DNA of 64,000 nt. Source: an uncultured Bacillales bacterium (GTDB lineage: Bacteria; Bacillota_I; Bacilli_A; RF39; UBA660). Below the pieces are notes generated by a model. That model saw only the letters and a program-made list of their open reading frames with translations, ran no database searches and was not told where the DNA came from. The translations under genes were made by a program, and so were the position numbers. The stretch lies in NCBI GenBank assembly GCA_948433085.1, contig CAOJDP010000002.1, positions 13,579-77,578 of the forward strand, read 5' to 3'. Positions 1 through 64,000 of this stretch are shown here, piece by piece. Within the stretch, counting starts at the first letter, position 1; every line of letters begins with the position of its first letter.

Positions 1-562
1 CCTCATTAGGAATATGAATTAAACGAAGTGAATGATCAGAATTTACTTTAATAATTCTCCAAGATTGATTTGCAAATGTTACATAGTTATCCACATATTC
101 TCCTCGAAATATAAATTCATCATCTGATTGGTAAAGACCATTTCCTGATGTGACAATCTTAGAAGGTGATACAATTTTGGAATATAACGTTGTTGATTTA
201 TAACTTTCTCCACAATCCAAATATGGTAAATATAAATAAAAACTATTGTTATTCATTACCTTAACATAACCAGTACAAGTAGCATCTTTAATGTATTTGT
301 CTAAAGATTTTAGATTTCCTGATTCTACTAATTCCTCTGCAGTAATTGTTACAGTATTACCATCTTGTTCAGGTAATTTTTCAGTTCTATTTTTGTAATA
401 AATTTGTGCAGCATTTTTCATTTTTTGTTCTACATCTTCATAAGTCACTTTTGAATTTGTAAATATACTTGCAATCCCAATTACAAATATAAAAAATGCA
501 ATAATACTTCCACCTAAAATGTAAATTCTATTCTTAGGATTTATTTTTTTTATAAAATTCAT
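1..562 (-). CDS. hypothetical membrane-anchored protein (N-terminal TM helix), 3' end beyond window
   Basis: Reverse-strand ORF, ATG at 562-560 preceded by strong RBS (caggaggg, 7-nt spacing); N-terminus MNFIKKINPKNRIYILGGSIIAFFIFVIGIASIF is a TM anchor; ORF runs off the window start. Confidence 0.4.
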   Translation of the reverse strand, partial: MNFIKKINPKNRIYILGGSIIAFFIFVIGIASIFTNSKVTYEDVEQKMKNAAQIYYKNRTEKLPEQDGNTVTITAEELVESGNLKSLDKYIKDATCTGYVKVMNNNSFYLYLPYLDCGESYKSTTLYSKIVSPSKIVTSGNGLYQSDDEFIFRGEYVDNYVTFANQSWRIIKVNSDHSLRLIHIPNE

Positions 563-665
563 AAATAACCCTCCTGTATATACAAGATATTATAGCAAAT
601 TTTATTTTTTAGTACAAGCTTCTTTTTTGATAATCCCTATCATATACTACATTGGGTGAATATAA

Positions 666-1487
666 TTGAAAACAAAATGGATACTCGTATTAAAAGGAAT
701 GTTAATAGGGTTGGGAAAGGTAATTCCAGGGGTTAGTGGAAGTTTAATTGCAGTAAGCTTAAATGTCTATGAAGAGGCAATCGAAGCAATTGGTCATTTT
801 TTTAATGATGTAAAGAAAAATATTTATTTTTTAGGGAGTTTAGGAATAGGACTTGTGATATCCATTGCATTTGGAAGCAAAATACTTATTTATATGTTAG
901 AATTTTGTTATGTACCAACTATGTTATTGTTTATTGGATTTATCATAGGTATTTTTCCAAATTTGTATCACAAAATAGAAAAGAAAAACAAAAAAACAAT
1001 TTTCCTTTTTTTACTCCCTATGTTACTAGTATTAATGTTACCTTTGTTTTCTACGCATATGAATTTTTATCCAGAAAAAAATATGCAATCCTATATTGTT
1101 ATTTTTGGAATTGGCTTCTTAGATGCTATGACTATGGTAATTCCAGGTATTAGTGGAACGGCTATATTTATCTTATTAGGGTGCTATAGTTTTGTTTTAA
1201 ATCTTTTTAGCAATCTTACAAGTATAGAAATCTTGACTAATTTTTCTTACTATTGTTTCTTTGGAATTGGATTAGCCTTGGGAGTAATTTTGGTTTCTAA
1301 AATAATGTCTTTTTTATATAACAAATATAAACAAGCTACCTATACTATTATCATGGGTTTTACATGTGCTTCCGTAATTTTATTGATTGTAAAGGTAATT
1401 CAAGCCAGTGATGGTATATGGGAAGTCTTGGTTGGAATTCTACTTGCTATTATAGGTTATTTCATTTCAATTTGTTTTGGGGATTAA
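666..1487 (+). CDS. DUF368-family polytopic membrane protein (two PG[VI]SG[ST] repeats; PopT-like polyprenyl-phosphate transporter family)
   Basis: Two internal repeats with IPGVSGS / IPGISGT motifs typical of DUF368; TTG start at 666 with GGGTGA RBS. Confidence 0.5.
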   Translation: MKTKWILVLKGMLIGLGKVIPGVSGSLIAVSLNVYEEAIEAIGHFFNDVKKNIYFLGSLGIGLVISIAFGSKILIYMLEFCYVPTMLLFIGFIIGIFPNLYHKIEKKNKKTIFLFLLPMLLVLMLPLFSTHMNFYPEKNMQSYIVIFGIGFLDAMTMVIPGISGTAIFILLGCYSFVLNLFSNLTSIEILTNFSYYCFFGIGLALGVILVSKIMSFLYNKYKQATYTIIMGFTCASVILLIVKVIQASDGIWEVLVGILLAIIGYFISICFGD

Positions 1488-1522
1488 CATACTTATATAA
1501 GTAAAGCATAAAATATAAAGAG

Positions 1523-1873
1523 GTGAATAATATGGAGAAAAAATTGCCAGGAATTTATGCCAATAAAATTAATAAACCAATTACAAATAATGAAAAAGTT
1601 GCATATGGTTATAAGGAGAAAGAACAAGTAGAAAAAAAAGAAGATTCTAAAAGAAGTTTTCAACCTGAAAAAAATATAAATCAGAAATTAAGAGAGATTT
1701 TTGCATCGCCTAGATATGTTTATAAAGCAGATGTAAAAATTGTAACAAAAAATGGGAATATAGTTAAAAAAATTATTGGGCAAAATAATACACATTTAAT
1801 TACGATGGATAATGAATTAATTCCAATTGGTGAAATAACAGATATATCTTTTGTAACGGATGAAAAATCATAA
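1523..1873 (+). CDS. hypothetical protein
   Basis: ORF with RBS-like AGAGGTG upstream; no recognisable motif. Confidence 0.35.
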   Translation: MNNMEKKLPGIYANKINKPITNNEKVAYGYKEKEQVEKKEDSKRSFQPEKNINQKLREIFASPRYVYKADVKIVTKNGNIVKKIIGQNNTHLITMDNELIPIGEITDISFVTDEKS

Positions 1874-1907
1874 AACTAATTTTATACTTTCAATTACTTA
1901 CAAAAAT

Positions 1908-1930
1908 AAAAATAGGCAAAGCCTATTTTT
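1908..1930. terminator. bidirectional rho-independent terminator between convergent genes
   Basis: aaataggc-aaa-gcctattt hairpin flanked by A-run and T-run. Confidence 0.5.
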
Positions 1931-2375
1931 ATATGCATTCAACAAATGTATCTTGTAAGCATTTAATTACACAAACACAGTTTAGATTCATTGTAAAGAA
2001 TGAGTTTGTAGCAACATATGGAATTGTAGCAGCTTCAGCAACATCAGGATTTGGTGCTAACACACGGAAAGTTGCGCAACATCCATCAATTTTTTCAACT
2101 CTAAATACATTAGAACAAGTTGCTCCAACTTGGTCACATACAATTGCTTCTTTTGTAGTTGGCATGCTCCATGGTGTTCCATTTCCACAACAAGTATATA
2201 ACATAATTGGTCTTGTATTACAACTTAAACTACTAGCGGAACAACCTAGAAAACCACGGTCACAAGTATCTAAGCAACATCCATCAGCGCAATTTGCGTT
2301 TTGTTGAAGAATACAAATAACAGTTAGTATTTCAGCAATGCATTTGCAATCAGTATTGTTATTATTTTCACACAT
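1929..2375 (-). CDS. CotY/CotZ-family cysteine-rich spore coat protein
   Basis: Cys-rich 148 aa; segments CSNVFRVEKIDGCCATFRVL and NLNCVCVIKCLQD resemble B. subtilis CotZ (FFRVERVHGSCATLSLL ... DLDCFCAINCLNP); ATG at 2375 with AGGGGTGG RBS. Confidence 0.55.
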   Translation of the reverse strand: MCENNNNTDCKCIAEILTVICILQQNANCADGCCLDTCDRGFLGCSASSLSCNTRPIMLYTCCGNGTPWSMPTTKEAIVCDQVGATCSNVFRVEKIDGCCATFRVLAPNPDVAEAATIPYVATNSFFTMNLNCVCVIKCLQDTFVECI

Positions 2376-2775
2376 ATAATCCACCCCTTTTTTTTATATT
2401 CAATATAACATATTCTAAAATACATAAAAGGTGTGAACGAATGTCCTATGTAGTATTCATAATGCGTAAAAATATAAATTCAGCTAAAGCAAAATTTGGC
2501 ATAAAAATGATGTATAAAAAATTATGGAAATATTCATTTTGATTAGATGGTTTATTACACATAAATATAATTTCTTTCTAATAATACATAAGTCTTATCC
2601 TAAGTTTATAATGTGTATTTGTACACTAAAATTCCATCTATTTTTTAAAAAGTAAAATTTAACGTAAAGATGCATTTACTTTTACAACTGAGAAAATAAA
2701 AAAATCAAAAATAAAAAACCTTTTTCTTTTCAATTGCTTTGAACTATCGTATAATATTAACAAGGAGACTGACAT

Positions 2776-4025
2776 ATGAAAAGAGCAATTGTTTTATCAG
2801 GTGGAGGCGCAAAAGGTGCTTATCAAATGGGTGTTTGGAAAGCAATAAAAAAATTAGGTATATCTTATGATATTGTAACAGGAACTTCTGTAGGAGCTTT
2901 GAATGCAGCTTTAATGGTCCAAAAAGATTTCCTTCGTGGCTTTGGTTGTGGTTTAATATGGATTTTAAATTGATTTTTGAGGATAAATTAGATATGAATT
3001 ATCACACTAAGGAAGGAAAAAATAAACTTTTTCATGTTTATGCACAAGCAGCATTGAATGGAGGTATGCAGGTTGAACGATTAGAACATACAGTAGAGAA
3101 AATACTTAATGTAAAGAAGATATATAAATCACCTATTGATTTAGGGATTGTTACTGTAAAATTTTCTAATTTAAAGCCTGTAATATTAACAAAAAAGGAA
3201 ATCCCTCCCACACAACTAAAAGATTATCTAATTGCTTCTGCATCTTGCTTTCCTGCTTTTCAGAAAAAGACAATTGCACATGAAAATTACATAGATGGTG
3301 GGTTATATGATAATCTTCCTATTAATTTAGCAATTACAATGGGTGCAACAGAAGTGATTGCAGTTGATTTAAAAGAAATAGGCATAAAAAAAAGAGTAAA
3401 AGACCAGACAATTCCTATTACTTATATTTCTCCAAATAATGATATAGGCTCTTTTTTAATCTTTGATAAAATGATGGCAAGATCTTGTATTCAATTTGGA
3501 TATAATGATACTATGAAAGCATTTCAACAATTAGATGGTAAAAAATTTACTTTTAAAAAGGGACATTTAGAAAAAAATTATGAACAATATTTTTCTAAAT
3601 ATATAGAGAATATGAAAAAAGTACTACATGTATCGAAACCTAATCCTATTTTAGATAGTATGTTTAAAATATCTGTACTGAATCATCTTTTGTTAAAAAC
3701 CGATTCTAAAATTGCAAAACAAAATTGGTACCAAGAAATTGAACGACTTGGTAAAGCATTCCACATGAACGAGACAAAAATCTACAATATTCAAAAATGG
3801 AATCAAGCTTTAATTACATATTATCAACAATTAGAACAAGATAAAACGTTAGAAGAGGACCTGAAAAAGAATAAATTTAAAAAATGGTTTCATAATGAAC
3901 AAATGATTTTTTATTTATGTGAATTAATGAAGAAAAAAAAGACTAAAAAATTGTACCAGAGTATATTATTATTTCCACATGAATTTTTAGAAGCGCTTTA
4001 TATAAAGACGATTATTGAGAAGTAG
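2776..4025 (+). pseudogene. patatin-like phospholipase split into two frames (frameshift or sequencing error near 2921-2945)
   Basis: ORF 2776-2973 carries GGGxKG and GTSVG (Ser nucleophile); overlapping ORF 2946-4025 in another frame carries the DGG catalytic Asp motif; A5 homopolymer at 2921-2925. Confidence 0.5.
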
Positions 4026-4035
4026 GTGAAAATTT

Positions 4036-5253
4036 ATGAAAAGAAAATTGCGAATCTTATTTATCGTTCTTTGCATGTTGTTCTTTATGTTGTATATACT
4101 TAGACCCAAAAATTACCAAACAAATTATACAATAACAACAAAAAATCAAAAATTTCATGTAAAAGAATCTTATCAAAAAGAACAATATTTATTAGAGGTT
4201 GATCATACTTTTTTTGTAACTGTCTCAAGTAAAAAAAAGAAACACAATCTTATAGAAGCAATTTATTATTATGAAAATGATCAATATCAATGTATGTATC
4301 TAGTTGGCAAAAATCTTCCTAATATCGATTTATTGTGCCATCATAAAGATACTTTATACCCGTATCAAGCAATAAAGGGAAATGATTCTGAAATTGATGC
4401 GTTTGTAAAATCATTAGAACAATATGGATATCATCAAGAGCAATTTGAAGATCAACAAAAAGTAGTAAAAACGTCCAATGGAATTACTATATATAATAAT
4501 TCAGTATCTAATCATATCATAGGGTTAGAAACTTATAAAGGAATTATAACCATAAATCAAAAAAATGTACTCAAAGAAAAGAACATATTTAAAAATGATC
4601 AATATCAGAAAGAAATAGAACAGTTTAATCAATCGTATTATGTAGTTGCGGATTATAATCAATCATATGAATTTCATGAGTTTTATGTAATTAATATTGA
4701 AACTGGAAAGGAGTCAAAAATAGTATCCAATCAAGCAATATCCTTAGATTCTTACATTCAAGGAATTGTGGATAATCAAATATATCTTTTTGATCGAAAT
4801 TATAAAAAACAATATAAAATTGATATAAAAAAGAGAAAGGTACAACAAGTTGGGGATACAGATTCTGGTGTTCAGGTCTATTTAAATGGTTGGAAAAACA
4901 TTACGATGTATCAAGCATTAAAGGAAGAAATATATTTTATTCAATCTCCATTAGAAGAGTCGATTCTCAAACAATATGATTATTGTGATTCCACAGAATT
5001 GTATACTTATTGTTATCAAAAAATAGACACACAATATCAAGTGTATCGTTATGATAATCAAATGCCAAAAGTACGTTATTATATTACATCAATTCCTGAT
5101 TGGAAACAGGTTGCATATATAGAAGATTACTTTTATTGGAAGGAAAATGATAAAATATACTATTATCAAGATAATATAGGAATAAGAGTCAAATTATCAA
5201 ACTCCGAATTTACATTCAATTCTAAACTGAAATTTGGTGTTTATGCCAAATAA
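4036..5253 (+). CDS. hypothetical membrane-anchored protein (N-terminal TM, Y/N/Q-rich ectodomain)
   Basis: N-terminal hydrophobic segment LRILFIVLCMLFFMLYIL. Confidence 0.4.
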   Translation: MKRKLRILFIVLCMLFFMLYILRPKNYQTNYTITTKNQKFHVKESYQKEQYLLEVDHTFFVTVSSKKKKHNLIEAIYYYENDQYQCMYLVGKNLPNIDLLCHHKDTLYPYQAIKGNDSEIDAFVKSLEQYGYHQEQFEDQQKVVKTSNGITIYNNSVSNHIIGLETYKGIITINQKNVLKEKNIFKNDQYQKEIEQFNQSYYVVADYNQSYEFHEFYVINIETGKESKIVSNQAISLDSYIQGIVDNQIYLFDRNYKKQYKIDIKKRKVQQVGDTDSGVQVYLNGWKNITMYQALKEEIYFIQSPLEESILKQYDYCDSTELYTYCYQKIDTQYQVYRYDNQMPKVRYYITSIPDWKQVAYIEDYFYWKENDKIYYYQDNIGIRVKLSNSEFTFNSKLKFGVYAK

Positions 5254-5301
5254 GAAGTAGCCTAAATCTCTTTATTTCATATATTATATTGAGGTGAGAA
5301 T

Positions 5302-5748
5302 GTGTATAAAGTATACCAAATCCAGAATGGAGATACATTAGAACAAATCGCACAACTTTTTCATACTACAACAGATACGATTCGGAAATTAAATGGGATT
5401 ACAGGGAATGTTTTATTAAGCCCAGGAAGCTTTTTAATTGTACCTGCAGAGGAGGAAACTTTATTTTATACTTATGTTGTTCAAAAAGGGGATAATATGT
5501 ATTCCATTGCGAGAAACAATCAAGTAGATTATGATATGTTATTACAGATCAATGGATTAGATGCAGATGACTATATTTATCCAAATGAGGAGATTTTGAT
5601 TCCTAAAAAGGATGTAAAAATGTATCAAGTAAAAGATGGAGATACTATGACTTCTATAATAGACCGAACCAATATGAATTATGACGGTTTAACAAAATTA
5701 AATCCAAACTTATTTTTAACACCTGATCAAATTATTTTCTATCGATAA
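5302..5748 (+). CDS. LysM-repeat protein (3 LysM domains)
   Basis: Three repeats of Y.V..GDT...IA......(L..LN) LysM consensus. Confidence 0.7.
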   Translation: MYKVYQIQNGDTLEQIAQLFHTTTDTIRKLNGITGNVLLSPGSFLIVPAEEETLFYTYVVQKGDNMYSIARNNQVDYDMLLQINGLDADDYIYPNEEILIPKKDVKMYQVKDGDTMTSIIDRTNMNYDGLTKLNPNLFLTPDQIIFYR

Positions 5749-5755
5749 ACTTAGA

Positions 5756-5780
5756 AATGACAAAATTGTCATTTTTTTTT
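5756..5780 (+). terminator. rho-independent terminator
   Basis: aatgacaa..ttgtcatt hairpin followed by T9. Confidence 0.6.
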
Positions 5781-5821
5781 CATTTGAACTATGGTATAGT
5801 ATTTATAAAAGAAGTGGTAAA

Positions 5822-7297
5822 ATGAAGATAAAAGGATGGATAAAACCTTATTTGTATTGTTTTTTGATTGCTTTTTTATTTCTTATGGTTTGTAGTAAAA
5901 ACTCTAGTTTGTATTATATGAATGATTGGGTAGATGCCAACGCCTTTTTTACGGTTGGAAAAGGGATGGTTAGGGGAATCGTTCCTTATCAAAGTTTATT
6001 TGAGCAAAAAGGGCCACTTTTATATCTAATTTATGGAATTGGGTCTTTCATTCATTATCAAAGTTTTTTAGGTGTTTTTATATTAGAAGTGTTTTCTTTT
6101 TCTATATTTTTATATTTCACTTATAAAATCATTATTTTGTTTTACAATGAAAAGAGCGCTTATTTTATAATTCCTGTTTTTACTTTGTTGTTAGTGACAT
6201 TAAAATCATTTAGTCACGGTGGAAGTGCGGAAGAATTTACTTTGCCATTTTTTATGGTATCACTATACTTTCTAATATCCTATTTAAAATCAGAAGAACT
6301 TTTGCTTTCTAACAAAATAATATTTTTGATTGGTATTCTAGCAGGATGTGTGTTGTGGATTAAATACACCTTATTGGGCTTTTGGTTTGGATGGATGGCA
6401 TGTGTATTTGTAATTGAATGCTACAATGGGCAATCAAGACAGGCAATTGTACATTGTTTTGTTTACCTTTTTGGTATGTTAATTGCGACGATTCCTTGGC
6501 TCATTTATTTTGGAATTCACAATGCTTTAGGAAATTTATGGAATGTTTATTTTGTTGTTAATATGAATGCTTATCCAAATAGTAATTCTTTATTGGCTAA
6601 AATTATGAAGACATTTCGTCTTTTATACAAAAATTTATTTATGAATTTTAAAGCATGTTTAGGGATAGTCATTGGATTCTTGTTTTTATGGACAAAGAAA
6701 ACTTGGTGGGCTAAAAAAGGCGCATGTTTCTGTTTAGTTATTTGTTTACTTACAACAGGAATCTTTATTTATATTGGTGGGACAAATTACCATTATTATC
6801 CATTTATCTTATCACCTTTTATGTTAATTGGTTTTTTAGTATTGTTATCTTATCTACCTCAATCTATATATCGTTTGCAAATTCCTGTTATAGTAATTAG
6901 TATTATATTTGCTTATTCTTTAAGTGTAAACACGAAAATGCTTGTCTATCAGAAAGAGGATTATGCACAATATCGTTTTTCTAAGATTATAGAAAAAAGT
7001 ATGGATTCTACTTTACTAAATTATGGTTTTTTAGATGGTGGTTTTTATACAATTACAGGCAATATTCCAAAATTTTATTATTTTATGAAAAATAATATTT
7101 CTTATCAAAAATACCCAGAAATGATGGATACGCAAAAGCAATATATTTTAGAGAAACAGCCTCATTATGTTATTACAAAAGGGACGTTATCTTTAGAACA
7201 TCGGACTTTAATAGAGGAAAATTATCGTTTAATTGATCAGCACACCCAAAAATATCAAACAAAACAAGTAACTTATTTATTGTATGAAAGGAAGTAG
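5822..7297 (+). CDS. GT-C fold membrane glycosyltransferase (PMT/ArnT/YfhO-like)
   Basis: Polytopic; N-terminal D..(x)..Y....M....P......KGPL pattern (DANAFF...VPYQSLFEQKGPLLY) reminiscent of GT39/GT83 catalytic loop. Confidence 0.45.
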   Translation: MKIKGWIKPYLYCFLIAFLFLMVCSKNSSLYYMNDWVDANAFFTVGKGMVRGIVPYQSLFEQKGPLLYLIYGIGSFIHYQSFLGVFILEVFSFSIFLYFTYKIIILFYNEKSAYFIIPVFTLLLVTLKSFSHGGSAEEFTLPFFMVSLYFLISYLKSEELLLSNKIIFLIGILAGCVLWIKYTLLGFWFGWMACVFVIECYNGQSRQAIVHCFVYLFGMLIATIPWLIYFGIHNALGNLWNVYFVVNMNAYPNSNSLLAKIMKTFRLLYKNLFMNFKACLGIVIGFLFLWTKKTWWAKKGACFCLVICLLTTGIFIYIGGTNYHYYPFILSPFMLIGFLVLLSYLPQSIYRLQIPVIVISIIFAYSLSVNTKMLVYQKEDYAQYRFSKIIEKSMDSTLLNYGFLDGGFYTITGNIPKFYYFMKNNISYQKYPEMMDTQKQYILEKQPHYVITKGTLSLEHRTLIEENYRLIDQHTQKYQTKQVTYLLYERK

Positions 7298-7361
7298 AAT
7301 TTCATCAAATATTTTTCTAGTATTTATTTTTACACTTTGATATAATAAATTTGGTGATATA

Positions 7362-8636
7362 ATGAAAAAAATCAATACTTGGATAGGAACACATATAGAG
7401 TCAATTATTATTTGTTTTTTACTATTGGGGCCAATATTTGATTGTATAACTGCTTTTTCTATTCATTTTTTGAAAAGTTCTTTTACAGCGATAATGGTAG
7501 TGAAAGTGTTTTTTTTAGGAATTCTATTCTATGATTTGTTTTTTATCAGTAAATGTCGGTATAGAAGAAAGATTGTATTGGAAGTTTCTTGTATCCTACT
7601 ATATATTGTTTTCTTTTGTACCCAAATTATTTTGCAAAAAGATGTATCTGTATTTCTCTATGAATGTCAAAATTTAATTCGAACTTTCTTTTTTCCAATT
7701 GCTTTACTTTGTATATACAATTTATATTTGGAAGATCGTTTTAGACCGAAAACAAAATATTTATATATGGTATTGTTTTTTTACCTTTTATTCATTTTTT
7801 TACCTATGATAACACACACTGGTTTTAATAGTTACGCACACAGCAAGGTAGGGACAATAGGATGGTTTTATTCCTGTAATGAAGTAGGTGGTATTTTATC
7901 TATTTTGTTTCCCTTTCTTTTTCATAAATTGTTACAACAAAAAAAATGGGTCGTCATATTTGGTATGTGTTTTATATTTTTTATATATTTTACGATTGGA
8001 ACCAAAGTACCGATTTTGAGTCTTTTTATTACTTGTATCCTTTACGGAATCTATTATTTTGTAAAGCTTGTGCAAAGTAAAAAGTGGAAACCCATTGCCT
8101 GTTTATTTGTTACAGGAATAATTGGGGTTTTTCTGTTAATCGTTTTTATTCCAAAAACTTCTTTTTATAAAAATATTCAAATTCATTTAGATTTTTTAGA
8201 AATACGTTCTATTTCTGATTTGATGACGATTCAGAAGATTGACCATTTTATTTTTAGTGAACGGATTCGATTTTTGGGAAAAACAGCAAATCATTATCAT
8301 AAAGCCTCTTGGAATCAAAAGTTATTAGGGATTGGTTATATTGAAAATTATGGAACAGATGATGTCTATATAAAGCAAATTGAAATGGATTATTATGACG
8401 TGTTCTTTCGTCATGGAATTGTCGGTAGTATTGTTTATTTTATACCATTTATATGGTTACTAGTAGAATATGTAAAGAAAATGAAAATTCATTTTGAACT
8501 TTCATCTACGATTAGTGTTCTTTTGATTTTGTTGCTATCTTTATTTTCAGGGCATATTGTAACTGCTCCATCTGTTAGTATTATTGTTGTTTATGTTTTA
8601 ATCTTATCAATTGGGGGAATCGTATATGAGAGCTAA
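7362..8636 (+). CDS. polytopic membrane protein, O-antigen ligase/polymerase (Wzy/WaaL)-like
   Basis: About 10-12 TM helices with a large loop near the C-terminus (…YYDVFFRHGIVGSIVYF…). Confidence 0.4.
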   Translation: MKKINTWIGTHIESIIICFLLLGPIFDCITAFSIHFLKSSFTAIMVVKVFFLGILFYDLFFISKCRYRRKIVLEVSCILLYIVFFCTQIILQKDVSVFLYECQNLIRTFFFPIALLCIYNLYLEDRFRPKTKYLYMVLFFYLLFIFLPMITHTGFNSYAHSKVGTIGWFYSCNEVGGILSILFPFLFHKLLQQKKWVVIFGMCFIFFIYFTIGTKVPILSLFITCILYGIYYFVKLVQSKKWKPIACLFVTGIIGVFLLIVFIPKTSFYKNIQIHLDFLEIRSISDLMTIQKIDHFIFSERIRFLGKTANHYHKASWNQKLLGIGYIENYGTDDVYIKQIEMDYYDVFFRHGIVGSIVYFIPFIWLLVEYVKKMKIHFELSSTISVLLILLLSLFSGHIVTAPSVSIIVVYVLILSIGGIVYES

Positions 8637-9504
8637 TTTTTTAATGGTAAACTATAATGATTATGAAAATGTAAAAAAAGTAGTGAATATGATAGAGCAT
8701 TATAAAATAATTGATAAAATTGTTATTGTGGATAATTGTTCTACCGACGATTCTTTAAAAAAAATAAAAGAATTAGAAAATGATAGAATTATTATTTTAG
8801 AGAGTGATCATAATGGGGGGTATGGTTATGGCATCAATGTAGGAGCGCAGTATTTAAATGGAATAAGTTTGAATGCTTATATAATAGTAAGCAATACAGA
8901 TATTATTATAAATAGTGAAGATGATATTCGAAAATTATTAGACACATTTACGGACAATACTGCTGTAGTAGCGCCAATTATAAAGGAACATGCAGGATAT
9001 AATTGTGGTTGGAAAGTACCTTTTCCTTGGCAAGATATTATATTAAGTATTCCAGGTATTTATAAGAAGTATCAGAAAAAGTTTTATTATGATATAAAAA
9101 ATGTAAAAAATAAAATTTTAGAAGTGGAGGCCATGTCAGGTAGTTTCTTTATAATTAAAGGATCGATTTTAAAAGAAGTAGATTATTTTGATGAAAATTT
9201 ATTTCTATATTATGAAGAAAATGTTTTAGCGAAAAAATTACAACAAATACAACAAAAAATTTTAATCAATGGAACAGTAGAAGTTTTTCATAATCATTCA
9301 ATAACAATAGATAAAGCGCATACAAGTGTTCAAAAATATAAAATATTGAAAGAAAGTCAATACTATTTTCAAACAAAATACAATCATGCGGGGATGATGC
9401 ATAAAATTGTAATGAAATTATTGTTTACAAGTATTGCTTTTGGATTATATTTGCGTAGTAGAATTCCAAAAAGAGGTTATAAAATCATTATGATTTTAAT
9501 ATAG
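8626..9504 (+). CDS. family 2 glycosyltransferase
   Basis: VIVDNCSTDDS and SNTD (DxD) motifs; ATG 8626 with GGGGGAA RBS. Confidence 0.7.
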   Translation: MRANFLMVNYNDYENVKKVVNMIEHYKIIDKIVIVDNCSTDDSLKKIKELENDRIIILESDHNGGYGYGINVGAQYLNGISLNAYIIVSNTDIIINSEDDIRKLLDTFTDNTAVVAPIIKEHAGYNCGWKVPFPWQDIILSIPGIYKKYQKKFYYDIKNVKNKILEVEAMSGSFFIIKGSILKEVDYFDENLFLYYEENVLAKKLQQIQQKILINGTVEVFHNHSITIDKAHTSVQKYKILKESQYYFQTKYNHAGMMHKIVMKLLFTSIAFGLYLRSRIPKRGYKIIMILI

Positions 9505-9591
9505 AAATTTGAAAAAGTCATATATTTATGGCTTTTTATGATAAAAAACTAAAAACTATGCTTTTCCCTTATTTTATGGGACTTTCCAAAA

Positions 9592-9603
9592 TTCTAGGTA
9601 CTA
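9592..9603. repeat. candidate attL core (ttctaggtacta)
   Basis: Exact 12-bp copy of the sequence at 46723-46734; a degenerate second copy (ttaggtactaa) follows. Confidence 0.5.
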
Positions 9604-9620
9604 TTTTAGGTACTAATATT

Positions 9621-10751
9621 TTATAAATTATCTAGTAAATCAACAATTTCATTTTGAACACTAGGGAATAAGTGCATATAAACTTCTTGCATTACTCGTA
9701 AGCTGTGACCCATTCTTTGGGACATCATCAAGAAGAATTTTGTTGAATCCGTTTCCCCTGATTTTAAATATTCATTTATACATACGCTAACGTGTGAATG
9801 TCTAAACTCGTGTATGGTTATCATTTCCTTTTCCATATCAGCTAGTTTAAAATATATCTTTCTATGTTTTTGAACTTGATAATCGGATAGGACTTCACCA
9901 TTACCGAATACAAACCAATCTTCACTAAAGTCACCATATTGTTTAACAAACTCTTTATACTTTAGTAATTCTTCTCTTAACTTTTTAGACATTGTTATTT
10001 CTCTATTTAGACAATTCTTAGTAGCTGTTATTTTATATTTACCTGTCTTAGTGTTAAATGAGATAGTTTTGTTTACGCTAATCTTTTTAGTATCAAAGTT
10101 TATATCTTTCCAAGTAAGAGCTAACATTTCACCTTTTCTCATTCCTGTAAAGTATAATGTTAGAAAGAAACAATGCCATAGTTCATCTTTAATAACATTT
10201 ATAAACTTACAATATTGTTCATAAATAATATATCTTAATTTTTTACTTGTTTCAACAACTTCATCATTTCTCTTTTTGAAGCGTCCTGATAATTCAACAG
10301 GATTATAATTTAACTCATACTTTCTATTAGCAAAACTAAATATTTCTTTAAACACAACATAGTATTGATTACAAGAATCTACTGACAATCCTTTATCTAA
10401 AAGCTTATTTTTCCAATTCTCAATATCCATTACGGATATTTCATCTATAAATTTATTCTTAAAATATGGTTTTATATGATTCTCATAATTTGATTTATAT
10501 GTTAAGACAGTAGATTCTCTTAATCGTTTAAAAGCGTCTTCAAAATAGTCATCAGCTACAACATCAAACCTTTTTTTTACTGGAGCGTCACGATTAAGTA
10601 AAAATACTCTTTCTTCGGCTTTGGCTTCCTTTTCTAGTAAATACCTTTTAGAAGTGTAGGGTACTAATTTTCCCTCGGTATTATGATAGTAAACTTTGAA
10701 ACGCCATTGTCGACCATCTTTAGTCTTTTCTTTATCTTTAAATACGGACAT
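9621..10751 (-). CDS. int: phage tyrosine integrase (site-specific recombinase)
   Basis: C-terminal HEFRHSHVS ... MGHSLRVMQEVYMH (R-H-R-Y catalytic residues). Confidence 0.85.
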   Translation of the reverse strand: MSVFKDKEKTKDGRQWRFKVYYHNTEGKLVPYTSKRYLLEKEAKAEERVFLLNRDAPVKKRFDVVADDYFEDAFKRLRESTVLTYKSNYENHIKPYFKNKFIDEISVMDIENWKNKLLDKGLSVDSCNQYYVVFKEIFSFANRKYELNYNPVELSGRFKKRNDEVVETSKKLRYIIYEQYCKFINVIKDELWHCFFLTLYFTGMRKGEMLALTWKDINFDTKKISVNKTISFNTKTGKYKITATKNCLNREITMSKKLREELLKYKEFVKQYGDFSEDWFVFGNGEVLSDYQVQKHRKIYFKLADMEKEMITIHEFRHSHVSVCINEYLKSGETDSTKFFLMMSQRMGHSLRVMQEVYMHLFPSVQNEIVDLLDNL

Positions 10752-10905
10752 TTTAGCACTTCCTTTATTGTTATTTTCCTTAAAGAGTGCTATAATGTAA
10801 TAGAAGACCTAATTACAATTATAGCCTCGGTTATTTTTGTTTAAGATTGCTAGTCTTATGGGTTTTCATTAAACGCTTGGAGTTGCACCTCTAGGCGTTC
10901 TTTTT

Positions 10906-11163
10906 TTATTTTACTTCCCAAACTTTACCACAAGTTTGACATACAGCTTTTTTATGTTCAACATTTATAGTTTTATATTTTTTACCAATACCAAACACTT
11001 TAAATATTAAAGCTGGTAAAGTAAAGAATAGCCACTTGAATAATGATATTATCCAACCAATAGTTATCCAATATAATATTCCGTGATGTTTTCTCACCAT
11101 CTTTACTTCATTTACTACTTGAATGGAAACATTATCACTTCCACACTTAGGACATTTAATCAT
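10906..11163 (-). CDS. small zinc-ribbon membrane protein (CPxCG ... TM ... CxxCG)
   Basis: CPKCGS and CQTCGK pairs flank a hydrophobic segment; ATG at 11163 with GGAAG RBS. Confidence 0.45.
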   Translation of the reverse strand: MIKCPKCGSDNVSIQVVNEVKMVRKHHGILYWITIGWIISLFKWLFFTLPALIFKVFGIGKKYKTINVEHKKAVCQTCGKVWEVK

Positions 11164-11471
11164 TTTTACACTTCCTTTCATATTTATTTAAAATACCTGA
11201 ACTAGCGTATTTTTTGCTTGAATTGTATTTTTTATTATAAATTTTGTTAATTTTTACCATTTAACATCTAAAATCGACCATTTAAGGTAAATACACACAT
11301 TATATTTCCAATAATTGGTATAATAGAATGTTTAAATTTATAATAGAGCCCCGAGAGGGGGAATAGCGGATAATGGACTTAAAATTATTGCTATATAGTG
11401 AATTAGAAGCTACGAATGTAGATGTGACACTATATATACTTTTTATAGAATATTTCCTATAGGGGATATTC

Positions 11472-11915
11472 TTATTCTTTGTCATTATCTTTCATTATAA
11501 ATTGTTTATTTGCTTTAGCAAAATTTATTAACATATTAAAATTTTCTTCACTTAATTCTTCATTTTCATCTAAGAATCCTTTTCTTTTAAGTACATCTTT
11601 TAATAGTTCTTTTTCTTGTTCTTTAGATAATTTTACCTTTTCTTCTTTGTTGTCTTTTAGATTTTTTCCTATCAAGTCAGGTAATCTTACAAAAAGAGTT
11701 TCTTCTAAAACAACTAAATTATCTATACTAGGTGAATTTTCTCCAGCTTCCCATCTAGCAATAGAAGCTTGTGTTATAGGTTTAATATGTTTTTCCTCAG
11801 GTACATCTTTATTATGTATATTGCATACTCTAACCGTTTGCCTACTTAGTTCACTTTGTGACCAGCCTTTTTCTTCTCGTAAATATTTTAAATTTTCGGC
11901 AAAATAATTATTCAT
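11472..11915 (-). CDS. XRE-family HTH repressor (cI-like)
   Basis: N-terminal LKYLREEKGWSQSELS... HTH; divergent from a cro-like gene. Confidence 0.65.
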   Translation of the reverse strand: MNNYFAENLKYLREEKGWSQSELSRQTVRVCNIHNKDVPEEKHIKPITQASIARWEAGENSPSIDNLVVLEETLFVRLPDLIGKNLKDNKEEKVKLSKEQEKELLKDVLKRKGFLDENEELSEENFNMLINFAKANKQFIMKDNDKE

Positions 11916-11972
11916 AGACTACCTCCAATCTATACTCATTATAATATATTTTTTACACCAACACAAGTTTTT

Positions 11973-11988
11973 TATGAAAATTTGTATA
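11973..11988. promoter_or_regulatory. operator-like repeat copy 1 (tatgaaaatttgtata)
   Basis: 16-mer repeated at 12002-12017 and 12289-12304; overlaps a TGnTATAAT extended -10. Confidence 0.5.
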
Positions 11989-12001
11989 ATTTCTATTGAC
12001 T

Positions 12002-12017
12002 TATGAAAATATGTATA
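12002..12017. promoter_or_regulatory. operator-like repeat copy 2 (tatgaaaatatgtata) inside a putative promoter (TTGACT-17-TATGAT)
   Basis: ttgact at 11996-12001, 17-nt spacer containing the repeat, tatgat at 12019-12024, then RBS AGGAGGTG and the cro-like ATG. Confidence 0.5.
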
Positions 12018-12045
12018 GTATGATTGGATTGTAGGAGGTGATACG

Positions 12046-12321
12046 ATGAACAATAAAATAGAACTTCTTAAAATTAAAATTGCTGAGGAACTTAGAAAAT
12101 TGAGAGCTGAAAAAGATTTATCTTTGGAATCAGTAATCAATGGAATCAATGAAAAAAACGAAGAAAATATGATAAATATTGGAACATTGGTTAGATATGA
12201 AAAAGGCTCAGTATTACAAAGTTTAGACAAGCTAACAATTATATTGGATTTTTATGAAGTTAAACCATTATATTTTTTTAATCTTGTCTATGAAAATATG
12301 TATAGAAATGAGGAGGATTAA
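12046..12321 (+). CDS. XRE-family HTH protein (Cro-like)
   Basis: HTH-like LRKLRAEKDLSLESV; strong RBS AGGAGGTG. Confidence 0.6.
   Translation: MNNKIELLKIKIAEELRKLRAEKDLSLESVINGINEKNEENMINIGTLVRYEKGSVLQSLDKLTIILDFYEVKPLYFFNLVYENMYRNEED
12289..12304. promoter_or_regulatory. operator-like repeat copy 3 (identical to copy 2)
   Basis: Exact 16/16 match to copy 2 at the 3' end of the cro-like gene. Confidence 0.45.
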
Positions 12322-12322
12322 G

Positions 12323-12433
12323 ATGAGTACAGGTATTCAAGCGTTATTGATTATTTGTGGAACTATTATTGCTTTTATATGGATAGTAGCTTGGTATTCT
12401 ACAAAAGAAAATAACAAAAAAAATAAAAAATAA
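12323..12433 (+). CDS. 36-aa single-TM peptide (MSTGIQALLIICGTIIAFIWIVAWYSTKENNKKNKK)
   Basis: AGGAGG RBS 6 nt upstream of the ATG; absent from the ORF track because it is under 60 aa. Confidence 0.4.
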   Translation: MSTGIQALLIICGTIIAFIWIVAWYSTKENNKKNKK

Positions 12434-12465
12434 CCATAAGACTAGCAAAGAAGAGGTGATTTTAA

Positions 12466-12690
12466 ATGGAAAAGCCTTACTTAAATCAAAAAGAATTAAC
12501 TGAATTGTTAGGACAGGGAAGACGATATGGTGAAAGAGTAATGAAACATCTTTTAGAAATTGCTAAAGATAAAAATTATTACATTCCTGATAGTGGTAGA
12601 GAAGTCCTGATACCAACACATTTAGTTAAAAAAGAACTAAAGATTAAAGAAGTAATCTTAAACAAAAGTAGGAAAGAGGAATTGGAATGA
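12466..12690 (+). CDS. hypothetical phage protein
   Basis: ORF with RBS. Confidence 0.4.
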   Translation: MEKPYLNQKELTELLGQGRRYGERVMKHLLEIAKDKNYYIPDSGREVLIPTHLVKKELKIKEVILNKSRKEELE

Positions 12691-12917
12691 AAAGGACAAA
12701 GAAAAGATTAAAAATTAAATGGAAGAATATAGCATTACTTGTAATTTTGCTTATGTGTACCTATATAGTCGGTCACGATGTATATATGTTAACTATTTAT
12801 AGTTGGATAACTGGAAATATGTATGGCTGGACTTGGTTTGGATTCTTAACATTCTTATTAGCGTTTGCTATAGGAGGAGAAATCATTGAATATTTTATTG
12901 ATGAATTTATGGAATAA
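12687..12917 (+). CDS. small membrane protein
   Basis: Two hydrophobic segments. Confidence 0.4.
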   Translation: MKRTKKRLKIKWKNIALLVILLMCTYIVGHDVYMLTIYSWITGNMYGWTWFGFLTFLLAFAIGGEIIEYFIDEFME

Positions 12918-13037
12918 AAAAAGATTTATAAGTTGTCGAAGAACTCATAAATCAAATGTAAAACAAAATATTTTACTCTTAGATTATATCATCTAAGAGA
13001 GAAAAAAGCAAAAAAGGAATGGAGGTAATTACAAAAA

Positions 13038-13892
13038 ATGGCTTTGAGAAATCAACCTTATCTTCCTTTATATGTGCAAGACTTTTTAACTGATGAAAAG
13101 TTGATAGAGTGTAGTGCTGAATCAACTGGAGTTTATGTAAGAATAATGTGTATCTTACATAAAAGTGATGAATACGGGTGTATTTTGCTAAAGCAAAAAG
13201 ATAAGCAAACTGATGACAATATAAAAAACTTTGCTTTGAAACTTGCTAAACAAATGCCTTATGACATTTCTATAATTGAACATTCTTTAAGAGAATTATT
13301 GGAAGAAAAAGTTTTAACTTTAGAAGAAGATTTATTATTTCAAAAAAGAATGAGAAGAGATGGAATTCTAAGTGATAAAAGGGCTGAGGCTGGAAAAAAA
13401 GGAGCAAACAAAAAAAGTGCTAAAGATTTTGCTAAAGCAAATGATGAAGCAAATACACAAGCAAATAACTTAACAAATACTGAAATTGAATATGAATATG
13501 AAAATGAAGATGAAATTGATAATGAAAATAATATTGAAATTATAAATAATGAAGAAAAAATATCTTTGGAAGAAATAAAAGGTATTATTGATTATCTTAA
13601 TTTAAAAACTAATTCTCATTATAAATATTCAAGTGATAAAACTAAAAAATTGATTAGAGCTAGAATCAATGATGGATTTGAAGTAAACGATTTTAAAATT
13701 GTTATTGATAATAAAGCTGATGAATGGCTAGGAACTGATTTTGAAAAATTTTTAAGACCTGAAACTTTATTTAGCAATAAATTTGAGGGCTACCTAAATC
13801 AAAAAACAACTCCAAAAAAGAAGACTTTGAAAGATATATCAATGTCGGATTTAGATAGAGCTATTGAACTTGAAAGAGGTAGAGTACAATGA
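13038..13892 (+). CDS. phage replication initiator / replisome organizer (DUF1376-like N-term + conserved phage C-terminal domain)
   Basis: PYLPLYVQDFLTDEKL....GVYVRIM matches the DUF1376 pattern; C-terminal block (…ARINDGF..NDFKIVID.KADEWLG…ETLFSNKFEGYLNQ) matches the conserved phage replisome-organizer C-terminus. Confidence 0.55.
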   Translation: MALRNQPYLPLYVQDFLTDEKLIECSAESTGVYVRIMCILHKSDEYGCILLKQKDKQTDDNIKNFALKLAKQMPYDISIIEHSLRELLEEKVLTLEEDLLFQKRMRRDGILSDKRAEAGKKGANKKSAKDFAKANDEANTQANNLTNTEIEYEYENEDEIDNENNIEIINNEEKISLEEIKGIIDYLNLKTNSHYKYSSDKTKKLIRARINDGFEVNDFKIVIDNKADEWLGTDFEKFLRPETLFSNKFEGYLNQKTTPKKKTLKDISMSDLDRAIELERGRVQ

Positions 13893-14287
13893 CAAAATTA
13901 GAATTTCTAAAAGGTATGAAAAAATTGGCTAATCTTTATTTGAAAGATATGAAAGATGATGAGCTAACAACTTGGTATGAAGTGTTTAGTAGTGGAGATG
14001 TCACAATTTTCTATATGGCTATTCATTCAATAGGAACTAAAAACAAGTATTTTCCTGTATGTGCGGAATTGGTAGAAGAATACAAAAATCAAATGCCAAT
14101 TCACTTACATAAAGTTTTAGAAAATAATAAGTCAATTCCAAAAGAAAGAATGAAATATTTAAAAGATATGATTGATTGGTATTCTTTAAAAAAGGAATAT
14201 CCTAAAGAACTACTAGATGAAATTTTTGAATATAGAAAAGCTATTACCAACAAAACTGATTCTATGCTATTGGGGTATAAGGAATGA
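13889..14287 (+). CDS. hypothetical phage protein
   Basis: ORF, overlapping stop/start. Confidence 0.4.
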   Translation: MTKLEFLKGMKKLANLYLKDMKDDELTTWYEVFSSGDVTIFYMAIHSIGTKNKYFPVCAELVEEYKNQMPIHLHKVLENNKSIPKERMKYLKDMIDWYSLKKEYPKELLDEIFEYRKAITNKTDSMLLGYKE

Positions 14288-14526
14288 TAAAAGAAACTTT
14301 AGTTAGAACAGGGCGGTATTGGAGATTATTAAGAAAATATAACACTTTAGAAAATAATTATGAAACTTTACAAAAAGAAGATGAGTACAAAGATAGAATT
14401 ATTACTCGACAAAAAAATGAAATAAAAAAATTAAAGGAGGAATTAAAACAATGGCAACAGCCAAGACGAAAACCAAAGAAAAAAAGACAACATATAACTT
14501 CGGTGAGAAAAAAGAAGAAAATATAA
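14284..14526 (+). CDS. hypothetical coiled-coil protein
   Basis: ORF. Confidence 0.3.
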   Translation: MIKETLVRTGRYWRLLRKYNTLENNYETLQKEDEYKDRIITRQKNEIKKLKEELKQWQQPRRKPKKKRQHITSVRKKKKI

Positions 14527-15299
14527 ATGGTAAAAAAATACCAGTGGAATTTCATACACCAAAGTATAACGAAGCTAAAAATAAAGCTACTGAATTATTA
14601 AATAGTGAAAAATATAAGGGCGTATTAGAGCCAAGTGATTTTTGGATATTAGTAAACACCTATGCCAATAAAACAAAAGCTATGTATAGCGGACTTATTA
14701 TAAGTCACGATGGTTGTTTAAAAATTAATGATGTATTAGAAGAAAAATTAAAATTCAAGCCTGAATGTATGTCACTAGACAAAGAGGGATATAACAACTC
14801 ACTTGTATATAGCTATATATGTCCTGAACAGGGATTATATGAAGTTGGAGAAGTTAGTAAAGATAATTGTAAAAATGATTATCCTTACGCTATGGCTTTG
14901 AAAAGATGTTTTGATAGGGTAGTTCTTAAAAATAGTAGAATTGCTTACTCAGGAATTTATAGTGATAGTGAAAGTGATGAATTTTTAAAGAGAACTGATG
15001 AGAGTGAATCCGCACCAGCTGAAAAGCCAAAAGAAGCACCTAAAAAAACAACTACAAAAGCTACACCAAAGAAAGAACAGCCAAAAGGTGGAGATTTACC
15101 AGTACAGGAAAATCAAATAGAAATTATCAAGAAACTTTATACAGCTGAGGAATTAGTACCTTTGATGAAACATATAGGAAAGATAAAAATAACTGAACTT
15201 ACTTTACTAGAAGCTAGTAGCTTAATAAAAAGAAAAGAAAATCAAAAAGTGGAAGCACCTGTTGAAGCTCCGCAAGATGATGATAACTATTTAGATTAG
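14451..15299 (+). CDS. putative ssDNA-annealing/recombination protein (assignment by context only)
   Basis: AGGAGG RBS; sits upstream of a PD-(D/E)xK exonuclease and SSB; disordered K/P/E-rich C-terminus. Confidence 0.3.
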   Translation: MATAKTKTKEKKTTYNFGEKKEENINGKKIPVEFHTPKYNEAKNKATELLNSEKYKGVLEPSDFWILVNTYANKTKAMYSGLIISHDGCLKINDVLEEKLKFKPECMSLDKEGYNNSLVYSYICPEQGLYEVGEVSKDNCKNDYPYAMALKRCFDRVVLKNSRIAYSGIYSDSESDEFLKRTDESESAPAEKPKEAPKKTTTKATPKKEQPKGGDLPVQENQIEIIKKLYTAEELVPLMKHIGKIKITELTLLEASSLIKRKENQKVEAPVEAPQDDDNYLD

Positions 15300-15311
15300 G
15301 AGGAATTAAAG

Positions 15312-15632
15312 ATGGAAGAAAATAAATTAGTAATCATTGAAAAAGGTGAGATAGTTATACCTGAAAAAACTATTGAAGATTATAAAAAATTAGCAAAGTT
15401 AAAATTAGAGTTTGACTTAATGGATAAAGATTTTAAAGCTCAACTAAAAGAAGCTATGGAATCAGTAGGAAAAGATAGCGTTATTAGAGATGGATTCTCC
15501 GCTAAGATAAAAAAAGGATATACAACTAAAAGATTTGATTCGGCTAGATTCAAAAAAGAATGTCCTGAAATTTATGAAGAATATTCTAAAGATTCAAGTG
15601 TATCAAGTTCAATAACTATTGATGTTGAGTAA
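15312..15632 (+). CDS. hypothetical phage protein
   Basis: ORF with RBS. Confidence 0.4.
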   Translation: MEENKLVIIEKGEIVIPEKTIEDYKKLAKLKLEFDLMDKDFKAQLKEAMESVGKDSVIRDGFSAKIKKGYTTKRFDSARFKKECPEIYEEYSKDSSVSSSITIDVE

Positions 15633-16237
15633 TGATTGACTTTTTAGAAGAGCCACACATCTATTTAGTTGATGGAGTAATAACTCCAAGTGTTAGTGAA
15701 ATCCTACACTTTATATTTCCTGATAAATATAAAGGTGTCGATAGAAAAATATTAAATAAAAAAGCTCAATACGGAACAACGATACACGAATCAATAGAGA
15801 TGTATGAAGCTAACATTAAAACAATGGCTATTCAAGAGGCTTTTGATGTCACTATTCAAGCTAAAGAACTAACTTATATTCAAGAAGCAAGTCTAAGACA
15901 ATATTTAAAGCTAAAGAATAGATACAACATAGATGTTTTGGAACAAGAGATGATGATTCAATTTGAAAAAAAGTATGCTGGTAGATTCGATATGATAGCA
16001 AATGTCAAAGGGTATTTAAGCTTATGTGATATTAAGACAACAGCTGAATTGGACGAAGAATATCTAAGCTGGCAACTATCTTATTATGAATTAGCTATGG
16101 GCAAGACTTTTGAAAAACTATATGCTATTTGGCTTCCTAAAAAAGGAATAGGACAAATAGTAGAAATAAAAAGAAAACCTAGAGAGGTTTTAATAAAAAA
16201 ATTAAATGAATTTTTGGAGGTATATAACAATGACTAA
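15632..16237 (+). CDS. PD-(D/E)xK nuclease, RecB/YqaJ-like phage exonuclease
   Basis: D..(12)..DIK motif (DMIANVKGYLSLCDIKT) and QLSYY (QxxxY) motif. Confidence 0.55.
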   Translation: MIDFLEEPHIYLVDGVITPSVSEILHFIFPDKYKGVDRKILNKKAQYGTTIHESIEMYEANIKTMAIQEAFDVTIQAKELTYIQEASLRQYLKLKNRYNIDVLEQEMMIQFEKKYAGRFDMIANVKGYLSLCDIKTTAELDEEYLSWQLSYYELAMGKTFEKLYAIWLPKKGIGQIVEIKRKPREVLIKKLNEFLEVYNND

Positions 16238-16505
16238 AGAAGAGTTAATAAATTTTATAAATAGTATTGATTTTGAAATAGCAACTTGTATGACCTTAAC
16301 TTATATCAAGAAAACTCCAACAAGATATATGGACGATAGTGAAAGATATAATGCTGAGCCAAAAACAATAACATTTCAAAAAGATTATGAAAGTTTAATA
16401 AATGAAAAGAACAGCTGGATAGAAAGAAGAATAGATGACCTATACGCTGGACTTAGAGAAATTAGAGAAAGAGAGGAAAAACAAAATGAAAAAAACAATA
16501 GATGA
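16206..16505 (+). CDS. hypothetical phage protein
   Basis: ORF. Confidence 0.35.
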   Translation: MNFWRYITMTKEELINFINSIDFEIATCMTLTYIKKTPTRYMDDSERYNAEPKTITFQKDYESLINEKNSWIERRIDDLYAGLREIREREEKQNEKNNR

Positions 16506-16806
16506 AAAAGAAATTAAAAGAATAGAAGAATTATTAAAGGGTGCTGATAGTGTATTAATTATGACTAATAAAGGTGGAGCTATATTAGGCTGTGGCGTAG
16601 AAATATTAAGCTTATTTGCTAATATTGGTGCTCATTTAAAAGAAGCTGGATTCAAAGAAGATGACTTAAAAGAAGCTTTGGAAATTGGCTTTAATGCTGA
16701 AAAAATGTCAATAGATGAAGACAAGTTAAAAGACTTCCTAAAATCAGGACTAAAGGGAATCAAAGAAATCTTAGATGAAATATTAGGAGATGATAAAAAT
16801 GAATAG
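16486..16806 (+). CDS. hypothetical phage protein
   Basis: ORF; start trimmed to the ATG with RBS. Confidence 0.35.
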   Translation: MKKTIDEKEIKRIEELLKGADSVLIMTNKGGAILGCGVEILSLFANIGAHLKEAGFKEDDLKEALEIGFNAEKMSIDEDKLKDFLKSGLKGIKEILDEILGDDKNE

Positions 16807-17260
16807 TGTTGAATTGGTTGGAAGATTAGTAGCTGACCCTGAATTAAGATATACACAAGATAATAGAGCTTATGTAAGAGTGACTATTGCTGTTGATAGA
16901 GGAATCAGCAAAGAAGATAAAGAAGCTGGAAAACAAAGTGCCGACTTTATAAGTTGTATCTTTTGGAATAAAACAGCCGAGAATTTAGCTAAGTATATGA
17001 AAAAAGGTAGTCAAATAGGTATTACAGGTAAATTAAGAACAGGAAGCTATGAAGCCCAAGATGGAACTACAAGATATACAACTGATGTAAGAGTAGACGA
17101 ATTGACTTTCTTGGAAAGTAAGCCTAAAGATGGAAGACCTGAGCCTGAGTACGACGGATATGACGCTATACCTGATGAAGATGAAGAAGAAGTAGAAAAT
17201 GACCCATTTAAAGATTTTGGAGAAGAAGTAGTAATTAGTGATGATGATTTACCTTTCTAG
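16799..17260 (+). CDS. ssb: single-stranded DNA-binding protein
   Basis: OB-fold N-terminus MNSVELVGRLVADPELRYT; acidic tail ending DDDLPF. Confidence 0.85.
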   Translation: MNSVELVGRLVADPELRYTQDNRAYVRVTIAVDRGISKEDKEAGKQSADFISCIFWNKTAENLAKYMKKGSQIGITGKLRTGSYEAQDGTTRYTTDVRVDELTFLESKPKDGRPEPEYDGYDAIPDEDEEEVENDPFKDFGEEVVISDDDLPF

Positions 17261-17267
17261 GTGATTT

Positions 17268-17789
17268 ATGAAGCTTGTAGGTAATTATGCTCGTACTGGA
17301 AAAAGTGAAAACTTTGAAACTGAAATAACACTAACAATACGAGAGAACTATAAATATTTAATTCAAGACTTAGATAAGAGTGAATTATATTCCATAGTAA
17401 TATCTAAAGCTAAAGATAAAAGAACGGAACAGCAAAACAAATATATGTGGGCTCTAATAGGTGAGATAGACAAAGCTCGAAATGGTGATAGGTCAAATGA
17501 TGATTATGACATTTACATTGAAGCTTTAGTAAGGGCTGGAGCTAAATATACTCATCTATTAGTTGAGCCTCAGGCTGTACCAATGTTAAGAGAAAGATTT
17601 AGAGCCATACAATTAGCAAGAAGAATCCAAGTTGGTGAAAAAATCTTTTGTGATTATAAATGCTATGATGGAAGTTCTAAATTTGATACTAAAGAAATGC
17701 ACGACTTAATAGAAACAATTTTAGATATGGCTAGTGAATGTGGATTAGATATTGTCTATTGGAAAGATGTATTAGATTTTGAGGATTAG
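17268..17789 (+). CDS. NinB/Orf-family recombination mediator
   Basis: RTEQQNKYMWALIGEI resembles lambda Orf RSLDQNRKLWACLGDV. Confidence 0.5.
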   Translation: MKLVGNYARTGKSENFETEITLTIRENYKYLIQDLDKSELYSIVISKAKDKRTEQQNKYMWALIGEIDKARNGDRSNDDYDIYIEALVRAGAKYTHLLVEPQAVPMLRERFRAIQLARRIQVGEKIFCDYKCYDGSSKFDTKEMHDLIETILDMASECGLDIVYWKDVLDFED

Positions 17790-17791
17790 AG

Positions 17792-18013
17792 ATGGGAAAG
17801 ATAAGTCAAAAAGATATTGTGTTGAATCATCTAAAGAAGTATGGAAGTATATCCACGATGGAATGTTATTCGATTTATAGAATAACTGATTTACAACACG
17901 CCATATATCTTTTAAGAAAAGAGAACTACAAAATTACTGATGAATGGGTTAAAAGTAAAAATAGTCTAGGGTGGGCTAATAAATATAAGAAGTACACCTT
18001 AGTTGAAGAGTAA
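17792..18013 (+). CDS. hypothetical phage protein
   Basis: ORF. Confidence 0.35.
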   Translation: MGKISQKDIVLNHLKKYGSISTMECYSIYRITDLQHAIYLLRKENYKITDEWVKSKNSLGWANKYKKYTLVEE

Positions 18014-18024
18014 AGGCTGATAAT

Positions 18025-18276
18025 ATGAACGAAGAAAAAGATGAAAAAATTAGTAAACTTACAGCTAGGAATCAGCTCTTGGATAGCAACAATAGAATCC
18101 TAGCTCAAAAACTTAAAGATAAAGATAAAGAAATTAAAACTATCAATAATTTATATCTAAAAGAAAAAGCTAAGTTAAGTGAAATTTATAGAGTAGTGTC
18201 TTCTAGTAAAATCAACGAAGAAAATTATACTAAGATGATTGATTGGATAAAAAAAGTAATAAAGGAGGAAGTTTAA
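18025..18276 (+). CDS. hypothetical coiled-coil protein
   Basis: ORF. Confidence 0.35.
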   Translation: MNEEKDEKISKLTARNQLLDSNNRILAQKLKDKDKEIKTINNLYLKEKAKLSEIYRVVSSSKINEENYTKMIDWIKKVIKEEV

Positions 18277-18277
18277 T

Positions 18278-18457
18278 ATGTTTCAAGTTATATATTGGAT
18301 TCTAGCAATAATTACTATGTTAGTGTTGTTGATTAGTTCTTTATATTCTTTTGTTGTAAAAATTAAAGATGAAAAGGACTTAAAAAAATTTAAAAAGAAA
18401 CAACAAGAAATGTTAGAAAAACAATTAAAACATATAGAAAATATTTACAATGACTAA
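18278..18457 (+). CDS. small single-TM protein (59 aa)
   Basis: AGGAGGA RBS; MFQVIYWILAIITMLVLLISSLY... Confidence 0.35.
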   Translation: MFQVIYWILAIITMLVLLISSLYSFVVKIKDEKDLKKFKKKQQEMLEKQLKHIENIYND

Positions 18458-18632
18458 ATTAGATACACTAGAGGATACTATAGAGCTTTTAACTAAGCAA
18501 ATGCTAGAAGATGTATTTAAAGATAAAAAAGAAAATAAACAAGAGTTGATAACAATGAGTAAAGCTGATTTATATAAGTTTTGTATAAGGTTAGTTAAAC
18601 TCATTCAACAAGTAGAAAATATGGAGGACTAA
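18450..18632 (+). CDS. hypothetical phage protein
   Basis: ORF. Confidence 0.35.
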   Translation: MTKLDTLEDTIELLTKQMLEDVFKDKKENKQELITMSKADLYKFCIRLVKLIQQVENMED

Positions 18633-18633
18633 A

Positions 18634-19338
18634 ATGAAGTATATAGCAAGTGTCAGCTTTGGCAAAGATAGTCTAGCTATGTTATTACTCTTAATAGAAA
18701 AGAAGTGTCCTTTAGATGAAGTAGTATTTTATGATACTGGTATGGAATTTCAAGCTATATATAATATACGAGATAAAATATTGCCTATTTTAAAAGAAAA
18801 CAATATTAAGTATGTTGAGTTGAAGCCTGATAAACCTTTTGAATATACAATGTTTGAAAAACCAGTATTAAAAAGAAATGGTACAACTAGCAAAGGATAT
18901 TCTTGGTGTGGTGGTCGTTGCCGATGGGGAACTACCGAAAAGCTAAAGAAAATAGAAAAGTATTGTAGAGGTAATTATGAATATGTAGGAATAGCTTATG
19001 ACGAGCCTCGAAGATTAGAAAAAGAAAGAAAAGGTAATAAATTATTTCCGCTAGCTGAATGGAAAATGACCGAAAAAGATTGTTTAAATTATTGTTATGA
19101 AAAAGGCTTTAATTGGTTAGAAGACGGAATAGAACTTTATTCAATACTTGATAGGGTTAGTTGTTGGTGTTGTGCTAACAAGAATCTAAAAGAGTTAAAA
19201 AATTACTATAAACATTTACCTGAATATTGGAATAGATTAAAGAAATTCCAATCTAAAACAAATAGACCTTTTAAATATAACAAATATACCATAGAAGATT
19301 TAGAAAAAAAGTTTAAGGAGGACAAAGATGAATTATAA
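18634..19338 (+). CDS. PAPS-reductase-like PP-loop ATPase family protein
   Basis: SFGKDS PP-loop motif near the N-terminus; C-terminal Cys clusters (CGGRC, CWCC). Confidence 0.5.
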   Translation: MKYIASVSFGKDSLAMLLLLIEKKCPLDEVVFYDTGMEFQAIYNIRDKILPILKENNIKYVELKPDKPFEYTMFEKPVLKRNGTTSKGYSWCGGRCRWGTTEKLKKIEKYCRGNYEYVGIAYDEPRRLEKERKGNKLFPLAEWKMTEKDCLNYCYEKGFNWLEDGIELYSILDRVSCWCCANKNLKELKNYYKHLPEYWNRLKKFQSKTNRPFKYNKYTIEDLEKKFKEDKDEL

Positions 19339-19723
19339 GGAAGAAGATAAAAAATATGTAGAAGCTGGAGGTAGAGTATCTTACTATGACTTTACCGAAA
19401 AAGAAATAGCACGAGTTGTTAAAACTAATGTCAAAGAAGTTGAAGCTATGGATTGGAGAATGTTAATTCAAATGTTATATCCAACTAATATGATTGGTAG
19501 CGGATTATTTCAACCAATACTTATATTTAGAATAGGAAGAAATGGGAAAAGAATTGACCCACCAATAGAAGCTTACAATAGTTTAGATGATATGAGAAAT
19601 GGTGAATGTTTATTATTTAGAATCATAGACCATATTGAAAAAAATAGTAAATTTAAAATTGATGATAGCTGGTATGAATTAAGAAAGAAAATATTAGAAG
19701 CTGGTGAATCAAATGAAAAGTAA
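19328..19723 (+). CDS. hypothetical phage protein
   Basis: ORF. Confidence 0.35.
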   Translation: MNYKEEDKKYVEAGGRVSYYDFTEKEIARVVKTNVKEVEAMDWRMLIQMLYPTNMIGSGLFQPILIFRIGRNGKRIDPPIEAYNSLDDMRNGECLLFRIIDHIEKNSKFKIDDSWYELRKKILEAGESNEK

Positions 19724-19997
19724 AGAAGAATATTTAAAAGCTGTTGATAATTTATTAGATAGTTATGACGCTTATTATATTGCAAATAAGTATGATGAAA
19801 AAAATAACACACATAAAAAAGAATTTAAAATGTTGATTGATTTATTCGAGAATAGTGAAATGGATTTGAGAGCAATTCAATGGATTCATAATTGCTATGA
19901 TTGTTATTATAAAAGTCAATATGAGAACGATGAAGAAAGCCCTTTTGCTTATTTAAAAAAATCAATAAATAGAAAGTTTGGTGCTAAAGATGAGTAG
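19704..19997 (+). CDS. hypothetical phage protein
   Basis: ORF. Confidence 0.35.
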   Translation: MNQMKSKEEYLKAVDNLLDSYDAYYIANKYDEKNNTHKKEFKMLIDLFENSEMDLRAIQWIHNCYDCYYKSQYENDEESPFAYLKKSINRKFGAKDE

Positions 19998-20220
19998 GAA
20001 GAAACTAGGAATGAAAAGACCAATTAAGCAATTTGATAAAGCTGTAGATGAAATGATTGAGTACATAAACGCATTTAATTTTATGCCACCTCGAGGAGAT
20101 GGAGCTAAAGAACAAGCTATCAACGAATGGAAACAATGTATCAATAATGTAATCATTCAAATAAATAACATTAAAAATACTCAAATAGATTTAATTTTAA
20201 GAGGTGATAGTAATGTTTAG
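19978..20220 (+). CDS. hypothetical phage protein
   Basis: ORF. Confidence 0.3.
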   Translation: MVLKMSRKKLGMKRPIKQFDKAVDEMIEYINAFNFMPPRGDGAKEQAINEWKQCINNVIIQINNIKNTQIDLILRGDSNV

Positions 20221-20443
20221 TTGTTTGTTTAATAAAAAGAATCAAGTAATAGATATTAAAGAACTTGAAAAAATCAATATATGCAAAGTATGTGGAAAAC
20301 AATTTGATTTAATAAAGGATAATAAATATATTGTTCAAGAAAATAAAGGGATAAATGGTATAGCTACAGGTACTAAAAAATTTGAATGTTTCGATTGTCC
20401 TCATTGTGGTTGCCAAAATGTCTTAAATGTAAGAGAGGGTTAA
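20204..20443 (+). CDS. small zinc-ribbon protein
   Basis: CKVCG ... CPHCGC. Confidence 0.35.
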   Translation: MIVMFSCLFNKKNQVIDIKELEKINICKVCGKQFDLIKDNKYIVQENKGINGIATGTKKFECFDCPHCGCQNVLNVREG

Positions 20444-20444
20444 T

Positions 20445-20948
20445 ATGAAACCAATAATTAGAAAAATAGAAGATAGATTTAACACACCATTTGCTGTATT
20501 TGAAAATTTATTAGGTAATTATATAGTGCGTCCTTTAGATTGGGAGGGAATATGGAATCCTGATGGAAAATTAGTAGGTGGAAATTCAATAGTAAGTTGT
20601 CCTATTAAAGAAGACGCTGAAATGATATGTGATACTTTTAATAGATTCTTTGAATTATTAAAAGAAAATAAACAGCTGAAATTAGATAATCAAAAGTTAG
20701 AGTATTGCTTAAATGAATACACATCACTTTATAAAGATGATTATACTAAAGTTGCAATAAAGAAGGTTATTTCTTTAATTAAATCTCATTTTGAAAAAGA
20801 TGAAGATAATTTTAAAAAAGTAAGTGAGGAAATTATAAAAGATTTATTTGATTCAAAAAATGAAAGTGCCGATGAATTAGCTAGATACATTCAAGTCCAA
20901 ATGTTTAATGCTCCATCTTTTGTTCCTATGGAGGATAAAGATGAATAA
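20445..20948 (+). CDS. hypothetical phage protein
   Basis: ORF. Confidence 0.35.
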   Translation: MKPIIRKIEDRFNTPFAVFENLLGNYIVRPLDWEGIWNPDGKLVGGNSIVSCPIKEDAEMICDTFNRFFELLKENKQLKLDNQKLEYCLNEYTSLYKDDYTKVAIKKVISLIKSHFEKDEDNFKKVSEEIIKDLFDSKNESADELARYIQVQMFNAPSFVPMEDKDE

Positions 20949-21219
20949 AGATTTAGAATTGTCTTTTAAAATGAGTGAAGAAGAAAAAGAAAGAATCAAG
21001 AAAATTTTACTTGGAAATGGTGGCGTAAGACATTATTTATTAAAGATAGCTGATGGTACTGAATTAGATGTTGTTGATTATAAAGATTATCAAAAATTAG
21101 AATCAAAAATTGATGAAGCAATAGAAATATTAAAACATAAATATAGTAATACAATGCTGGGAAAATACGGAAGTGAATTAAAATATATATTGCTAAAAAT
21201 ATTAGATGAGGTGAAATGA
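20941..21219 (+). CDS. hypothetical phage protein
   Basis: ATG with GGAGG RBS. Confidence 0.35.
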   Translation: MNKDLELSFKMSEEEKERIKKILLGNGGVRHYLLKIADGTELDVVDYKDYQKLESKIDEAIEILKHKYSNTMLGKYGSELKYILLKILDEVK

Positions 21220-21437
21220 TGTTTGTAATAGTAAATAAATCTAGTTATTACTCGATAGATGAATATTACATAAACACTTATATAGTACAAGGAGAGTATT
21301 ACATTGCTACGACAAAAAATATAGGAGAGGCAAAAAAATATTCCTCAAGAGCAAGAGCTGAAAAAGGATTAGAAGCATTGATTGGTAAAGTTGGTTATCA
21401 ATATGATTTAGAAATAAGAGAGGTAAACAATGAGTAA
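21216..21437 (+). CDS. hypothetical phage protein
   Basis: ORF. Confidence 0.3.
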   Translation: MMFVIVNKSSYYSIDEYYINTYIVQGEYYIATTKNIGEAKKYSSRARAEKGLEALIGKVGYQYDLEIREVNNE

Positions 21438-21831
21438 GACTTGGTATGGACATTATATATTCCCTGATTTAGTAAAAGGACAAGAATTTGTAGATTTTAA
21501 AGATTATTTAGAATTAGATAAAATAATCAAAAGTAAAGATGAAGAAATAAAAAATTTACAGGGCTCATTACAAACTTATGAAATTATATTAAAAACTAAT
21601 TTAGAAGCGTACACCAAAGAAAATTATAAACAAAGACAAATAATAAATCATCTATCAAGAAAGATTCAAAACAAAAATAAAAAGTATAGACAATTACAAG
21701 CTAAAAAAATGCCCCCTACTATGTATGGTAGAGAAGTTGTGATAGTTCCTGATAGTATGGCTGATAAGATTATGGTAGCTAATAAAGATTTTTTTGAGAT
21801 GGGAAGTGATATAAGTAATGGAAAACATTGA
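21430..21831 (+). CDS. hypothetical phage protein
   Basis: ORF. Confidence 0.35.
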   Translation: MSKTWYGHYIFPDLVKGQEFVDFKDYLELDKIIKSKDEEIKNLQGSLQTYEIILKTNLEAYTKENYKQRQIINHLSRKIQNKNKKYRQLQAKKMPPTMYGREVVIVPDSMADKIMVANKDFFEMGSDISNGKH

Positions 21832-22213
21832 GTATTCTTTAGATAGTTTTGGAAGAGTAAGAAAGACTATAATACCTATTCTTAATTATACTGAGTCACA
21901 AGAAGAATTACTGAAAAAAGAAGTTAAAATGGAATATGTTAATGACTTTGGAATAAGAAAACTTCTTATTGAAAATCAAAATTTAAGAGAAGAAAATCTA
22001 AGGCTAATTGATAGGGCTGAGGAAGTTAATGAAATGAGAGAAAGACATCTTTTAGGATTACAAGCTGAATTAGGCGGTTTATATGCTGATAAAGAAAATC
22101 TAATAAATTATTTAGAGGGAGCTATTGAATATGAAAAAACAGGCTTGTTATGGACTTCTAAAAAAAGACTAAAAGTTTACCAAGAAATATTAGATATGGT
22201 GAAGAAGAAATGA
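21818..22213 (+). CDS. hypothetical phage protein
   Basis: ORF. Confidence 0.35.
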   Translation: MENIEYSLDSFGRVRKTIIPILNYTESQEELLKKEVKMEYVNDFGIRKLLIENQNLREENLRLIDRAEEVNEMRERHLLGLQAELGGLYADKENLINYLEGAIEYEKTGLLWTSKKRLKVYQEILDMVKKK

Positions 22214-22345
22214 AAGCTGTAGAAGATGTAATAAATATACTTATTAAAGTAAAAGATGGAATTTTAAAGTTTTATATAGAAAATGGATATATTTATTGTG
22301 AAAATACAATAAGTCACGAAAGAGTAGTTGTAGGAGGTGTTAAAA

Positions 22346-22567
22346 ATGAATGAAAAAGATTCATTAAAATTGGCTAAAGACTTGCTAAATGACATAAATG
22401 AAAAAATAAGAAGATTAAGCAATATTTTAGATAGAGTTGATTCCGAATATGAATTAAACTTAGAAACTATTGATTATTCGGCTATAGGAAGTAAAAAGAC
22501 TTATATTCAACTAAATGTGACTTTAAAACAAGATTTACCTATTTATGCGGTGAAAGAGTATGAATGA
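22346..22567 (+). CDS. hypothetical phage protein
   Basis: ATG with GGAGG RBS. Confidence 0.35.
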   Translation: MNEKDSLKLAKDLLNDINEKIRRLSNILDRVDSEYELNLETIDYSAIGSKKTYIQLNVTLKQDLPIYAVKEYE

Positions 22568-23357
22568 GGAATTGTATGTATATAGAATTTATGAAGCTTG
22601 TGATGAGAGTGAAAAAAGTTATACTTATGGATTCTTTGATAGTGAAGTAAATAGGAAGTTGATAGATAGTGGATATGTCTTTGCTGAAAATCGGGAAGAA
22701 TTTAAAAGTATCATTAAAGAAACATATCCTAATATCAACTTTGGTAGAAAGAAAAATGTTCCAATAGGATTCCAATATTGCTCGGTTGTATATCATAATA
22801 AATATGATAATTCTAAATCTCAAATACTTAGCTATAAATGTGATTATTGTAATAAAGAAGTCTTTAATGATGTATTTAGCACTCCATACAATTTATATCA
22901 AACATATCACTATATTGGTATTGGGAAGAAAATTGATAATAAATATTATTATTGCTCTCAGGAATGTAAAGATAAACATTGTGAAGCATTAAAGCAAGAA
23001 GAACAAAATAAAAATGGAAACAACTATGTTGATGAATTTATTACCAAAGAATCTTTTTCTAATTATAATGATGGATTTATATATAAAATATCTAAAAAAT
23101 CAACAGGAGAGTTTTATATAGGTCAAACAAAATATGTACCAATATTTAGATGGGGACAACATTTAAAAACTGAAAGATTTAATATAGATAATATATGTGA
23201 TTATTTATTTGAAGTAATAGAAATATGTCCTATAAGCAATTTGAATGAAAGAGAAAGCCATTATATAAATTTATATAAAAATGACCCATTAAACTTAAAT
23301 ATTATGATTCCTAAAGATAAGGAACAATTAAAGCTAGATATGGAGGTGAATAGTTAA
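22560..23357 (+). CDS. GIY-YIG nuclease-domain protein (C-terminal GIY-YIG, N-terminal Cys-rich region)
   Basis: GFIYKISKKSTGEFYIGQT ... RWGQHL ... E ... N matches GIY-YIG; N-terminal region carries CDYCNK / CSQEC. Confidence 0.55.
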   Translation: MNEELYVYRIYEACDESEKSYTYGFFDSEVNRKLIDSGYVFAENREEFKSIIKETYPNINFGRKKNVPIGFQYCSVVYHNKYDNSKSQILSYKCDYCNKEVFNDVFSTPYNLYQTYHYIGIGKKIDNKYYYCSQECKDKHCEALKQEEQNKNGNNYVDEFITKESFSNYNDGFIYKISKKSTGEFYIGQTKYVPIFRWGQHLKTERFNIDNICDYLFEVIEICPISNLNERESHYINLYKNDPLNLNIMIPKDKEQLKLDMEVNS

Positions 23358-23884
23358 TGGAGGAAGAAACTAAAAATGAGATAGTAAAAAAGGTACTGGA
23401 AGAATTAAAAAGTAAGAAGTTATTAAAGAATCCTAAATCATCTTATAAGAGTACGGAAAAGATATTATATAGTTTAAATGTTTTACCAGAGGCTATAAAG
23501 TTGATAGATGATGAAGTAAAGCAATTAGAAAAGGAAATAGAAGATATACCTAAAGCTCCAGCTAAATCAAATACTCTTGTTTTAAATGAGAGGGACGCCA
23601 CTTATATTTATGGTGATGAAACACTAGAAACTAGAATAAGTGAATTGAAGCAAATATCAGTAAAGGCAAAGTCACAAGTAAGGCTAGTTAATAATGCTCT
23701 AAAGAAAATTGAAGATAATAAATGGTATGAGATTATTCCAATGTATTATTTTAAAGAAATGACTATAGAGGAAATAGCTGAGGAGTTAGATTGCTCAGTA
23801 GGGACTATAAGTATGAATAAGAAAGAACTTATAAATAAATTAAAGGTATATATATTTCCTGATACTTTTATGAATGAATTATAA
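23357..23884 (+). CDS. ArpU/RinA-like phage late transcriptional activator (sigma region-4-like HTH)
   Basis: C-terminal MTIEEIAEELDCSVGTISMNKKELINKL resembles sigma-70 region 4; sits just upstream of the packaging module. Confidence 0.55.
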   Translation: MEEETKNEIVKKVLEELKSKKLLKNPKSSYKSTEKILYSLNVLPEAIKLIDDEVKQLEKEIEDIPKAPAKSNTLVLNERDATYIYGDETLETRISELKQISVKAKSQVRLVNNALKKIEDNKWYEIIPMYYFKEMTIEEIAEELDCSVGTISMNKKELINKLKVYIFPDTFMNEL

Positions 23885-24139
23885 AAATTGAAAAATGGCT
23901 GAAAAAGTGCTGTATGGACTACTGAAAATATAATGATATAATATAGTAAAATGAAATAATTATGATAGCTGAATGAATCAACAATCATAATTATTTTTTA
24001 TTTGATTAAATATGGGTGGTAGTTTAAAGGAAAAACACATCGTTAGTAAGTAATGAAAGCGGTGTATATGAAGTTCGATTCTTTGTACACCCGTCCTTTT
24101 TATTCTTTTTATTCGTTGATGTTATCAACAAAAAAGAGT

Positions 24140-24161
24140 GGAGCTAGAAATAGCTCCTTTT
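24140..24161 (+). terminator. rho-independent terminator (ggagcta-gaaa-tagctcc-TTTT)
   Basis: 7-bp GC-containing stem, GAAA loop, T-run. Confidence 0.55.
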
Positions 24162-24434
24162 ATGTGATTAAAAAGTGGGTGATGATTATGATTGAAACAA
24201 TAATAAAGATTTTATTCTTATTAGGAATGAGTATATTTTGTGGAGGGGTAATTGCACTCAATTATATAGATGAAATCATAGATTGGCTAAATAAAAGAAA
24301 TGATAGGAAAAGATAGTCTATGAAAGAAAAGAATACATTGTGGTTGTGTATGAGATATAGCGGAAGCTGTAAGCTATGTCCTAGAAATAAAAAGTGTGAT
24401 GAGGAAATAGAGAAAGAAAGGCTAGGTGCTAGAT

Positions 24435-24908
24435 ATGAAAGTAAAAATACTAGGAACGGAATACGAAATAGTAATGGACGCCGAAGAAAAAGACTATCCA
24501 ATATTAAAAGACGCTGACGGGTACGCTGATTTTACTATAAAAAAGATTGTAGTAAAAAAGTTAATACAAGATGGTGAAAGCTACGAAGACCTAGAATTAT
24601 GGCAAAGAAAGACATTAAGGCACGAAATAGTACACGCCTTTTTATATGAAAGTGGTTTGTGGCAAAATAGTTTTAAAGATTGGGCTAGAAATGAAGAAAT
24701 GACGGATTGGATAGCTTTACAATTTGAAAAGATGTTAGATGTATTTAAAGAAGTAAAAGCTATTAAAAGTGATGAATTGACTATAGGAATTGATTTAGGC
24801 GTTGAATCACCAAAACAAAAAGAATCTTTAGCGGTTGCTATGGCTAATGCTCTAAAAGAATGTAATGATAAGAAGTATGCTGAACTTCTAGCTGGAGGTG
24901 ATGGATAA
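24435..24908 (+). CDS. hypothetical phage protein with HExxH motif
   Basis: TLRHEIVHAFLYESG; precedes terS. Confidence 0.4.
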   Translation: MKVKILGTEYEIVMDAEEKDYPILKDADGYADFTIKKIVVKKLIQDGESYEDLELWQRKTLRHEIVHAFLYESGLWQNSFKDWARNEEMTDWIALQFEKMLDVFKEVKAIKSDELTIGIDLGVESPKQKESLAVAMANALKECNDKKYAELLAGGDG

Positions 24909-25483
24909 TGACCTCTTTAAGTAATCAACAAAAGCTATTTTGCCAAAAGTATCTTGAATTAGGTATGAATGGTACACAAGCTTATCTAAGTGTATATAAG
25001 ACTTGCAAGAAAGAAGAAACAGCTATGGCTGGTGCTAGTAGATTGTTAAGAAATGTTAAGGTAAAAGAATACATAGAAGAGCTACAATCGAAAGTAGAAG
25101 AAAAGGCTATAGTGACTATAGAAGATATAGTAAAAGAGCTCACAGCTATAGCATTTACTGATAGAACTAAGATTAGTCAAAATGTTAGAAATAGAATAAT
25201 GCTACAAGATGATAAAGACGGAACTAAGAAAGAATACTTCGAAGATAATGTTATATTTACTCAAACAAGTGAGTTAGATGAAACTACTAGAAAAGTAATA
25301 GCTGGATATAAAAAGACAAAATCAGGCTTTGCTGTAGAAACCTATGATAAGATGAAAGCTCTTGAACTACTAGGCAAGTATTTAGGAATGTTTAAAGATG
25401 AAGCTCCAAACATAACTAATAACATAATCAATCCGTATGCTAATTTAAGTGAGGAAGAATTACGAAAATTGGCTGGTGATTAG
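24908..25483 (+). CDS. terS: terminase small subunit
   Basis: N-terminal LSNQQKLFCQKYLELGMNGTQAYL typical of P27-family small terminases; directly upstream of terL. Confidence 0.7.
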   Translation: MTSLSNQQKLFCQKYLELGMNGTQAYLSVYKTCKKEETAMAGASRLLRNVKVKEYIEELQSKVEEKAIVTIEDIVKELTAIAFTDRTKISQNVRNRIMLQDDKDGTKKEYFEDNVIFTQTSELDETTRKVIAGYKKTKSGFAVETYDKMKALELLGKYLGMFKDEAPNITNNIINPYANLSEEELRKLAGD

Positions 25484-25485
25484 AG

Positions 25486-26865
25486 ATGATAATACCTGAG
25501 TATGTAAGAGAACAGGCAAAATATGAATTAGCTAGGCGTAGTTTTTGGGAATATTGTAAGTTAAAAGCTCCTGACTTATATATGGAGAGTAGGACATATT
25601 TAAAAGAGTTTTGCTATCAGTTGCAAGCTTTTTTAGATTCACCAAAAAAAGTATTAGTTGTTAATATGCCTCCTAGACACGGAAAGAGTAGAACTCTTAC
25701 ATTATTTGTTCAATGGTGTTTAGGTAGAAATATCCATTATAAGATAATGACAGGTAGTTATAATGAAATACTATCCGGAACTTTTGCTAAAGCTGTAAGG
25801 GACGCTATACAAGAAGAAGATGGAATCTTTGGTAAAGTATTTCATAATGTAAAAGTTAAATATGGTGAAGCTTCTATGAAAAAGTGGGCTTTAGAGGGAA
25901 ATGAAGAAGCCAATTATTTAGCAACTTCTCCTAAAGGTACAGCTACAGGATTTGGTTGTTTACTAATGATTATAGATGACTTAATCAAGACAGCCAAAGA
26001 AGCTTATAATGAACTACTATTAGAAGAACATCAAACTTGGTTTACTGATACAATGCTACAAAGAACTGAAACAGGATTCAAGATAATAGTAGTTATGACT
26101 AGATGGGCTACAAATGACTTAGCTGGGTATATATTAAGAGAATATGAAGATGATTGTATTCATATCAACTATAAAGCTGTTCAAGATGATGGAACAATGC
26201 TTTGTGATGAAGTATTAAGCAAGAAAGACTATCTATTCAAAATAAAGAATATGAATAAGGATATTGCTGAAGCTAACTACAATCAAATATGTGTCGATGA
26301 AAAAGGTCGATTATATAAGAATCTTAAAACATATCAAGTCAATCCCGGATTTGGAACAATATATGCGTATGTTGATACAGCTGATGACGGAGATGATTTT
26401 TTATGTGCTATTGTATATGGATTGCTTAATAAAGAGCCTTATATTATAGATGTTTTATTTACTGATGAGGGAATGGAAATAACTGAAAATGAATGTGCTG
26501 ATTTATTATTTAGAAATAATGTTAATCTAGCTTATATTGAATCCAATAATGGTGGACGAGGATTTGCTAGAAATGTTAAGAGAATATTAAAAGAAAAGTA
26601 CAAGTCAAATAAATGTGTTATTAAACCATTTACTCAAACAGCTAATAAACAATCAAGAATCTTATCTAGTTCATATTGGGTTATGGAACATATCCATTTT
26701 CCATTTAACTGGGCTAAGAGATGGGAAGAATTTTATAAACACATTACTAGATATCAAAAGAAAGGTAAAAATGCTCACGATGATGGACCTGATGTGTTAG
26801 CTGGAATATATGACAAGACCGTTGGTGAAAAAGGGTCGTCTTTTGGTAGCACTAAACCAGCGTAA
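25486..26865 (+). CDS. terL: terminase large subunit
   Basis: Walker-A-like NMPPRHGKSRTLT; C-terminal nuclease-domain acidic residues (HDDGPD). Confidence 0.8.
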   Translation: MIIPEYVREQAKYELARRSFWEYCKLKAPDLYMESRTYLKEFCYQLQAFLDSPKKVLVVNMPPRHGKSRTLTLFVQWCLGRNIHYKIMTGSYNEILSGTFAKAVRDAIQEEDGIFGKVFHNVKVKYGEASMKKWALEGNEEANYLATSPKGTATGFGCLLMIIDDLIKTAKEAYNELLLEEHQTWFTDTMLQRTETGFKIIVVMTRWATNDLAGYILREYEDDCIHINYKAVQDDGTMLCDEVLSKKDYLFKIKNMNKDIAEANYNQICVDEKGRLYKNLKTYQVNPGFGTIYAYVDTADDGDDFLCAIVYGLLNKEPYIIDVLFTDEGMEITENECADLLFRNNVNLAYIESNNGGRGFARNVKRILKEKYKSNKCVIKPFTQTANKQSRILSSSYWVMEHIHFPFNWAKRWEEFYKHITRYQKKGKNAHDDGPDVLAGIYDKTVGEKGSSFGSTKPA

Positions 26866-26879
26866 AGGAGGAATGAGTT

Positions 26880-28541
26880 ATGCTACAATATAATAAAGAA
26901 TATATAATCAATCCCGACAATATAGCTTCTATATTAAAAGACGCTAAACCTGAATGGGAAAAAAGAAAAAAGTTATATGAAATGAAGAATAGAAAAAGAC
27001 ATACTTTTGATTTAGTGGCTACAAATGATACTAATATTAAAGTAGGTTTTGAATCAGTAGTATCTAATATGATTAGTGGTTATATGGGTGGTAAAGCACC
27101 TATATATCAAGTAGAAGAAATGCCTACGGAGGAAAAACAAAATATTTTAAAGAAATTATTTGATAAGATATTTAATAAAACTGACAACGATAGAAAAGAA
27201 TATCAAGTATTTATTGATTTTATAAGGGACTATAATGATGACCCTTATTTTTATTATAAGTTAGTACAAGATTATGTTGATATGACAGCTGGCTATGGTA
27301 TTTTTTATGAAAATGAAGATAATGAAATAGTTTATGCTAATACTGACCCTAGACAAACTATAGCTTTATATGATTTTTCTACACCTGTTAAGAAAATAGG
27401 ATTGCTAAGACATTGGGAAGAAACTGACGCTACTGGTGAAAAGTATGATGTTGTATTAGTGACTACTGAAGAATTTAGATATTACTTTAAAAATAGTAAG
27501 CTACAAGCTGAGGACTTTTATGAAGATGAAGAGGCTAGAGAAACTATTAGCTGGGGCTGTGTTCCGTGTATAGCAATAGAAAATCCTGATGGATTAGCTT
27601 GTTTTGAATTAGCTAAGTCTTGTATATGTGCTTATGAAAGAGTAATGAATAACTCTAAAAATACTTTCCAATACAATGATGACGCTAAACTTATGGTGAC
27701 AGGATACGAGCCAAAAGAAGAAACTCTTATTGAAAAAAGAGAAAAGAAGCTCGTAGATAAGGTTGATGAATTTGGTGATGTTGAAACTGATGATGAGGGA
27801 AATGTCATACAAGTAGAACAAGAAGAAATTGTATATGATGAAAACGGAGAAACAATATGGATTCCTAATATTAAAAGACAAAAAGAAGATGAAGTTGTAT
27901 TACAAGCTCCTGTCTTTTATGCTGGTGAGGGAGGAAGTATTGAATGGGTAGAAAAGAATATCAATGATAGTGCTTTACAAAACTATAAGAAAACCCTTAT
28001 AGATTTAATATTTATGATTAGTAATTGCCCTAATGTAAATGATTTAGGATTTACTAATGCGGATAATAGTTCAGCACTAGAAAAGAAATTCTTTCCACTT
28101 GAACAATCAGTAGCATACCTAGATAAGTCTTTAAGAAAAGAATTATTAGCTATGTGGGAAGCATTTACTAATAGAATCAACTTAAAAAAAGGAACTAATT
28201 ATGATTTTAGAAATTTAAAAATAAAGCTACAAAGAAATATGCCTACTGACAAACAAGCTGAAACCACAAGAGCTTTATCACTTAGAGGACTTATTTGTGA
28301 TGAATCAGTTATCAATCTATTACCTGATGAGTTAGACGCTTCTAGTGAAATTGAGAAGATGAAAACTCAAAGTGAAGAAAACCTAGAAGAAAATATGAAA
28401 AAGATTGAATCTTTTGGAAAAGGTGGTAATGATGAAGATAATAAAGAAAATGGTGAGGATTCTAATAGCAATGATAACTCCAATAATCCTATTTCTAACA
28501 AAGGAAAAGGAGCTACCGAAGTTCAAATGAAAGAAAAGTAG
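26880..28541 (+). CDS. portal protein
   Basis: 553 aa immediately after terL; acidic C-terminus. Confidence 0.6.
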   Translation: MLQYNKEYIINPDNIASILKDAKPEWEKRKKLYEMKNRKRHTFDLVATNDTNIKVGFESVVSNMISGYMGGKAPIYQVEEMPTEEKQNILKKLFDKIFNKTDNDRKEYQVFIDFIRDYNDDPYFYYKLVQDYVDMTAGYGIFYENEDNEIVYANTDPRQTIALYDFSTPVKKIGLLRHWEETDATGEKYDVVLVTTEEFRYYFKNSKLQAEDFYEDEEARETISWGCVPCIAIENPDGLACFELAKSCICAYERVMNNSKNTFQYNDDAKLMVTGYEPKEETLIEKREKKLVDKVDEFGDVETDDEGNVIQVEQEEIVYDENGETIWIPNIKRQKEDEVVLQAPVFYAGEGGSIEWVEKNINDSALQNYKKTLIDLIFMISNCPNVNDLGFTNADNSSALEKKFFPLEQSVAYLDKSLRKELLAMWEAFTNRINLKKGTNYDFRNLKIKLQRNMPTDKQAETTRALSLRGLICDESVINLLPDELDASSEIEKMKTQSEENLEENMKKIESFGKGGNDEDNKENGEDSNSNDNSNNPISNKGKGATEVQMKEK

Positions 28542-28551
28542 GTGATATATA

Positions 28552-30009
28552 ATGGATAATAAAACTATCCTAGATAACCGCTGGTGTTATACTGATATGA
28601 AATTAAGAGATTATCTTAAAATATATAAAAAAATAAGTTCTAAAACACAAGATAGAATCCAAGATATATTCAATAGCATAGATTTTGAATATACTGACCT
28701 TAATAAACCTATATCTAGTAATAAAAAGAAGAAACTACTTAGGATTATAGAAGAGTGGAAAGAATCCAATATATTGAATAGATATTTTGGATATATGGTA
28801 AATGAATTGATTAGGAAAAGATATATTACTAATCAAGAAATGTTAGATATATTATTGTGGGGAGCTTATATCAAAGAAAGAAATCAGTTAGACGAATATG
28901 AGCAAGTCTTATTTACTGAAATAGGACAAGACTTATATAGACAGGGTATTGAAGAAATAAAGCCTACTAAAAAGAAAAAGTGGAGCTTGACTTGGGAATA
29001 TATATGGTCGATGTTATGCTTGCCTAATGTAAAGGGTAGTAGCTGGATAACTTATATTGAAGCGTTAGCTTTAACTAATGCTCAAGAAATAGAAAGACAA
29101 GCTACTATCCAATTACAGCAAAATAAAAAGCCTAATATTGAAGATGATGTATTCAAAAATATAGTTAAGAAACAACAAAATAGATATATTTCTATAAATG
29201 GTGATAAAACTAGCGGTGCTTTAGACAGCCAAGTAGTGGAAATAGCTAGTAAGTCTTTATTAAAAGCTGGTGAAGATGTAGGACAAAAGAAACTTAGAGC
29301 TAGATTTATTGCTGAGATAGATGAAAAGACAACTAAGATGTGTGATGGTATGAATGGAATGTTATTCTATGTAAATGATTGGAATAGATTTTATAGATAT
29401 AGTGCTGATGATGGTAGAGATGTTCTTTATACAATTAAAGGACTAGAGGTAGGAGCTAATTTACCTCCTATCAATAATCATTTTCATTATTGTAGAAGTA
29501 CCATAACTTACCTAACTGAAATGAAATATAATGAGCTTATAGCCGAATATAATCAGTTAAAGAAGATAATACCTACTGAAATCCCTAATAACATTGAAGA
29601 ATACGCTAAATTGAGGTATAATAATAGCAATTATTATGAAGAAACGAAACTCAAAGAAGAGATAGGAAAACATTATAAGAAAGACCTAGAAATAGGTGAA
29701 AGGAAGAAAACTTTATCATTTAAAGATTATTATAATAAAGTAAATGATACGAGAGAATATCTTAATAATGTTCAAGCTAAAGGTTTTGGAACTATTGGTG
29801 AAGTAAAATTACATACTATTGATAGAATGATAGATAGAAATATTACTAAGGAAGATATAAAAAGTATCTTAGAGAATCCTGAGAATAGTTGGTTTAGTCC
29901 TATCAATAATAGTCAAGTGTTCTTTAAAGATAAAAAAATGGTTGCTATTGATATTGATGAATTAAGTATCAAGACAGCTTATAAGGGAAGAGGTAAAAAA
30001 AATGAATAA
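28552..30009 (+). CDS. head morphogenesis / minor capsid protein (SPP1 gp7-like)
   Basis: Position after portal; size. Confidence 0.45.
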   Translation: MDNKTILDNRWCYTDMKLRDYLKIYKKISSKTQDRIQDIFNSIDFEYTDLNKPISSNKKKKLLRIIEEWKESNILNRYFGYMVNELIRKRYITNQEMLDILLWGAYIKERNQLDEYEQVLFTEIGQDLYRQGIEEIKPTKKKKWSLTWEYIWSMLCLPNVKGSSWITYIEALALTNAQEIERQATIQLQQNKKPNIEDDVFKNIVKKQQNRYISINGDKTSGALDSQVVEIASKSLLKAGEDVGQKKLRARFIAEIDEKTTKMCDGMNGMLFYVNDWNRFYRYSADDGRDVLYTIKGLEVGANLPPINNHFHYCRSTITYLTEMKYNELIAEYNQLKKIIPTEIPNNIEEYAKLRYNNSNYYEETKLKEEIGKHYKKDLEIGERKKTLSFKDYYNKVNDTREYLNNVQAKGFGTIGEVKLHTIDRMIDRNITKEDIKSILENPENSWFSPINNSQVFFKDKKMVAIDIDELSIKTAYKGRGKKNE

Positions 30010-30187
30010 TCCAAGAAAGATATTATCCAAAGAAGATATAGATATACTTGAATCAAATAAAGTAAATGTTCCTGATAAAGAATTGAATGATAAAGAATGG
30101 GATAATTTCATCGTTCAAATAGCAATCAATTTAAAGCAGGAAGAATCCGAAAGGATAATAGATATATTAGATGACAGCACTAAATAA
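30002..30187 (+). CDS. hypothetical phage protein
   Basis: ORF. Confidence 0.3.
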   Translation: MNNPRKILSKEDIDILESNKVNVPDKELNDKEWDNFIVQIAINLKQEESERIIDILDDSTK

Positions 30188-30200
30188 AGTGCTGTTTTTC
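30174..30200 (+). terminator. rho-independent terminator (acagcac-taaataaa-gtgctgt-TTTT)
   Basis: Hairpin plus T-run. Confidence 0.5.
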
Positions 30201-30369
30201 TATACTACTTTATAGGTAGTATATCAATAATAAAAAGATATTTATGATAGTGAACTTATCTTGTGTTAAGAGAGGTCATACCAGTTGGAGAACATATACT
30301 CAATTAAATATCAAACACTATTGTTGATATAGTGCCTATAAGATAGACACTAAATAATGATTATTAAGA

Positions 30370-30395
30370 GGAATGATAGCTACATTCCTTTTTTT
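30370..30395 (+). terminator. rho-independent terminator (ggaatg-atagcta-cattcc-T7)
   Basis: Hairpin plus T7. Confidence 0.5.
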
Positions 30396-30495
30396 AATGC
30401 CTTTCTATTGTGGCTCAACAATGGGAATATTTGTGTGAAGCAATGAGCTGGGGACTTGTTTAAGTAAATGGCTTGGGGCTAAAGGAGGAATAAGA

Positions 30496-31050
30496 ATGGA
30501 CGCAAATAATAACGCTGGTGTAGTTGAGAACAATAATCAACAAAACCAAAACACAGGTGCTGATGTTCAAGTACCTAAAACTTTTGACGAAATGTTAAAA
30601 GAATCTAATTATCAAAGTGAATTTGATAGAAAAGTCCAAAAGTCTTTAGATACAGCTAAGGCTAAATGGGAAGCTGAATTAGAAGCTAAACAAAGTGAGG
30701 CTGATAAGCTAGCTAAGATGAAAGAGGACGAAAGAAAAGACTACGAGATAGAAAAAGCTCGTAAAGAAAAGGAAGAAGCTGAGGCTAGATTAAATGCTTA
30801 TGAATTAAAAGAAGAAGCAATTAAAATGGCTAATGCTCCTGAAACTCAGGTAGATGTTTCATTGTTAAATCTTATTGACTTTAGAAACATTAAGGCTGAA
30901 CAAGTAGAGCCTACTATTAAAAATATTAAGAAAGTTTTTGATAGTGCTGTTGAAAATGAAGTTAATAAGAGGTTAAAAGAAACAACTCCTAAGACCGTTA
31001 TTAGTCAAAACAATGGCGGTGCAAAGAAAAGTATCCCTAATGTATTTTAA
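30496..31050 (+). CDS. scaffolding protein
   Basis: Q/N-rich N-terminus, long coiled coil (KAKWEAELEAKQSEADKLAKMKEDERK...), upstream of the major capsid gene. Confidence 0.55.
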   Translation: MDANNNAGVVENNNQQNQNTGADVQVPKTFDEMLKESNYQSEFDRKVQKSLDTAKAKWEAELEAKQSEADKLAKMKEDERKDYEIEKARKEKEEAEARLNAYELKEEAIKMANAPETQVDVSLLNLIDFRNIKAEQVEPTIKNIKKVFDSAVENEVNKRLKETTPKTVISQNNGGAKKSIPNVF

Positions 31051-31075
31051 GGAAAGGTAAAGGAGGAATGTTTAG

Positions 31076-31927
31076 ATGGATACAAGTAGATTAGGTGCGT
31101 TAAGCATTGAATTATTGGGAAGTGAAGCTAAGGATAAATTAGCGGAAGAATACGGAAAGGTAATTGAAAACATAACAACTGAGACAGTAGCTGGTAAATA
31201 TTCTAATAAGGATTTAAGCGGTGACCCAACAAGTGGTAGCGTTGAAGCTAAGAGATTTGCTAATGTTAAAGGTCAAAAATATGGAACAGCTAGAAAAGGT
31301 GGAGCTGGACAAAAAATTAAAGCTCAAAATGTAGTTGTACCTATTGATGATGATGTTGAATACATCGAAGAAGTAGAAGAAAAAGATTTAAAAATGTATG
31401 GTGTTGGAGGTTTAATTGAAAAAAGAACAGCTAATCACGGATTAAGTGCTAGTATTGATAATGATGTTAAATTTTTCCAAGCTATGGCTGATGAGGGAAC
31501 TGAATTTAGTTGTACTGAAACAGCAATCAATAAAATTGTAAGTAAAGCTATTACTACTATGAGAAAAACTAAAAATGACTTTGTAAATGGAGTACCTTTA
31601 CAAATGATTAAAGTTGCCTTTAGTGAAGACGCTTACGGAGAAATTAGAGATTGGTTAGATACTACAGCTAAATCTAATATTGATACTTCTATTGGTGAAG
31701 TTGGAAGATTCCACGGAGTAGATGTATTTAGCACCGTAAATATGCCTGATGGATATGATTTTATGGTGTTTATTGATGGTGCTGTAGCTCAACCAAAACA
31801 CCCAGTAATCTATAACCCAGCTCAAATAGAATTTTCTAAAGCTATTGGTTTTGGTTTATTTATTGATATGGGAACTAAATGTGTGACACCTGACTTAGTA
31901 TTATGCAAAAAAACAGCTAATGCTTAG
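31076..31927 (+). CDS. major capsid protein
   Basis: 283 aa after the scaffold; AGGAGG RBS. Confidence 0.55.
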   Translation: MDTSRLGALSIELLGSEAKDKLAEEYGKVIENITTETVAGKYSNKDLSGDPTSGSVEAKRFANVKGQKYGTARKGGAGQKIKAQNVVVPIDDDVEYIEEVEEKDLKMYGVGGLIEKRTANHGLSASIDNDVKFFQAMADEGTEFSCTETAINKIVSKAITTMRKTKNDFVNGVPLQMIKVAFSEDAYGEIRDWLDTTAKSNIDTSIGEVGRFHGVDVFSTVNMPDGYDFMVFIDGAVAQPKHPVIYNPAQIEFSKAIGFGLFIDMGTKCVTPDLVLCKKTANA

Positions 31928-31962
31928 TTTATAGAACGATAAAAAAGAATGGAGGAATAAAA

Positions 31963-32214
31963 ATGAAATCGTTTAAAAATAAACAAACAGGAGTTATTTT
32001 AACTCCAAAAAATAAGTGGGTAGAGGAACAATTAGAAGCTAATAATGAGTACGAAGTAGTAGGTGCTAAAGCTTCTATTAAGCCTACTGATGATAAAAAA
32101 GCTATTAAGGATATGAATAAAAAAGAATTAGTAGCTCTTTTAAAAGAAAAAGGTATTGACGCTAACGAAGATATGAAAAAAGATGATTTGTTAGCATTGA
32201 TTCCACAAGAATAA
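31963..32214 (+). CDS. small protein with Rho-N/SAP-like motif
   Basis: KKELVALLKEKGIDANEDMKKDDLLALI. Confidence 0.4.
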   Translation: MKSFKNKQTGVILTPKNKWVEEQLEANNEYEVVGAKASIKPTDDKKAIKDMNKKELVALLKEKGIDANEDMKKDDLLALIPQE

Positions 32215-32223
32215 GAAATAGAA

Positions 32224-32550
32224 TTGGAGGGTAATAGAATGAATGAAAAAGATAAGGCTAATATGCTTGAAAGATTAAAAAAGGATATTAGTGTCAATTT
32301 CAAAGTTGGAGATGATAGTGTATTATCAGGATTCATAGATGATTATATTTCTATTGCCTCCGACAATTCTAATCGTCGAAAAGATGATAAAAAATTATAT
32401 CCGTATGTTTATAAAGCTGTTGCGTCAGCATATCAAAGACGAGGGGACGAGGGAAGCTCGAGCTCAACTGAGGGTAGCCAATCAACTTCTTATATTGATA
32501 TAGAAGAGAAATTAGCTAAAGATGTTAGAGCGGTAAGAGTGGTAAAATGA
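32224..32550 (+). CDS. head-tail connector protein (putative)
   Basis: Position. Confidence 0.35.
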   Translation: MEGNRMNEKDKANMLERLKKDISVNFKVGDDSVLSGFIDDYISIASDNSNRRKDDKKLYPYVYKAVASAYQRRGDEGSSSSTEGSQSTSYIDIEEKLAKDVRAVRVVK

Positions 32551-32897
32551 GAATTAAAAACTTATCTAAAATATACATTTATAAGCCTGATAAAAAGCTA
32601 ATAAAAGGTGAATATTTCACTAATTGGATTTTTAAAGGTGAAGATTGGTTAAATGCTCAGCAAGACATAGATGAATTAAACCGCAATAGTGCTGGTGAAA
32701 TCGACTATGAAATCGTTAAACTTCGTATTGATAGAGAAGTGAATATAACTAAAGGTGATGGAATCTCTTTTAGTCCTTTAGAAGTAGATGAAAATAATGT
32801 GGTTATCAATGATGGTAAACCTGATTATTTAGTTGAAAATATGCCTAAAATAGGTAAAACTACACTTTATACTTTAATTACCAATAATGGAGAATAG
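32547..32897 (+). CDS. head-tail joining protein (putative)
   Basis: Position. Confidence 0.35.
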   Translation: MRIKNLSKIYIYKPDKKLIKGEYFTNWIFKGEDWLNAQQDIDELNRNSAGEIDYEIVKLRIDREVNITKGDGISFSPLEVDENNVVINDGKPDYLVENMPKIGKTTLYTLITNNGE

Positions 32898-32899
32898 TT

Positions 32900-33433
32900 A
32901 TGATAAGTGTTGAATGGAATAAAGACAATCTTAAAAGTTTTGAAAAGAAGATGGAAGCAATCATTAAGAAATTGCCTGAGGCAACTAAAATGGGCGTGAA
33001 TGATTCTTTAAAAAATACTCAAGAAAAAGCTTTACAAAATAAGCGGGGAAATAAAGATGAGAAATATATTCCTATTGAGATACTAGATTTTGACAAAGGT
33101 AAAGTTGTTGGTAGAGTTTATACTGATAAAGATTTGTTTTCTTATGCTCCATTTTTGGAGTTCGGTACAGGAACTAAAGCGGAGCTACCTCATATAGGTA
33201 AGACTAAAACATTTATAGCTAGTGGTTATAGATATTGGTTTTTACCTGTAGAAAAGGTAGATAGACAATTTAGTCCTGAAAGAATAGTGGTTATAGATGG
33301 GCAACAATTTTATTTGATGTTTGCTACTAAACCATTTCCATTTATGCGTCCGGCGTCTTTTTCCTCTCGTCAGGAAAATGCTGACTTAGTAAATGAGAGA
33401 ATAGGAAAGTTATTGATGGAGGTATTAAAGTGA
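32900..33433 (+). CDS. tail completion / head-tail component (putative)
   Basis: Position. Confidence 0.35.
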   Translation: MISVEWNKDNLKSFEKKMEAIIKKLPEATKMGVNDSLKNTQEKALQNKRGNKDEKYIPIEILDFDKGKVVGRVYTDKDLFSYAPFLEFGTGTKAELPHIGKTKTFIASGYRYWFLPVEKVDRQFSPERIVVIDGQQFYLMFATKPFPFMRPASFSSRQENADLVNERIGKLLMEVLK

Positions 33434-33816
33434 AAGAATTTAAAGTAAGTGAATTTTATGATATGGTTATATCCATATTAGAATCCATATTAAAGGAAGT
33501 AGTTAGAGAAAATCCTGATGGAAAGGCTATATTTCCGTGTATAGTAGCTCAAGCTCCTATGAGGTTGGACGAAAAGAACGGAGAAGATGTACCAATACTA
33601 TCAAGATTTTCAATTACTATTGAGGCGTGGACTAAAAGGAAGTCATCTAGTATAGAATTAGCTGATGAAATAGATAGTAAATTAAGAGGATATAATTTTA
33701 CGAGAACAGGAACACCTATAGACCTTTATGACGAGAATACTATGTGTCATCGTTACGGGGGAAGCTATGAGGTGTTTTATAATGCTCTCACAAATAGTTT
33801 AGAAAAAGTTAAATAG
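33430..33816 (+). CDS. tail component (putative)
   Basis: Position. Confidence 0.35.
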   Translation: MKEFKVSEFYDMVISILESILKEVVRENPDGKAIFPCIVAQAPMRLDEKNGEDVPILSRFSITIEAWTKRKSSSIELADEIDSKLRGYNFTRTGTPIDLYDENTMCHRYGGSYEVFYNALTNSLEKVK

Positions 33817-33834
33817 GTAAAGGAGGAATTTTAT

Positions 33835-34296
33835 ATGACACCTAAAACAGGTACTTTGACTAAAATTTTTATAAGTGAAAAGGAATACCCAGCTGAGGCT
33901 GATTTAGATTTAATTATGTACACTGAGGAAATTCCAGCGGTAGAAGACCCAGCGGAAGCTATTTCATATCAAACTACTGATATGGACGGAGAAGAACAAA
34001 GTAAAGGTAGTAAGAAAGCAACTACTCCAGCTATTCCAGTTCTTTATAAGAGTGAACAACACGACGCTCTAAAAGAAAAAGCTGATAGTAATAAAAGCTA
34101 TTACTTCTTTATTCGTTATCCACAATCTACTTGTGCCGATGGAGAACAACCTTTAGTAAAATCTTTCTCAGCTCAAATGGATTTAACTGGAGATACTATT
34201 ACAGCTGGAGATATTATTAAAGATACTTTAACTCTTTATAGAAATTCTAGTGTAAGAGAATCTCACGGACTACCAGTAGCACCAGTTGGAAATTAG
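33835..34296 (+). CDS. major tail protein (putative)
   Basis: AGGAGG RBS; position before the chaperones and tape measure. Confidence 0.45.
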   Translation: MTPKTGTLTKIFISEKEYPAEADLDLIMYTEEIPAVEDPAEAISYQTTDMDGEEQSKGSKKATTPAIPVLYKSEQHDALKEKADSNKSYYFFIRYPQSTCADGEQPLVKSFSAQMDLTGDTITAGDIIKDTLTLYRNSSVRESHGLPVAPVGN

Positions 34297-34309
34297 TAGG
34301 TGATAACTG

Positions 34310-34471
34310 ATGGCTAAATTTAAAAATAAAAAGACGGGGCGTGTTTGGGATATTACCAATGCGGAACATCTTAAACACTTCCGTTCTAATCCTAGATTTG
34401 AGGAAGTAAAAGAAAAAAATAAAAAGGTAGAGAATCAGCCTAAAAAGGAAGATAAACCTACCGAAGAATAA
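34310..34471 (+). CDS. small basic protein (53 aa)
   Basis: ORF with AGGTGA RBS. Confidence 0.3.
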   Translation: MAKFKNKKTGRVWDITNAEHLKHFRSNPRFEEVKEKNKKVENQPKKEDKPTEE

Positions 34472-34497
34472 AAAAATAAAAAGAAAGAGGTTTTATT

Positions 34498-34953
34498 ATG
34501 ATTTTAAAAGTAAAAGATAAAGAATATTCATTTACAGCTACTATGAAAAAGATAGTTGCTATGAATAAAAAATTAAAAGTAAAGAATTTAAGGGACGCTT
34601 TTTTTAGAGCGTTAAATAATGTTGACTTTGAGTTCTTAGCCGATTTTCTTCTAGCTTTTGCCGATGAGCCAAAAGAATTAAATAATGATTCTAACAAAGT
34701 CTATGACTTAATGGAGGCTTGGGTAAATGAAGCTACTGAGGAAGACCCAAGAAACTATGAGGACATTTATAAGCTATTAGCTGAGGAGATAAACGATAAA
34801 AGTTTTTTCGGGAAAAAGATGACGGAGAAGGAGTTGAAAGCTCAAATGGACAATCCGCTAGCCGACTTCGACATCAATCAAGTAATTTCAAATACAGCGG
34901 AAAAAGTGATGGGAGAAGTAGTAGCGGAAGAGTTCAAAGGATACAAAGGCTAG
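34498..34953 (+). CDS. tail assembly chaperone (gpG-like)
   Basis: Position between the major tail and tape measure genes; overlapping -1 frame open from 34800. Confidence 0.55.
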   Translation: MILKVKDKEYSFTATMKKIVAMNKKLKVKNLRDAFFRALNNVDFEFLADFLLAFADEPKELNNDSNKVYDLMEAWVNEATEEDPRNYEDIYKLLAEEINDKSFFGKKMTEKELKAQMDNPLADFDINQVISNTAEKVMGEVVAEEFKGYKG

Positions 34954-35324
34954 ATTATATAGATTTAATATATGATTTAGAGCCTTTAGCTTACCGATTT
35001 GGAATGAAACCTCACGAGTTTTGGGATTCTACTTATAGAGAAGTTGCTTTATATGTGGAATCTCGTTCTCTCCAATATGAGCAAGAAGTCAAAACACGAA
35101 TACAATTAGCTGAAAACTTAGGTAATAAGTTGATTAGCTCAGGTATGACCGCTAAGAATCCTAAAAATATAAACTTAGTTAAGGATATATACCCTGAACT
35201 ATTTAAGGAAGAATTAGCTAGACATAGTGCTTTTGAAAGAAAAGCAAGTGAGGGAGAGGACTTAGTCAATTTGATGTTAGAATTGACGGAAGAGTTGAGG
35301 CAAGAAACGAAAGGAAAAGAATAA
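34803..35324 (+). CDS. tail assembly chaperone -1 frameshift extension (gpT-like part; G-T fusion via slippery T TTT TTC at 34803-34809)
   Basis: The -1 frame is open from 34800 to 35324; slippery heptamer sits just after that frame's upstream stop; AAAAAG follows at 34813-34818. Confidence 0.45.
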   Translation, partial: FFREKDDGEGVESSNGQSASRLRHQSSNFKYSGKSDGRSSSGRVQRIQRLDYIDLIYDLEPLAYRFGMKPHEFWDSTYREVALYVESRSLQYEQEVKTRIQLAENLGNKLISSGMTAKNPKNINLVKDIYPELFKEELARHSAFERKASEGEDLVNLMLELTEELRQETKGKE

Positions 35325-35411
35325 TAAGGAATCACACAAAGGAAATGGTGGTGATGACTTATTACAATAGAAGAATTAGAAATAATTATAAGGGCTAATA
35401 TTACGGACGCT

Positions 35412-37829
35412 ATGAGTGGGATTAAAAAAATAACTGATGAAGTTAAATCCGCTGTAGCTAAGAGTGTTGAGCCTATGAAAAATCTAACCACTCAAGCAAA
35501 AGATATGGCTAGTAAAAGTGCTTCTAGTGTATCTCAAATGAAAGCTCAAATGAGAAGTTATAGTGGCTCTATTCAAGAAACAGCTAAGCAACAAGATTAT
35601 TTAAGAACTAAAATCGAGGACTTAAAAGATTTATTAGCTAAAGCTGATATGGGTTTTGAAGTTGGAGATACGATGAAGATTGAAGCTGATATTGAAAAAC
35701 TTGAAAATCGACTTAGAAAGTTGCAAAGTCAGGGTCAAAACACAGGTAAGGAAACTTCTGGTGCTTTTGATAAAATAAAAGCTAAAGTCAAATCAGCAGG
35801 AACACATCTAGCGGGGTTAGGTGGTAAGTTTAAAAATGTTTTAACTGGTAGTAAAAACTTGGGTAAGACATTTACATCTACCTTTAATAGTGGAATAAAA
35901 TCCATAAAAAGATTTGCTATGGGATTACTAAGCGTTAGAACAGCGGTTAGTATGGTTAGTAAAGCTATGCAATCATATTTAAGTTATGATACACAATTAT
36001 CCGATTCTATCCAAAATTGTTGGAATGTATTAGGAAGTCTATTAGCACCAGTATTAGAGTTTGTTGTTAGTTTATTCTCAAAGGCTGTAAGCTATGTAAA
36101 TGCTTTTGTACAGGCTCTTACAGGAATCAATCTTGTAGCTAGAGCTAATAAGAAAGCAATAGATAGTCAAGCTAAATCAACTAAAAAATTAAGTGAAGCT
36201 CAATCTAGTTTAGATGAGTTCCATACGGTCAATACCGATAATGGCTCAGGTAATGATAATAAACCTATCACGATTGAGCCTGTAGATATGGGAAAACTTG
36301 ATTTTCTTTTTGATTGGATTGAAAAAGCTAAACAATTACTTGCTACTTTATTTGACCCCATAAAACAAGCTTGGGAAAATAAAGGACAAGCTTTTATTGA
36401 TAGTCTAAAAAATGCTTTTGAGGGAATTAAGAATCTAGGAATAGCTGTATTTAGTTCTATATTAGAAGTATGGACTAATGGTACAGGTCAAACGATAGTT
36501 GAAAACATCTTACAAATGTGGACGAATGTGTTTAACATTGTTGGAGCACTAGCTCAGGCTTTTGCTAATGCGTGGACGAATGCTGGAAATGGTACAGCAA
36601 TCATACAAGCTATAGCGGATATATTTATAGCAATACAAGACATTGTTATTAGTATATCTAATTCATTATTGAATTGGGTGATGAGTGAGAATTTCCAAAA
36701 CGCATTAAATATAGTTTTTGGAATCCTAAGAGATTTATTTGGATATGCTCAAGAAATAGCTTCTTGGATAGCTACAATGTATGAAACTTATCTTGCTCCT
36801 GTAGTAGATAAGATATTAGATTGTATTTCAAGAATAATAATAGCTATTGGCTCAGTATGGGAGTTCTTAAAGCCTGTAATAGATACAATAATTGATGTAA
36901 TTATGAATGTACTAGAGCCTGTTATTGATGGACTATGTGGAATTATAGGCGGAATCATTGATGTTCTAAGTGGTGTTGCTGATTTTATCACAGGAGTATT
37001 TACCGGTGATTGGAGTAAAGCTTGGGACGGAATTAAATTGATATTTAGTGGAGTGATAGACGCTATAGTTTCATTGTTTAGAGGACTATACAATACAATA
37101 GTAGCTCTTTTACAGGGTGCTTGGGATATTATTAAGTCTATTTGGTCGGTAGTAAGTAGTTGGTTTAATAATGCGGTTATCAAGCCTTTAGGCAACTTAT
37201 TTAATGGTATATGGAATACTTTAAAGAACGGAGCTCAAAACACTTGGAATGGTATTAAAAATATCTTCTCATCAGTAGCGTCATTCTTTAAAAATATATT
37301 TACCAATGCTTGGAATGGTGTTAAAAATGTTTTCTCTACTGGAGGAAGAATATTCTCAGGTATAACTGAGGGTATAGTATCAGCGTTTAAAAAAGTAGTA
37401 AATACTATTATAGCTGGTATCAATAAAGTTGTTGCACTTCCATTTAAAGGAATCAATACAGCTTTAAAGAAAGTAAGAGATATATCATTTTTAGGAATAG
37501 AGCCATTTAAGGGATTGATTAAACTAATTGATATACCACAAATACCTAGCCTAGAAACTGGAGGCGTACTAGACCAAGAAACAATAGTAAGGGTAGCTGA
37601 ATATTCAAATGCTAAATCTAATCCGGAAATTGTATCTCCTAGAGATATGATGAAAGAAACAATGAAAGAGGCTATTGAAGAATCAGGAATGAACAATCAA
37701 TCTCAACAAGTAGATGTAAATATTACTGGAGAACTTACCGCAAAAGGTGATGATTTAGTATATGTATATGATAAGAACAAGAAAGACAAAGGTTATGATG
37801 GTGGAAAGAATCCATCGTTTGCCTACTAA
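35412..37829 (+). CDS. tail tape measure protein
   Basis: 805 aa, coiled-coil N-terminus, G/A/I-rich helical repeats, position. Confidence 0.8.
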   Translation: MSGIKKITDEVKSAVAKSVEPMKNLTTQAKDMASKSASSVSQMKAQMRSYSGSIQETAKQQDYLRTKIEDLKDLLAKADMGFEVGDTMKIEADIEKLENRLRKLQSQGQNTGKETSGAFDKIKAKVKSAGTHLAGLGGKFKNVLTGSKNLGKTFTSTFNSGIKSIKRFAMGLLSVRTAVSMVSKAMQSYLSYDTQLSDSIQNCWNVLGSLLAPVLEFVVSLFSKAVSYVNAFVQALTGINLVARANKKAIDSQAKSTKKLSEAQSSLDEFHTVNTDNGSGNDNKPITIEPVDMGKLDFLFDWIEKAKQLLATLFDPIKQAWENKGQAFIDSLKNAFEGIKNLGIAVFSSILEVWTNGTGQTIVENILQMWTNVFNIVGALAQAFANAWTNAGNGTAIIQAIADIFIAIQDIVISISNSLLNWVMSENFQNALNIVFGILRDLFGYAQEIASWIATMYETYLAPVVDKILDCISRIIIAIGSVWEFLKPVIDTIIDVIMNVLEPVIDGLCGIIGGIIDVLSGVADFITGVFTGDWSKAWDGIKLIFSGVIDAIVSLFRGLYNTIVALLQGAWDIIKSIWSVVSSWFNNAVIKPLGNLFNGIWNTLKNGAQNTWNGIKNIFSSVASFFKNIFTNAWNGVKNVFSTGGRIFSGITEGIVSAFKKVVNTIIAGINKVVALPFKGINTALKKVRDISFLGIEPFKGLIKLIDIPQIPSLETGGVLDQETIVRVAEYSNAKSNPEIVSPRDMMKETMKEAIEESGMNNQSQQVDVNITGELTAKGDDLVYVYDKNKKDKGYDGGKNPSFAY

Positions 37830-37842
37830 GGAGGGGTGAAGA

Positions 37843-38244
37843 ATGATTAAAAAAGGAAAAAATCCATTATTCTTATTTAATGGTGAAGCTTTGCCTAGCA
37901 ATCCTCAAGTAGGGTATTTAGAGGAAAATGAGCAATTAGTTAAAGGTACAAGAAATGTACGAGGTCAAACTATTGCTCAGCCTATAAATAGAAGAATCAA
38001 TAAATTTAATAACATTGTCTTTCCTGAATTATCTTTGATTGATTATAACTGGTTAAAAAATAAAGTAGCTAATTTTGAAGTTCTTTTAACTTATTATGAT
38101 AGTGATGAATTAGATGTTATAGTTCGTAGATTCTACTTTGGTAATTTAAGCGGAACTCCTGTAGAATGGGAAAATTATCAGGGTGTACAAAAACCTACGA
38201 AGTATAGAGATGTCAAAGTCAATATTATTGATATGGGGTATTAG
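37843..38244 (+). CDS. distal tail protein (Dit-like, putative)
   Basis: Position after the tape measure. Confidence 0.3.
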   Translation: MIKKGKNPLFLFNGEALPSNPQVGYLEENEQLVKGTRNVRGQTIAQPINRRINKFNNIVFPELSLIDYNWLKNKVANFEVLLTYYDSDELDVIVRRFYFGNLSGTPVEWENYQGVQKPTKYRDVKVNIIDMGY

Positions 38245-38246
38245 TT

Positions 38247-40052
38247 ATGGCAAGTATAGAAATGATTGAACAACTTAAAAAACCTAAGAGAAATCTTGGG
38301 TTTTTGAAAGTTAAATTTAATATAGTTGACCCTGAAACTAATCCGGATTTATCAAGTAATAGTGAAGAGATATTTAGTAGTTTAGATAGTATTAAAGAAT
38401 CAACAATACCTCAAACTAAAAATTATGCTACACTTGAGAAAAACTTTTGGATTCTTAATGATAGTCAGCCAATCTATGGTAGTGAAGAGTTAGAACAAAC
38501 ATATACAAGTTCTTATATGAGTGATAAGAATTGTCTTTTTACTGATAAGGCGTGTATAACACTAACTTCTAGTGTTTATTTAACTACTTTAGGACTTACT
38601 ATGGTATTTGATAGCATTGATAAAAATTATGCCAAAAGACTAAATGTAAAGGCTTATAGAGATAATACTCTTATAATGAATAAAGATTATACTTTAAATA
38701 GTTATAAAGAAAGATTGATATTTGCTGATAACGATGAATTAGTTAGATGGAATAGAATTGAAATATATTTTATTGAATCTAGTTTACCATATAGAAGAAT
38801 AAGAGTGAATCAGCTTTTATTTGGTATTATGGAAATATATACTGATGAAAATATTATTAGTGCTGAGAGTAAAGAAAAGACTACGATGATAAACTCCGAA
38901 CTACCAACTCATACTTTTAAATTCACTATTGATAATATGAATAAATTGTTTAATCCTGACAACCCTGAGGGGTGGTATAGATACATATTACAGCAACAAC
39001 CTATATCTTATGAATGGGGCTATCAATTAGACGATGGAACTATTGAATGGATATTAGGTGGCAATATGCTACTTACTGGCTCAGTAGATGTCGGTGAAAA
39101 TCAAGTGACATTTAGCACTACTTCACTTATAAATTACTTAACTAAATCTTATAAAAAAGGTGTTTATAATGCTAATGGTAGAAGTCTATATGATTTAGCT
39201 GTAGATGTTTTAACTGATAGTAATATTGATGAAAGCCAATATAATTTATGGGAGGGACTAAAGTTATTAAAAACTGACGCTCCACTACCAAAATTAGAGG
39301 CTAGACAATTACTACAAATAATAGCAACTACAGGGAATTGTATATTATTTACTAATAGAGAAAACATTATAAACATACAGCCATTTAGTTATATATTAAG
39401 TCCTTATGGAATGAACTATGATTTTATTACAAGTAATCCAGTAGTAAAAGTACAAAGTGAATTACATAATGCTATTATATATATAAATCACTATTCTATA
39501 GATGAGGCTGTTAGTGAGTTATTTAAAAATGAATCTTTAGAAATAACAGGAACAACTAAAATAGAAATTGAATATGATTTAGCCACTAATGTTAGTGCTA
39601 CTATAACAGGTGGAACTATAATAAGTGCTAATTACTATGGACGATATGCTGTTTTAGAAATAACTAATAATAGTGATGAGCCTGTATCTTTAAAGGTATT
39701 AGGTAATAAGATAAATGTTAGTCAAACAATAGATTCAAAAAATTATAATGATGATGGTGAAAATATAGAGTATAAAAACGACTTAATTACACAAATGGTT
39801 GAAAGTTCTAAAGAAGTTAAACTAAAAGAATTTATAGGAAATTGGTATAATAATAGAAATATTTACTCTTTTGAAAATAGAGGGGATATAACTAAAGATA
39901 CTAGAGAGATATTACCTATAGAAACTGATTTTAGTAGTAGCTTGATTGGATATTTGATAGAAAATAATATTAAATATGACGGAGCTTGGGCTGGTAATAG
40001 TGTAGTTGTAAAAGTAGGTGATAAAGATGTGGCAAAAGCCCATTTACGATAG
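38247..40052 (+). CDS. tail protein (Tal/baseplate-like)
   Basis: 601 aa, position. Confidence 0.4.
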   Translation: MASIEMIEQLKKPKRNLGFLKVKFNIVDPETNPDLSSNSEEIFSSLDSIKESTIPQTKNYATLEKNFWILNDSQPIYGSEELEQTYTSSYMSDKNCLFTDKACITLTSSVYLTTLGLTMVFDSIDKNYAKRLNVKAYRDNTLIMNKDYTLNSYKERLIFADNDELVRWNRIEIYFIESSLPYRRIRVNQLLFGIMEIYTDENIISAESKEKTTMINSELPTHTFKFTIDNMNKLFNPDNPEGWYRYILQQQPISYEWGYQLDDGTIEWILGGNMLLTGSVDVGENQVTFSTTSLINYLTKSYKKGVYNANGRSLYDLAVDVLTDSNIDESQYNLWEGLKLLKTDAPLPKLEARQLLQIIATTGNCILFTNRENIINIQPFSYILSPYGMNYDFITSNPVVKVQSELHNAIIYINHYSIDEAVSELFKNESLEITGTTKIEIEYDLATNVSATITGGTIISANYYGRYAVLEITNNSDEPVSLKVLGNKINVSQTIDSKNYNDDGENIEYKNDLITQMVESSKEVKLKEFIGNWYNNRNIYSFENRGDITKDTREILPIETDFSSSLIGYLIENNIKYDGAWAGNSVVVKVGDKDVAKAHLR

Positions 40053-40656
40053 AACGCAAGCCGATGTTGACTTAATAAAATTAGACCCAACTAATGCTAA
40101 TAATAAAGGTGCTTATAATTATACTGACTTAAATAGAATTGAAAATAATTGTAAATATGTAATGAATCTACTAAATAATAGTGGATTATTTTATTATCCA
40201 ATAATAGTCGAAACAAAGACGGATTGGACGATGAAAGATATTCCTCATATTAAAGATATAAATAGAATAAGAAAAAATATTATTACTTTAATAAATGGGG
40301 TTAATTTAGGTGATGAATATAAAGAAATAGAATTTAGTAATACGATGGATTATATAAAAGCTAATATACTTGAAAAAGACTTAGAATTAGTTAAAAATTT
40401 GATGGCTTCGTGTAAAAGAGAAGTTCAAAAATGCAATATGTTTTTTTGTGGAACTAGAGGGCTATATGCTTTACCAAGTGAAAATGAAGTTTATAGTAAA
40501 TTTGGTGAGATGAAAAAATATGTTGGTACATTCTATAGTGGAACTAATGGTATTGGATTGTATTCTAAGCCTAATGAAAATGAAGAAATTGTTGGCTTCA
40601 TAAAAATCCAACAATATACAGGTTTGATATGTTGTGGAAAGGAGTTTAATTTATGA
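40027..40656 (+). CDS. tail-associated hypothetical protein
   Basis: AGGTG RBS; position. Confidence 0.35.
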   Translation: MWQKPIYDRTQADVDLIKLDPTNANNKGAYNYTDLNRIENNCKYVMNLLNNSGLFYYPIIVETKTDWTMKDIPHIKDINRIRKNIITLINGVNLGDEYKEIEFSNTMDYIKANILEKDLELVKNLMASCKREVQKCNMFFCGTRGLYALPSENEVYSKFGEMKKYVGTFYSGTNGIGLYSKPNENEEIVGFIKIQQYTGLICCGKEFNL

Positions 40657-42230
40657 AACAATATGTAAAAACGGATTGGAAAGATAGATTAGTTCAATTT
40701 CCTAATAGGTATAAAGACCAAAATAATAATGTTATAACCTTAACTCAAGACCCGGGAGAAGTAGCCCAAGATGGAACAATGGTTGAAGCTAAGGTGATGA
40801 ATAATATTGAAGAGGGAATTGAACATCTATTTGAAAATCGAAGTTTTGGTTATACTAAAACTTTACTTGTGGCTAACTGGACTAAAAACGCTAGTACAGG
40901 ATACTACGAATATGATATAATAGATGAGAACATTACAGCTCAAACTATTGTTGATGGAATGTTAGATATTGAAAATCAAGCTAAGCTAAATATTTCCTAT
41001 ACTGAATCTTACTTAGGAGGTTTTAAAGTAATTACTACTGAATTACCGAATGAAGAAATTAGTATAACATTCAAATATTCTTTATTGAATAGTGATGATA
41101 AAAATTTAGTTGCTCGAGGAACAATCAATGTGAGTTCTAAAGATACCGATAACTTAAATAAAGTTTATGGTATTAGGAGGTCACTAACAACTTCATCATC
41201 TTCTTGGGAAAGAATCAAAGACGCTGTAGGACTTGTAGCTCACGCTCAAGTAGGGACAACGCCTGTAAGAAATGATTTTGATGAAATATATCCGTGGAGT
41301 GATATTATCTCTTATAACTATGATACGACCGCTCGACAAGTCACAGCGTATTATGGTGACCCAACTTTTAAATTTGATGGTAGTAATGGTGATGTTTTGA
41401 CCAAGATACCTGAGTTTTATTGGAGGAGATATAGAGATAGTAATTATGAATATATTTTAATTTCAAAGAAAAAGTTAGCTGGATTTGTTAAGAGTGAAGA
41501 GTTCTCAGTAGGTCGTTATACTATGTCAGGCTCAAGTTCTAGGGTTTATAGTAGAAGTGGATATGCACCTCTTACTAATGTTAATATAACAAACTTTAGA
41601 AATTATGCTAGAGCTTTGGGAAGTGGATTCGGACAAATGGATTGGCATTATTTTATTTTACAAATGTTGTATCTAGTAGAATATGCTGATTATAATAGCC
41701 AATCTAAATTAGGTAAAGGCTATACTAATGGCTCTCACACAGCTCCTGTAAATAGTGGAGGTTGTGATAGACTTGGAATGAAGTCAGGAAGTGTTGATGG
41801 TACTGATAATACTTCTATGATTTATAGAGGTATAGAAGACATCTTCGGTAATGTATGGCAATTTATTGATGGAATAAATATTAGGAATAGTCAAACCTAT
41901 ATATGTTATGACGCTAATAAATATGCTGTAGATACTTTTAGTGGAAGTTATAAAGCTTTAGGTTATACTAATGCTCCAACTGAGGGATACGCTTCTAAGC
42001 TAGGTTATGATTCCGCTAATCCAATGGTAGCTATTACTACTGAGGCAACTGGAAGTACATCTACTAATATGTGTGATTATTTCTATAGGTCAGCTGATGG
42101 AGATAGAATAGCTCTTGTCGGCGGTGGATATGGCCATGGACTTAGTGCTGGCTTGTGGTTGTGGTCGGTTACTGTGGCTTCGTCTAGCTTGAACTCTTAT
42201 TGCGGTGCTCGACTTCTTAAAACCAGCTAA
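40653..42230 (+). CDS. tail fibre / receptor-binding protein with C-terminal FGE-sulfatase (C-type lectin-fold) domain; DGR target gene
   Basis: GIEDIFGNVWQFIDG resembles the FGE/DUF1566 GNVWEW motif; the C-terminal 35 aa LVGGGYGHGLSAGLWLWSVTVASSSLNSYCGARLL are encoded by the VR. Confidence 0.7.
   Translation: MKQYVKTDWKDRLVQFPNRYKDQNNNVITLTQDPGEVAQDGTMVEAKVMNNIEEGIEHLFENRSFGYTKTLLVANWTKNASTGYYEYDIIDENITAQTIVDGMLDIENQAKLNISYTESYLGGFKVITTELPNEEISITFKYSLLNSDDKNLVARGTINVSSKDTDNLNKVYGIRRSLTTSSSSWERIKDAVGLVAHAQVGTTPVRNDFDEIYPWSDIISYNYDTTARQVTAYYGDPTFKFDGSNGDVLTKIPEFYWRRYRDSNYEYILISKKKLAGFVKSEEFSVGRYTMSGSSSRVYSRSGYAPLTNVNITNFRNYARALGSGFGQMDWHYFILQMLYLVEYADYNSQSKLGKGYTNGSHTAPVNSGGCDRLGMKSGSVDGTDNTSMIYRGIEDIFGNVWQFIDGINIRNSQTYICYDANKYAVDTFSGSYKALGYTNAPTEGYASKLGYDSANPMVAITTEATGSTSTNMCDYFYRSADGDRIALVGGGYGHGLSAGLWLWSVTVASSSLNSYCGARLLKTS
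42110..42214 (+). repeat. DGR variable repeat (VR)
   Basis: Shares conserved blocks ctcttgtcggcggt / gctggcttgtggt / gcttcgtcta / ggtgctcgact with the downstream cassettes; differs from cassette 5 (segment 1) and cassette 4 (segments 2-3) only at their adenines. Confidence 0.8.
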
Positions 42231-42232
42231 AC

Positions 42233-42278
42233 GGGGGTTTGGGGGCGGTCAGCCTCCCATCAATCGACGAAGTCGATT
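42233..42278 (+). promoter_or_regulatory. VR-proximal G/C-rich element (gggggtttgggggcggtcagcctccc) plus hairpin aatcgac-gaa-gtcgatt; candidate IMH / target-recognition structure
   Basis: Only GC-rich tract in the region; perfect 7-bp stem with GAA loop at 42262-42278; absent after the TR-like cassettes. Confidence 0.5.
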
Positions 42279-42340
42279 ATAAAATAAAATTACCTTATAG
42301 GGAATGATGTGTAGTTGAGCACTTGACTAGCCGACAAGTT

Positions 42341-43081
42341 CTCTTGTCGGCGGTTATCACAATGAGCTTTTGAAAAGTGGACTCTTTTGTTTCTTTTTGT
42401 CCTCGCTTTCTTCGTACTCGGGTGGTTGCGGTGCTCGACTTCCTATATTGGGATTTGATGTGTTTTGTACTGATTTAGTGCGTATTTTGATGAGCTCTTG
42501 TCGGCGGTAATTATGCTAATACTTTGAAAGCTGGCTTGTGGTATTGGAATTTCAACGAGGCTTCGTCTAATGCGTGGACTAACATCGGTGCTCGACTACT
42601 TAATTTGTTCTTTGGGACTTGGTGTGTATGAGTGCCTTTAGCGTTGACTTTTCTTGTCGGCGGTCGTTGGATAGATGAGATGAAATGTGGTTTGTGGTGT
42701 TTTACTTTTGATGACGCTTCGTCTATTGCCAATGTTAGTCGAGGTGCTCGACTTATTATATGGGATTTGATGTGTCTAGGGCACTCTTCTAATTGGGTTA
42801 GAACTCTTGTCGGCGGTGCTTGGAACAATGATTCTAGGGCTGGCTTGTGGTTATGGTCGGTTAATGTGGCTTCGTCTAACTTGAACTCTAATTGCGGTGC
42901 TCGACTTATTATATTTAAGATACACATTAAGGGATTTGGTGTGTTTGGTACTGGTGTTTACCTTTACATATCCTTTAGCTCTTGTCGGCGGTAGATATGA
43001 CAATGGACTTAATGCTGGCTTGTGGTATTGGAATGTGAACAATGCTTCGTCTAACTCTAGTGTAAACATCGGTGCTCGACC
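42341..43081 (+). repeat. tandem array of five DGR template-repeat-like cassettes (R1 42341-42440, R2 42495-42597, R3 42651-42753, R4 42804-42906, R5 42979-43081)
   Basis: About 103-bp units about 155 bp apart; each encodes a variant of LVGG-x7-AGLW-x-W-x5-ASS-x6-GARL rich in AAY (Asn) codons; R1 is T-rich and frame-disrupted; spacers share gggatttgatgtgt. Confidence 0.75.
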
Positions 43082-43228
43082 ACTTATATTATTAAAATAC
43101 TTACACATCATCTTCCTCAGCCCTTGCTGAAAATTAGTCGTTATGGGTTGCTTTAGTAGGTTTATCTCCTGAAAGATGGAATTTCTCGAAAGAGTGGCAG
43201 GCAAATATAAGAATTTGGTGACAAACGA

Positions 43229-44299
43229 ATGAAAAGAAAAGGATTTATTTATGAAAAAATAGTTGAGTTAGACAATATTGAATCAGCAATTTATAAAGCT
43301 AGTATAGGAAAAGGTAAGAGAAAAAATGTTGAAAAGATATTAGATTCTCCTACTTATTACGCTATGCAAGTACAAAAAATGTTGAAAGAAAAAAATTATG
43401 TTCCTAGTCCTTATATAGAAATGAAGATAAGAGATGGAGCTAATAAAAAAGAAAGAATAATTTATAAACCTAGATTCTATCCCGACCAAGTCGTACACTG
43501 GGCTTTAATGCTACAAATAGAGCCAATACTTTATAAAGGTATGTATGAGCTATGCTGTGCGTCTATTAAAGGTAGAGGAATCCAAAGGGGAATGAAATAT
43601 TTAAAAAGAATATTAGTTCAAGATAGGAAATATACTAAATATTGTTTAAAGCTCGATGTTAAAAAGTTTTATCCTAGTGTTGATAAGGATATACTAAAGT
43701 CTAAATTTAGAAAGATTATTAAAGACCAAGATACACTTAATTTAATTGATATAATTATTGATAGTGGTAAAGAGGGATTGCCGATAGGTAATTATACCTC
43801 TCAATGGTTTGCCAATTTTTACTTGAAAGATTTAGACCATTATATTAAAGAAGTATTGAAAGTTAAATACTATATCCGCTATATGGACGATATGGTACTA
43901 TTTTCTAATAACAAGAAAGAATTGAGAAAGGTTAAATATGCTATTGATGAATTTTTAACTAAGGAAAAATTAGTTATAAAAGAAAATTGGCAATTATTTA
44001 AAACTGAATCAAGACCAATCGACTTTTTAGGATATAGATTTTATAGAGGATATACTACTTTAAGGAGAAGCAACTTTTTGCGTATTAAAAGAAGAGCAAA
44101 AAGAATCTCTAAAAAAGATGAATTAAATTTCAAAGACGCTTCCGCTATGCTTAGCTATAGTGGTTGGCTGAAACATTGTGATTCATTTAATTATCAACAA
44201 AAGTACATTAAACCATATATTGATTACAAAAAATGTAAGGAGGTTGTAAGAAATGAAAACAAAAAGTACAATAGCTCCCGAAAAATTCAAAATAGGTGA
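43229..44299 (+). CDS. DGR reverse transcriptase
   Basis: RT motifs including YIRYMDDMV (YMDD box) and the DGR-specific IGNYTSQWFANFYL; 356 aa; about 130 nt downstream of cassette R5. Confidence 0.85.
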   Translation: MKRKGFIYEKIVELDNIESAIYKASIGKGKRKNVEKILDSPTYYAMQVQKMLKEKNYVPSPYIEMKIRDGANKKERIIYKPRFYPDQVVHWALMLQIEPILYKGMYELCCASIKGRGIQRGMKYLKRILVQDRKYTKYCLKLDVKKFYPSVDKDILKSKFRKIIKDQDTLNLIDIIIDSGKEGLPIGNYTSQWFANFYLKDLDHYIKEVLKVKYYIRYMDDMVLFSNNKKELRKVKYAIDEFLTKEKLVIKENWQLFKTESRPIDFLGYRFYRGYTTLRRSNFLRIKRRAKRISKKDELNFKDASAMLSYSGWLKHCDSFNYQQKYIKPYIDYKKCKEVVRNENKKYNSSRKIQNR

Positions 44300-44744
44300 T
44301 AGAAAGGGCAACTTAATAGAGGTTGCTTTTTTTGATGATGTAAAGGAGATTCAAGAGGAAGAATCAACTCAGTATGAATATAGTGTTTATACTATCAAAA
44401 CCATCTATAGAGAAGATTTAGAGAGTTATATAAATGGTAATTATGAAGACTATTTAGCACTAGCTAAGGAAACTGATTATCAGTTAGAAGCTAGTAAAGT
44501 TAGAGAAAAAAGAAATGAGCTCTTGGCTGATAGTGATAAGTTTTTATTACTTGATAGACTAGGAATATCTTTACCTAGTGAAATTACAGCAACTACACTA
44601 TTATCTTCTATTAAAGATTTCTTTGATAATTTAAAAGAAGTATTAAATGGTGATTGGGCTGAATATAGGCAAAAGTTAAGAGATTTGACTAAACAAGAGG
44701 GATTTCCTTATAATGTTGAATTTCCTGAAAAGCCTGAGGAATAG
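44253..44744 (+). CDS. hypothetical acidic phage protein (not Avd-like)
   Basis: AGGAGG RBS; overlaps the RT 3' end by 47 nt. Confidence 0.4.
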   Translation: MKTKSTIAPEKFKIGDRKGNLIEVAFFDDVKEIQEEESTQYEYSVYTIKTIYREDLESYINGNYEDYLALAKETDYQLEASKVREKRNELLADSDKFLLLDRLGISLPSEITATTLLSSIKDFFDNLKEVLNGDWAEYRQKLRDLTKQEGFPYNVEFPEKPEE

Positions 44745-44759
44745 TGAGGGAGGATAATT

Positions 44760-45158
44760 ATGAATATTATAGGTGCAATTAAAGTAGGCTTAACAGCCTT
44801 TATTACTTGGATTGGTTGGTTAGTTGGAGGATATGATACTATGATGGTGACATTATTACTATTTATGTGTGCTGATTATATATCAGGTATCTTATGTGGT
44901 ATATCTAATAAAGAGTTATCAAGTGAAGTAGGATTCAAAGGAATTGCTAAAAAGATTATGATTCTTTTATTAGTAGGAGCAACTAATTTACTGGGACAAG
45001 CTACAGGTATTGAGGGATTACGATATATTGTTATCTCTTTTTATTTAGCTAATGAGGGTATCTCTATTATAGAAAATGCTTCTATACTAGGATTGCCAGT
45101 ACCACAAAAGATTAAAGATGTGCTAGAACAACTAAAAAATACATCAAACGAAAAATAA
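44760..45158 (+). CDS. holin
   Basis: 132 aa, TM helices and charged C-terminus, directly upstream of the endolysin; resembles the phage_holin_4_1/TcdE-like family. Confidence 0.65.
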   Translation: MNIIGAIKVGLTAFITWIGWLVGGYDTMMVTLLLFMCADYISGILCGISNKELSSEVGFKGIAKKIMILLLVGATNLLGQATGIEGLRYIVISFYLANEGISIIENASILGLPVPQKIKDVLEQLKNTSNEK

Positions 45159-45171
45159 ATAATTGATAAGA

Positions 45172-45201
45172 AAGAGGGCTAGAGATAGCTCTTTTTTTTA
45201 T
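45172..45201 (+). terminator. rho-independent terminator (agagggcta-gaga-tagctct-T8), related in sequence to the one at 24140
   Basis: Hairpin plus T8. Confidence 0.5.
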
Positions 45202-45234
45202 ATAAATTTTTTTCATTGAAAAGGAGGAATAGAA

Positions 45235-45375
45235 ATGGAAGAAAAAGAAGTAGTTGTTAAAGAAACAACAAAAGAAGAAATTGAAGAATTGGAAGTACAA
45301 ACAACTTTCAATGAAGATGGAATCGACATTTTAGTAGAGGATGGTGAAGTTGAAAATGAATATAAGAACGACTAA
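45235..45375 (+). CDS. small acidic protein (46 aa) overlapping the endolysin start
   Basis: Strong RBS AAGGAGGA 7 nt upstream; ends by overlapping the lysin ATG at 45356. Confidence 0.3.
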   Translation: MEEKEVVVKETTKEEIEELEVQTTFNEDGIDILVEDGEVENEYKND

Positions 45376-46219
45376 ACCGGGAGCTGGCAATAAGTTTTAT
45401 ATTACAAAGTCTAAAGGGGGATATTCTAGTTGCATACAGGGAAGTCCTACTGATAGTCAATGTAATGTATTAGCTAATTGCGTTGGGTATGCTTGTGGAA
45501 GATTTAATGAAATTATTGGAAGTATGAAGTACCCATCATTAAATTGCAACGCTGAAAACTTTATTGAAAGAGCTAGAAATACTTATGGCTTAGAAATATC
45601 TCCAGTACCAACTCTAGGCGGTATTATGGTATGGCAAAAAGGTGCAACACTAAGCGGAAACGATGGTGCGGGTCATGTAGCTGTTGTTGAAAAGATTATA
45701 GATAGCAATACTATTTATACAAGTGAATCAGGTTATGGCTCAAGTGCTTTTTGGAATAGTACAAGAAGAAATAGTAATGGTAGATGGGGACTAGGTAGCG
45801 GTTATACTTTTAGAGGTTGTATTGTGAATCCAGCTATAGGAAAAATTACAGCACCTACTACTAATACTAGCAATACTGATATAGCTAATAAGTCAGTAGA
45901 TGAGTTAGCTAGAGAAGTTATAGCTGGTAAATATGGAAATGGTGACGCTCGTAAAAGTGCCCTAGGCTCAAGATATAGTGAAGTACAAGCGAAAGTAAAT
46001 GAGATGTTAGCTGGTAATAGTACACCTTCAGCACCAACTCCAGCACCAAAACCACAAGTAGATATTCTTGAATTAGTTAAGAAAACTATTAGAGGTGACT
46101 TTGGTAATGGAGAAGCTCGTAGAAAAGCTTTAGGCTCTAATTATGATGAAGTACAAAGACAAGTAAATCTTAACCTTAAAAATGGTTTAACTAGATGGGA
46201 TAATATAAAATTATTTTAA
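45341..46219 (+). CDS. endolysin: CHAP domain + two CW_7 cell-wall-binding repeats (start possibly at ATG 45356)
   Basis: NCVGYACGR (Cys) ... GHVAVVEKI (His) CHAP pattern; two repeats of (A/R)G.(Y/F)GNG.ARR/K.ALG..Y..VQ..VN typical of CW_7. Confidence 0.8.
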   Translation: MVKLKMNIRTTKPGAGNKFYITKSKGGYSSCIQGSPTDSQCNVLANCVGYACGRFNEIIGSMKYPSLNCNAENFIERARNTYGLEISPVPTLGGIMVWQKGATLSGNDGAGHVAVVEKIIDSNTIYTSESGYGSSAFWNSTRRNSNGRWGLGSGYTFRGCIVNPAIGKITAPTTNTSNTDIANKSVDELAREVIAGKYGNGDARKSALGSRYSEVQAKVNEMLAGNSTPSAPTPAPKPQVDILELVKKTIRGDFGNGEARRKALGSNYDEVQRQVNLNLKNGLTRWDNIKLF

Positions 46220-46227
46220 ATTAAAAG

Positions 46228-46260
46228 AGGCTAGCCTTAGTTGGTTAGCTTCTTTTTTTT
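46228..46260. terminator. terminator hairpin + T9 between convergent lysin and Cys-rich genes
   Basis: gaggctagcc..ggttagcttc stem followed by T9 (the T-run also encodes the KKK end of the minus-strand gene). Confidence 0.45.
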
Positions 46261-46709
46261 TGCTCTAATTTAAAAATATAGTCCTGACCGAAAGTTTTTA
46301 TAAATTCTTCTCTAGTATGCGTTTTTAAATATTCTTTCTCAAACATAACTTTATAAAATAGATTAAACATAATATCATTGTGGAATACATCGTGACACTT
46401 TTTACAAAACGGACATACCATACCAAGTCTAATAGATATTTGACGATATGCTCCCTCAAAAACTTCATTCTTTTCTATACCTGTTTTAGAGCCACAATTA
46501 CAGCATTTAGTTAAATCAGGATAGATTATACTAAATCTTTCTTTTTCTCTCTTAGATTGCTTGTTTGTGCGTGATTTGAGTGTCTTTTTTTCTTTGTATT
46601 CTATTTCATCACAACCTTTGCAAAATAGAGGTACTTCTTTTTTAAATTTTACACAATATCCATATTTGATTCCTTTTTTACTTCTTATCCTATGATTCTT
46701 ACATTTCAT
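46245..46709 (-). CDS. Cys-rich (putative zinc-binding) basic protein at the prophage right end
   Basis: CKGC, CCNCG, CPFCKKCH clusters; lies inside the candidate attR. Confidence 0.45.
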   Translation of the reverse strand: MKCKNHRIRSKKGIKYGYCVKFKKEVPLFCKGCDEIEYKEKKTLKSRTNKQSKREKERFSIIYPDLTKCCNCGSKTGIEKNEVFEGAYRQISIRLGMVCPFCKKCHDVFHNDIMFNLFYKVMFEKEYLKTHTREEFIKTFGQDYIFKLEQKKRS

Positions 46710-46722
46710 ATTTAGACCTCTT

Positions 46723-46734
46723 TTCTAGGTACTA
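46723..46734. repeat. candidate attR core (ttctaggtacta)
   Basis: Exact 12-bp copy of 9592-9603. Confidence 0.5.
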
Positions 46735-46877
46735 AATAGTGACTAAGAACTTGGAAATGTATTACTTTGTTGTACTTTATATAACATTAAACAGCTTGTA
46801 ATTACTACAAATGACATAGTATAGCTTTTAACCTACTTTTATGATATAATAATATCAAGTATATTATGGAGGTAGTT

Positions 46878-47615
46878 ATGGCAAAACAAAATATTGCAAT
46901 TCGTGTTGAAAATATGACCAAAGAATTCAAAGTGTTTTATGATAAACCAAGTACGTTAAAAGAACGATTAGTTTTTTGGAATAAAAAGAAAAGTGAGAGT
47001 AGAAAAGTATTAAATCGGATTGATTTAAATATAAAAAAAGGGGAAACAGTTGCTTTAATAGGAACAAATGGAAGTGGAAAAAGTACATTGCTTAAATTAA
47101 TGACCAAAATTATATACCCAACAAAAGGGAAAATTACAACCTATGGAAAACTAACTTCGTTGTTGGAATTAGGTGCGGGATTTCATCCTGATTTTACAGG
47201 AAGAGAAAATATTTATTTCAATGCTTCTATATTTGGATTAACCAAAAAAGAAATTGAAAAAAGAATGGATGAAATTATTCAGTTTTCGGAGTTGGAAGCA
47301 TTTATCGATAGTCCTGTGCGTACCTATTCTTCAGGAATGTATATGAGGCTTGCCTTTTCGGTTGCGATTAATGTAGATGCGGAGATCTTGTTGATTGATG
47401 AAATATTAGCAGTTGGAGATCAACATTTTCAGGATAAATGTTTTGCGAAGTTACAAGAATTAAAGAATCGTAATAAAACAATCGTGATTGTAAGTCATGC
47501 TTTAGATTCCATTAAAGTATTATGTGATAGAGCTGTGTGGATTTATAATGGGGAAGTAAAAATGGATGGAAAAGTAGAAGAAGTTGTGGAAGAATATATT
47601 AAAGTTTGTGGGTGA
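46878..47615 (+). CDS. ABC transporter ATP-binding protein, TagH/Wzt-like (glycopolymer export)
   Basis: Walker A GTNGSGKST, ABC signature, Walker B; GGAGGT RBS; followed by an ABC-2 permease. Confidence 0.8.
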   Translation: MAKQNIAIRVENMTKEFKVFYDKPSTLKERLVFWNKKKSESRKVLNRIDLNIKKGETVALIGTNGSGKSTLLKLMTKIIYPTKGKITTYGKLTSLLELGAGFHPDFTGRENIYFNASIFGLTKKEIEKRMDEIIQFSELEAFIDSPVRTYSSGMYMRLAFSVAINVDAEILLIDEILAVGDQHFQDKCFAKLQELKNRNKTIVIVSHALDSIKVLCDRAVWIYNGEVKMDGKVEEVVEEYIKVCG

Positions 47616-47620
47616 AATAT

Positions 47621-48391
47621 ATGTTTAAAAATTTGTACCAATATCGAGAATTATTAAAAAGTAATGTAAAAAAGGAAATTAGGGGAAAGTATAAAGGCTC
47701 ATTTTTAGGAATATTATGGTCTTTTGTCAATCCTCTACTACAAGTACTTGTATATGCAATTGTATTTCCATTAATATTAAAAAGTCCAGAGCCAAATTAT
47801 GTTGTATTTTTAATTATTGGAATTTTACCATGGACTTGGGTAACTACTTCCATTAGTCAAGGAACTTTTACGATTTTAGGAAATGCAGGAATTATTAAAA
47901 AAGTTTATTTTCCAAGAGAAATACTACCAATTTCTGTAGTGACGAGTGGTTTAATTAATTTCTTGATTTCGTGTTTGATTATTTTTGTATTTTTGATTTT
48001 TAGTCATATTGGATTTAGTTTATACCTCTTATATTTACCATTAGTGATTATCGCTCAATATATGATAACTTTAGGTATTGTGTTCATTACGAGTGCAATT
48101 AATGTGTATATTCGAGATGCGGAATATATTATTAATTTTATTGTAAATATGTTATTTTATGCTACTCCAATTTTATATTCGCCAGATGTTTTTTCAGGAA
48201 CAAAATTTGAAATGTTAATTCATTGTAATCCATTCGCAACGATTATTAATGGATATAGGGATATTTTGTTCTATCAAACAATGCCAAATTTAGAAATGTT
48301 GTTAGTTGTTTTAGGAATCGGAGTTATTATTCTATTATTTGGTATTCAAGTATTTAGAAAATTAGAACGTGGCTTTGCAGAGGAAGTATAG
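47621..48391 (+). CDS. ABC-2 type permease, TagG/Wzm-like
   Basis: Six TM helices; KYKGSFLGILWSFVNP ABC-2 N-terminal motif. Confidence 0.75.
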   Translation: MFKNLYQYRELLKSNVKKEIRGKYKGSFLGILWSFVNPLLQVLVYAIVFPLILKSPEPNYVVFLIIGILPWTWVTTSISQGTFTILGNAGIIKKVYFPREILPISVVTSGLINFLISCLIIFVFLIFSHIGFSLYLLYLPLVIIAQYMITLGIVFITSAINVYIRDAEYIINFIVNMLFYATPILYSPDVFSGTKFEMLIHCNPFATIINGYRDILFYQTMPNLEMLLVVLGIGVIILLFGIQVFRKLERGFAEEV

Positions 48392-48651
48392 TCGGTAATT
48401 TTTTGTGAAAAATAATATTGTAATGATTACTGGAAAGATCTATTTTCGTTATAACGAATCAATGTAAATAATGATACTTTGCATATGTTGAACTACTGTC
48501 TTAATTCTCTAATTTTCTAAAGCTTGATAAACTTTACGCTCATATCGTTAAATTAAAAATTTATATGCATTTTAAACGAAAAGGAAAATTTTTGCATTAA
48601 TTCAATAAATAGCTTTCATAAATCATAATAAATTTAAAAAAGCTGAAAGGA

Positions 48652-50754
48652 ATGAAGTTCAAAATGAAAACGAATCAAAATTTAAAAAGTACAGAAGAAA
48701 TTATTTTAGAAAATATTGAATACCATAACAAATATGGAGAATTATACAAAGAAAATATTCAGTTGTTATCGGATTTTCAAAAACTGCAAGAAGAAAATGA
48801 GGATTTAACCAATCGGTTATGGACTATTTGGAATTCTAAATCTTGGAAAATTTCAAAACCATTTCGAATGATTGAAGGGAAATTAACAAGAGAAAAAACA
48901 GTTACATCGCAAGTGAAACAAGATATGCCAAAAAGAAAACAAAAGAGGATTTTACCTGAGAAACTTTTGAAGCAACTTCTTGCATATGATGTCATTTCTT
49001 TTGATATATTTGATACGCTTATTTTAAGAAATGTAAACTGTCCAACTGACTTATTTCAATTGGTTGGAGATCAAGTTGGAATTGAAAACTTTAAAACCTA
49101 CCGTATAAAAGCAGAAGCGGAAGCAAGAAAATCAACAGATAAAAAAAATATGGAAATTAATATATTTGATATTTATAAAGTTTTATCGAAATATATAAAA
49201 ATGGATCAAGAAAAAATAATGAAAGTAGAATTTGAAGTTGAAAAAGAATTTTGTATGGCGAATCCTTACTTTTTACAAATATTTGAAGAATTGAAACAAA
49301 AAAAGAAAAAAATCATTATAGTAAGTGATATGTATTGGCCAAAAGAATATTTAATGAAATTATTAGAACATTGTGGCTATCATTCTTACACTGAACTTTT
49401 TGTTTCCTGTGAATATGAAGAGAATAAAGGGAGTGGCCAATTACAGAAAATTGCAGTACAAAAAATTGGTAAAAAATATACCTATATTCATATTGGCGAT
49501 AATTATCTTTCTGATATTGAGGGAAGTAAGAAAAATGGGTGGGGGACATACTATTATCCAAAATGTTCGAGTATGTCTAATTATAAAACAATAAAGAACT
49601 CTGTTACATCCTCTATTAATAAAGCCATTGTAGATAATTATTTTTATCATGCAATTGATTCCTATGATTCTTTTTTTAAATATGGATTTCAGTATGGGGG
49701 CTTTTTAGTTTGTGGTTTTTGTGAATGGTTAAATACATTTGCAAAACAAAATAATATTGATAAATTCCTTTTTTTAGCACGTGATATGAAAGTAGTACAC
49801 CAAGTTTATCAAAAATTTTATAATCAAGTGGAGAATGAATATTTAGTCATTTCAAGAAGTGCTGCACTTGAACTTAACTTTGATGAAATGCCTGAAGAAT
49901 TTATAGAATTTTATTTTAAACCTAGAATGAATTCAAATGAAAATTTGAAAAGTATGTTGGTGGATAGTGATTTAGCATTCTTAGTAGAAAAATTAGAATC
50001 TCATCATCTTTCTGCTTTGGATAGATTGACTGATGAAAATTATGATCAATTTAGAAATTTTATATACGATTATCAAGATGTGATTTGTACCTATTTTGAA
50101 AGTTCTAAAATAGCAGCCCAAAAATATTTAAAAGAGAAAATTGGGAAAGGAAAAAATATAGCGGTAATTGATTTAGGATGGAGTGGTCAAATTTTAATTC
50201 AATTACGTCATTTTATTAAGCATAATATCCACCAGGATATAAATGTTGTTGGTGCTTATATGGCAAATTCAAATAGTAATAAAGTGAATCATTATATTGA
50301 AAGTGGAATTATGACATCTTATTTGTTTTCATATGCACATAACAATGATTTCTTGTTAGATACTACAACTATAGCAGGAAATACCAAAGCGATGCTTTTG
50401 GAAGCAATGTTTTCTTCATCGGAAGGAACATTATTAAAATATGAATTAGGTGCGGATAATTCTTACCAATTTTTGTATGGGAATCCATCTGCAAATCAGG
50501 AAGGTATTGAGAAGCTGATGGAAGGGATTGTTGCATTCGCACAGATTTATCATACGCTTACAAAAAATAGTAGAAGTTTGAAAATTTCAAGTGTAGATGC
50601 ATATATGCCATTCCATATTATAAGTAGTAATTATCCATATAATTACAGTATTTTTAAAGATACAAAAGAGTATTTAGATAGCTTGCCACGTTTTTGTGGA
50701 AAAAGAAATTTAACCACAATTGGAAAAATTATGAAAAATAGGAAGCTTTTGTAG
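48652..50754 (+). CDS. large protein with N-terminal coiled coil, SWKISKPFR motif and HAD-like hydrolase domain (cell-wall polysaccharide biosynthesis context)
   Basis: VISFDIFDTLILR (HAD motif I-like), SDMY, GDNYLSD. Confidence 0.4.
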   Translation: MKFKMKTNQNLKSTEEIILENIEYHNKYGELYKENIQLLSDFQKLQEENEDLTNRLWTIWNSKSWKISKPFRMIEGKLTREKTVTSQVKQDMPKRKQKRILPEKLLKQLLAYDVISFDIFDTLILRNVNCPTDLFQLVGDQVGIENFKTYRIKAEAEARKSTDKKNMEINIFDIYKVLSKYIKMDQEKIMKVEFEVEKEFCMANPYFLQIFEELKQKKKKIIIVSDMYWPKEYLMKLLEHCGYHSYTELFVSCEYEENKGSGQLQKIAVQKIGKKYTYIHIGDNYLSDIEGSKKNGWGTYYYPKCSSMSNYKTIKNSVTSSINKAIVDNYFYHAIDSYDSFFKYGFQYGGFLVCGFCEWLNTFAKQNNIDKFLFLARDMKVVHQVYQKFYNQVENEYLVISRSAALELNFDEMPEEFIEFYFKPRMNSNENLKSMLVDSDLAFLVEKLESHHLSALDRLTDENYDQFRNFIYDYQDVICTYFESSKIAAQKYLKEKIGKGKNIAVIDLGWSGQILIQLRHFIKHNIHQDINVVGAYMANSNSNKVNHYIESGIMTSYLFSYAHNNDFLLDTTTIAGNTKAMLLEAMFSSSEGTLLKYELGADNSYQFLYGNPSANQEGIEKLMEGIVAFAQIYHTLTKNSRSLKISSVDAYMPFHIISSNYPYNYSIFKDTKEYLDSLPRFCGKRNLTTIGKIMKNRKLL

Positions 50755-50762
50755 GAGGTATT

Positions 50763-52514
50763 ATGGTTTTCAATAAAAAAAAGGTAAAAAGATTAGGTGT
50801 TTTTGTATTTTATGATCCCGATTCTATCGTAGATGATTATGTGCTATTTCTGTTGGACACATTAAAAGAGGCGGTTACAGATCTTATCATTGTGTCAAAC
50901 TCTTATTTACCAAATTGTGAAAGAGAGAAATTTTTAAAATATACACAGAAGATACATGTAAGGGATAATATTGGATTAGATGCGGCTGCATTTCAATATG
51001 TTTATCAAGAATATGGAAGAGCGTTTTTTTCACAATATGATGAGTTAGTTTTATTAAATGATACTTTTTATGGACCATTTGAACCATTTTCTAAAATTTT
51101 TGAAACCATGGAAAAAAGGGATGTGGATTTTTGGGGATTTACTGCAAACTATGACAGTGAAGATGGTTATGGAACATCAGAAAGTGGTTATATAAAAGCA
51201 CATGTGCAAATGTTTTTAATTGCCTTTCGAAATACAGTGCTTATAAGTGATGCATTTGATAATTATTGGAAAAATTATGATGTAGAACATATGCTTTCTT
51301 TTCATGATGTAGTGATTAAACATGAATTAACTTTTACAAATTATTTAGAGGAAAATGGATTTTGCTGGGATACTTATGTGGATTTAGCGTATTTTAAATC
51401 GGAGAAAAAAGAAAGAAATTATAATATATATGGTTACTCTTCTTATAATTTGATTCAAAATTTTAATTGTCCATTTATAAAAAGAAAAAATTTGATATTT
51501 GATAAAAGTGATGCTTTATATATCAATAGTGGGATGGACGGAAGAAATTGTCTAGACTATATTAAAAACAATCATTTATACAATTTGGATTACATTTTTA
51601 AAAATTTAATTCGGTTATACAATCCTATTGACCTTTATCAAGGATTAGGGTTAAATTATATTGTTACAGAACAGAAAAAGAACAATAAGAATTGTTTAAT
51701 TTATATGCATATCTCTGATTGTAAAACATTTCAATTGCTAGATGGATATCTTTCAAAGATTGAAGAACATGATGTGATTCTTGTAACAGAAAATAAGGAG
51801 ATTCATGAATTGGATCCTAAAGTAAAATTAGTAGATGCAAGTGATTATTTATTTAAACATAAAGAGGAATGGATGAAAAAATATGATTATGTATGTTTGT
51901 TAGAACTTAAGAGAGAATATCCGAATGACATTATAGAAATAGATGATTCCAATCTCATTCGAATGATAGAAAATGCATGTGCAACAGATGCTTATATCAA
52001 TGGAATATCACAAATTTTTAATCAGAATCCTTATATTGGGGTTTTATATCTTCCAGAATCTTTTCATAATAAATACTTTTCTAATTTGAATGGGCATTTA
52101 TGGAAGAAATATTTAGAGATAATTGAAAAAAATAGTTGTTATAACAATGTACATAAGTTTGTACCTAACAGTAACCAAGGAATTTGGGTATGTTCTGAAG
52201 CATTATCTAATATTGAAAATAAAGATTTATCATTAGAAGAAATTATTGTTGTGTTACCATTTACTTTAAAAAAGAATGTGAAGTGTTTTGGAAAAGTATA
52301 CCGTTCTGATTATATGGCAAATGATTTGGTGTGTATGGAACGTATTATGCAGAAAATGTTGGATGAAGATACAGAAGAAATTGTATATCCATTTGATGCT
52401 AGTAAAATTCTATTCCATGAGTCTAATCTGCGTAAGTTTATAAGACGTGCGATTCCAAAAGAAGTAAGAGGAAAAATAATGCATATTGTAAGACATGGGG
52501 AGAAAAAAGAATGA
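50763..52514 (+). CDS. polysaccharide biosynthesis protein, possibly rhamnan-synthesis-F (RgpF)-like
   Basis: 583 aa; context among glycosyltransferases; tentative. Confidence 0.3.
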   Translation: MVFNKKKVKRLGVFVFYDPDSIVDDYVLFLLDTLKEAVTDLIIVSNSYLPNCEREKFLKYTQKIHVRDNIGLDAAAFQYVYQEYGRAFFSQYDELVLLNDTFYGPFEPFSKIFETMEKRDVDFWGFTANYDSEDGYGTSESGYIKAHVQMFLIAFRNTVLISDAFDNYWKNYDVEHMLSFHDVVIKHELTFTNYLEENGFCWDTYVDLAYFKSEKKERNYNIYGYSSYNLIQNFNCPFIKRKNLIFDKSDALYINSGMDGRNCLDYIKNNHLYNLDYIFKNLIRLYNPIDLYQGLGLNYIVTEQKKNNKNCLIYMHISDCKTFQLLDGYLSKIEEHDVILVTENKEIHELDPKVKLVDASDYLFKHKEEWMKKYDYVCLLELKREYPNDIIEIDDSNLIRMIENACATDAYINGISQIFNQNPYIGVLYLPESFHNKYFSNLNGHLWKKYLEIIEKNSCYNNVHKFVPNSNQGIWVCSEALSNIENKDLSLEEIIVVLPFTLKKNVKCFGKVYRSDYMANDLVCMERIMQKMLDEDTEEIVYPFDASKILFHESNLRKFIRRAIPKEVRGKIMHIVRHGEKKE

Positions 52515-53359
52515 AAATAGCAGGTGTAGTTACTTTATATCATCCAGATATAGAAGTGAAAAAAAATATGGAATCTTATTTATCTCAAGTGGAAAAATTA
52601 TACGTAATTGATAATACAGAAAATATAGAGAATAGAGAAATTTTGCCAGTGAATGATAAAATTGTATATCTTCCAAATCGTGAAAATTTGGGTGTTTCAA
52701 AAGCATTAAATATGGGAGCTGAGATGGCCCGAAAGGATGGATTTGATTGGTTATTGACAATGGATCAAGATAGTTGTTTTGAAGAAGATCAACTCGTGTT
52801 ACTCATTCAATATTTAGAGGAACATCCAAATGATAAAATCGGCTTGGTTTCGCCATGGCACAATACAAAAAGTGGAGCAATAAAACCAGATATAGATGTA
52901 GAAGAAGTGATGGAAGTTATGACATCGGGTAATATTATTAACTTAGATGCCCATCAAGAAATCGGTGGCTTTAAGGAATGGTTATTTATTGATTCTATTG
53001 ATATTGAATATGGAATGAATTTGAATAAACATCATTATAAGGTTATTCGTTTAAATTCTATCGAATTGGAACATGAATTGGGGGATATTAAAATTAAACA
53101 TGTTTTAGGAAGAAATCTAGTTTGTAGTAATCACAATTATATTAGAAGATATTATATTGTAAGAAATATTAATTATGTATATTCCATGTATCATGATGAT
53201 TTTAAAGAGTACTGTGAGTTTATCCGAAATGGTTTAAAAGGTGCTTTTAGAAATGTGCTTGTTTTTGAAAAAGATAAGTATAGAAAGATTCGAAATATGT
53301 ATCGTGGTTATAGGGATTTTAAAAAGGGAATCAAAGGAAAATATGCTTACAAAAATTAA
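52511..53359 (+). CDS. family 2 glycosyltransferase
   Basis: VVTLYHPD...VIDNTEN ... LTMDQDS pattern. Confidence 0.6.
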   Translation: MKIAGVVTLYHPDIEVKKNMESYLSQVEKLYVIDNTENIENREILPVNDKIVYLPNRENLGVSKALNMGAEMARKDGFDWLLTMDQDSCFEEDQLVLLIQYLEEHPNDKIGLVSPWHNTKSGAIKPDIDVEEVMEVMTSGNIINLDAHQEIGGFKEWLFIDSIDIEYGMNLNKHHYKVIRLNSIELEHELGDIKIKHVLGRNLVCSNHNYIRRYYIVRNINYVYSMYHDDFKEYCEFIRNGLKGAFRNVLVFEKDKYRKIRNMYRGYRDFKKGIKGKYAYKN

Positions 53360-53753
53360 AAGGAATTCAAAACTGAAAATTTTATTTTACCAAATTATGA
53401 AATTTGGAATGGTAGGTATGATTGCTTTTTTGATTGATTATAGTATACTTTATATACTGACAGAATTTTGTTTCATTCATTACATGGTTTCCTCTGTTAT
53501 TTCTTTTATCATATCATTAGTTTTTAATTATATTGCGAGTGTTTATTGGGTTTTTGATATACAGAGAAAACAGACCATTAAAGATATAGAAATATTTGCA
53601 GGGTTAAGTGTTATTGGACTTGTAATCAATCAAATTGTAATGTATCTTTTGACGGATGTTGGTAACTTTTATTATATGTTTAGTAAATTGTTTGCTACAG
53701 GAATTGTTATGATATGGAATTTTATAACGAGGAAAATATTTATAGAAAAGTAG
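53343..53753 (+). CDS. GtrA-family small membrane protein
   Basis: ILFYQIMKFGMVGMIAFLIDYSILYILTEF ... WNFITRKIF is the GtrA-like pattern; four TM helices. Confidence 0.6.
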   Translation: MLTKIKRNSKLKILFYQIMKFGMVGMIAFLIDYSILYILTEFCFIHYMVSSVISFIISLVFNYIASVYWVFDIQRKQTIKDIEIFAGLSVIGLVINQIVMYLLTDVGNFYYMFSKLFATGIVMIWNFITRKIFIEK

Positions 53754-53889
53754 TGATAGATTGGTTTTAAAAAATAAATATTGTTTTTAAAAGAACAAAT
53801 TCTAGTTCTTTTTTTGTAAAGTAAAGGATTTCACAGAATACTTTTCTTTACTAAATAAGCAAATTAACGTATAATGACCTTAGGTGAGT

Positions 53890-55047
53890 ATGATGAAAAA
53901 GGTAACTATTTTAGCGCTTCATTTAGGGTATGGAGGTATTGAAAAATGTATCAGTATGCTTGCAAATAGCTTAAGTGATCATTATCATGTAGAGATTATT
54001 GCTACCTATAAATTATATGATAAACCAGCCTTTTATCTTAATCCCAATATAAAAGTTTGCTATTTATTACCTAAAATGAAACCCAATAAGCAAGAATTTT
54101 TAACTGCAATTAGACAATTTCATCTCATTCGAGCATTTCGAGAATTTAAAAAGGCCCTCCACATACTAAAAATGAAAAAAGAAAAAATGGTAGAAGCTAT
54201 TCAAAAGTGTGAGAGTGATATTATGATTTCAACCCGTGATATCCATAATGCTTGGTTAGGAAAGTATGGAAAAAAAGGGGTCATTAAAATTGGGTGGGAA
54301 CATAATCATCCTCATGGAAACTTAAAGTATGCGAAGAAAATTATAAAATCTGTGGAAAACTTAAATGCTTTTGTAGTGGTATCTAAAACATTAAAAGATT
54401 TTTATGCACCCCAATTAAAAATACCTTGTATTTATATACCAAATGCTATTGAAGAAATTCCTTCCAAAAAATCAGAACAAACGGAAGCACGTATCGTATC
54501 GGTAGGGAGACTGTCTAAAGAAAAAGGATATCCGGATTTAATTGATGTTTTCAGCCTTGTAAAAGAGAAATATCCTATCTGGCATTTAGATATTATTGGG
54601 GATGGGAATGAAGCTGAATTATTGAAACAAAAGATAAAAGAATTAGAATTAACAGATAACATTACATTACATGGCTTCCAAGATAAAACCTATATCAATC
54701 AAATTTACCAAAATTCATCCATTTATGTAATGTCTTCCTATACAGAATCGTTTGGTCTAGTATTATTAGAGGCGTTTTCCTATGCATTACCTTGTGTTGC
54801 TTTTGATAGTGCTGAAGGGGCATGCGCGTTAATTAGTAATAATTGGGATGGATATTTAATTAAAGATAGGGATAAAGAACAAATGGCGAAAAGAATTATA
54901 GAATTAATTAAAAATAAAAATCGAAGAATTATAATGGGGAATAATGGTAGAAAAAAAGCTGAGAATTATCAAATGAATGAAATTAAAAAAGAATGGATTT
55001 CTCTACTAGAGGGGGATGACAATGAAAAAGATACTATGGATATCTAG
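53890..55047 (+). CDS. GT4 family glycosyltransferase
   Basis: EX7E motif ESFGLVLLEAFSYALPCVAFD; GDG...L. Confidence 0.8.
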   Translation: MMKKVTILALHLGYGGIEKCISMLANSLSDHYHVEIIATYKLYDKPAFYLNPNIKVCYLLPKMKPNKQEFLTAIRQFHLIRAFREFKKALHILKMKKEKMVEAIQKCESDIMISTRDIHNAWLGKYGKKGVIKIGWEHNHPHGNLKYAKKIIKSVENLNAFVVVSKTLKDFYAPQLKIPCIYIPNAIEEIPSKKSEQTEARIVSVGRLSKEKGYPDLIDVFSLVKEKYPIWHLDIIGDGNEAELLKQKIKELELTDNITLHGFQDKTYINQIYQNSSIYVMSSYTESFGLVLLEAFSYALPCVAFDSAEGACALISNNWDGYLIKDRDKEQMAKRIIELIKNKNRRIIMGNNGRKKAENYQMNEIKKEWISLLEGDDNEKDTMDI

Positions 55048-55492
55048 TCAAGGTGGGCATTTAAATGAATTATTGCAATTGGAAAATTTGTTTTCTGGAT
55101 ATGAGTCTTCTATTATGACAGAAAAGACAAAGGCGACAACTTTTCTAAAGGAAAAGTATCCCCATACTATTTATTTACCTTATGGGACAAAACACAATTT
55201 GCTATTTTATCCATTTATTTTATTTGCTAACTGTTTCATCAGTTTATATCAATATTTAAAAATTAGACCAGATTATATTATCACTACAGGGGCGCATACA
55301 GCAGGTCCTATGTGTTGTATTGCAAAGATTATGGGGAGTAAAGTGATTTATATTGAGACGTTTGCGAATAGGAATAGTAAAACTGCAACTGGTAAATTGA
55401 TTTATTTATTTGCGGATTTATTCATTGTGCAATGGAAGAGTATGCTTAAATTTTATCCCAAAGCGAAATTTGGAGGTTGGATTTTTAAATGA
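55022..55492 (+). CDS. Alg14-like glycosyltransferase membrane-anchoring subunit
   Basis: ILWISSQGGHLNELLQL N-terminal motif typical of Alg14/Cps14F/EpsE. Confidence 0.55.
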   Translation: MKKILWISSQGGHLNELLQLENLFSGYESSIMTEKTKATTFLKEKYPHTIYLPYGTKHNLLFYPFILFANCFISLYQYLKIRPDYIITTGAHTAGPMCCIAKIMGSKVIYIETFANRNSKTATGKLIYLFADLFIVQWKSMLKFYPKAKFGGWIFK

Positions 55493-56304
55493 TATTTGTA
55501 ATACTTGGAACACAGGATAAACAGTTTACACGATTATTAGAAGAAATCAATACATTGATTCTAGATGGCATCATAAGTCAAAGCGTAGTTGTACAAGCTG
55601 GAACTACCAAATACAAGTCCAAAAATATGGAAATTCATAAAATGATTCCACAGGGGAAGTTTTTAGAGTATATGGAACAAAGTGAGTATATTATTACACA
55701 TGGTGGGGTTGGAACAATTTTAGATGCAATGAAAAAAAATAAAAAAGTAATTGCAGTTCCTAGACGAAAAATGTATGCAGAACATGAAAATGATCATCAA
55801 GTGCAAATAATAGAAAAATTTTCAAAAGAAAAATATATTATTGGTTGTGAATCAGTTTCAGACTTAAAAAGTGCCATTTGCCAGATAGAAACTTTTAAAC
55901 CTAAAAAATGTGTCTTAGGTAACGAAAGAATGACAAAATTGCTTACCCATTATATCGAAAATACGCCTTCTTCCAAACGAAAAGATATTATGGTTTATGG
56001 TGTTTATGCCTTGTTTTCATTGATACTTCAAATTTTTTTGTATTTTGTATTTCAAACTTTTCATAGCTTATTATTTTCTATGTGGATTAGTTGGTTTTTA
56101 TCTTATATTCTTTTGATTGTATATACGTATCCAAAAAGAAATTATCTGTTTGAAATTTTGTTTGTAATTTTTGTGACAAGTGTTCAACTCTTAGGATTGG
56201 ATATGGTATATTACAATATAATTCCTTATCTAGGTATAACGGTTTTGATAGATATTATTGCCTATATAGGGCATACGTGTTTTTATAAAAGGTGGTCAAA
56301 ATGA
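55489..56304 (+). CDS. Alg13-like (GT28 C-terminal domain) glycosyltransferase catalytic subunit with an unusual C-terminal multi-TM extension
   Basis: MIFVILGTQDKQFTRL...ITHGGVGTILDAMKKNKKVIAVPR; residues about 160-271 are hydrophobic. Confidence 0.55.
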   Translation: MIFVILGTQDKQFTRLLEEINTLILDGIISQSVVVQAGTTKYKSKNMEIHKMIPQGKFLEYMEQSEYIITHGGVGTILDAMKKNKKVIAVPRRKMYAEHENDHQVQIIEKFSKEKYIIGCESVSDLKSAICQIETFKPKKCVLGNERMTKLLTHYIENTPSSKRKDIMVYGVYALFSLILQIFLYFVFQTFHSLLFSMWISWFLSYILLIVYTYPKRNYLFEILFVIFVTSVQLLGLDMVYYNIIPYLGITVLIDIIAYIGHTCFYKRWSK

Positions 56305-57239
56305 AAAAACAATTATTAACTGTAATCGTTTCTTGTTATAATGAACAAGATTCGATACCTTATTTTTATAAGGAAATTACAAAAGTTGCGGATAGGATGA
56401 AACCATTGACATTTGAGTTTTTATTTGTAGACGATGGATCTCAGGATAATACTTTGCAAGTAATTAAAAATTTAAGTCAAAAAGATCAAAGAGTAAGATA
56501 TGTATCATTTTCTAGAAATTTTGGGAAAGAAGCAGCTATGTATGCAGGTCTTAATTATGCAAAGGGAGATTTTATTACTTTAATGGATGCGGATTTACAA
56601 GATCCTCCCAATTTGTTAATTGAAATGTATGATGCAATTACGCAAGAAGGTTATGATACAGTAGGAACAAGAAGGGTTACGAGAAAAGGAGAGCCACCGA
56701 TTCGTAGTTTTTTTGCAAGATGTTTTTATAAATTAATCAATCGGTTATCAAAAGTAGAAATGGTCGATGGAGCAAGGGATTATCGGTTGATGACAAGACA
56801 AGTAGTGGATTCTATTCTAATGTTAAATGAATATAATCGATATTCAAAAGGGTTATTTAGTTTTGTTGGATTTCGAACAAAATGGATTGCTTATGAAAAT
56901 GTAGAACGTGTTGCAGGAGAAACAAAATGGTCTTTTTGGAAATTATTTATTTATGCTTTAGATGGAATTACAGCTTTTTCTACAATTCCTTTGATGCTAG
57001 CAGGTGTTATTGGGTTATTATTTTGCATGGTATCTTTTATTGCCATTCTAGTAATTGTCGCAAAAACATTAATATTTGGAGATCCAACAGGTGGGTGGCC
57101 TTCTATGGTTTGTATTGTATTTTTTGTAGGGGGTGTACAACTCTTTTGTACAGGCATTATAGGACAATATTTATCTAAAACGTATTTAGAAACGAAGCAT
57201 AGACCTATTTATGTTGTAAAAGAAACCGAACAAGAGTAA
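56301..57239 (+). CDS. GT2 polyprenyl-phosphate glycosyltransferase (GtrB/CsbB-like)
   Basis: VIVSCYNEQDS, VDDGSQDNT, two C-terminal TM helices. Confidence 0.7.
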   Translation: MKKQLLTVIVSCYNEQDSIPYFYKEITKVADRMKPLTFEFLFVDDGSQDNTLQVIKNLSQKDQRVRYVSFSRNFGKEAAMYAGLNYAKGDFITLMDADLQDPPNLLIEMYDAITQEGYDTVGTRRVTRKGEPPIRSFFARCFYKLINRLSKVEMVDGARDYRLMTRQVVDSILMLNEYNRYSKGLFSFVGFRTKWIAYENVERVAGETKWSFWKLFIYALDGITAFSTIPLMLAGVIGLLFCMVSFIAILVIVAKTLIFGDPTGGWPSMVCIVFFVGGVQLFCTGIIGQYLSKTYLETKHRPIYVVKETEQE

Positions 57240-57332
57240 TTTGTGTATAGAAATTTTTTAGTAAGTGATAAAATGGTGTTATAAAGCATTGTTAGATTGC
57301 AATAAGCATGATTATAGGAAAGTAGTGAGCAT

Positions 57333-59432
57333 ATGAATTTAGAGTTATTAAATGAAAAACAAAAAAAGGCAGTTGTAACTACAGAGGGACCTGTTTTAGT
57401 GATCGCAGGTGCTGGCAGTGGGAAAACAAGGGTACTTACTACACGTATTGCTTATTTAGTACAAGAAAAAAATGTGAATCCCTCACATATTTTAGCAATT
57501 ACATTTACAAACAAAGCAGCTAAGGAAATGAAGGAAAGGGTTTTTTCCTATTTGGGGTCCATTGCTTACAATATTCAAATCTCTACATTTCATTCATTTG
57601 GTTTACAGCTGATAAAAGAAAATTATGAGGTGTTAGGTTATAAACCAAATTTTACAATTTTGGATAGTGATGATACGTTAACTATTATAAAAAAAACAAT
57701 CAGAGAATTGGGATATGATTTAAAAGAATATAATCCCAAAGCAATTCGTAGTAAAATCAGTGGTGCAAAAAATGAATTAATGAATGCAAAGGAATATGAA
57801 AAATATGCAGCAACTGCATATGAACAAGTAGTATTAAAAGTATATGAAAGATATGAAAGAAAATTAAAAATAAATAATGCATTTGATTTTGATGATTTGT
57901 TAATGAAACCAATTGAATTATTTCGTAATCATCCTGAAATATTAAAAAAATATCAAGAAAAATATGAATATGTACTAGTAGATGAGTATCAAGATACCAA
58001 TGAAGCACAGTATATTATAACCAAAATGATTAGTGCGAAATACAAAAATATTTGTGTAGTAGGGGATGATTCTCAAGCAATTTATGCATGGAGAGGTGCC
58101 AATTACAAAAATATATTGAACTTTGAAAAGGATTTTGAAAATACCAAGACAATTTTACTAGAGGAAAATTATAGGTCTACAAAAAATATATTATGTGCGG
58201 CCAATGATATTATTAAAAATAATAAACAAAGAAAAGATAAAAAATTATGGACTTCTAACGAAGAGGGGATTAAAATTAAATATCATAAAGCAGACAATGA
58301 AAAAGAGGAAGCTTTTTATGTGGTAACAGAAATTGCATCATTATTGAAACAAGGAATTAAAGAAAAAGAAATTGCAATCCTTTATAGAACGAATGCACAA
58401 TCTAGAAATATGGAAGAGGCTCTACTCAAAGAGAACATCCCTTATAAAGTAGTAGGAAGTTTTTATTTCTATAATCGAAAAGAAATCAAAGATTTGATTT
58501 GTTATTTAAAACTTATTTATAATACCAATGATGATATATCTTTCCTTAGAGTTGTCAATGTGCCTAAAAGGGGAATTGGTAATAAAACGATAGAAATGCT
58601 CAGTCAAAAAGCAATGACTGAAGGGAAAAGTTTATTTGAATCAATTCAAGATGGTAAATTGTTATTATTTAAACATTTGATAGAAGAGATTCAGAAGGTA
58701 GATTGTTCTTTAACTGAGTTAGTAGATTTGATATTAGAGAAAACGGGAATGAGAGAAGAATTAGAAAGTGAAAAGACTTTGGAGGCAGACATTCGATTAG
58801 AAAACTTAGAAGAATTTAAGACAATAACGAAGACATTTGAAGAAAAAAGTGGTATTATATCTTTAGAAGACTTTTTGAATGAAATTAGCCTTGTTTCAGA
58901 TATTGAAGAACATAAAAATAATACAGAAGTGGTAACACTTATGACAGTGCACTCGGCCAAAGGGCTTGAATTTGAGCATGTATTTTTAATAGGACTTGAG
59001 GAAGGAATTTTTCCTCATAATAATTCTTTGATGGATCAAGAACAAATAGAAGAAGAAAGAAGACTTTGCTATGTGGCAGTGACTAGAGCAAAACAAACTT
59101 TGCATTTAGTCAATGCTAGAAGAAGAACAATTTTTGGAGATTTGAGTTATAATATGCCAAGTCGTTTTATAGATGAAATTGGTGAAGATTATCTAGAAAT
59201 AGATGAAGTAATACGTATACAACCAAAAATTCAAGTACATAAAGAAGATATGATTGATTCTTCAGTTGCGTATTCTATTGGGGAAAAAGTGGAACATGAA
59301 ACATTTGGTATTGGAATCGTTGTAGGAATTGAGAAAAGCATTTTAACAGTTGCCTTTTCACATCCACATGGAATCAAAAAGTTGTTGAAAGGTCATAAGA
59401 CATTTAGAAAGGTATCAGGTGAATCAATATGA
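57333..59432 (+). CDS. pcrA: ATP-dependent DNA helicase PcrA/UvrD family
   Basis: LNEKQKKAV, Walker A AGAGSGKTRVLT, DEYQDTN, and further helicase motifs. Confidence 0.85.
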   Translation: MNLELLNEKQKKAVVTTEGPVLVIAGAGSGKTRVLTTRIAYLVQEKNVNPSHILAITFTNKAAKEMKERVFSYLGSIAYNIQISTFHSFGLQLIKENYEVLGYKPNFTILDSDDTLTIIKKTIRELGYDLKEYNPKAIRSKISGAKNELMNAKEYEKYAATAYEQVVLKVYERYERKLKINNAFDFDDLLMKPIELFRNHPEILKKYQEKYEYVLVDEYQDTNEAQYIITKMISAKYKNICVVGDDSQAIYAWRGANYKNILNFEKDFENTKTILLEENYRSTKNILCAANDIIKNNKQRKDKKLWTSNEEGIKIKYHKADNEKEEAFYVVTEIASLLKQGIKEKEIAILYRTNAQSRNMEEALLKENIPYKVVGSFYFYNRKEIKDLICYLKLIYNTNDDISFLRVVNVPKRGIGNKTIEMLSQKAMTEGKSLFESIQDGKLLLFKHLIEEIQKVDCSLTELVDLILEKTGMREELESEKTLEADIRLENLEEFKTITKTFEEKSGIISLEDFLNEISLVSDIEEHKNNTEVVTLMTVHSAKGLEFEHVFLIGLEEGIFPHNNSLMDQEQIEEERRLCYVAVTRAKQTLHLVNARRRTIFGDLSYNMPSRFIDEIGEDYLEIDEVIRIQPKIQVHKEDMIDSSVAYSIGEKVEHETFGIGIVVGIEKSILTVAFSHPHGIKKLLKGHKTFRKVSGESI

Positions 59433-59584
59433 TATTAAATATTTTCGATAGTATTAATCAAGCATCTAAAGATTTTCAAGGATGGATTGTTGAACATGGA
59501 AGCAATCCTGTATTATGGATTTGTTTATTTTTTGGGGGTGTCATTCTATTCTTTGTAACCTATAATCTGTTACATAAAGATTAG
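59429..59584 (+). CDS. small single-TM protein (51 aa) overlapping the pcrA stop (ATGA)
   Basis: ORF; hydrophobic segment VLWICLFFGGVILFFVTY. Confidence 0.3.
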   Translation: MILNIFDSINQASKDFQGWIVEHGSNPVLWICLFFGGVILFFVTYNLLHKD

Positions 59585-59596
59585 GAATGATTAAAA

Positions 59597-59619
59597 AATG
59601 GTTGAAAAACCATTTTTTT
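59597..59619. terminator. bidirectional rho-independent terminator
   Basis: aatggtt-gaaa-aaccatt flanked by A-run and T-run. Confidence 0.6.
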
Positions 59620-59917
59620 AATGCACAGATAATGCGATGATTAAGTCCATATCGTCATCCTGTAAAGCAATGTTTTTATGTAATTGAAGGCATTTTTCAC
59701 ATTGGTAAAGAATTTTGTAAGTATGTTTAAATTTTTCAATGCCAATAGGAATCAATAATCCATGACAGGGATTCAATCGGTCTCCAGGATTAATATCTAC
59801 ATGTTTGGAGTATAAGCAGAAAGGGCAATGATCCCTTGCTGTGTAATTAGATTTTGCTACATTTTTTCCACAATGTTCACAAACAAAAGATTCATTTCGC
59901 ATTATAAATTGTTTCAT
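59618..59917 (-). CDS. RNHCP-domain protein
   Basis: TARDHCPFC plus additional Cys/His pairs. Confidence 0.5.
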   Translation of the reverse strand: MKQFIMRNESFVCEHCGKNVAKSNYTARDHCPFCLYSKHVDINPGDRLNPCHGLLIPIGIEKFKHTYKILYQCEKCLQLHKNIALQDDDMDLIIALSVH

Positions 59918-60003
59918 TCATTTCACCTATATGTATTGTAACAACTTTCATCTTGGAAATCAATTCAGATTGTGATAGAATAAATATTGGATGTGATAGA
60001 ATT

Positions 60004-60729
60004 ATGGATTATAAAATTATGATCGATGCATTTGAAGGCCCAATGGATTTATTGCTTCATTTAATCAAATCATCTGATATTGATATCTATGACATCGAAT
60101 TAGAACAGATTACCAAACAATATTTGGATTATATAGAGGCAATGGAGGAAATGAATTTAAATATTGCCAGTGAATATTTGATTATGGCAGCAGAGTTAAT
60201 TGAAATAAAATCTACTATGCTATTACCAAAGAAGAAAGTAGAAGAAGATGAATATGAAGAAGATCCAAGAGAAAATCTCATTAAAAGATTATTAGAATAT
60301 AAACAATATAAAGAGGTGACATCAGAGTTTAAAGTACTAGAACAAAATAGAAAACAATATTTAACAAAACTTCCAAACAATTTATCAGAGTTTAAGGAAG
60401 AAAATAAGGCCCTAAATTTTGGAGATATTAATATTTCAGATTTATTGAATGCTTTTCAAAAATTCCTAGATCGTAAACAAGAGGAAAAGCCAATACATAC
60501 TAAAATAACTAAAAAAGAATATTCTGTACATGTAAGGAGTAATGAGATTCGTAGTTTGTTATATAAAAAGAAAAAAGTGGGATTTGAAGAATTGTTTGAG
60601 GTAGTTACGAAAGATTATGTGGTTGTAACTTTTTTATCTATCTTAGATTTAGCAAAAAAACAAGAATTAGAAATTAAACAAGAAAATAACTTTAGTAAAA
60701 TTTTTTTATCATTAAAGGAAAGGGATTGA
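60004..60729 (+). CDS. scpA: segregation and condensation protein A
   Basis: FEGPMDLLLHLIK motif; followed by scpB. Confidence 0.8.
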   Translation: MDYKIMIDAFEGPMDLLLHLIKSSDIDIYDIELEQITKQYLDYIEAMEEMNLNIASEYLIMAAELIEIKSTMLLPKKKVEEDEYEEDPRENLIKRLLEYKQYKEVTSEFKVLEQNRKQYLTKLPNNLSEFKEENKALNFGDINISDLLNAFQKFLDRKQEEKPIHTKITKKEYSVHVRSNEIRSLLYKKKKVGFEELFEVVTKDYVVVTFLSILDLAKKQELEIKQENNFSKIFLSLKERD

Positions 60730-60730
60730 G

Positions 60731-61300
60731 ATGAATCTAGCGGCAGTATTAGAAGGGCTCTTATTTGTAGTAGGAGAAGATGGGTTATCAATGGATCAAG
60801 CAATGTCTATTTTAGAAGTAGATCAAAAAACATTCGTGTCTTTATTACAAGAGTTACAGGACAGTTATGTAAAAGAAGAAAGAGGTATACGATTAAGTGC
60901 TTTAGGGAATCATTTAAAACTTACCACAAAAAAAGAACATAGAGTGTATTATCAAAAGTTAGTCGAAAAGGAAGATGACAGTTTACTGAGTCAAGCAGCT
61001 CTTGAAACGCTTGCAATTATTGCGTATAATCAGCCAATTACCAGAGTGAATGTGGATGAAATTAGAGGTATTAGTAGTAGTCATATTGTTCGCAGATTGC
61101 TTTCCAAAGGCCTCATTAAGGAAATTGGAAAATCCGATGCTCCAGGTAGACCTATACTATATGGTGTTACCAAGGATTTTTTAGATTATTTCGGACTATC
61201 TAGTTTAGAAGAACTACCAAAAATAGAAGTGATAGAAGAGGAAGCAGAAGACGAAAAAGATTTATTTGCGTCAAAATATCAAGAGATAGACTCTAATTGA
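60731..61300 (+). CDS. scpB: segregation and condensation protein B
   Basis: LEGLLFVVGEDGLS N-terminus; winged-helix pattern. Confidence 0.85.
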   Translation: MNLAAVLEGLLFVVGEDGLSMDQAMSILEVDQKTFVSLLQELQDSYVKEERGIRLSALGNHLKLTTKKEHRVYYQKLVEKEDDSLLSQAALETLAIIAYNQPITRVNVDEIRGISSSHIVRRLLSKGLIKEIGKSDAPGRPILYGVTKDFLDYFGLSSLEELPKIEVIEEEAEDEKDLFASKYQEIDSN

Positions 61301-61408
61301 TGTAATACAAAGAAAATATTGAAAGGTAAAAGAAAATATTGTATAATTTAACTATTGAGAGAGGAATAAACTCTAGAGTGAACATGAAAAAAGGAAGGTG
61401 TATATGAC

Positions 61409-62191
61409 ATGGGTGAAAAGAAAAAATTATATATTATGTTAGGGATTATAGTTGGAATTGTTGTATTAATAATTGGAATTTGTTTGATAGATAACCACAA
61501 AATAAAAGCGCTATTAAAAGAAATTGATGAAAAAAAACAAGCCAATGAAACACAAATATTCTATTTATCAAGACCAACTTGTCATTATTGTCTTTTGTTA
61601 AAGCCAATCACAGATGAACTAAAAGAAGAGTATCAATTATCCTATTATAATATTAATACAGACCAATACAATAATAGCCAAATGAATAAAATATTAAAAA
61701 AATTTAATGTACTACCTGCCAATTTTGGAACACCCTATATTGCTATTACCAAGAATGGAGAAATTATTGGAGAATTAAATGGTTATGCAGATGAAAATGT
61801 TGTGTTTGAACTTTTTAAAAAACATGGACTTATTCCTGAGGATGCAACGCTAGCTTTTCAATATCTTACCTATGAGGCGTTTCAAAATATATGGAACAGT
61901 GGGGAAAGAAAGTTAGTCATGATTGGAGAAACAGGAGAAGAAAGTGTGGAAGCAAGAATTCTTTTAAAGAAGCTTATACAAACACATCCATTAGAAATTT
62001 CTTATATGGATATTGCAGAAATAGGTACCAATGAAGCTTATATTGAATTTTTAAATATGGTAGGCTTTACCAGTCAACCAGTTTATCCAATTTTAATGGT
62101 AATTGAGAATGGTAAAATTGTAAGCCAGATTTCTAAAGTTGTAGCGAGTGAATATGAATCTTTTCTTAGAAATAATGGCTATATAGGATAG
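61409..62191 (+). CDS. membrane-anchored thioredoxin-fold protein (CxxC)
   Basis: N-terminal TM; SRPTCHYC motif. Confidence 0.45.
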   Translation: MGEKKKLYIMLGIIVGIVVLIIGICLIDNHKIKALLKEIDEKKQANETQIFYLSRPTCHYCLLLKPITDELKEEYQLSYYNINTDQYNNSQMNKILKKFNVLPANFGTPYIAITKNGEIIGELNGYADENVVFELFKKHGLIPEDATLAFQYLTYEAFQNIWNSGERKLVMIGETGEESVEARILLKKLIQTHPLEISYMDIAEIGTNEAYIEFLNMVGFTSQPVYPILMVIENGKIVSQISKVVASEYESFLRNNGYIG

Positions 62192-62200
62192 AGGAACAAT

Positions 62201-62650
62201 ATGGAAACTGACATATATAAACAAGCCAAATTATTTAAAAAACGTTATCCACTCACAATCGCATGGCGCATAAAAGAACATTCCAAAGTAATAGAAAAAC
62301 ATTTAAATCCTGGTGAAAAAATATTGTATGTTTTTGTTGCACAAAAGAATAATAATCCTTTAGATATTATCACTAGTTATGTATGTGTATTAACAAATCG
62401 TAGATTGATTTTTGCACAAAAACGTTTGTTATTTGGTTACTTCTTCGTATCTATAACACCAGATTTATTTAATGACTTAAAGGTAAATATGGGACTTGTA
62501 TGGGGAAAGATTTCTATTGATACAGCAAAAGAAGTTGTATTTTTATCTAATATCCAAAAAGAAGCTTTGTCAGAAATTGAAACCAATATTACAGAATATA
62601 TGATGGAAGAAAAGAAAAAATACGCTAACTTTGGGGGAACAATACACTAA
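62201..62650 (+). CDS. hypothetical protein (bacterial PH-domain-like)
   Basis: ORF; tentative. Confidence 0.3.
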   Translation: METDIYKQAKLFKKRYPLTIAWRIKEHSKVIEKHLNPGEKILYVFVAQKNNNPLDIITSYVCVLTNRRLIFAQKRLLFGYFFVSITPDLFNDLKVNMGLVWGKISIDTAKEVVFLSNIQKEALSEIETNITEYMMEEKKKYANFGGTIH

Positions 62651-62670
62651 GGGTCAATCCTTAGTTTTTC
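62647..62670 (+). terminator. rho-independent terminator
   Basis: ctaagg-gtcaat-ccttag-TTTTT. Confidence 0.55.
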
Positions 62671-62811
62671 TTACTAAATGGAGTGGAAAAAGTTTGATTT
62701 AATCTTTTATACTAGAAATAGTAAATGATTTGTTAAATTTGATAAGTAGAAATATATATTTCCATAAAATAAAATATATGATATACTAAAAGCAAAGAGT
62801 AGGTGAAAATA

Positions 62812-63825
62812 GTGAAAGAAAAAACAATTTTAACAGGTATTAGGCCAACAGGTAATATACATTTGGGACATTATTTTGGTGCTGTACAGACTTGGAAAAA
62901 ATTGCAAGAAAATGGGTTGCCATTTTATTTAGAAATTGCTGATGTGCAAGCATTGACGGATAATTTTAACCAACCAGAAAAGGTCAATAAAAATGTTCGG
63001 GAATTAGCAATTGATGCTTTATCTTGTGGAATCGATCCTGAAAAAACAACAATCTTTATTCAATCTATGGTGCCTGAAATTGCAGAATTAACGGTGTTTT
63101 ATTCCAATCTTGTCACTATTTCAAGGCTTTACCGAAATCCAACTGTAAAAGCAGAGATGAAGCAGAAAAGGGAATTATTTGGAGAGAATGGAGAAAGTAT
63201 TACTTATGGTTTTTTAGGGTATCCAGTCAGTCAAGCTGCGGATATTACCGCTTTTCGTGGCTCTTTAATTCCAGTTGGAGAAGATCAACTTCCTTTATTG
63301 GAACAGTGTCGGGAAATTGTTCGTAAATTTAATCATATTTATGGAGAAGTTCTTGTGGAACCTGAAGCGATGTTAAGTGATACTCCAAGAATTAAGGGAT
63401 TAGATGGAAATGAAAAAATGGGAAAAAGTTTGGGAAATGCAATATTTCTTTCTGATAGTGAGGAACTGATTGCAAAGAAAATTATGGGGGCATTAACAGA
63501 TACTAAAAAAATAAAAAAAGACGATCAAGCAAATCCTGATGTATGTATGGTATTCTATTATCATAAATTGGTAAATTTAAATCATTTAGAAACGGTATGT
63601 AGCGAATGTAAAAATGGATTACGGGGTTGTGTTGCATGCAAAAAAGAATTAATAGAGCAAATGAACACTTTTTTAAAGCCAATTCGTGAAAAGCGTAATT
63701 ACTATCTAGAGCATCCTGAGGCGATAGATCAAGTTTTACAGGAGGGAACAAAAAAGGCAAGAGCTGTTGCTATTTCAGTGGCACAAGAAATTAAAGAACA
63801 TATGAAAATTCGATATTTTGAATAA
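62812..63825 (+). CDS. trpS: tryptophanyl-tRNA synthetase
   Basis: HIGH-type motif TGNIHLGHY, KMGKS, FIQSMVP and LIPVGEDQ blocks similar to Bacillus TrpS; GTG start with AGGTGA RBS (ORF track starts at 62803). Confidence 0.85.
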   Translation: MKEKTILTGIRPTGNIHLGHYFGAVQTWKKLQENGLPFYLEIADVQALTDNFNQPEKVNKNVRELAIDALSCGIDPEKTTIFIQSMVPEIAELTVFYSNLVTISRLYRNPTVKAEMKQKRELFGENGESITYGFLGYPVSQAADITAFRGSLIPVGEDQLPLLEQCREIVRKFNHIYGEVLVEPEAMLSDTPRIKGLDGNEKMGKSLGNAIFLSDSEELIAKKIMGALTDTKKIKKDDQANPDVCMVFYYHKLVNLNHLETVCSECKNGLRGCVACKKELIEQMNTFLKPIREKRNYYLEHPEAIDQVLQEGTKKARAVAISVAQEIKEHMKIRYFE

Positions 63826-63871
63826 ACCATTGTAAATTCGTTATAATATAAAAATAAAGGGAGAAGATAGT

Positions 63872-64000
63872 GTGAAGAAAATAAGTTTACGTAATCATAA
63901 AAACAAAAAAATAGATTCCGAGTTAGTAAGATATTTTAAATGTCAAAATGATGACTATTTAATTTATACTTTTGGGGAAAAGGATGAAAAAGATTTTATA
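63872..64000 (+). CDS. hypothetical protein (5' part; continues beyond window)
   Basis: GTG start after GGGAGAAG RBS; open to the window end. Confidence 0.25.
   Translation, partial: MKKISLRNHKNKKIDSELVRYFKCQNDDYLIYTFGEKDEKDFI

Follow-up and report, generated by a model that had tools for sequence, protein, structure and literature searches.

The tail-gene locus and its proteins

The question raised by this locus is which sequence serves as the template for the variable end of a prophage tail gene. We analysed one strand of a 64,000 nt stretch of DNA, here called the window, and all coordinates follow its numbering. The first-pass annotation had placed a diversity-generating retroelement (DGR) in a prophage tail region, which our results support, and had described the repeated 3' end of the target gene as one pair of variable repeat (VR) and template repeat (TR). 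The final ~100 nt of the target gene do recur downstream, but as five copies instead of one. Five template-like cassettes (C1–C5), repeated with a period of ~155 nt and each open in the reading frame of the VR, lie between the target and the reverse transcriptase (RT) gene, and this array is on the same strand as the RT gene (Table 1). A DGR RT, adenine-specific TR/VR differences, a C-type-lectin variable domain and variation restricted to the VR were all found at the locus, which is a DGR but not a simple VR/TR pair; mutagenic retrohoming is read here from its footprints. The canonical BPP-1-type layout has a single template repeat, and we consider it probable that in the present DGR this repeat was amplified to give a tandem row of alternative templates serving one VR.

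Table 1. Coordinates of the features of the locus
Feature	Position	Strand	Basis or remark
Target gene, 525-aa phage tail protein	40653..42230	+	ORF, PHROG, AlphaFold, Foldseek
VR, last 34 codons ahead of the RLLKTS-stop tail	42112..42213	+	adenine-only mismatches to C5/C4 mosaic; differs from L245
VR-specific downstream elements, presumed homing signal	42232..42277	+	sequence, DNA fold, covariation in relatives
Unit 1: leader GGGAATGATGTGT (42300-42312), cassette C1 (42341-42439)	42300..42439	+	C1 adenine-poor; fused to target gene in L248/L249
Unit 2: leader (42450-42463), cassette C2 (42495-42596)	42450..42596	+	C2 adenine-rich; source of L245 VR
Unit 3: leader (42614-42627), cassette C3 (42651-42752)	42614..42752	+	C3 adenine-poor
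Unit 4: leader (42762-42775), cassette C4 (42804-42905)	42762..42905	+	template of VR positions 33-99
Unit 5: leader (42931-42944), cassette C5 (42979-43080)	42931..43080	+	template of VR positions 1-32
Trailer ACACATCATCTTCC, single copy, complementary to every leader	43103..43116	+	covariation, pairing energy
Spacer RNA core, Rfam RT-18 (RF03021)	43118..43211	+	Rfam, covariation
DGR reverse transcriptase, 356 aa	43229..44299	+	PDB sequence match, Pfam, PHROG

The target ORF, including its GNVWQF motif, was found as annotated. It matches PHROG 5302 “tail protein” (E 4e-58) and represents a 90%-identity cluster of 312 members, which differ mainly within the last ~30 residues. The C-terminal domain had been described as FGE-sulfatase/C-type-lectin-like; the first part of this description failed, as a Pfam search relaxed to E<=10 still gave no FGE-sulfatase domain, while the second is favoured by structure prediction. 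The AlphaFold model (pLDDT 73, pTM 0.79, with low confidence in the VR stretch) has the DGR variable protein TaqVP (5vf4) as its top PDB match in Foldseek (E 3e-9, probability 1.00), followed by weak matches to Mtd, TvpA and a C-type lectin, and phmmer relates the target to 5vf4_A at E 3e-4. A DGR-type C-type-lectin fold is thus supported, at the level of a predicted model, for the C-terminal ~325 aa.

Downstream of the VR there is a block rich in G+C at 42232-42258 and a hairpin with a 6-bp stem, ATCGAC-GAA-GTCGAT (42263-42277), and these two elements occur after none of the cassettes. Covariation of the two hairpin arms is seen among relatives (ACCGAC../..GTCGGC and ACCGAC../..GTCGGT). As BPP-1 has IMH and a hairpin after its VR, we presume by analogy that block and hairpin represent a putative homing signal.

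The RT and its motifs YIRYMDDMV and IGNYTSQWF were likewise confirmed. Among PDB sequences it is closest to 8ub7_A (residues 5-321; E 3.7e-34), and the second match is a group II RT (E 6e-11). In the alignment with 8ub7_A, IGNYTSQ stands opposite IGSLTSQ and YMDD opposite YMDD, so that catalytic and IGxxxSQ residues line up. We take 8ub7 to be the BPP-1 enzyme, as its length (328 aa) and D215/D216 numbering match the preprint; by this sequence match the RT is nearest to the Bordetella-phage DGR enzyme. It also matches Pfam RVT_1 and PHROG 1423 (E 2e-109). The earlier assignment to DGR rather than group II or retron RTs held in a profile search, where the thresholds of the latter two were not reached. 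Scores were 80 bits for group II (cut-off 300), 68 bits for retron St85 (cut-off 235) and 72 bits for Drt3a (cut-off 200), and as to a group II intron or retron RNA, Rfam reports RT-18 alone beside the RT gene.

No gene for the accessory protein Avd was found: the interval from target to RT has no ORF other than frames running through the cassettes, no Avd-like Pfam family occurs among the neighbouring genes, and ten small prophage ORFs that were scanned gave 0 matches. Avd is present in about 74% of DGRs and hence does not define them (PMC5758913). Without such a gene, the ribonucleoprotein must differ from the solved one.

Sources of the variable repeat

Each unit of the array consists of a leader of 14 nt, a linker of ~26 nt, a cassette of ~100 nt and a short CTTATATT-like flank. 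C1 is adenine-poor and shorter by one codon, C3 is also adenine-poor, and C2, which has 6 AAY codons, is rich in adenine. Tandem Repeats Finder did not report the cassette array because the copies are just 61-84% identical.

No single cassette differs from the window VR at adenines alone. The best one, C4, is mismatched over 99 nt at 8 adenines and at 8 sites with another base. A mosaic of C5 (VR 1-32) and C4 (VR 33-99), joined inside a shared block of 13 nt, leaves 8 mismatches, which fall on 8 of the 19 A sites and on none of the 80 other sites; the probability that all 8 would land on the 19 A sites is 4e-7. The adenine specificity claimed by the first-pass annotation therefore stands for the mosaic (8/8 at A), though for no individual copy. 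Seven codon changes had been listed as starting from AAY, and five do so; the starting codon is GAC for GGC and AGA for GGA, and there is an eighth, silent change (TTA to TTG).

The predicted variability of the VR is seen in copies that are otherwise identical. The window and contig L245 show 37 differences in 6,578 nt, every one within the VR, and the L245 VR is templated by C2 (12 adenine mismatches and 1 other). Similarly, L011 and L012 have 38 differences in 2,668 nt, again all within the VR, their VRs being derived from cassettes 6 and 7. In L090 and L091 the seven cassette translations are the same and the VRs are different, and L246 carries the array of the window together with a VR that fits no present cassette. 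As judged from these contigs, arrays are shown to stay unchanged while the VR changes.

We extended the comparison to the family, with 39 non-redundant arrays, the relatives being mostly short-read metagenome assemblies, and called a VR clean when it had <=1 non-A mismatch. This applied to 29 of the 39, of which 23 derive from one cassette of any rank and 6 are mosaics, always joined within the conserved GCTGGCTTGTGGT block; the other 10 VRs, that of L246 among them, match no present cassette. With all cassettes considered, the adenine enrichment holds for the pooled set as it does for the window mosaic, with 187 of 571 A sites changed vs 8 of 2309 other sites. In a pseudo-VR control, where cassettes were treated as VRs, 1 of 183 was clean and the median was 18 non-A mismatches. 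Since VRs copy different cassettes and their changes are almost confined to adenines of the template, reverse transcription and homing into the VR must have involved more than one cassette; the mismatch patterns show use of more than one cassette as template in this phage and its relatives.

An array beside a single expressed gene is also found in the Neisseria pilE/pilS and Borrelia vlsE systems, where the expressed locus is accompanied by untranslated in-frame partial copies with conserved ends; mosaic expressed copies and recombination among cassettes are common to these systems and the window. In a silent-cassette gene conversion of this type, homologous recombination would move the cassettes and the RT would mutagenise from the last cassette only or be irrelevant to the choice. 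Recombination among the repeats is indeed clear, as L241 and L243 have hybrid cassettes originating from it, and L248/L249 carry a fusion of the target gene with C1, a product of deletion between the VR and C1. Three VRs are identical to a cassette, in one case (L162) with 0 of 22 adenines changed, so that faithful transfer also occurs, possibly of a RecA type, and could explain part of the cassette use. However, VRs from internal cassettes differ from these nearly only at adenines (besides L245, those of L003, L089 and L107, each with 11-12 A and 0 other mismatches), and adenine-only differences from an internal cassette, within an unchanged array, require reverse transcription of that very cassette. 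Most transfers bear this adenine signature of the RT which, like the RNA elements that each cassette possesses for a proposed docking on an RT-bound spacer RNA, separates the window from pilE/pilS and vlsE. We regard gene conversion as an improbable explanation, and the system appears to be one of retro-homing, not of DNA gene conversion alone.

It is highly unlikely that the locus is an ordinary one-template DGR in which the RT-proximal C5 is the sole working TR and C1–C4 are decaying duplicates without a role. C5 does occupy the usual place of a TR, directly before spacer RNA and RT, C1 and C3 are the adenine-poor cassettes mentioned above, and more distant relatives have exactly one TR, where relatives with an RT >=76% identical have 1-10 cassettes. 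But C5 alone gives 13 non-A mismatches to the window VR, two thirds of which fit C4, and L245, the same outside the VR, derives from C2. Moreover, of the 23 clean VRs that derive from one cassette, 17 have a source other than the RT-proximal one, both proposed docking elements are kept by internal units, and none of 207 cassettes has an in-frame stop in the VR frame, with stops in 79 and 201 in the other two frames.

That array or mosaic VR represents an assembly artefact of a VR-heterogeneous population is extremely improbable: the relatives are mostly short-read assemblies, an identical stretch of 21 nt is common to C2 and C5, and the hybrid cassettes of contigs with low coverage (L241 11x, L242 5x) could be chimeras, but the five-cassette array with its unique spacers was recovered from independent samples by different assemblers (window, L245, L246, L248), arrays are present in >35 independent contigs, and the 13-nt block at the C5/C4 junction is too short to mislead an assembler.

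RNA elements and a proposed docking mechanism

A single spacer RNA, composed of the trailer, the RT-18 core and a 3' tail, follows the last unit and adjoins the RT gene. The core matches the full Rfam model (1-84) with 55.4 bits, above the gathering score of 41.3, and comprises a hairpin (43118-43129) that is followed by AAAAU and covaries in relatives, the A-run, a long stem, and the 3' tail AAATATAAG (43203-43211). RT-18 is a motif known upstream of reverse-transcriptase genes. Its model describes the local core alone and draws the 3' tail unpaired, so that the long-range partners (leaders and flanks) and the repeated units are outside it.

The leader:trailer helix of 12 bp is 99.6% paired in 99 distinct sequences, with compensatory changes at 6 pairs, for an alignment in which complementarity to the trailer had in part served to find the leaders, 8 loci that have a trailer and no leader were excluded, and the scope of covariation is limited by one trailer sequence common to all arrays. 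Slid controls are 35-57% paired. The pairing energy is -15.2 kcal/mol for internal units and -14.6 kcal/mol for last units, vs -7.4 kcal/mol for the VR control, and in the spacers between units conservation is confined to those leader positions that pair (91-100% vs ~50% around them). By analogy, we regard the trailer as the counterpart of the Sp strand in the “cPRT stop” duplex of BPP-1. The tail can pair with the flank behind each cassette, with a mean energy of -6.0 kcal/mol for cognate vs -4.5 kcal/mol for non-cognate combinations, and the observed mean was reached in 0 of 5000 permutations. Examples of tail:flank covariation were also seen by eye. Leader and flank are maintained in internal units as well as in the last unit.

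We favour a process where cassettes are selected by alternative RNA pairing. Array and RT gene are assumed to be transcribed together. The leader of the chosen cassette would pair with the trailer, like the upstream:Sp “stop” duplex of BPP-1, and its flank with the spacer tail, like the BPP-1 template:primer duplex; units downstream would loop out, and the RT would copy the docked cassette with adenine infidelity. As every cassette keeps both segments that covary with the spacer RNA, we infer that any of them can dock on this single RNA as template. Mosaic VRs may result from a short cDNA replacing the 3' part of the VR, from template switching, or from hybrid cassettes. Plain DNA recombination also reshuffles the array, giving hybrid cassettes and the VR-C1 fusion, and mutagenised copies sometimes turn into resident cassettes. 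Such a system would diversify the receptor-binding tip at two levels, by choice of a scaffold among the cassettes and then by adenine mutagenesis within it. In this arrangement, the flank of an internal cassette is hundreds of nucleotides from the trailer.

Relation to known retroelements and the array as a possible archive

The prototype BPP-1 DGR (mtd-avd-TR-brt) has an RT of the same clade as that of the window. In both, the VR forms the 3' end of the gene for a receptor-binding tail protein that has a (here predicted) C-type-lectin fold, TR-to-VR differences are adenine-specific, and a GC-rich element with a hairpin is located behind the VR only. The BPP-1 preprint describes an upstream:spacer duplex, an adjacent stem-loop with adenosines, and a duplex between the 3' end of the template and the spacer; the proposed pairings at our locus follow the same scheme, an upstream:spacer duplex being followed by stem-loop and A-run and accompanied by a template-3'-end:spacer duplex. 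In contrast to BPP-1, the window has five tandem templates, at least three of which are used, no Avd gene was found, and the short linker between template and trailer is without an Avd-binding stem-loop. A further difference is the location of the flank-pairing strand at the spacer's 3' end, by which the two duplexes would cross (a pseudoknot), whereas they are nested in BPP-1.

Loci with more than one TR-like repeat near one RT have been reported, in surveys (Yan et al. 2019, PMC6642488; Carrasco et al. 2024, PMC11661182) under the label “two or more TRs” and in the Zeta crAss-like phage Lera as TR1-TR3 (PMC12386605). In those reports, each TR has its own VR, or extra pairs were deemed decayed, or the loci were removed, and none of them mentions several tandem templates for a single VR, a switch between cassettes, mosaic VRs or RNA elements repeated with each unit. 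We found no published description of tandem arrays serving one VR; surveys only count or discard multi-TR loci. As far as our literature search reached, a tandem template array with switching between templates is an undescribed variant.

It is conceivable, if rather doubtful, that the array is also a writable archive, where selected mutagenised VRs are copied back by retro-homing or gene conversion and kept as adenine-poor cassettes. If so, these could later be redeployed nearly unchanged, and a heritable memory of past receptor specificities would exist beside the hypermutation engine. Three observations agree with such an archive: at least three cassettes within arrays derive from other cassettes by changes at adenines only, the VR-proximal cassette is almost always adenine-poor, and adenine-poor cassettes template VRs with few or no changes (L083, L175, L179, L211).

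An array of template cassettes for one variable repeat

The last ~100 nt of the target gene, the variable repeat (VR) of a diversity-generating retroelement (DGR), had been described in the first-pass annotation as a repeat copied downstream; the sequence does recur there, in five copies and not in one. No additional copies were found elsewhere in the window. The five template-like cassettes (C1–C5) have start-to-start distances of 153–175 nt, and all copies have CTCTTGTCGGCGG and GGTGCTCGAC at their ends and, in the centre, a block resembling GCTGGCTTGTGGT. Tandem Repeats Finder reported nothing between 41500 and 43500 because the copies are too divergent, and a repeat search with motif anchors was used instead.

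Features of the DGR and its prophage, with mismatches of the VR to single cassettes
Feature	Position	Strand	Remarks
Integrase	9621-10751	-	Prophage module
Tape measure	35412-37829		Prophage module
Target gene	40653-42230	+	525 aa; GNVWQF; PHROG 5302 'tail protein'
VR	42112-42213		3' end of target gene
C1	42341-42439
C2	42495-42596		VR against C2 alone: 15 adenine, 20 non-adenine mismatches
C3	42651-42752		VR against C3 alone: 11 adenine, 29 non-adenine
C4	42804-42905		VR against C4 alone: 8 adenine, 8 non-adenine
C5	42979-43080		VR against C5 alone: 14 adenine, 13 non-adenine
Trailer	43103-43116
RT-18 core	43118-43211
Reverse transcriptase (RT)	43229-44299	+	356 aa; YIRYMDDMV, IGNYTSQWF
Tail-fibre assembly gene	44253-44744		Prophage module
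Holin and CHAP/CW_7 lysin			Prophage lysis module

The comparison extended over 99 nt and did not include C1, which is one codon shorter (62 mismatches when aligned ungapped over 108 nt). When C5 (positions 1–32) is followed by C4 (33–99), with a single switch in the central conserved block, the VR differs at 8 of 19 adenine sites and at none of the 80 others; the probability of all 8 mismatches falling at the 19 adenine sites by chance is 4e-7. By this alignment the VR of the window requires two templates, C5 and then C4. The adenine specificity claimed earlier for a VR/TR pair (TR, template repeat) is thus retained, with 8 of 8 mismatches of the mosaic at adenines, and the simple pair is not, as no single cassette suffices. 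A pseudo-VR control, in which 183 array cassettes of the family were compared with their neighbours, gave 1 clean fit (at most one non-adenine mismatch) and a median of 18 non-adenine mismatches, which argues that clean fits are not produced by the method.

The target protein represents a 90% cluster of 312 members, among which proteins 99.8–100% identical outside the tip have very different tips. No contig was recorded on look-up for the window's exact target protein; cluster members were used in its place, and DNA was retrieved for several of them. One such contig (L245) differs from the window at 37 positions in 6,578 nt, every one of them within the VR, so that C1–C5 are all present unchanged. 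C2 is the source of its VR (12 adenine mismatches and 1 other), and one array has thus given a VR from C2 in one copy and from C5 plus C4 in the other. Likewise, two contigs from different samples (L011 and L012) are identical over 2,668 nt save within the VR, the sources being cassette 6 and cassette 7, respectively. The adenine-templated variability that had been proposed for the VR is borne out by these otherwise identical contigs. At the level of sequence comparison, the data demonstrate that several cassettes of one unchanged array are sources of VR sequence and that the transfers are marked at adenines in the manner of a DGR RT. In a further contig with the same array (L246), where no more than 4 positions outside the VR are unlike the window, the VR (RFGNTSPAGLWGWYVDIASSLLSATV, 3963–4061) fits none of C1–C5 (14 adenine and 18 other mismatches).

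For a family-wide comparison, RT relatives were gathered from species-representative genomes, IMG/VR and metagenomes (80 loci each); short-read assemblies make up nearly all of the comparative data. Arrays are limited to a subclade with an RT at least ~76% identical to that of the window, carried by gut MAGs labelled Bacilli, Tenericutes, Mollicutes or Clostridia and also by viral contigs; relatives beyond it possess one TR, from which the VR differs cleanly, at adenines alone. Of the 48 non-redundant loci in which a single contig covers both VR and RT, 9 have one cassette, 17 have 2–4, 21 have 5–8 and one has 10. In 29 of the 39 loci having at least two cassettes, the VR has a source that leaves no more than one non-adenine mismatch: 23 times a single cassette (rank 0 to 6 from the RT end) and 6 times a two-cassette mosaic joined in the central block. 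The other 10 VRs, including that of L246, fit no present cassette. Pooled over the 29 explained VRs, 187 of 571 template adenines are changed, as are 8 of 2309 other sites. In-frame stops are absent from all 207 cassettes in the VR frame and occur in 79 and 201 cassettes in the other two frames; the untranslated cassettes are maintained open as coding templates.

Sequence also moves in other ways. In three loci the VR equals one of the cassettes exactly (cassette 6 in L162, 3 in L175, 4 in L211), with 0 of 22 adenines changed in L162, which implies a faithful transfer route as well, either gene conversion or non-mutagenic copying. Conversely, adenine-only derived cassettes indicate that mutagenised sequence enters the array itself: in L001, where the cassettes concerned lie at −733 and −423 relative to the start of the RT, cassette 3 departs from cassette 1 at adenines and at no other sites, and cassette 3 of both L105 and L195 is an adenine-only derivative of a cassette found in L009 and L098 (10, 8 and 9 adenine changes in L001, L105 and L195, with 0–1 others). 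With rare exceptions, the VR-proximal cassette is poor in adenine (1.35 AAY codons vs 3.3–4.7), and it nonetheless serves as template in L083, L105 and L188.

Two contigs (L241 and L243) have a hybrid cassette (5' C2, 3' C5) from which the VRs of both derive. In L248 (2501–4129) and L249 (894–2522), which belong to the same phage as the window, at the equivalent of window 42112–42439, the target is fused in frame to C1, resulting in one 542-aa protein, present in 7 contigs, that runs on into the spacer; 229 nt including the stop codon, a GC block and a hairpin are lost. This looks like the product of a crossover between VR and C1 and should block further homing. Hybrid cassettes and fusion together argue for frequent DNA recombination between the repeats. 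Since 21 identical bases are common to C2 and C5, a chimeric assembly could explain some of the hybrids seen at low coverage.

RNA elements and the choice of template

In the prototype DGR of Bordetella phage BPP-1, the template needs two flanking duplexes with a downstream spacer RNA, one between the TR 3' end and the priming strand, the other (the 'cPRT stop') involving a segment upstream of TR and followed by a stem-loop and adenosines, and many DGRs are predicted to have both kinds of element (preprint 10.1101/2023.10.23.563531). The present locus resembles BPP-1 in its predicted leader:trailer and flank:tail pairings and in the hairpin and A-run that follow the trailer.

A leader, GGGAYYTGRTGTGT, precedes every template, single or arrayed, at a median of 26 nt ahead of the cassette, and the trailer, ACACATCATYTTCC, comes after the last template. 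Their predicted 12-bp helix is 99.6% paired over 99 distinct aligned sequences (35–57% in slid controls); the leaders were placed in part through their complementarity to the trailer, and the alignment excludes 8 apparently degenerate loci that have a trailer and no leader. Two-sided changes occur at six of the pairs, for example TGATATGT/ACATATCA, TGGTATGT/ACATACCA and TGATGTGC/GCACATCA. Directly 3' of the trailer there is a covarying hairpin, then AAAAU. The core is a full-length match, above threshold, to Rfam RT-18, a motif reportedly known solely as 'upstream of RT genes'. Its 3' tail, AAATATAAG (43203–43211), is unpaired in the Rfam model, and the CTTATATT-like sequence flanking the template on its 3' side is complementary to it; the complementarity is kept in relatives with other sequences (TTTTATATC/GATATAAAA, TCCCTTATA/TATAAGGGA, TCTTATCA/TGATAAGA, CTTGTTC/GAACAAG). 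Duplex energies for flank and tail are −6.0 kcal/mol for cognate and −4.5 for non-cognate combinations, and the observed mean was reached in 0 of 5000 permutations, a shuffle statistic that is not a probability, as the sequences share phylogeny.

Arrays have one trailer and one tail, on a single spacer RNA, and a leader and a flank in each unit. Pairing with the trailer is worth −15.2 kcal/mol for the leaders of 170 internal units and −14.6 for those of last units, and −7.4 when the region upstream of the VR takes the place of a leader; the flank:tail values are −4.8 (internal), −4.5 (last) and −3.8 kcal/mol (VR region), with about −2.5 after shuffling. In 151 distinct inter-unit spacers, conservation is confined to the leader pairing positions (91–100%), while two internal-loop positions, an A/G position opposite U and the surroundings are variable (~50%). 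Folded alone, the spacer has no stability above shuffles (z = +1.5); the predicted structure is backed by covariation, not by energy.

As to how a cassette is selected, we tentatively favour, with slightly less than even confidence, alternative docking on the single spacer RNA: the leader and flank of one unit would pair with it, and the units downstream of the chosen cassette would loop out. Priming would then be expected at or beside the tail AAATATAAG, with synthesis ending just 3' of the leader. The model has weak points, namely that its two helices cross, whereas those of BPP-1 do not, that internal cassettes need a long loop, and that no Avd candidate turned up in the interval from target to RT, in adjacent genes or in the ten small prophage ORFs scanned. 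Mosaic VRs may originate by any of three routes: short cDNAs would replace the 3' part of the VR alone, which agrees with a fixed 3' cDNA start; the template would be switched in the conserved block; or hybrid cassettes would be copied and lost afterwards. In 6 of 6 mosaics with the array in view, the 5' part is from the more RT-proximal cassette. This polarity is not put forward as a strict rule, as L244 would be an exception if its array equals that of the window. A read-through cDNA over two cassettes with colinear integration is rejected, as it predicts a distal 5' and a proximal 3' part, the opposite of what the six mosaics have. A promoter ahead of every unit has no support, a sigma-70 scan having given 2 sites with 2.3 expected.

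Two side observations concern these elements. Eight loci (L010, L038, L085, L108, L122, L183, L193 and L212) retain the trailer and RT-18 core, but neither a leader nor a template can be recognised where it would be expected; these elements have probably degenerated or suffered deletions, and L038 has a leader-like sequence 23 nt away from the trailer. Within 42205–42277, the 3' end of the VR, TCGACTTC, is complementary to GAAGTCGA of the downstream hairpin, which could thus pair alternatively with the VR end.

Consequences of multiple templates

DGRs are commonly viewed as having a single invariant template, so that all non-adenine positions of the VR are fixed. A template array lifts that limit: cassette cores within an array have a mean identity of 54%, so that a cassette switch alters the scaffold, beyond the asparagine positions. 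The whole scaffold of the receptor-binding loop would be changeable and then hypermutated, with a larger sequence space. How one RT-bound spacer RNA picks among several upstream templates is a testable RNA question, for which each unit, with its covarying leader and flank, has precise mutation targets, and the natural multi-template design is a usable blueprint for DGR-based directed evolution.

Yan 2019 (PMC6642488) counts loci with at least two TRs, Carrasco 2024 (PMC11661182) counts such loci and excludes them from the architecture analysis, and the account of a crAss-like phage (PMC12386605) describes TR1–3, each with its own VR. Within what is accessible of the open full-text DGR literature there is no account of a tandem template array for one VR, of switching between cassettes or of RNA elements repeated in each unit. 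DGR-finding pipelines take a single TR per VR for granted, and loci with several TRs are flagged or dropped, so that arrays are probably under-counted in gut viromes.

The prophage locus and its proteins

Both ORFs of the first-pass annotation, target and RT, were recovered with the sizes, positions and sequence motifs it gave, and the prophage tail locus it named is evident from the integrase, tape measure, tail proteins, tail-fibre assembly gene, holin and lysin around the DGR. The last 47 nt of the RT ORF (44253–44299) are also the first of the tail-fibre assembly gene; the RT is placed within the tail-fibre operon, not in a separate cassette. The GenBank phage collection holds no close relatives, only short RT matches of 67–77% identity. 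At the right prophage end, a cysteine-rich 154-aa ORF without a Pfam family (46245–46709, minus strand) is flanked by the lysin and an ABC-transporter-like gene (46866–47615).

The top solved relative of the RT is 8ub7_A (328 aa; E 3.7e-34, residues 5–321 aligned), with IGNYTSQWFANFY against IGSLTSQLFANVY and YMDD against YMDD; a group II intron RT ranks second among solved matches (E 6e-11). We read 8ub7 as the Bordetella phage bRT, judging from the numbering D215/D216, I181/G182 and Q187 as in the cryo-EM preprint. The RT matches PHROG 1423 'reverse transcriptase' (E 2e-109) and passes no NCBIfam model, group II maturase, retron St85 and Drt3a/Drt5 all being far under their cut-offs. Its assignment to the DGR type, not to retrons or group II introns, is upheld.

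For the target, an 'FGE-sulfatase' and 'C-type-lectin-like' C-terminal domain had been suggested. The former has no profile support: no FGE-sulfatase or other Pfam family matches the C-terminal half even at E<=10. The latter is supported by an AlphaFold model (from 29 homologues; pLDDT 73, pTM 0.79, VR loop low-confidence) that matches TaqVP, a Thermus DGR variable protein, at E 3e-9, and more weakly Mtd, TvpA and a snake C-type lectin. By phmmer, the target gives a weak match to 5vf4_A (E 3e-4). Homologues of the region encoded by 41253–42227 (P0029, P0034, P0037 and others) have the same C-terminal variable domain in other organisms, there joined to an N-terminal prepilin-type methylation domain (PF07963) or phage tail-fibre repeat (PF12571); the fusion to PF07963 suggests that the domain is displayed on pilin-like proteins too.

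Follow-up and report, generated by a model that had tools for sequence, protein, structure and literature searches.

The prophage element described here is a DGR variant whose template repeat, usually single, has grown into a tandem library of template modules. It lies in the window analysed, a stretch of 64,000 nt from contig CAOJDP010000002.1 (positions 13,579-77,578, forward); all coordinates count from the start of this window, and all features are on the plus strand. The element is a DGR of the accessory-gene-free type, and the host of the prophage is an uncultured gut Bacilli/'Tenericutes'-like bacterium. The tip of a tail fibre is diversified in 3 ways: by choice of template, by mixing of templates, and by point mutation. 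An earlier description of such a tandem-template DGR was not found in the literature. All evidence consists of consensus assemblies and sequence comparison, and on this basis the whole is quite probably best explained by template modules that share one priming module, together with adenine-mutagenic homing, partial conversion giving rise to mosaics, and renewal of the library.

The VR and its template cassettes

The target gene (ORF 40653..42230) encodes a phage tail protein of 525 aa, and its last ~35 codons form the VR. The protein matches the PHROG family phrog_5302 'tail protein' (E = 3.9e-58). Its C-terminal part, including the stretch GG..G.AGL equivalent to the VR, matches PDB 5VF4 (E = 3e-4), which is TaqVP, the DGR variable protein of Thermus aquaticus with a C-type lectin fold. 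Judging from the match to TaqVP, the VR appears to be placed as is usual in DGRs, at the C-terminus of a ligand-binding protein with a C-type lectin-like fold.

The reverse transcriptase (RT) gene is located downstream (43229..44299) and encodes 356 aa matching Pfam RVT_1 (E = 9e-17) and PHROG 1423 (E = 1.7e-109). The translation contains YMDD and LPIGNYTSQ, the latter fitting I/LGxxxSQ, a signature of DGR reverse transcriptases. By DNA, the nearest phage matches are the reverse transcriptases of crAss-like phages. The matches in NCBIfam, which holds no DGR-specific model, were all below cut-offs. The 3' end of the RT gene is overlapped by a tail-fibre assembly or chaperone-like gene (44253..44744; Pfam Phage_tail_APC, E = 7.7e-14, and PHROG tail fibre assembly families), which adjoins the element but cannot be shown to belong to it. 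The Avd-type Pfam family 23S_rRNA_IVP was not hit by any of 15 scanned proteins from the surroundings of the element, a set covering part of the prophage. Avd is present in about 74% of DGRs, and DGRs without accessory genes make up 29% of the set of Wu et al.; therefore, its absence among these proteins does not exclude membership of the family, and details of the RNP may differ from those of BPP-1.

Five cassettes are arranged between the VR and the RT gene: R1 (42341..42439), R2 (42495..42596), R3 (42651..42752), R4 (42804..42905), and R5 (42979..43080), the last being nearest to the RT gene. Their starts are spaced by 154, 156, 153, and 175 nt, and the positions and repeat structure of the VR and cassettes agree with the original prediction. 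Exactly 6 copies of each of the two anchors, TCTTGTCGGCGGT and GGTGCTCGAC, are present in the 64-kb window, all at this locus, with ~0.14 and 0.24 matches expected by chance and 6 matches reached in 0/100 shuffles. The 4 shared blocks had been called invariant, which is not strictly so: R3 starts with T and has ATGTGGTTTGTGGT as block 2, R1 has lost blocks 2 and 3, and R5 ends in GGTGCTCGACC. The longest identical stretch between cassettes does not exceed 14 nt.

According to composition, the cassettes differ considerably. R2, R4, and R5 are template-like, with 7, 6, and 7 AAY codons, respectively, and for these the earlier view of distinct templates, not VR copies of one another, appears to hold. 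R1 and R3 are poor in adenine, have a single AAY codon apiece, and look like copies that have diversified or are decaying, so that the view seems not to apply to them; nor does it fit some cassettes of relatives, which are clean adenine-mutagenised copies of others. R1 has a 3-nt deletion, is T-rich as had been noted (33 T in 75 nt), and is likely a decayed or archived copy. An in-frame stop had been ascribed to it, but the frame equivalent to that of the VR reads LVGGYHNELLKSGLFCFFLSSLSSYSGGCGARLPI without a stop codon. R3 is diverged in block 2, and a mutagenised copy of it sits at the R5 position in the related contig L161. R2 contributes nothing to the VR of the window; cassettes that are in part R2-like (same 3' half, TACTTAATTTG flank) are donors in the related loci L009 (cassette c2) and L083 (c1).

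The VR (42112..42213) is a mosaic, with segment 1 (positions 1-35) donated by R5 and the 3' two-thirds by R4. Compared with a chimeric template that changes from R5 to R4 after position 35, with a homology of 101 nt, it shows 8 mismatches (42126, 42133, 42135, 42145, 42161, 42172, 42187, and 42198). As had been predicted, all 8 fall on template adenines, of which there are 19 in the 101 nt (hypergeometric P = 3.7e-7). Four lie in the part derived from R5 and 4 in that derived from R4, with 0 non-adenine mismatches in each. R5 segment 1 (21 nt) was found to contain 9 adenines instead of the 10 counted previously. Against R4 alone the VR has 8 non-adenine mismatches in segment 1, and against R5 alone 13 in the 3' part. 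The two sources are joined within the shared 13-nt block GCTGGCTTGTGGT (42147-42159), where the junction had been placed.

Candidate signals of the recipient follow the VR. The IMH-like element TTCTTA (42214..42219) is found next to the VR, whereas the cassettes have the IMH*-like TACTTA, TTATTA, or CACTTA at the equivalent site. A ninth difference, A-to-C at 42216, falls within this element just 3' of the homology. With the exception of L091, which has GACTTCTAA, nearly all VRs found have GACTTCTTA whatever their donor cassette, which puts the boundary of information transfer at or just after GGTGCTCGAC. A GC-rich hairpin or cruciform (42240..42259; predicted 7-bp stem with one bulge and a 5-nt loop, GGTCA) is located 3' of the VR and after no cassette, and its sequence GGGGGTTTGGGGGCGRYCAGCCTCCC is kept after the VR in nearly all related loci, with one G fewer in L018. 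In BPP-1 a hairpin/cruciform is needed for homing (PMC3240598); the hairpin here appears analogous, although its loop has 5 nt (GRYCA) in comparison with the 4-nt GRNA consensus of that study. From the sequence, both the DGR directionality signal (IMH vs IMH*) and the VR-downstream hairpin thus seem to be present. A second predicted hairpin, ATCGACG-AAG-TCGAT (42262..42278), stands before an A/T-rich tract and may act as the target gene's terminator.

Donor cassettes in related arrays

Arrays of 2-10 cassettes were found in dozens of independent IMG/VR viral contigs and prophages of gut MAGs in GTDB. The relatives with several cassettes have an RT at least ~76% identical to that of the window, and a single template is found in relatives further away. 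Taken over 24 distinct VR/array combinations, the VR differs from its donor at 174 of 491 adenine sites (35%) and at 35 of 1960 non-adenine sites (1.8%). Hence the adenine-specific differences between template and VR that characterize DGRs are observed both in the window and in these 24 combinations. Many VRs compared with internal cassettes show 8-13 adenine and 0-1 other differences, such as L009/c2, L010/c6, L027/c2, and L083/c1. Some VRs depart from every cassette at several non-adenine bases (7 in L007 and 10 in L085), which counts against the proposed explanation.

The donors include c1, c2, c3, c4, c6, c7, c8, and c10, so any position in the array is possible. L091 and L092 have identical 7-cassette arrays, and their VR donors are c6 and c7, respectively. 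L010 and L011 share one identical array and one donor, and only adenine sites distinguish their VRs. Three further mosaic VRs were found in L014, L018, and L081. Together, the donors of the relatives, the L091/L092 pair, and the further mosaics support the proposal that diversification from several templates is combinatorial as well as mutagenic. By hand tally, the 3' part of the VR comes from the cassette nearest to the RT in 6 of the 24 combinations, compared with ~5.8 expected with uniform usage, indicating that this cassette is not privileged. Adenine is more abundant in donor cassettes (19.2) than in non-donors (16.2; P = 2e-4). In the clade L001-L009, the last cassette has 3 additional nt, and no VR has it as donor. 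The cassettes that are adenine-mutagenised copies of others imply that the array also receives sequence. Therefore, the single invariant template per VR of the family description does not apply to this element, and this is its departure from the family.

RNA elements bracketing the templates

A 14-nt stop-strand motif lies 5' of each cassette: copy 1 (AGGGAATGATGTGT, 42299..42312) precedes R1, copy 2 (GGGATTTGATGTGT, 42450..42463; repeat family D4) R2, copy 3 (GGGACTTGGTGTGT, 42614..42627) R3, copy 4 (GGGATTTGATGTGT, 42762..42775) R4, and copy 5 (GGGATTTGGTGTGT, 42931..42944) R5. A single dock (ACACATCATCTTCC, 43103..43116), just 5' of the RT-18 RNA, is the 3' strand of a long-range helix and can pair with any of the 5 copies, making 12/14 pairs with copy 1. 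Copy 5 is paired with the dock in both the minimum-free-energy and centroid structures predicted by RNAfold for 42927-43228. The spacer between R4 and R5 contains a partial dock copy, ACACAT (42922..42927), which can pair locally with copy 5 and was probably left behind by the duplication from which the array arose. A partial dock copy is also found in the spacer before the last cassette, and sometimes in the penultimate spacer, in L001, L003, L007, L009, L010, and L014.

Compensatory changes were observed in 11 of the 14 motif:dock pairs, and the observed score was reached in 0/500 shuffles. Cognate pairs of motif and dock score above non-cognate pairs (P = 1.8e-10). In relatives with a single template, the motif is present just once, 125-200 nt 5' of the dock, and its changes are fully compensated, as in GCGCGTTATATTCC/GGGATATAACGCGC and CCGCGGCTACATCC/GGGTGTAGCCGCGG. 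Across 88 unique inter-cassette spacers, the motif has ~2 bits at 9 of 14 positions and the rest of the spacer 0-0.9 bits. At least 12/14 pairs with the dock are retained in 79 of these 88 spacers, a fraction inflated by the location of the motif through best complementarity; the compensatory changes in distant loci are not producible by such a search.

The cPRT Stop has been described as a duplex of ~11-13 bp between sequences upstream and downstream of the template, after which come a short stem-loop and unpaired adenosines (Handa et al., bioRxiv 10.1101/2023.10.23.563531). Similarly, the 14-nt motif:dock helix is followed by the hairpin CAGC-CCTT-GCTG and AAAAU. The order of duplex, short hairpin, adenosines, single strand, and long stem is also that of the cryo-EM description of BPP-1, in which no cDNA is made without the stop duplex, and this duplex also determines where synthesis ends (bioRxiv 10.1101/2023.10.23.563531). 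By this analogy, the motif:dock helix may be the equivalent of the cPRT Stop duplex, stopping or licensing cDNA synthesis.

The RT-18 RNA (Rfam RF03021, 43118..43211) was found by cmscan with 55.4 bits, above the gathering threshold of 41.3 (E = 1e-8), and ends 17 nt upstream of the RT start codon, adjoining the RT gene as this family does. Its parts are a 4-bp hairpin, a stretch of AAAAU, a long stem with interruptions, and the tail AATATAAG at 43204-43211, and it is likely the priming and RT-binding module. No second copy was found by cmscan in 42000-43400 at E <= 10. The 3' flank of R5 (CTTATATT, 43083..43090) is complementary to the tail, the equivalent flank of R4 is TTATATTT (42909-42916), and every cassette has kept a CTTATAT-like flank able to pair with the tail. 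These flanks are candidates for the strand that serves as template in a template:primer duplex. Support for the flank:tail helix is moderate: at the first variable pair, UA was counted in 27 sequences, AU in 19, and CG in 3, the covariation score is 0.161 compared with 0.076 in shuffles and was reached in 0/500 of them, and cognate pairs beat non-cognate ones (P = 1.9e-4). The strength of this pairing does not predict which cassette is used as donor (P = 0.21). In BPP-1 the primer strand is immediately 5' of the stop strand, whereas the candidate here is 3' of the long RT-18 stem; thus, the priming duplex is assigned by analogy and could be wrong.

According to the proposed mechanism, each module would comprise the 14-nt stop-strand motif GGGAYTTGRTGTGT, a spacer of ~25 nt, a cassette of ~100 nt encoding an alternative tip of the tail protein, and the short A/U-rich CTTATAT-like 3' flank. 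One downstream priming module, made up of the dock (43103-43116), the RT-18 RNA, and the tail AAUAUAAG, would be common to all. The array would be transcribed along with the RT-18 region, and we infer that complete template modules compete for this one priming module. In each RNA molecule, the motif of a single module would pair with the dock as the Stop duplex equivalent, and its 3' flank with the RT-18 tail as the candidate template:primer duplex. The RT would copy the chosen cassette alone into cDNA with misincorporation at adenines, and the cDNA would replace the VR, which alone has the recipient marks TTCTTA and the GC-rich hairpin. Conversion would proceed from the 3' anchor GGTGCTCGAC and might stop within any block of 8 nt or more that is shared. 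Hence, if a second event drew on another cassette, it could replace just the 3' part of the VR, leaving a mosaic such as R5 5' and R4 3'. Over evolutionary time, cDNA or VR sequence would also enter cassettes, and the library would be renewed.

Competing explanations and known systems

The mosaic VR might have arisen in a single event, in which the RT starts on R4, copies segments 3 and 2, and switches at GCTGGCTTGTGGT to segment 1 of R5. All 4 clear mosaics (the window, L014, L018, and L081) take the 5' segment from a cassette downstream of the 3' donor, and in 3 of the 4 it comes from the last cassette (estimated P ~0.03). Template switching has also been weighed as a route of 5' integration by Guo et al. 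(PMC3240598). However, a two-step partial conversion anchored at the 3' end gives the same pattern and has been documented experimentally in BPP-1, with at least 8 nt of identity being enough for the 5' crossover (PMC3240598). The sample is 4 mosaics, and common ancestry, or selection in favour of an RYDNG-type segment 1, could account for the bias to the last cassette, because those last cassettes are homologous. Considering the published behaviour of BPP-1 (PMC3240598), partial homing would be the simpler account; the mosaics most likely result from successive 3'-anchored partial homing events, and a single event is rather unlikely. An improbable account, though less so than those discussed below, places the start of the RT always at R5 beside RT-18, from which it runs 5'-ward through the cassettes to the motif paired with the dock, and the long cDNA converts the VR through the anchors of any internal cassette. 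The single RT-18, the fairly tight spacing from motif to next cassette (mode 24-27 nt), and the failure of flank:tail pairing strength to predict the donor agree with it, as does the role of the counterpart duplex in BPP-1 as a stop of cDNA synthesis (bioRxiv 10.1101/2023.10.23.563531). The motif is 5' of the template and the dock 3' in single-template relatives, and this ancestral arrangement equally allows initiation at the last cassette only with read-through to alternative stops. On the other hand, the last cassette gives the 3' end of the VR, where conversion starts, only at the chance rate and is never the donor in the L001-L009 clade; every cassette has its own tail-pairing flank; and clean replacement by an internal cassette needs long non-homologous flaps to be trimmed on both sides.

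It is highly improbable that one cassette is the working template and the others are inert duplications or fossil VR copies, with their sequence reaching the VR by homologous recombination or gene conversion of DNA. The adenine-poor and partly decayed R1 and R3, the common anchors that could support recombination, and the copying of some cassettes from others fit such a history; yet gene conversion of DNA would not place differences on donor adenines, as is seen in VRs derived from internal cassettes, and the keeping of the motif in every unit while the spacer drifts argues for selection on each unit. DGRs with 2-6 templates, each with its own VRs (PMC6642488), and with remote targets (PMC5758913) have been reported, and each extra cassette could by the same token serve a VR elsewhere in the genome. 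This is very unlikely, since the anchors occur nowhere else within the 64-kb window and the adjacent VR draws on different cassettes in different relatives. As for an artefact of assembly through a collapsed or mis-joined repeat, against which the original prediction had warned, the sources are metagenome assemblies and the short contig L161 is oddly structured. Nevertheless, the same architecture and conserved order of homologous cassettes recur in dozens of independent assemblies from different studies, including long MAG contigs and the identical L091/L092 arrays, and the identical stretches between cassettes are shorter than the usual assembly k-mers, so that an artefact can practically be dismissed.

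The element resembles canonical DGRs of the BPP-1 type, and 'architecture A' (TR-RT without accessory gene, Wu et al. 2018), in many respects. The RT adjoins a non-coding template with AAY codons; the VR lies at the 3' end of the gene for a phage tail protein whose tip is C-type-lectin-like; the differences are adenine-specific; VR and template differ in a short element that comes after the GC-rich 3' anchor; a GC-rich hairpin follows the VR; and structured RNA lies between template and RT gene, with a long-range duplex bracketing the template. Unlike canonical DGRs, the window and its relatives have 2-10 tandem alternative templates, every one of which is preceded by a 5' stop strand of its own while one downstream RNA module is common to them, the VRs are mosaics of different templates, and the templates are not invariant. 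More than one template per RT was likewise found in the MetaCSST survey, for example two TRs and six VRs in Stenotrophomonas sp. SKA14, where the templates have their own VRs in different genes and some cases are atypical with few adenine-specific changes (PMC6642488). In contrast to these cases, the tandem array here feeds one VR interchangeably and in combination.

Silent-cassette systems, such as Neisseria pilE/pilS, Borrelia vlsE, the mosaic VSGs of trypanosomes, and the pseudo-V genes of chicken, have an expressed locus and a nearby archive of promoterless partial cassettes with conserved blocks. Segmental transfer in these systems gives mosaics joined in shared blocks, as in this element. 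Here, because the changes are adenine-specific, transfer takes place through RNA and an error-prone RT, which adds point mutagenesis to the choice of cassette, and a pilS- or vls-like system of DNA gene conversion was rejected for the same reason. A shufflon or invertible cassettes were also rejected: minus-strand cassettes are present in no close relative, a recombinase gene adjoining the array was not found, and the motif/dock inverted repeat covaries as an RNA helix, including G-U pairs. In the msr-msd RNA of retrons, the a1/a2 inverted repeats bracket the template and priming occurs from a 2'-OH; there too, inverted repeats flank the templated region and bring the priming module beside the template. 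The retron RT is of another lineage, and in this element the cDNA rewrites a gene and several alternative 5' strands exist for one 3' strand.

A tentative extension, about which doubt slightly outweighs confidence, is that the array is a self-renewing, RNA-addressed library of templates, in which modules compete through alternative long-range helices and cassettes are both recipients and donors of mutagenised cDNA. If this is true, the choice of template would be set by RNA folding, and the phage would archive successful or recent receptor-binding variants as templates, amounting to a heritable memory over hypermutation. The rule of a single, invariant DGR template would be overturned, and the element would represent a natural design for multiplexed, programmable mutagenesis in vivo.

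The cassette array in its prophage

A stretch of about 100 nt, starting with CTCTTGTCGGCGGT and ending with GGTGCTCGAC, closes a 525-aa ORF (40653-42230) and forms the variable repeat (VR, 42112-42213) of the diversity-generating retroelement (DGR). When region 42110-43081 was read directly, five more copies of this frame were found downstream, named R1 to R5 (42341, 42495, 42651, 42804 and 42979), with start-to-start distances of 154, 156, 153 and 175 nt. Downstream of the five cassettes lies a 356-aa reverse transcriptase (RT) ORF (43229-44299). The original prediction of a five-cassette array before the RT holds. Both anchors occur six times each in the 64-kb window and only at this locus (shuffled expectation about 0.14 and 0.24). 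The cassette family was recovered by repeat search; Tandem Repeats Finder misses the array because the copies are too diverged.

By dynamic programming, positions 1-35 of the VR were assigned to R5 and the remainder to R4. This alignment confirms the predicted combination of R5 segment 1 with the rest of R4. All 8 mismatches to the chimera (4 in each part) fall on template adenines and none on other bases, which has a probability of 3.7e-7 given 19 adenines in the 101-nt chimeric template. With a single donor, 8 non-adenine mismatches are needed for R4 alone and 13-14 for R5 alone. AAY codons in the VR frame number 6-7 in the template-like R2, R4 and R5, and 1 each in R1, R3 and the VR. Several details of the original prediction were corrected: R1, R3 and R5 depart in places from the four shared blocks, segment 1 of R5 contains 9 adenines rather than 10, and R1 has no stop codon in the VR frame, although it has a 3-nt deletion.

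Two palindromic features were also observed within the array. In a 9-bp perfect inverted repeat (42330-42354; GCCGACAAG / CTTGTCGGC), the sequence upstream of R1 pairs with the 5' anchor of R1 itself, and similar sequence lies upstream of the first cassette in two related loci (L010 and L161); the repeat could sequester the anchor of the first cassette, in RNA or in DNA. The 3' end of R3 (42737-42753) pairs with its own anchor in a 7-bp palindrome (AGTCGAG-GTG-CTCGACT), flagged as terminator-like by a scan, which might make R3 harder to transcribe through or to use as a template.

The target is a phage tail protein (phrog_5302, E = 3.9e-58), and its C-terminal part matches PDB 5VF4 (E = 3e-4), TaqVP, the DGR variable protein of Thermus aquaticus. 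Neighbouring genes encode a tape measure protein, other tail proteins, a tail-fibre assembly protein, a holin and an endolysin-like ORF, which places the element within the tail-fibre/lysis module of a prophage. There, the DGR seems to have been inserted between the tail-fibre gene and its chaperone. The tail-fibre assembly-like ORF begins 47 nt before the end of the RT ORF (overlap 44253-44299), and the two genes may be translationally coupled. A weak Rfam caiA RNA match between the holin and endolysin-like genes (45165-45237; 32.6 bits, below the gathering score of 55.5; E = 0.014) probably arose by chance.

The RT protein matches RVT_1 and carries LPIGNYTSQ and YMDD; NCBIfam lacks a DGR-specific RT model, and every match there was below its cut-off. 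The 15 proteins scanned around the element include none of the Avd type, which matches 'architecture A' of Wu et al., without accessory gene and representing 29% of DGRs (PMC5758913). In genome collections, the closest relatives of the RT belong to gut-MAG prophages labelled uncultured Tenericutes, Bacilli, Mollicutes or Mycoplasma, the best being 95% identical (UMGS1110). Deposited phage genomes contained no close relatives, and only RT-gene stretches of about 270 nt matched, at 66-77% identity. An exact search of IMG/VR with the body of R4 gave no match.

Donor choice, mosaics and template turnover in related loci

Of about 590 relatives detected in a protein search with the RT, 160 loci were taken, 80 from IMG/VR and 80 from GTDB genomes. 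A sub-clade with RTs at least about 76% identical to that of the window has arrays of 2-10 cassettes that share the anchors of the window, and more distant relatives have a single template. The array is thus a lineage trait, and an assembly artefact is ruled out. Hosts of the arrays are labelled Bacilli, Tenericutes or Clostridia with one exception, a MAG labelled Candidatus Melainabacteria that carries a four-cassette array (L097, QHMG01000017.1; RT 78% identical); its contig may be mis-binned, or the host range may be broader.

Donors were assigned by aligning each VR to all cassettes of its own locus and taking the cheapest path, in 24 non-identical VR/array combinations. Donor and VR differed at 174 of 491 adenine positions versus 35 of 1960 other positions. 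The position of the donor in the array is not fixed. Numbering cassettes towards the RT, so that the last is nearest to it, the donor was c1 in L003 (of 7), L025 and L097 (of 4) and L083 (of 2); c2 in L009 (of 7), L027 (of 4), and L019 and L085 (of 3); c4 of 8 in L007; c6 of 8 in L001; c6 of 7 in L010, L011, L091 and L093; c7 of 7 in L092; and c8 of 8 in L089. Even the same seven-cassette array can supply different donors, c6 in L091 and c7 in L092. L010 and L011 share both array and donor, and their VRs differ at adenine positions only, indicating ongoing mutagenesis. By hand tally, the RT-nearest cassette donated the 3' part of the VR in 6 of 24 combinations, with about 5.8 expected under uniform use; therefore, proximity to the RT confers no privilege. 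Donor cassettes are more adenine-rich than non-donors (19.2 versus 16.2, P = 2e-4). Taken together, the use of multiple templates is well supported and can be regarded as highly probable.

In one sub-clade (L001-L009, L045 and L082), the RT-nearest cassette is 94 nt long, with one extra codon and no AAY codons (for example, L001 1774-1877). It is adenine-poor and nearly identical across phages, and was never the VR donor in the examined loci.

Besides the window, three mosaic VRs were found in which one cassette supplied the 5' part and another the 3' part, with differences at adenines only: c10 then c3 in L014, c4 then c3 in L018, and c4 then c1 in L081. Junctions of the mosaics lie within or beside the shared block GCTGGCTTGTGGT or its equivalent. 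In the DGR of the Bordetella phage BPP-1, information transfer starts at a fixed site in the GC-rich 3' element, and at least 8 nt of identity suffices for the 5' crossover, with internal sites usable (PMC3240598). Under this rule of partial conversion, a second homing from another cassette, ending in the 13-nt block, would yield such mosaics. They could also have arisen by template switching within a single reverse transcription, in agreement with the location of the 5'-part donor, which is downstream of the 3'-part donor in all four mosaics and is the last cassette in three of them (P roughly 0.03, by our own estimate). The bias to the last cassette could also reflect shared ancestry of VRs once derived from it. 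As the origin of the mosaics, two separate events have only a modest edge over a single one.

The templates themselves also change, as several cassettes derive from others by adenine-specific changes. In the closest relative, L081, 10 adenine positions and no others distinguish c3 from c1; in L001, c6 is the source of the 3' part of c3 (4 adenine differences, 0 other) and c7 that of segment 1 of c6 (3 adenine, 0 other). First cassettes are often adenine-poor with the VR-type TTCTTA, and vary between otherwise near-identical arrays. These features imply that mutagenised sequence enters the array over evolutionary time. The route could be an occasional homing event with a cassette as recipient, or VR sequence could be copied into the array. 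Such entry would fit the state of R1 and R3 in the window.

With the R5 flank, one short contig was found among metagenome contigs (L161, OFGJ01009686.1, 1-1825, corresponding to window 42196-43201). From the 3' flank of the VR onward, R1-R4 and their spacers are identical to the window, and at the R5 position, between intact R5 flanks, stands a copy of R3 mutagenised at adenines (5 changes at adenines and 1 elsewhere). The 'VR' of this contig is preceded by at least 4 further cassette units (GGAGCTCGAC anchors and motif-bearing spacers) instead of a tail-protein gene. L161 could be a genuine product of rearrangement or of the fusion of two arrays, or else an artefact of chimeric assembly.

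RNA helices bracketing the templates

An Rfam RT-18 RNA (RF03021) is located between R5 and the RT start codon (43118-43211; 55.4 bits against a threshold of 41.3). No further RT-18 copy was found after the cassettes in 42000-43400 at E <= 10. RT motifs were proposed by Weinberg et al. to serve DGRs, RT-10 being the template-RT spacer of BPP-1 (PMC5737381). One nucleotide ahead of RT-18, after the last cassette, lies the dock ACACATCATCTTCC (43103-43116), the reverse complement of a 14-nt motif, GGGAYTTGRTGTGT, present in every spacer including that between the VR and R1. Single-template relatives have exactly one motif, 125-200 nt 5' of the dock and immediately 5' of the template, which co-varies with the dock. 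The dock and motif are GCGCGTTATATTCC and GGGATATAACGCGC in L047, GCATTTTATATTCC and GGGATATAAAATGC in L052, GCACTTTAAAATCC and GGGTTTTAAAGTGC in L055, GCGTTCCGGAATCC and GGGTTCCGGAGCGC in L064, and CCGCGGCTACATCC and GGGTGTAGCCGCGG in L068.

Among 42 distinct motif/dock pairs, compensatory changes occur at 11 of 14 base pairs, the covariation is matched by 0 of 500 shuffles, and cognate pairs score higher than non-cognate pairs (P = 1.8e-10); the motif position was picked by best complementarity to the dock, which is a caveat on these pairing results. The motif:dock helix appears in both the minimum-free-energy and centroid structures in the RNAfold prediction for 42927-43228. In 88 unique inter-cassette spacers, the motif carries about 2 bits at 9 of 14 positions versus 0-0.9 bits in the rest of the spacer, and 79 of the 88 keep at least 12 of 14 pairs with their own dock. 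Therefore, each motif copy is under constraint. A DNA inversion or shufflon reading of the motif/dock repeat was rejected, since close relatives contain no inverted cassettes and the repeat covaries as an RNA helix. A consensus scan for a promoter at each cassette found sites no more often than in shuffled sequence.

The same order of parts is known from BPP-1. In a cryo-EM study of its RNP, the sequence upstream of the template forms a duplex with the spacer RNA, the 'cPRT Stop', which is required for any cDNA synthesis and marks its end; next come a short stem-loop, adenosines left unpaired, the 'thumb ring', which is single-stranded, and a long stem that binds the RT, and similar duplexes are predicted in 207 of 278 DGRs (bioRxiv 10.1101/2023.10.23.563531). 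Likewise, the motif:dock duplex is followed here by the hairpin CAGC-CCTT-GCTG, AAAAU and the long stem of RT-18.

A second, weaker helix joins the A/U-rich flank 3' of each cassette (CTTATATT after R5, 43083-43090) to the RT-18 tail AATATAAG (43204-43211). When the two strands are aligned at their invariant CTTAT/ATAAG core, the adjoining pair varies between UA (27 sequences), AU (19) and CG (3), and the covariation score is 0.161 versus 0.076 in shuffles, none of 500 reaching 0.161. Cognate scores again exceed non-cognate ones (P = 1.9e-4). By analogy with BPP-1, this helix is a candidate template:primer duplex, although its 3' strand follows the long stem and does not precede the stop strand. 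The prediction that donor cassettes pair more strongly in this helix was unsupported (P = 0.21).

The VR-specific TTCTTA (42214-42219) is complementary to the 3' part of the tail, UAAGAA (43208-43213), in the same register in which cassette flanks pair with its 5' part, AAUAUAAG. Given this complementarity, priming RNA attached to the cDNA could, speculatively, help to recognise the VR and set the direction of transfer.

Proposed mechanism and significance

In the proposed mechanism, the repeat unit of motif, spacer of about 25 nt, cassette and flank would be a complete copy of an ancestral template module, and the array would have originated by its tandem duplication. The last one or two spacers retain a partial dock copy, apparently a scar of duplication. 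All template modules would share one priming module, so that on each RNA one module would dock, one cassette would be copied with adenine mutagenesis, and the mutagenised cDNA would replace the VR. The TTCTTA element together with a conserved GC-rich hairpin exists only at the VR; these are counterparts of the IMH (the 3' element differing between VR and template) and the hairpin/cruciform that define the recipient in BPP-1. Competition of modules within the RNA is plausible, with a slightly better than even chance of being correct. In the main rival explanation, synthesis always begins at the last cassette and finishes at alternative stops; such read-through is made less likely by the unbiased use of array positions and by clean replacements by single cassettes.

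This element shares the defining features of DGRs: adenine-specific template/VR differences with an adjacent, putatively DGR-type RT, a C-terminal VR in a lectin-like tail protein, a recipient signal at the VR and a cPRT-Stop-like RNA. DGRs as described contain one invariant template from which one or more VRs are rewritten, with diversity confined to template adenines. In surveys, DGRs with more than one template have separate VRs for each (PMC6642488). The tandem library of interchangeable templates, the mosaic VRs and the mutable templates are unlike this family; neither mosaic VRs nor tandem templates serving a single VR were found in the main DGR surveys or in a full-text literature search of incomplete coverage.

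A template library widens the accessible sequence space, as non-adenine positions and codon number (88-, 91- and 94-nt cassettes) become exchangeable, segments of different templates can be combined, and every resulting state is open to hypermutation. The arrangement resembles vertebrate antibody genes, in which cassette gene conversion is joined with somatic hypermutation, here in a phage tail fibre. The arrays also offer a natural test bed for template selection and bounding by DGR RNA, as a single dock serves several 5' stop strands. They bear on engineered DGR mutagenesis, for which multiplexed templates are a stated goal (bioRxiv 10.64898/2026.07.21.739853). Moreover, the possibility is raised that templates evolve through the activity of the element itself, and the findings bear on host-range evolution in the phages of abundant uncultured gut Bacilli.
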